This document shows, in pieces, positions 1 to 16,809 of a DNA stretch of 16,809 nucleotides. Source of the DNA: Candidatus Eiseniibacteriota bacterium. GTDB lineage: Bacteria > Eisenbacteria > RBG-16-71-46. The DNA is taken from NCBI GenBank assembly GCA_031364845.1, contig JANLWX010000084.1:1-16809 (forward strand), read 5' to 3'. The position numbers and the translations under genes are program-made. The first letter of the stretch is position 1. Every line of letters starts with the position of its first letter. The notes beneath the pieces were generated by a model, which ran no database searches, was not told the DNA's origin, and worked only from the letters and a program-made list of their open reading frames with translations.

Positions 1-2
1 CC

Positions 3-416
3 GGCGTGATCCTGCTCGGACGCGGCGGGGCGGGCCTGCCGGCACCTCCGCTCGGCGTGCTCGATGTGGTCGTCGAGCGCACCGCCTACGGACGCCAGAT
101 CGACTCGTTCACCGCCGATCTCACGGTCGGTCCGCTCGATCGAACGATGCACGGCGTGTTCATCCGCGCGCCCCGGCTCACGGAGCTCGGGGCCGGGATC
201 GAAGTGATCGCGCGGCTGGCGGCCGCGCACGGACCGGCACCCCAGGGCGAGCCGGTCGGCGTGCGTTCCGGGCGCGTGGTGGGACTGTGCTTTCACCCCG
301 AGCTCACGAACGACTCCGCGCTCCATGCGTGGTTCCTGCAGGAGGTCGCGGGCTTCACGCTGCCCGGCAGCGGGGCAAAGGCCGGCCGTGAACGTACCTC
401 GGGAGCGCGCGAGTGA
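3..416 (+). CDS. pdxT: Pyridoxal 5'-phosphate synthase glutaminase subunit PdxT, 5'-truncated by the window edge
   Basis: Motifs (A)GVILL, VERTAYGRQIDSF (consensus RNAYGRQxxSF), GVFIRAP and FHPELT (catalytic His-Glu). The frame is open from the window start, so the nucleophile Cys would lie just outside. Confidence 0.93.
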   Translation, partial: GVILLGRGGAGLPAPPLGVLDVVVERTAYGRQIDSFTADLTVGPLDRTMHGVFIRAPRLTELGAGIEVIARLAAAHGPAPQGEPVGVRSGRVVGLCFHPELTNDSALHAWFLQEVAGFTLPGSGAKAGRERTSGARE

Positions 417-1441
417 CGGCGGCCCGCAGTCCCGATCGTGTCGCGCTCCATGCATTTCTGGAACGCCACCGCACTTTCCTGATCACGACCCATATCAATC
501 CCGACGGTGACGGCATCGGCAGCGAAGTCGCGATGGCGCTGTGGCTGCGCGAACGCGGCAAGACCGTCCACGTGCTGAACGACTCGCCGCTGCCGCACGC
601 GTACCGGTTCCTGGCCCAGCACCATCCGGTCGAGACGTGGACCGCGGAACTGGCCGAGCGCCGTTTCAGCGAATGCGATGCGCTGCTGGTGCTCGACACC
701 AGCAACCGCCAGCGGATCGGGCGGCTCGCGGATCACATCGACCAGCACATCATCGCGGTCGCGGTCGTCGATCACCACGTCACGCACCAGGGCTTCGGCA
801 GCGTGAACGTGATCGAACCCGATGCGGCCGCCGCGGCGGAGATGGTGTACGACCTGATCCGCGAAGGCGAAGGCACGATCACGACCGCAATCGCCGAGGC
901 GCTCTACATCGGGCTCATGACCGACACCGGATCGTTCCGCTACTCCAACACCGACGGTGCCGCGCACCGCATGGCGGCGACGTTGCTCGATACCGGCATC
1001 GATCCGCAGTTGCTCTACTCGCGCGTCAACGCGCAGGCGCCTGCCGGACGCCTGCGGTTCTTCGGCGAAGTGCTGAGTGCGATGGAAGTGCACGATCAGG
1101 GCCGGATCGTCGTGCTCGAAGCGGCCCCCGAACACTTTCAGCGCAACGGGCTCGTCGGCGCCGACACCGAGGGCCTGGTCGATCTGCCGCGGATGATCGC
1201 CGGGGTCGAGGTCGTGGTGCTGTTCTCCGAGGTCGAGCCGAACAAGGTGAAGGTGAGCATGCGTTCGACCGGGCGCGTGTCGATCGACACGATCGCATCC
1301 GCGTTGAACGGCGGCGGACATCCGCATGCAGCCGGTGCCATGGTGACGGGCAGCCGCGCGGAGGCGCGCGCGCGCGTGCTGCCCGAATTGTCGCGGCGGG
1401 TCGCCGAACTCGAAGGCACCACACCGGCGCCCGCGGGATGA
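413..1441 (+). CDS. nrnA: DHH/DHHA1 family phosphoesterase (bifunctional oligoribonuclease/pAp phosphatase, NrnA-like)
   Basis: THINPDGDGIGS, LDTS, VDHH, TDTGSF and C-terminal GGGHPHAAG. The GTG start overlaps the pdxT stop (GTGA). Confidence 0.9.
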   Translation: MTAARSPDRVALHAFLERHRTFLITTHINPDGDGIGSEVAMALWLRERGKTVHVLNDSPLPHAYRFLAQHHPVETWTAELAERRFSECDALLVLDTSNRQRIGRLADHIDQHIIAVAVVDHHVTHQGFGSVNVIEPDAAAAAEMVYDLIREGEGTITTAIAEALYIGLMTDTGSFRYSNTDGAAHRMAATLLDTGIDPQLLYSRVNAQAPAGRLRFFGEVLSAMEVHDQGRIVVLEAAPEHFQRNGLVGADTEGLVDLPRMIAGVEVVVLFSEVEPNKVKVSMRSTGRVSIDTIASALNGGGHPHAAGAMVTGSRAEARARVLPELSRRVAELEGTTPAPAG

Positions 1442-2103
1442 GCGTACCGGCCATTCCCGCGATCGACGTGTCGGTCACCGCCACGGGGCTCGGTCATCGT
1501 TTCGCTCCCGGCCGCGGTCTCGAGTCGCTGGACTTCGCGCTCGCGGGGCCGGGGGTGGTCGCCGTGACCGGCATGAACGGAAGCGGCAAGAGCACGCTGC
1601 TGCGGATCGTGGCCGGGCTGCTGCGCCCGACCCGCGGAAGCTGCGAGGTCCGCGCGGAGGGACGCGCGATCGATCCGCCGCAGCGCCGCACGATCGCAGG
1701 CTTCGCCGCACCCGAACTCGCGTTCTACGATGAGATGTCGGTGGAGGAGAACTTGCTCTTTGCCGCGGCGGCGCGCGGAGCGGGAGCGGCGCAGGAAGCG
1801 ATCGCGACGGCGCTCGCGGCGACCGGGCTCGAAGCGCGCGCCAAAGACCGCATCGCCGCGCTCTCGTCGGGCTTGCGCCAGCGCGTGCGGCTCGCATTCG
1901 CGATCCTCCATCGCCCCGCACTCCTGCTGCTGGACGAACCCGGAAGTCATCTGGATGGTCCCGGCCGCGAAATCGTCGAGCGCATCGTCGACGACTTCCG
2001 CCATCAGGGTCTCGTGCTGCTCGCCACCAACGACGAACGGGAGTTACGACTTGCCGACCGGAGAATCGAACTTCGGAGCCGCGGTCTGGGCGATCCTGCG
2101 TAA
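1438..2103 (+). CDS. ccmA: Heme exporter ABC ATP-binding protein CcmA
   Basis: C-terminal part of track ORF 541..2103; ATG at 1438 overlaps the nrnA stop (ATGA). Walker A GMNGSGKST, signature LSSGLRQR, Walker B LLLLDEP. Lies directly upstream of ccmB/C. Confidence 0.88.
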   Translation: MSVPAIPAIDVSVTATGLGHRFAPGRGLESLDFALAGPGVVAVTGMNGSGKSTLLRIVAGLLRPTRGSCEVRAEGRAIDPPQRRTIAGFAAPELAFYDEMSVEENLLFAAAARGAGAAQEAIATALAATGLEARAKDRIAALSSGLRQRVRLAFAILHRPALLLLDEPGSHLDGPGREIVERIVDDFRHQGLVLLATNDERELRLADRRIELRSRGLGDPA

Positions 2104-2725
2104 GGAGTGCCGGACCGAGTGGCGCACCCGCTACGGGCTCAACGCCTCGCTGCTGTTCGCGCTCACGACGCTCACCACGGTGAGCTTCGCGGCGGGACGG
2201 CTCGGCGACCGCGTCGATCTGATGAGCGCGTTCCTGTGGATCGTGCTGCTGTTCGCTTCGATGGCCTCGCTCGCCCACGCGTTCGTGCGCGAAGTGGACG
2301 GGCACACGCTCACGTTCCTCCGGATGGTCGCCTCACCCGCCGCGATCGCGGTCGGCAAGCTGCTGTTCAATCTCGTGTTCCTGCTGGTGCTCGAAGCCGT
2401 CACGGTACCGCTGTTCTTCATCCTGATGGATGCGCCGCCGCCGCAATGGGGCCGGTTCCTCGCCTTGCTCGGCCTGGGCAGCCTGGCGCTCGCTTCGACG
2501 AGCACGCTGGTGGGCGCGATCATCGCCCAGACCCGCAGCCGCGGCGCGCTGTTCGCGGCCGTGTCGCTGCCGCTCTTGTTGCCGGTGATGGCGGCGGCCG
2601 TGAGCGGAACGCGCAACCAGTGGCAGAACCTGTCGGTCCGTTCGGAGCTCGGACTGCTCTTAGGCTTCACCGCCGCGGTGCTCGGTGTGAGTGTGTTGTT
2701 GTACGATCACCTGTGGAACGACTGA
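2051..2725 (+). CDS. ccmB: Heme exporter membrane protein CcmB
   Basis: Part of track ORF 1730..2725. TTG at 2051 with GGGAG SD at 2039-2043. N-terminal AILRKECRTEWR, FVREVDGHTL, GKLLFN and LPLLLP motifs; about 6 hydrophobic segments. Start position inferred. Confidence 0.88.
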   Translation: MPTGESNFGAAVWAILRKECRTEWRTRYGLNASLLFALTTLTTVSFAAGRLGDRVDLMSAFLWIVLLFASMASLAHAFVREVDGHTLTFLRMVASPAAIAVGKLLFNLVFLLVLEAVTVPLFFILMDAPPPQWGRFLALLGLGSLALASTSTLVGAIIAQTRSRGALFAAVSLPLLLPVMAAAVSGTRNQWQNLSVRSELGLLLGFTAAVLGVSVLLYDHLWND

Positions 2726-2753
2726 CGATGGGCCTTCGGGAGGGATTGCGCGG

Positions 2754-3410
2754 ATGATCCTGCGCGTGGTGCTGCTGTTGTGGATCGCGGGTTCACTGGT
2801 GGCGGGATTTCTGTGGGCGCCGCTGGTTCCGGGCCTCGGGCCCACGACCCGCGTGCTCTATTTCCACATTCCGTCGGCGTGGATTACCGTGGTGGCGCTC
2901 GCGTGGTCCATGGTGCACAGCATCCTCTATCTCAAGCGCAAACGGCTCGAGCACGACGATCATGCGGCGTCCGCGGCCGAGCTCGGCCTGCTGTTCTGCA
3001 TCGTCGCCACCGTGAGCGGCTCGATGTGGGCGAAGGCCGTGTGGCACTCCTACTGGAACTGGGATCCGCGCGAGACTTCGATCTTCTTCCTGCTGCTGAT
3101 CTACGGCGCCTACCTCGCGCTGCGCAGCTCGATCGAGAACGACGAACGCCGCGCGCGGTTGTCGGCGGTGTACTCGGCGATCGCGTTCGTGACCGTACCG
3201 TTTCTGCTGTTCATCGTGCCGCGGCTCTATTTTTCACTCCACCCGGACACGATCATCAACACACGCGGTAAGGTCGACATGGACCCTCGCATCCGCACCG
3301 CCTTCTTCGCGATGCTGATCGGTTTCACCGGGTTGTTCTTCTGGATCCTCAACCTGAAAGTCCGGCTGTTGCGCCTCGAGCGCAGCCGGGCGGAACAGGC
3401 CGCCGTTTGA
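2754..3410 (+). CDS. ccmC: Heme chaperone-loading membrane protein CcmC
   Basis: ATG 2754 after GGGAGGGA. WWD motif WAKAVWHSYWNWDPRET with the two flanking conserved His (YFHIPSAW, SLHP). Confidence 0.93.
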   Translation: MILRVVLLLWIAGSLVAGFLWAPLVPGLGPTTRVLYFHIPSAWITVVALAWSMVHSILYLKRKRLEHDDHAASAAELGLLFCIVATVSGSMWAKAVWHSYWNWDPRETSIFFLLLIYGAYLALRSSIENDERRARLSAVYSAIAFVTVPFLLFIVPRLYFSLHPDTIINTRGKVDMDPRIRTAFFAMLIGFTGLFFWILNLKVRLLRLERSRAEQAAV

Positions 3411-3411
3411 A

Positions 3412-3471
3412 CCGGTCGCCCGGCCGAAGTCTTCCGGGCGGCTCAGCACGACCGGGACGCGCGATGCGCCC
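3412..3471 (+). other. GC-rich stem-loops in the ccmC-ccmD spacer
   Basis: GTCGCCCGG (3415-3423) pairs with CCGGGCGGC (3434-3442). An alternative outer pairing is CCGGTCG (3412-3418) with CGACCGG (3449-3455). No U-tract follows. Confidence 0.4.
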
Positions 3472-3488
3472 GTAGCAAGGAGATTCGA

Positions 3489-3596
3489 CTGGACGCGAAC
3501 GGCGTGGTGCTCGGTGTGGCTCTGCTGGCATGGGGACTGTTGTTCTTCTACCTGGTGCGGCTCGAACGGCGCATCAAGGATCTGGAGAAGCGATGA
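3489..3596 (+). CDS. ccmD: CcmD family small membrane protein (35 aa), not in the ORF track
   Basis: (M)DANGVVLGVALLAWGLLFFYLVRLERRIKDLEKR*: one TM helix plus a charged amphipathic tail. It lies between ccmC and ccmE and its stop overlaps the ccmE ATG (ATGA). AAGGAG SD (3477-3482) is 6 nt before CTG 3489; the alternative start is GTG 3504. Confidence 0.85.
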   Translation: MDANGVVLGVALLAWGLLFFYLVRLERRIKDLEKR

Positions 3597-3979
3597 ACGT
3601 GAAGATCGTGCTCGCGGTCGTGCTGCTCGCCGTCGCGGCGGGCTTCGGAGTCACCAGCTTTCGCAAGACGATGACGCCCTATATCTCGTTCGCCGAGGCG
3701 CGCAACGCTTCGGGGATGGTGCAGGTCAACGGCGTGCTGGCGAACAAGAACTATGTCCTGAAGCAGGACGAGCAGTACCTCAAGTTCGATCTCAAAGATT
3801 CGAAGGGTGAGGTCATGAACGTCGAGTACCGCGGCGTGATTCCCGGCAACTTCGATCAGGCGATCTCGATCGTGGCGATCGGGCGCTATCAGAAGGGCAC
3901 GTTCGCGGCCGACCAGTTGCTGGTGAAGTGCCCATCCAAATACCAGGCCGAAGCGGAGCAGGGAAAGTCGGCGACATGA
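3593..3979 (+). CDS. ccmE: Heme chaperone CcmE, CxxxY variant
   Basis: ATG 3593 (MNVKIVLAVVLL..., N-terminal anchor), VEYRGVIPGNF, and FAADQLLVKCPSKY with Cys in place of the canonical His of HxxxY. Confidence 0.92.
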   Translation: MNVKIVLAVVLLAVAAGFGVTSFRKTMTPYISFAEARNASGMVQVNGVLANKNYVLKQDEQYLKFDLKDSKGEVMNVEYRGVIPGNFDQAISIVAIGRYQKGTFAADQLLVKCPSKYQAEAEQGKSAT

Positions 3980-6192
3980 ACCTCGGTCAGTTTCTGTGCT
4001 GGATCGCATTCTTCGCCTCGCTGATCTCCGGCCTGTCGTGGCTCGCGGCGACCGGAGGACGTGAAGCCGCACTGCGTCCGGCGCGCATCGCGTTTCGCAT
4101 CCAGTGGCTGGCGCTGTTCGCCGCCGCGGGTACGCTGTGGTGGATCCTGTTCAGCCACGATTTCCACTACCAGTACGTCGCGTCCTACTCCTCGAAGGCG
4201 ATGCCCGCGCGCTACGTCTATGCCGCGTTCTGGGGCGGGCAGGAGGGCACGTTCCTCCTGTGGGCGCTGCTCACGACCACGCTCGGGCTGATCCTGATGC
4301 GGCTGCGCCACTCGCTCACCACGCCGGCGATGTTCTTCCTCAACCTGCCGCTGGTGCTGCTCGGATTCGTGACCGTGATGCGCGGACCGTTCCTCGAGTT
4401 CGCGAACGGTCGGATTCCGGTCGACGGCAATGGCTTGAACCCCTTGCTGCAGGATCCGTGGATGACGATCCATCCGCCGATCCTGTTCCTCGGCTTCTCG
4501 TCGCTCGCGGTGCCGTTCGCGATCGCGATGGCCGCACTCGTGCGCCGCGAATGGGACGGCTGGATCAAGCCCGCGCTGCCGTGGGTCGTGTTCTCGACCG
4601 GCATCCTCGCGACCGGATTCATCATGGGCGGCGTGTGGGCGTACAAGGTGCTCGGGTGGGGCGGCTACTGGGGATGGGATCCGGTCGAGAACGGCTCGCT
4701 GATCCCGTGGCTCTCGAACACGGCATTGCTCCACGGGCTGCTGGTGCAACGCATCTCGGGCAGTCTGCGGCGCACGAACTTCTTCCTCGCGATCACGTCC
4801 TACGTGCTGGTGCTCTATGCGTCGTTCCTCACCCGCAGCGGCGTGCTCGCGGATTTCTCGGTGCACTCGTTCGTCAATCTCGGACTCAACGGATTCCTGC
4901 TGTCGTTCCTGTTCCTGATCATCGGCGTGGGCTACGGCGGGCTCGTGTGGCGGATGCGCGAGATCCCCACACCCGCGAAGCCGCTCGGCAACTTCTCGCG
5001 CGAGTCGATGATGTGGCTCGGCCAGCTGGTGCTGATGCTGATGTGCGTGCTGACCGCGGTCGGTATGAGCGCGCCGCTCATCACGCGCCTGTTCGGCCCG
5101 CCGTCCAACGTCCAGACCTCGTACTACAACATCGTGAACGCACCGCTCGCGGTGGCTCTGGCGCTGCTGGTCGGCATCGCGCCGCTGATGCGGTGGCGCG
5201 AGCAGGATGCGATGGCGCTGGCGCGCGCGGCACTTCCGGCGGTGGTGGTGGCGAGCGCCCTGGCGCTGGTCGCGGTGTTCCTCGGCGTGCGCCAGCCGAT
5301 GCCGGCCGCGGTGATGTTCGCGGCCGCCTTCGCACTCGCGGCGAACGCGATCGTCACGATTCGCGGCTTCCGCGCCGGCTGGAAGCACGGCGTGGCGTTC
5401 CTCGGGCACTTCGGGTTCGCGATGCTCTTGATCGGGGTGGTCGCGTCCTCGGGCTACGGCACCGCGGTCCAGGTGCAGCTGCCGCAGGGCCAGGAGCGCA
5501 CCGCGCTCGGATACCGGCTCACCTTCGAAGGCATGAAGAAGGATGGTGAGGGCAAGGATCACGTGATCGTCGCGGTGCTGGCGCCCGAGCGGAACTTCGA
5601 AGCCCTGCCCGCGATGTACTGGAGCGAGTTCAATCAGGGTTACATGAAGAAGCCGCACATCGAGCGGTTTCTGACCCACGACATCTACATCTCGCCGCTC
5701 GACATGGTCGGCAACGATCCGTCCGAGAATGCGCTGTGGCTCGGCAAGGGCGAGTCGCAGACGATCGGCAAGGTGAAGTACACGTTCGTCGCGTTCGACG
5801 TGCAGGGCATGGGTTCGGCGAACATGCGCATCGCCGCCCAGTTGCGCGCCGAGATCGGCGGGCGCACGGTGACCGTCCGGCCGTTGATCGAAGTGAACGG
5901 TGCGGCGCAGAAGCACGTGCCCGACTATCTGCCGGGCGGGGGATCGGTGACGATCGTGTCGGTCGATCCCGAAAAGGGCCGCGTGGCGCTCGAAGTGCCG
6001 GGCATGGTGAAGCCCGAGAAGACAGGCGAGATCCTGGCACTCGAGGTCAGCACCAAGCCGCTCATCAACCTGGTGTGGCTGGGGGCGGTCGTGATGCTCG
6101 CGAGTGCGTTCATGAGCATGGCGCGCCGCATCATCGACCTGCGGCGCTCGGTGGCGGTGCCGGTGGCGCGTGAGGGCGAAGCGGCGGTCTGA
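3976..6192 (+). CDS. ccmF: Cytochrome c synthetase (heme lyase) CcmF
   Basis: ATG 3976 overlaps the ccmE stop (ATGA). Motifs FWGGQEGTFLLW, GLNPLLQDPWMTIHPP, WWD WAYKVLGWGGYWGWDPVEN, ALLHG, TRSG..SVHSF, GHFG and KPLINLVWLG. Confidence 0.95.
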   Translation: MNLGQFLCWIAFFASLISGLSWLAATGGREAALRPARIAFRIQWLALFAAAGTLWWILFSHDFHYQYVASYSSKAMPARYVYAAFWGGQEGTFLLWALLTTTLGLILMRLRHSLTTPAMFFLNLPLVLLGFVTVMRGPFLEFANGRIPVDGNGLNPLLQDPWMTIHPPILFLGFSSLAVPFAIAMAALVRREWDGWIKPALPWVVFSTGILATGFIMGGVWAYKVLGWGGYWGWDPVENGSLIPWLSNTALLHGLLVQRISGSLRRTNFFLAITSYVLVLYASFLTRSGVLADFSVHSFVNLGLNGFLLSFLFLIIGVGYGGLVWRMREIPTPAKPLGNFSRESMMWLGQLVLMLMCVLTAVGMSAPLITRLFGPPSNVQTSYYNIVNAPLAVALALLVGIAPLMRWREQDAMALARAALPAVVVASALALVAVFLGVRQPMPAAVMFAAAFALAANAIVTIRGFRAGWKHGVAFLGHFGFAMLLIGVVASSGYGTAVQVQLPQGQERTALGYRLTFEGMKKDGEGKDHVIVAVLAPERNFEALPAMYWSEFNQGYMKKPHIERFLTHDIYISPLDMVGNDPSENALWLGKGESQTIGKVKYTFVAFDVQGMGSANMRIAAQLRAEIGGRTVTVRPLIEVNGAAQKHVPDYLPGGGSVTIVSVDPEKGRVALEVPGMVKPEKTGEILALEVSTKPLINLVWLGAVVMLASAFMSMARRIIDLRRSVAVPVAREGEAAV

Positions 6193-6214
6193 GATCTGTT
6201 TCACGTGAGGTTCG

Positions 6215-6253
6215 AAGCGCCCGGAAGGCTCGATTCCTTCCGGGCACTTTTTT
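6215..6253 (+). terminator. Rho-independent terminator of the ccm operon
   Basis: Perfect 10-bp stem GCCCGGAAGG (6219-6228) / CCTTCCGGGC (6236-6245), 7-nt loop, followed by AC-TTTTTT (6246-6253). Confidence 0.85.
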
Positions 6254-6257
6254 ATCG

Positions 6258-6286
6258 TGGACGAGTGCTCGGATGTGCAGTAAGGT
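6258..6286 (+). promoter_or_regulatory. Putative sigma70-type promoter of the DUF6504-dinB-DUF72 cassette
   Basis: TGGACG (6258-6263) - 17 nt - TAAGGT (6281-6286), just after the terminator and 24 nt before ATG 6311. Confidence 0.45.
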
Positions 6287-6310
6287 GCCCCCGGTGCCTG
6301 ATGGTGACTC

Positions 6311-6568
6311 ATGTTCGAGACCGTGAACGACCCCGTGGATGTCCTGACCGCCTTCACCGATGGAAAGCTCGAACCGCTGCGATTCCGCTGGCGGGGAAAT
6401 GTCGTACGCATCCGCAAAGTCACCGGCCGCTGGTCGCGCCGCGAAGGCCAGGCGGAACTGCGATTCTTCTCGGTGGAGGGGCCGGCGACCGACACTTATG
6501 AGTTGTGCTACGACCCGCGCGGGCCGCGCTGGGTGATGAGCCGGGCCTGGACTGCTGGTGCCGGGTGA
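6311..6568 (+). CDS. Small DUF6504-like / stand-alone ImuB-C-like protein (85 aa)
   Basis: PLRFRWRG..I..V.GRW, RFFSVE, YELCYD...RWVM pattern recalled from DUF6504 and the ImuB C-terminal domain. Lies directly upstream of a Y-family polymerase. Confidence 0.75.
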   Translation: MFETVNDPVDVLTAFTDGKLEPLRFRWRGNVVRIRKVTGRWSRREGQAELRFFSVEGPATDTYELCYDPRGPRWVMSRAWTAGAG

Positions 6569-6595
6569 CCGGCTGCCGGCCGGGGTGGGAGACAC

Positions 6596-7813
6596 ATGAT
6601 TCTGCTCGTCGACATGGATTCGTTCTTCGCCTCGGTGGAGCAGGCGCACCACCCGCACCTGCGCGGCCGGCCGGTGATCGTGTGCGGCGATCCGAGCCGG
6701 CGCGGCGTGGTGACCGCGGCGTCGTACGAGGCGCGTCCGACCGGCGTGCGGGCCGGCATGCCGCTGCAGGAGGCACGCCGGCTGTGCCCCGAGGCGGAGT
6801 ACGTCGAAGGCAATCCCGACAAATATGTCGCGGTGTCGGTGCAGCTCTTGAACCTCTATCTGGAGTACACGCCGGATGTCGAGCCGTTCAGCGTGGATGA
6901 AGCCTTCGTGGGCCTCGGAACCAAGGCCCGCACGCTCGATCGGGCGACGGAGATCGCTGCCGAGATTCAGCGCCGGATCCACGAACGGTTCGCACTCGGT
7001 GCCTCGATCGGCATCGGGCCGAACAAGCTGATCGCCAAGATGGCCTCGGGCGTGAACAAGCCGCGCGGGCTCACCGCGTTCGATGCCGGGAGCTTCTGCG
7101 ATCACTTCTGGCCCAGGGACATACAACAGTTGTGGGGCGTGGGACCTCAGCTCGCCGAGCGCATGCGGTCGCTCGGGATTTCGACCGTCGGTGAGCTGGC
7201 CCGCGCCCCGATTCACATCCTGAAAGGCGCCTTCGGCATGATCGGCCCGCAGCTGCGCGAAGCGGCCCACGGTGCCGACGACACGCCGCTGATTCCCTAT
7301 CACGAAGGCGTCGATGCGAAGTCGATGGGCCACGAAGTCACACTGCCCGCCGACAGCGCCGACCGCGAAGCGCTGATCGGCATGTTGCTGCGCCTGTCGG
7401 ATCAGGTCGCGCGCCGCATGCGCAGCGAGGGCTACGTGGGCCGCACGGTGGCGCTCAAGCTGCGCGACCATCGCTTCCGCACACACATCCGCCAGCGCGC
7501 GCTCGCGAGCCACACCGACGATCACATGAGCGTGTTCACGGTGGTGGAGGAGCTGTTCGGGAAACTGTGGAACGGCGGTCCGGTGCGATTGCTCGGGGTG
7601 AATGTGTCGAGCCTCGAATCGGCCGAGAGGGCCGGTCAGACCGAGCTATTCGACACCAACCGCCGCGCGCGCGAACTGCGCGAGGCGCTCGATCGCGTGC
7701 GCGACAAGCTCGGCGAAGCGAGCGTGGTCCCGGCGGGCACGCTCACCCATCGCGGCAAGCTCGGCCACGTTCCGTTCGGCGCGGTCGGGCCGGCGCGATC
7801 GCCGAAGTCGTAA
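6596..7813 (+). CDS. dinB: Y-family DNA polymerase (DNA polymerase IV/DinB-like)
   Basis: LVDMDSFFASVEQ, ASYEAR, SVDEAF (catalytic acidic residues intact), NKLIAKMAS..NKPRG, HhH LWGVG, little finger KSMGHEVT...VRLLGV, clamp motif QTELF. GGGAG SD upstream. Confidence 0.95.
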   Translation: MILLVDMDSFFASVEQAHHPHLRGRPVIVCGDPSRRGVVTAASYEARPTGVRAGMPLQEARRLCPEAEYVEGNPDKYVAVSVQLLNLYLEYTPDVEPFSVDEAFVGLGTKARTLDRATEIAAEIQRRIHERFALGASIGIGPNKLIAKMASGVNKPRGLTAFDAGSFCDHFWPRDIQQLWGVGPQLAERMRSLGISTVGELARAPIHILKGAFGMIGPQLREAAHGADDTPLIPYHEGVDAKSMGHEVTLPADSADREALIGMLLRLSDQVARRMRSEGYVGRTVALKLRDHRFRTHIRQRALASHTDDHMSVFTVVEELFGKLWNGGPVRLLGVNVSSLESAERAGQTELFDTNRRARELREALDRVRDKLGEASVVPAGTLTHRGKLGHVPFGAVGPARSPKS

Positions 7814-7819
7814 CCTTCG

Positions 7820-8617
7820 ATGGAGACACTGCTCGACCGCGTGCGGCTCGGAACCTCGGGCTATTCGTTTCCCGACTGGGTCGGACCGTTCTATCCGCCC
7901 GGCACCCGGTCCGGCGATTTCCTTGCGTACTACGCCCAACACTTCGACTGCGTCGAGGTGAACTCGACCTACTACCGCATCCCGAATCCGCTGGTGCTCG
8001 AGAAGATGCAGCAGAAGACGCCGGCCGGCTTCAAGTTCGTGGTCAAGCTCAACCAGGCGATGACGCACGAGTCGTCACGCGATCCGCAGCTCTATCGCGA
8101 CTTTTTGGCGCTGCTCGATCCGCTCAAAGACGCGGGCAAGTACGACGGCCTGCTCGCCCAGTTCCCGTGGGGCTTCCGCGGCAACCGGGAGAACGCCCAG
8201 CATCTGCTCGCGATGCGCGAGCTCTTGAACGACGAACCGCTGCACGTTGAGTTCCGCCACGATTCGTGGCTCACGCCCGAAGTCGCACCGTGGCTCACGA
8301 AGCACAAGCTCGGCTACTGCGTGGTGGATGAGCCGCAGTTGGAGCACCTGATGCCGCCCACACTGCTCGTGACCGGCGAGGACGCCTACGTGCGACTCCA
8401 CGGCAGGAACGCCGCCAACTGGTGGGGGAGCAAAGGCGGCGACCGTTACGACTACGACTACAGCCCCGATGAGTTGAAAGACTGGCTGAAGAAGATCCAG
8501 GAACTGGCGCAGACCGCCCGGCGCACCTACCTGTTCTTCAACAACTGCCACGCCGGCCAGGCCGCGCGCAACGCGAAGCTCATGCAGGAGATGCTGCGGC
8601 AACAGACGATCGCGTGA
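7820..8617 (+). CDS. DUF72 (YecE-like) domain protein
   Basis: RLGTSGYSFPDWVGPFYP, YAQHFDCVEVNSTYYRIP, QFP, VEFRHDSW, YVRLHGRN, RYDYDYS, YLFFNN. Starts 6 nt after dinB. Confidence 0.93.
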   Translation: METLLDRVRLGTSGYSFPDWVGPFYPPGTRSGDFLAYYAQHFDCVEVNSTYYRIPNPLVLEKMQQKTPAGFKFVVKLNQAMTHESSRDPQLYRDFLALLDPLKDAGKYDGLLAQFPWGFRGNRENAQHLLAMRELLNDEPLHVEFRHDSWLTPEVAPWLTKHKLGYCVVDEPQLEHLMPPTLLVTGEDAYVRLHGRNAANWWGSKGGDRYDYDYSPDELKDWLKKIQELAQTARRTYLFFNNCHAGQAARNAKLMQEMLRQQTIA

Positions 8618-8835
8618 GGGCCGGTGATTCCCGCACAGTCTGTAATAGTCCTTGACCAAAACCGGACAAGGGAGTTTCCTTTATACACCTCATCACGGGC
8701 AGACGGATCCTCCCATGAATTCCGTTTGTCATCTTGGCCGCGTGCGCTTCTGAAAGGGATCGACCGTCCTTGCTCCGGCAACGCGCGCCTTCACGCATGT
8801 AACTCATTCGCAGATCAAAAGGCAGGAGGCAACTG

Positions 8836-8934
8836 ATGAGGCCGCCGTCGAGCCCAACACGTCCGAGTAGCTCGAATTCCTCTCCTCTCTGCGCCTTGAT
8901 ACTGGCTGCGCTCGCCTCATGGTCATCGATGTGA
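8836..8934 (+). other. Probable true 5' end (signal peptide) of the large oxidase gene, one base out of frame
   Basis: AGGAGG (8824-8829) then ATG 8836 gives MRPPSSPTRPSSSNSSPLCALILAALASWSSM*. One extra C at 8915-8916 would join it to the 8919 ORF. ATG 8919 has no SD. Confidence 0.65.
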
Positions 8935-11900
8935 CGACCTGGATCGAGCCGAGCAGCGCATCGGACTACAACGTCAAGGGTCGTTGGGCGTGGGTGGACA
9001 CGACGCAGTGGGACAGCTTGCTCAGCGATCCCGGGCCTAACGAAGTACGCCTCAAGAGCGGGGGCGGCACGCACATGGCCTTGCTCCGCGACAGCACCGA
9101 CAAGTCGTGGGTGCTGCACTGGCACACGGGCGCCACCGCACGGTTGTGGCGTGCAGACTCGATGGCGACCTCGACTTTCTCCACACACGTGCCGACCGAC
9201 AGTGCCTTCAATTCGTTCTGCGCCGGGCATGCGGTAATGGCGGACGGTCGCCTGATGGTGGTGGGCGGGACCCTGGTCGGCATCACGGGCGAACAGCGAG
9301 TGTCGATCTTCAACGTGAACCGCATCGACGCGACGCATCGCGGCTGGACGTTCGCAGACACGCTCGACTATGGCCGCTGGTATGCGACCGTGACGGCACT
9401 GGGCGACGGCAAGGTGATGGCGATGTCGGGCACCCAATTCATGAAGATGCAGATGTTCGGCGGCCGCGAAACCGATGGCACCGAGAGCTTCATGAACGAT
9501 GCGCGGGTGCTCGATCTCGGCAAGCGGTTGCCGTGGGAAAGCGATCAGACTCCGACCACGCCGCGCCCCGCCGAGCGCCATGGACACAGCGCGAACTGGT
9601 ATGTGTCCGACGGAAGAACGGTGGTGTTCGGTGGACTCGTCGAAGGTGGCACCGTCGATACCGTGACGAACCCCGTCTGGCGTCTGTTTCTGGAGGACAA
9701 CGACTACGGGCAGAAGTGGACATGGAACAACCCGGTCACCGTCGGCGACGCCGATTACTCCACAGAATATTTGGGCCGTCCGCGACCGCGGCATCGGCAC
9801 GCGGCGACCATCGTCGACACCTCCCTATTCATCTTCGGCGGAATCGGCAAAGACGGGAGCAGCAACGATGTGGTGCTGGACGATCTGTGGCGGCTCAATC
9901 TCGTAACGCTCCAATGGAAGAAGTTCATCCTCAGCGGTGCGCCTGGAGCGCGCTATGGACACACGATGGGGGCCGACAGCCTCGCGAAGCCCGACACGAG
10001 CGCGCACCGTCCCGTGCTCCTGGTCTATGGCGGGCGGAGTTCATCGAGCAGCTATGCCGATGGCGACGTTTGGGTGTTGACGGTAAACGGCTCGCAAGGA
10101 GAACTGCCCCTGAGCTGGCGACGGGTGACTCCCGGGGGTTCGACGCCGGGGCAGCGCGAGGGACATGTGGCGGTGATGGATCGGCCGCTGGACCATCGGA
10201 TGATCGTGTTCGGCGGCGATCGTTCGAGCGGTGGTCTGGGAAACGATGTGTGGGAATTAAAGCCGGCGTCGGACTGGACGTGGACCAACATCAGTCCGGG
10301 ATCGGGTTCGACACCCTCGGCGCGCACACGGCATGCGGCGATCTACGATGGCGAGTGGCAACGGCTCTTGGTGTTCGGCGGCGATACGAATACCGGAAGC
10401 GGCGGCGAGGTTGCCGACCTGTGGTCGCTGCCGTTGGATTTGGGTTCTCCCACGTGGCAGCAACAGTGGCATGGCAGCGCGCCCGCGGCGCGACAGGGTC
10501 ATGCGGCGGTGTTCGATGCGCGGGCCTACGAGGCCAAGGTTCCTGAGCGCTACTCGGCGGGCAGCAACACGTGGGAGCAGTTTACGAGTGCTCCCAGGTG
10601 GCAGGTGGACTACCCGTTCATGCACCAGTTGAGGAACGGAAAGCTGTTGTACGGCGGCAACGGACCGGCGAAGCGGGATACGAGTTGGATCTTCGATCCG
10701 GCCGCTCCCGCGTGGACGGACTCGGCCGTGAGTGGTTTGCTCGGCGGATCGTCGATCATGACCGGTGCAACCGCCGACACGGTGATGAAGTTCGGGGCTA
10801 CGGATCATCCGGATGTGGATGCTTTGAATGGCGAGGGGCGCTACGCGCTGGTTGATTCGATGAGCGGTGCGACGACGTGGGCTGAAATTGATGCATTGCC
10901 AGGTGGACTCAAGCGCAGATATCACAACCTGACGATCGTGCCAGATGGGCGTGCTCTCCTAACGGGAGGCATTCGTAGCGACTCGAAAGGGGCGGACGAC
11001 AAGCCCGTCTATTCACTGACGCCCTACTTCTACGGCAGTAAGAAGTGGGGCGGGGCATTGGCGGACGATCTCGCCCGCCGCAGCTATCACTCGACGGCAA
11101 TGTTGTTGCCGGACGCACGCATCCTGTGCGCGAGCGGCATCCCCATCGACGACACGCTCCACGCCACGGTCTACTCGCCTCCCTATCTCTACAGCAACGG
11201 CACCACGCTCGCGACGCGCCCGTTCGTCACCAAAATGCCGAGCTACACCTCCTTCCACTACGGCGAGCCTTTGTGGGTGGGGGTGGATGCGGCCTCGATC
11301 TCGACGATCAGCATCGTGTCGCTGATCCGTCCCGGATCGGTGACGCACGGGTTCGACCAGAATCAGCGCTACATCCGTCCACTGTTCACGAAGGACGTGA
11401 CGAACAAGCGCATGCGCGTGCTGATCCCGCCCAATCCTAATCACGTGCCACCCGGCGACTATCTGCTGTTTGCGGTGCGCAGCGACGGCGTGCCGTGGGT
11501 CGCGAAGTGGGTGAGGGTCGAAGCCGAGACCGACGCGACCGCACCCGCGGCGGTGGAAGATCTGGATGTAATCGTCGACTATCCGTCGACGGTCTATCTA
11601 TCGTGGACTGCACAGGGCGATGACGGTACCGGTCCCCGTACCGCCCGCAGGCACGAGGTGCGCTATTCGACTTCTCCGATCACCGAGGGAAACTGGAGTT
11701 CGGCGAGCCTCGCGCACCTCGGGGGACCGAAGCCCGCGGGTGACGCCGAGTTCGTAGGGGTAGTCGGTCTGGGAGCCTGTTCCTATTACGCAGCGATGAA
11801 GACGTTCGATGAGCAGGACAATGCCTCGGCGCTCAGCAACGTTGTCGAGTTCGAGATGGGAGGATGCGGTGGCGGAGCATCGAGCCGTCGCGCTCACGAG

Positions 11901-12968
11901 CGGACGCTGCGCAGCGAGACTTCGACGGCGATGATGCAGGGTGAGGGTCACGTGGGCGTGGTGCGATTCGGACGATCCGTTGGTACGAGCGTTCAGATCG
12001 TCAACGTGGGTACGAGTCCGCTTGCGATTGACTCGCTCGGGATGGTGGTTGCGACCGAGTCAGGCGACAGCGTGGCGATCACAGTGCAAGGTACACTCGA
12101 ACTCGCCACCAGCGAAGCGGTGGCGTCGATCCGAAGCTCGATCGCGGGAGAAGTCCGGGCACACATTGCGGCAGGCTACGACGCGGCCCCGGGTGAGACC
12201 CTGACCGTAGACGTGGGTGGCCAGGCGACGGCTCTGCGGGTGAAGGCGCTCGCCGTCGAGACGGCGAGCGAAGCATCTGCATCCGGAATCGTGGTCGAGA
12301 CCTGTTCCGGTGACCAGTGGGGTCAGAAGCGCAGGATCTACCCCGGGTCCGAAGCGGGAACCTGGATTGTGGAAGTTGCGGGTGACAGCGCGCGACTGGT
12401 GTTCCATGGCGGCTACACCATCGAAGCGTTCGATGAGCTGACGCCAACGGCGAAGGTGCCGGCCGTGCGTGCGTTGGCGCGAGCGGAGTTCGAGCACTCG
12501 AGCATCGAAACCCTGGACCTGAGTTCGGGAAGCGCGGCTGACCCCATCATCGTGCAGCCGGGCGAACACGTTCGAGTCGGGTTCGACGACGAGGCCCCGC
12601 AGGAAGGCCGTAGCGCGTTCATCGCGCTGAGAACCCGATCACCGAGCACCGCCGAGCAGACCCGCAGTACCGGAACGCAAACGCTACCGGTCCAGTTCGC
12701 GCTCGGACAGAACAAACCCAATCCGTTCGGAGATGGCACCCTCATCCGCTTCGAACTGCCGCGTAGAGCCCGTGTGGATCTGGAAGTGTTCGACGTCCAT
12801 GGGCGGCGCATCAAGCGGCTGGCGCGAGGTGAGTGGGCGGCGGGTTATCACGCCCTCGAGTGGAATGGGCGTGATGCGGAAGGGCGTCGAGTTGGTGCGG
12901 GCGTTTACCTCTACCGGATGACCGCAGGCTCGTTCACGAAGAGCCGGAAACTCGTGGTGCTGCCGTGA
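8919..12968 (+). CDS. Multidomain copper radical oxidase-like protein (galactose/glyoxal oxidase family, AA5): Kelch propeller with nested second Kelch propeller, DUF1929 E-set domain, FN3, unknown region, FlgD-Ig/T9SS-like CTD
   Basis: FCAGH (Cys101), GRWY (Tyr155), RSYHS (Tyr723-His724), SVTHGFDQNQR (His810) and PPGDYLLF. FN3 LSWTAQGDDG...RYSTSPIT. CTD QNKPNPF...WNGRD..G..V.AGVYLYRM...KLVVL. Confidence 0.88.
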   Translation: MVIDVTTWIEPSSASDYNVKGRWAWVDTTQWDSLLSDPGPNEVRLKSGGGTHMALLRDSTDKSWVLHWHTGATARLWRADSMATSTFSTHVPTDSAFNSFCAGHAVMADGRLMVVGGTLVGITGEQRVSIFNVNRIDATHRGWTFADTLDYGRWYATVTALGDGKVMAMSGTQFMKMQMFGGRETDGTESFMNDARVLDLGKRLPWESDQTPTTPRPAERHGHSANWYVSDGRTVVFGGLVEGGTVDTVTNPVWRLFLEDNDYGQKWTWNNPVTVGDADYSTEYLGRPRPRHRHAATIVDTSLFIFGGIGKDGSSNDVVLDDLWRLNLVTLQWKKFILSGAPGARYGHTMGADSLAKPDTSAHRPVLLVYGGRSSSSSYADGDVWVLTVNGSQGELPLSWRRVTPGGSTPGQREGHVAVMDRPLDHRMIVFGGDRSSGGLGNDVWELKPASDWTWTNISPGSGSTPSARTRHAAIYDGEWQRLLVFGGDTNTGSGGEVADLWSLPLDLGSPTWQQQWHGSAPAARQGHAAVFDARAYEAKVPERYSAGSNTWEQFTSAPRWQVDYPFMHQLRNGKLLYGGNGPAKRDTSWIFDPAAPAWTDSAVSGLLGGSSIMTGATADTVMKFGATDHPDVDALNGEGRYALVDSMSGATTWAEIDALPGGLKRRYHNLTIVPDGRALLTGGIRSDSKGADDKPVYSLTPYFYGSKKWGGALADDLARRSYHSTAMLLPDARILCASGIPIDDTLHATVYSPPYLYSNGTTLATRPFVTKMPSYTSFHYGEPLWVGVDAASISTISIVSLIRPGSVTHGFDQNQRYIRPLFTKDVTNKRMRVLIPPNPNHVPPGDYLLFAVRSDGVPWVAKWVRVEAETDATAPAAVEDLDVIVDYPSTVYLSWTAQGDDGTGPRTARRHEVRYSTSPITEGNWSSASLAHLGGPKPAGDAEFVGVVGLGACSYYAAMKTFDEQDNASALSNVVEFEMGGCGGGASSRRAHERTLRSETSTAMMQGEGHVGVVRFGRSVGTSVQIVNVGTSPLAIDSLGMVVATESGDSVAITVQGTLELATSEAVASIRSSIAGEVRAHIAAGYDAAPGETLTVDVGGQATALRVKALAVETASEASASGIVVETCSGDQWGQKRRIYPGSEAGTWIVEVAGDSARLVFHGGYTIEAFDELTPTAKVPAVRALARAEFEHSSIETLDLSSGSAADPIIVQPGEHVRVGFDDEAPQEGRSAFIALRTRSPSTAEQTRSTGTQTLPVQFALGQNKPNPFGDGTLIRFELPRRARVDLEVFDVHGRRIKRLARGEWAAGYHALEWNGRDAEGRRVGAGVYLYRMTAGSFTKSRKLVVLP

Positions 12969-15268
12969 TCCGAGCGAGAGTCATGACGGCGGTCGTCTCG
13001 ATCGTGTTCATCTCTTCTCCTGCCTTCACGCAGGTGATCGGATCGAACTTCCTGTTGCCACCGTGTTCAAAGGCTGAGTACGTACCGGCTGTGGCCGCGC
13101 AGGGCAATGTTCTTCTCGCGTCGTGGCGAGGAGCGTCCTGCCCGCAGGGCTACTTCAGGGTCGCCGCCTCGCGCGACGGCGGGGCAAGCTGGCAGGATGC
13201 ACCGCCCCCGTTCTTCGACATCTTCAACCTCCCGGTTTCGATCTGTGCCGGAGACTCGGGAAGGTTTTATGCGGCCGCAGGGACGCTCGGATCGAGTATC
13301 GGCAGATCGATGGAGATGTACGAGGGCCGCTTCGTAGGCTCGCTGTTTCGCTGGCGACGGCTGACCAATCCGCTGCCAGATATTTTTGGAGGTGGCCGCA
13401 GCGGATATCCGCTGGGGATTCATATACGCTTCGACCCGACCACTCGCAATTTGTACGTCACCTTTTCGGACGAGAGGCGTGTGGATGGCCCGGATGAATA
13501 CTGGGTCACGTTCGTGCGATCCACGGACATGGGCGTGACGTGGAGCACCCCGATGGCGTTGACGGGACCGGAGTCGAACGGGGCGCAGCCGGTGGTTGGA
13601 ATTGCCGGAGAGTTGAGCGTGGTCTGGCAAAACTACGTGACGGAGAAGCTTGTGGGTCGGCGCTCGCCCGACTACGGGGCGACGTTTGGATCCGAGTTCG
13701 ATTTGGTGCCGATCCGCGATAACGTCGCGTTAGCGCCATCTGCGTGGGATGGGCCTACCATGAGAAACCCGGCCTACCCGTGGGCGGCGAGCATGAAGGT
13801 GCCGCCGACGTTCGGCATAGCCGTGGATCGCAGCAATGGACCACGACGCGGCACTTGGTACGCGGTGACCGCGGAACATGCGACTGGGTCGATCGGGCCG
13901 TTGACAGCCTCACGGGGTGAGATCGAGCCCAATCGAACTTTTGCCACTGCAACCCAGATCGCGATCGGAGAGGATGTCTCCGGCGGCTTACCGAACGAAG
14001 AGTTTTTCTACGATGCCGATGTATTCAAGTTCTATGGAGAGCAAGGTCGCACGGTATGGCTTAATGGCGGATCGAACTATCCGGTCGAGCTGGTGAGTAT
14101 GGGTTGTGCGACCGACTCCGGGGCCGTCGAGAGCACGTCCGTGGGCAGCTTCAACGTCACGGCGTACGGTCCGGTGCCGGGTGCGATCTACACGCTGCCG
14201 AGCAGCGGGTGGTACAAACTGGTACCGGGCGGCGCGATCGGCACTGAAGTCGGGTACGTCATCAGTCTCAGGGACTACTTCATCGACCCGAACTCCGTGG
14301 CCCGCGATCACCGCGATATCCTGCTGACGTCATCGACCGACGGCGGGGTGACGTGGTCGCCCAAAGTGCGCGTGAGCGACGGGCCGGTCGGGAGCGACGA
14401 TTCGTTTCCGGAAGTGGTGGTGGATGGTTCGGGGCGGGTGCACGTCGCATGGTACGACCGACGTGACGCCGTCCACTGCGGCAACGTGGCGAACACCTAC
14501 TGGAGCTATTCGGACGACGGTGGACAAACGTTCCGCCCGGCCGCGAAGGTGAGCGAAGAGAGCAGCCAGGCTGTGAACAACTGGACGGTCGGGGAGAACC
14601 TCGGCCTTGCCGCATTTGGTGAGAAAGTCTACGTGCTGTGGGCGCGCGTCCCTTCCGGGGCCAGTTCCGACATTTATGGTGCGGTCATCACCGACTTCCC
14701 GACCGCCGTGCTCATCTCCGGGTTCAGAGCAGAGGAAAGTGGTGGCCGTCACGAACTTCGCTGGCGGGCGAGTGATGTCGCGCAGGTGCGGGAGTTCCGG
14801 ATCCACCGGTCGGTCAACGATGGCGAGTATCAGTTCGCAGGGACGGTCGCACCGGGCGGCGATGGCGACTACCGGTGGCATGATGAAGGCGTCGTGGCCG
14901 GGACGCGTTATCGATACCGTCTTGAAGTTGTAAGGCTCGAGGGTGCTTCCCTGTGGGAAGGCCCGGTCGAGTTGTCGATCGCTTTGCCCGCGATGCGTCT
15001 CGCATGGCGGGGCGCAACGCCCAATCCCTTCGCGGACCGGGTCGAGCTCGAACTGGAATCCACGGACCCGGGAGCAACACGCGTCGCCGTGTACGACGTG
15101 ACCGGCCACGAAGTGGTGCAGTTGCAAGTGAATCAGGGAGGTGACCGGCCCGTGGTTCGCTGGAACGGTCGCGATCGCTCCGGGCGCCCGGTGTCCCCGG
15201 GGGTATACGTTGTGCGAGCGCAACTCGGAGCACGAACCGTGGTCCGGCAGGTCGTGCGCATGAAGTGA
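12965..15268 (+). CDS. Secreted BNR/Asp-box beta-propeller protein with nested PPC-like domain, FN3-like domain and FlgD-Ig/T9SS-like CTD
   Basis: GTG start overlaps the upstream stop (GTGA). Signal peptide MIRARVMTAVVSIVFISSPAFT. Five Asp-boxes: SRDGGASW, STDMGVTW, SPDYGATF, STDGGVTW, SDDGGQTF. EIEPN..F.TA...DADVFKF module. CTD PNPF...VYDVTG...WNGRD.SG..VSPGVYVVR. Confidence 0.85.
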   Translation: MIRARVMTAVVSIVFISSPAFTQVIGSNFLLPPCSKAEYVPAVAAQGNVLLASWRGASCPQGYFRVAASRDGGASWQDAPPPFFDIFNLPVSICAGDSGRFYAAAGTLGSSIGRSMEMYEGRFVGSLFRWRRLTNPLPDIFGGGRSGYPLGIHIRFDPTTRNLYVTFSDERRVDGPDEYWVTFVRSTDMGVTWSTPMALTGPESNGAQPVVGIAGELSVVWQNYVTEKLVGRRSPDYGATFGSEFDLVPIRDNVALAPSAWDGPTMRNPAYPWAASMKVPPTFGIAVDRSNGPRRGTWYAVTAEHATGSIGPLTASRGEIEPNRTFATATQIAIGEDVSGGLPNEEFFYDADVFKFYGEQGRTVWLNGGSNYPVELVSMGCATDSGAVESTSVGSFNVTAYGPVPGAIYTLPSSGWYKLVPGGAIGTEVGYVISLRDYFIDPNSVARDHRDILLTSSTDGGVTWSPKVRVSDGPVGSDDSFPEVVVDGSGRVHVAWYDRRDAVHCGNVANTYWSYSDDGGQTFRPAAKVSEESSQAVNNWTVGENLGLAAFGEKVYVLWARVPSGASSDIYGAVITDFPTAVLISGFRAEESGGRHELRWRASDVAQVREFRIHRSVNDGEYQFAGTVAPGGDGDYRWHDEGVVAGTRYRYRLEVVRLEGASLWEGPVELSIALPAMRLAWRGATPNPFADRVELELESTDPGATRVAVYDVTGHEVVQLQVNQGGDRPVVRWNGRDRSGRPVSPGVYVVRAQLGARTVVRQVVRMK

Positions 15269-15312
15269 CCTGATCGACATCCTGAAGCGCGGTCTTTCCC
15301 GGCACTCAAGGC

Positions 15313-15347
15313 TTGAGAATTCTAAAGTCAGACTTCAGATCTCTCAA
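15313..15347. repeat. 35-bp AT-rich imperfect inverted repeat
   Basis: TTGAGAATTCTAAAGTC-A-GACTTCAGATCTCTCAA: 14 of 17 positions pair about A15330. It overlaps a second palindrome, CTCAAG-G-CTTGAG (15305-15317). Confidence 0.6.
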
Positions 15348-15361
15348 AAAGCCGCCGAGGC

Positions 15362-15379
15362 AGGATTGCAAGGATTGCA
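15362..15379 (+). repeat. Perfect 9-bp tandem direct repeat AGGATTGCA x2
   Basis: AGGATTGCA at 15362-15370 and 15371-15379, 8 nt upstream of the putative treS -35. Confidence 0.6.
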
Positions 15380-15387
15380 CCCGCCGC

Positions 15388-15416
15388 TTGCGTTCTCCCG
15401 ATCCGCCCGCTATAGG
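15388..15416 (+). promoter_or_regulatory. Putative sigma70-type promoter of treS
   Basis: TTGCGT (15388-15393) - 17 nt - TATAGG (15411-15416); GGAGG SD at 15440-15444. Confidence 0.45.
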
Positions 15417-15450
15417 TCCAAGCCACCCAGGCTGGCCACGGAGGCGAACG

Positions 15451-16809
<1,359 letters not shown>

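Follow-up and report, generated by a model that had tools for sequence, protein, structure and literature searches.

A copper-radical-oxidase-type protein of an Eisenbacteria-like bacterium with a Kelch propeller predicted to be nested in its active-site loop

We found that a single reading frame of a Candidatus Eiseniibacteriota genome holds both halves of a predicted copper radical oxidase, separated by six Kelch units inserted in the loop that follows the cofactor tyrosine. The frame, P0001 (1,349 amino acids), occupies 8919–12968 of the window, the 16,809-nucleotide stretch of contig JANLWX010000084.1 (assembly GCA_031364845.1) that was analysed, and it also carries the C-terminal domains; all features described here lie on the forward strand. 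The explanation that we prefer, to which we give an even chance of being right, is that P0001 is a GlxA-type oxidase whose Kelch insert would cap the site and select a large surface substrate, that the enzyme would be exported by type IX secretion and switched by repeat slippage, and that this copy would be OFF.

Oxidase core and Kelch insert

The copper-radical residues are distributed over both oxidase halves. The N-terminal part of the seven-blade propeller (8958–9434) contains Cys101 (9219–9221, equivalent to GlxA C121), a predicted member of the Cys–Tyr cofactor, and Trp154–Tyr155 (9378–9383, with the tyrosine at 9381), the predicted stacking tryptophan and cofactor tyrosine, which correspond to GlxA W288–Y289 (PMC13094651, accessible part). 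The C-terminal part (10533–11216) contains Tyr723–His724 (11085–11090, starting at 11085 and 11088), and His810 (11346) lies in the galactose-oxidase E-set domain (PF09118; 11217–11519). All five residues align with GlxA, which confirms the AA5 cofactor and ligand positions given in a preliminary description of this DNA. In Pfam, GO-like_E_set (PF09118) matched residues 767–867 above its cut-off and Glyoxal_oxid_N matched residues 97–186 below it. Among relatives, the full set C, Y, Y, H, H is kept in 95 of 111, and 16 of 111 have lost at least one cofactor or ligand residue. On its sequence, we infer that P0001 is a copper-radical-oxidase-type protein, predicted to bind copper, form the Cys–Tyr crosslink and convert O2 to H2O2.

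An AlphaFold model (pLDDT 86.7; pTM 0.88, with the larger domain making up about 57% of the chain) was superposed on GlxA and galactose oxidase, as the preliminary description had proposed, and contains a seven-blade core and a separate six-blade ring. The predicted core matches both enzymes as a seven-blade propeller plus E-set, with 439–444 residues aligned at an rmsd of 2.1 (for GlxA, PDB 4UNM, Z 44.6 and 444 residues). Although the ligand residues do correspond to those of galactose oxidase, the active site reads as GlxA/AA5_1-like and not galactose-oxidase-like. The tryptophan directly before the cofactor tyrosine (W154, GlxA W288) is kept in 91 of 112 relatives, and the stacking aromatic at the Trp290 position is absent: this position falls at about residue 173, where the insert starts, and is mostly R, Q, K or E. 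Because the stacking tryptophan is the residue before the cofactor tyrosine, loss of the Trp290 loop would cost nothing.

The insert (9435–10532, residues 173–538) comprises 366 residues, with six KLHDC-type Kelch units and two linker strands. It starts 18 residues past Tyr155, which places it in the Trp290 loop of galactose oxidase numbering (PMC11611005, accessible part), as had been deduced by counting from the tyrosine. Six [FY]GG motifs (residues 180, 237, 306, 370, 431 and 486) and six R..H blade starts (at about 220, 291, 345, 413, 469 and 525) mark the units, and GG, D.W and W motifs are present in all six, as in six-blade Kelch propellers. A KLHDC2-type Kelch family matched the insert (PF24681, E 1e-50), and the alignment with GlxA (E 3.6e-23) covers residues 90–118, 142–176 and 545–867 with nothing between. 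The splitting of the oxidase by a six-unit Kelch insert therefore stands. The model further supports the proposal that the insert is a closed six-blade ring separate from the oxidase propeller: all 284 of 284 Keap1 residues align on model residues 163–521 (Z 36.2, rmsd 1.9), and the nearest solved folds are Keap1, KLHL12, LZTR1 and KLHDC2/3 (Z 35–36). The two closed propellers are predicted to hold a fixed relative position. In a structure search, no solved chain covered both propellers together, the largest alignment being 445 of 856 residues.

The position of the insert relative to copper was deduced from topology. A candidate contact with the oxidase is the long c–d loop of insert blade 2 (9678–9725), which has a median of 17 residues in the inserted family as against 10 residues in 271 of 305 Kelch-only blades and is partly conserved (R in 74, D in 61 and an aromatic in 93 of 112). 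Mean identity among relatives is 29% for the insert versus 34% and 39% for the core, and no conserved ligand patch was seen in the insert in the alignment of relatives. Docking of the insert onto the core, each half of which was supplied as its own chain, returned ‘no answer’ (score 0.00, mark 0.32) and weighs on neither side.

The inserted family and its export

A search for homologues with the same insert, as proposed earlier, recovered 112 distinct relatives in Eisenbacteria-like genomes that share the insertion point, a count that may miss rare members outside the lineage. Among the relatives fetched, the spacing between oxidase halves was bimodal, with 77 entries at 305–467 residues, all carrying Kelch matches, and 178 at 0–35, setting aside one fragment at 138 and nine partial entries with negative spacing. 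In a core-only tree, 68 of 68 inserted forms fell on one branch (FastTree 0.891), and 22 of 22 grouped together in a subsample tree that included eight uninserted oxidases of the same lineage (SH-aLRT 100); neither tree contained an insert-less branch inside the inserted clade, the rows having been classed by insert. Paralogues are many and divergent, a single genome having as many as 11 PF09118 matches, and several relatives show internal stops or breaks. The genome of P0001 contains many Kelch-repeat genes, as would suit an assembly join of an oxidase gene to a Kelch gene. Such a chimera is refuted, and we assign it practically no probability: the junctions are common to the 112 relatives and to a paralogue on another contig (C226) of the same genome, and in two further samples of that study there are contigs that span the left junction, and one contig that spans the right, with zero differences.

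Other searches bear on the range and context of the family. A same-genus genome (G001, 93% complete) and phage records gave no match. In a metagenome scan a single-protein query found 0 relatives and an alignment query did find relatives; a strict single-protein search of the phylum hit just eight of 206 genomes and was too insensitive to map the range. Comparison of neighbours revealed no gene family conserved beside the oxidase that would point to a substrate; the cluster with the most members (30 ORFs) apparently consists of shadow frames over the gene itself, and a synteny check found treS without a match at E 1e-100. The downstream gene P0002 (12965–15268), which overlaps P0001 and encodes a signal peptide, BNR repeats and the same type of sorting domain, was not found as a conserved partner.

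Beyond the E-set, P0001 continues with a fibronectin type III domain (11529–11873; Z 11.6, rmsd 2.3, 96 aligned) and an all-beta region (11952–12638) common to many family members, which gave no clear match when searched together with adjoining sequence (Atlas best 0.77). It ends in a type IX secretion (FlgD-Ig-like) sorting domain (12702–12965; TIGR04183, PF13860) that narrowly exceeds the TIGR04183 cut-off (27.4 versus 23 bits). Of the type IX components searched, SprA and PorV, the genome has an SprA_N match and two PorV matches above cut-off. Most relatives have a signal peptide as judged by a hydrophobicity rule, and this copy has none in frame at the N terminus; a loose signal-peptide rule applied to 245 sorting-tail ORFs was too crude for counting frameshifts. 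These sequence features suggest that the inserted oxidase likely works at the cell surface as a secreted enzyme, with type IX secretion as its likely export route.

Repeats at the 5' ends

About a third of the family carries simple repeats (poly-C/G, CT or pentamers), placed either in the signal peptide or in the spacer of the promoter, and the other two thirds of 5' ends lack a tract. Of 70 genes, 23 had a homopolymer of at least 8 in the 330 bases preceding the mature N terminus; they came from 16 of 40 related genomes and 4 of 11 other loci. By the same rule, controls gave 0 of 34 Kelch-only genes (1 of 42 with imprecise anchors, before the count was redone), 2 of this genome's 180 sorting-tail genes and, in two sets of uninserted oxidases, 0 of 8 and 2 of 121; control genomes match test genomes only partly, and kin are not independent. 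Among 12 further genes, one met the original homopolymer rule, or three if CT tracts are counted. In one genome (G061), 5 of 30 C/G tracts of at least 9 lie at inserted-oxidase genes, as do two of four long CT tracts in another (G160). The tracts comprise four unit types and occur at 5' ends only, with 0 of 330 coding-body windows exceeding 7 bases. Of the coding tracts, 15 of 18 are out of frame, the 3 of 18 in frame showing no difference from one third (p 0.10), and 12 tracts directly follow a TTGAC-like hexamer and leave the ORF unbroken. No length variation was seen within one population, the data for this strain being contigs. The repeats are a signature of phase variation, and these patterns suggest that slippage at the repeats probably turns members of the family on and off.

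In P0001 itself, the ORF from 8919 holds, but 8919, the start previously given, is probably not the true one, because AGGAGG (8824–8829), Shine–Dalgarno-like and putatively functional, and an ATG at 8836 open a 32-codon signal-peptide-like frame (8836–8934). Relative to the main ORF this frame is shifted by one base, and its stop codon is at 8932–8934; this copy is therefore predicted to be OFF. The start motif at 8836 is the same as in two relatives (P0003 and L002), and 8796–8946 is identical in a second sample (one 151-base contig, depth 2.6). The frameshift is bounded to 8878–8931, where the two relatives support different readings of the hydrophobic stretch. Near relatives have longer pentamer arrays; the CCTCT remnant here (8878–8889), at 2.4 units, is too short to call a working switch, and the frameshift may therefore be a plain lesion. 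The remainder of the 1,349-codon ORF is intact, with all ligands present, and no sigma-70 promoter or terminator pattern was found in 8600–8960. The preliminary description did not include the signal-peptide frameshift, the 5' repeats, the type IX tail or the size of the family.

Competing readings and known systems

Under the preferred explanation, copper would bind, the Cys–Tyr crosslink would form, and an alcohol or aldehyde group would be oxidized with release of H2O2. The linker face of the insert and its long blade-2 loop may dock on the catalytic face, much as domain 2 of GlxA shields its copper site (PMC11611005, accessible part), giving the insert a putative role as a lid or a recruiter of substrate. 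The target would lie on the cell's own surface or matrix, a glycan being most likely, so that on/off switching by repeat slippage would change surface chemistry or adhesion. We consider possible, rather than probable, a wider proposal in which Eisenbacteria-like bacteria hold a repertoire of phase-variable surface radical oxidases, with the nested Kelch ring as a variable specificity module for a macromolecular target (glycan or protein). If true, cells would randomly switch an oxidative surface modification, a redox-enzyme contingency system in a free-living lineage, and would offer a natural way of aiming copper-radical chemistry at polymers or proteins.

Alternatively, the oxidase may make H2O2 from small diffusible aldehydes or alcohols, with the Kelch ring an anchoring or adhesion module in a tolerant loop. 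By Kelch topology, the usual binding face of the insert presumably points away from the linkers, which would suit an anchor, as would the abundance of Kelch-only secreted proteins in the genome. The W–Y arrangement points the same way, being common to GlxA and the enzymes of AA5_1, whose preference is for small aldehydes (PMC13094651 and PMC11611005, accessible parts). We nevertheless regard an anchor as unlikely: the pTM of the model suggests fixed packing of the propellers, the family-specific loop on the linker face is conserved, the inserted clade (rows classed by insert) has no insert-less branch, and secreted oxidases without the insert already occur in the family's genomes. If the Kelch ring instead bound a peptide, as KLHDC2 and Keap1 do, and offered the radical site one of its side chains or a sugar attached to it, so that the protein was crosslinked or marked, its resemblance to folds that bind peptides or proteins and the many divergent paralogues would be explained; a shared fold shows no function, however, no AA5 enzyme with a protein substrate was found described in the literature examined, and no conserved partner gene emerged, which together make this reading quite improbable.

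The repeats could also be mutation or assembly hot spots in a decaying set of paralogues, and this copy a plain pseudogene. Assembly of homopolymers is prone to error, the majority of the coding tracts are out of frame, several genes are broken, this copy lacks a long tract, and the same-genus genome has no match. Decay is still improbable in our judgement, given that assembly errors alter the length of tracts but do not create them, that four unit types are confined to 5' ends, that the tracts after the hexamer leave the ORF unbroken, that the in-frame fraction is compatible with one third, and that P0001 is otherwise intact with its ligands kept.

Copper radical oxidases are in demand as biocatalysts. 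Their accessory modules, in the literature examined, are N-terminal, except for the small domain of GlxA. A propeller nested in the active-site loop is a new architecture, kept in more than 100 natural variants that form a test set for control of access to the radical site. As earlier stated, we found no description of an oxidase with a nested Kelch propeller (subscription papers and supplements lay outside the search), nor a paper that links Eisenbacteria to galactose oxidase or to type IX secretion. What the repeats point to is phase variation in a lineage that is environmental and uncultured, and fluctuating selection on the enzyme, which probably acts at the cell surface.

Neisseria opa and promoter-spacer tracts exemplify phase variation by simple sequence repeats, as does the poly-C tract of Gardnerella nanH3. 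(For the latter, see bioRxiv 10.1101/2020.09.16.300947, accessible part.) As in known phase-variable genes, poly-C/G, CT and pentamer tracts here shift the 5' frame or follow a −35-like hexamer; unlike them, the family belongs to an uncultured soil or sediment lineage, consists of redox enzymes and has its switching predicted from sequence. A bias of databases toward pathogens and commensals may lie behind the cases known so far (PMC11868660, accessible part).

Among structural relatives, KLHDC/Keap1-type Kelch proteins match the whole ring, but the ring of P0001 is nested in a second propeller, and its blade-2 loop is long. The AA5_2 enzymes, Fusarium galactose oxidase among them (PDB 1GOF, 5C92, 9G43), share the propeller, E-set and ligand set (Z 42–44), whereas their accessory modules (CBM32, PAN, WSC) are N-terminal (PMC11611005, accessible part) and their Trp290 position is taken by the insert in P0001. 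AA5_1 glyoxal/aldehyde oxidase (PDB 9N3U; Z 37.6) has a tryptophan next to the cofactor tyrosine (W509–Y510; PMC13094651, accessible part), but these enzymes are fungal, with N-terminal WSC domains and without an inserted propeller. The best match in sequence and fold is GlxA of Streptomyces lividans (PDB 4UNM; NCBIfam NF052501), which likewise has an extra domain in a catalytic-face loop (PMC11611005, accessible part). P0001 scores 126 bits against the equivalog cut-off of 800, has a type IX tail in place of the membrane anchor and, unlike GlxA, showed no cellulose-synthase neighbour. The GlxA insert (residues 143–260; bioRxiv 10.1101/2023.11.20.567928) is about 118 residues long and lies one blade earlier, whereas P0001 has a 366-residue Kelch ring after the tyrosine; the Cys-to-Tyr blade stretch is accordingly 24 residues in P0001 versus about 138 in GlxA, domain 2 being missing there. 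The GlxA insert had been described as lying elsewhere, and its place is indeed different, but the loop is the equivalent one, just one blade earlier, and GlxA is therefore a closer precedent than was previously held.

Layout and predicted structure of the oxidase

The open reading frame at 8919–12968 encodes 1,349 amino acids and, consistent with the preliminary description, carries all five cofactor and ligand residues of a copper radical oxidase: Cys101 (position 9219), Tyr155 (9381), Tyr723 and His724 (11085) and His810 (11346). Its best solved relative by sequence was GlxA (E = 3.6e-23), which aligned with residues 90–118, 142–176 and 545–867 and had no match in between. As that description had proposed, the gap between the oxidase halves is filled by six Kelch units (motif reading; PF24681, E = 1e-50) whose ends could close a ring of their own, the first unit lacking its first strand and the final piece providing one. 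After the E-set domain (PF09118) come an FN3 domain, an all-beta region of about 230 residues (11952–12638) and a C-terminal type IX sorting domain that scores above the TIGR04183 cut-off. The all-beta region is common to the family and also matches other long reading frames of these genomes, and it gave no clear match to known families or folds.

An AlphaFold2 model of residues 14–869, built from 44 aligned sequences, had a pLDDT of 86.7 and a pTM of 0.88. Its core matched GlxA with Z = 44.6 over 444 aligned residues (rmsd 2.1) and galactose oxidase with Z = 42.9, and this whole-core match predicts that the five residues converge on one site. The separate six-blade ring anticipated from the motifs was recovered: model residues 163–521 (protein residues 176–534) matched the six-blade Keap1 ring along its entire 284 residues, with Z = 36.2 and an rmsd of 1.9. 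Such a pTM for a chain of which the larger domain makes up only about 57% suggests that the two rings would hold a fixed relative position. None of 48,161 representative solved chains contained both rings. An oxidase with a nested six-blade Kelch ring is almost certainly the real layout. The possibility of an assembly chimera was ruled out, because contigs of two other samples from the same study span the junctions with zero differences.

The inserted family and its genomic setting

Among the 119 other matches listed from the first protein search, 43 had the full inserted layout, and all source-named entries among these were Candidatus Eisenbacteria. Across all fetched proteins and loci, with 10 partial entries set aside, the oxidase halves lay 305–467 residues apart in 77 entries, each of which had Kelch matches, and 0–35 residues apart in 178; the insert junctions were identical throughout the inserted entries. 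After further loci were added and near-copies removed (111 or 112 relatives), all five residues were kept in 95 of 111 and a Trp directly preceded the cofactor Tyr in 91 of 112. The insert was less conserved than the core, with a mean identity of 29% compared with 34% and 39% for the core. In a tree of the oxidase halves only (231 rows), 68 of 68 inserted forms lay on one side of a branch (FastTree, 0.891), and in a 56-row subsample including 8 same-lineage uninserted oxidases, 22 of 22 grouped together (SH-aLRT 100). These sequences make a single insertion event likely rather than proved, because the core-only trees are unrooted and their rows were collected by likeness to the query.

Some relatives depart from this pattern. 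The Cys–Tyr pair is replaced by E/E, E/A, E/S or A/N in L054, L243, L247, L223, L260, L251 and P0057, all of which still keep Tyr–His–His, and the axial Tyr is swapped for D, H, N, R or F in other inserted relatives. Proteins with such altered cofactor residues may have non-radical metal sites or be pseudo-enzymes. In the relative P0010 (spacing 305) the aligned insert is roughly one blade shorter, which may reflect a five-blade form or a collapse in assembly.

Inserted genes were present in 40 related genomes and in three genomes from other families of the same class. Of 206 genomes examined in the phylum, 62 had matches to the E-set family, with up to 11 per genome, a count that includes uninserted forms. 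The best 80 loci from a scan of named genomes included five inserted forms: one labelled Eisenbacteria, one labelled Methylomirabilota, which is possibly misbinned, and three unclassified (two with measured spacing, one partial). In the pair L142 and L028, the inserted gene labelled Methylomirabilota matches a metagenome contig in layout and 5' region, a likeness that may stem from misbinning or transfer.

The genome of the window has a second inserted gene, in frame, on contig C226, as well as a tandem pair of oxidase-like genes that lack the insert and end in sorting tails (G000:C61:24733–28800), the second with an altered cofactor region. Third-position G+C was mostly 0.72–0.79 (0.85 in the N-terminal part) in the oxidase and the following gene, P0002, compared with 0.85–0.92 in flanking genes; the same-genus genome G001 had no match to the oxidase, and no conserved neighbour gene was found across the relatives' loci. 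The oxidase is therefore an accessory gene. The product of P0002 (12965–15268), a gene whose start overlaps the oxidase stop, is a secreted protein with BNR repeats that ends in a sorting tail of the same type. Genes for cytochrome c maturation (ccmC, ccmE and ccmF-like; 2712–6192) are followed by a DUF6504–DinB/IMS–DUF72 cluster (6311–8617) directly upstream of the oxidase. A profile search of the same genome gave SprA_N and PorV matches above cut-off, and 245 of its reading frames, many encoding multi-blade Kelch proteins, have a C-terminal sorting domain of the type IX/FlgD-like kind; our literature search turned up no publication that deals with type IX secretion in Eisenbacteria.

Repeats at the 5' ends

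The oxidase reading frame contains no in-frame signal peptide. An AGGAGG and an ATG at 8836 start a signal-like frame one base off the main frame, with a stop at 8932–8934; the 5' sequence is the same in one short contig from a second sample. The pentamer array of this copy has 2.4 units. It is quite likely that this copy is OFF, with its signal peptide out of frame, or has no export signal.

This frameshift led us to survey the 5' ends of relatives. Homopolymers of 8 or more, in the 330 bases that precede the mature N-terminus, were found at 23 of 70 inserted genes of related genomes, spread over 16 of the 40 genomes, and at 4 of 11 other loci. By the same rule, tracts occurred at none of the 34 Kelch-only genes, 2 of the 180 genes with sorting tails in the window's genome, 0 of 8 same-lineage uninserted oxidases and 2 of 121 others, and 0 of 330 windows within genes had a run longer than 7. 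Gene-level enrichment tests gave p values near 5e-6, which are overstated, as kin are non-independent and the control genomes only partly matched. The 27 tracts comprised 14 within the sequence that codes for the signal peptide (12 out of frame; two in frame, both C8), one right before the ATG and 12 after a TTGAC-like hexamer, with TTGAC within 20 bases for 9 of these. In the related genome G061, five of the 30 C/G tracts with a length of at least 9 lay at inserted genes, at five of the eight with a visible 5' end, one of the five having been found via its tract. Twelve inserted genes fetched later included one with a C8 tract and two with extended CT repeats of 19 and 14 units, each out of frame; these are two of the four long CT tracts in genome G160, the others lying at or before other sorting-tail genes. 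Pentamers are the repeat unit in the nearest relatives: the signal regions of P0003, which shares 83% identity, and of P0010 contain repeats of five residues, and locus L002 has a degenerate pentamer array, out of frame. Several inserted relatives have internal breaks. The 5' repeats are a second, unexpected feature of the inserted family, which, judging from these repeats in contigs, is probably phase-variable by slippage.

Further long repeats in G160 and G061 (L330–L349) lie at the 5' ends of other secreted proteins, several without a Pfam match, which suggests a wider phase-variable secretome in these genomes. In the divergent gene pairs L332, L339 and L346, one G tract is common to both genes.

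Proposed role and relation to known oxidases

We propose that repeat slippage probably decides which paralogues get made. An ON allele would be exported, copper-loaded and displayed on the cell surface, and is very likely to be catalytically competent. Its reaction would be the oxidation of alcohol or aldehyde groups with release of H2O2, as in other members of the fold (PMC11611005). A surface target is favoured over housekeeping chemistry, because most phase-variable repeat loci code for surface structures that hosts or phages put under pressure (PMC11868660).

The nested ring would likely cap the copper site and pick the substrate. By Kelch topology, the insert is attached via the face opposite the usual ligand face. 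Blade 2 carries an extended loop on this joined face, with a median of 17 residues compared with 10 in 271 of 305 Kelch-only blades. Of 112 relatives, 74 keep an Arg in it, 61 an Asp and 93 an aromatic residue; the loop is predicted to contact the catalytic face of the oxidase. We infer both the substrate and the function of the insert, and lean slightly towards a lid or substrate-recruiting module. Taken jointly, the layout, catalysis by ON alleles, phase variation, an OFF or signal-less copy here and the lid or recruiting role have about an even chance of all being correct.

A search of the literature, covering listings, abstracts and main-text passages, yielded no description of an oxidase that carries a Kelch ring as an insert and no paper linking Eisenbacteria with galactose oxidase. 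The nested-ring oxidase is real, family-wide and, as far as we found, unreported: a new form of copper radical oxidase. Its W154–Y155 aligned with W288–Y289 of GlxA, and this Trp position is alike in the AA5_1 aldehyde oxidase and GlxA but differs from Trp290 of galactose oxidase (PMC13094651). The insert starts 18 residues past the cofactor Tyr, at the position of Trp290, and the stacking Trp is therefore free to be lost there. Domain 2 of GlxA (residues 143–260; bioRxiv 10.1101/2023.11.20.567928), described as shielding the copper in PMC11611005, begins directly past the Cys blade's GG strand, which is the equivalent loop one blade earlier than the Kelch insert. By its residues the oxidase works like GlxA, but it is not a GlxA member, scoring 126 bits compared with 800 at the cut-off and carrying a different insert.
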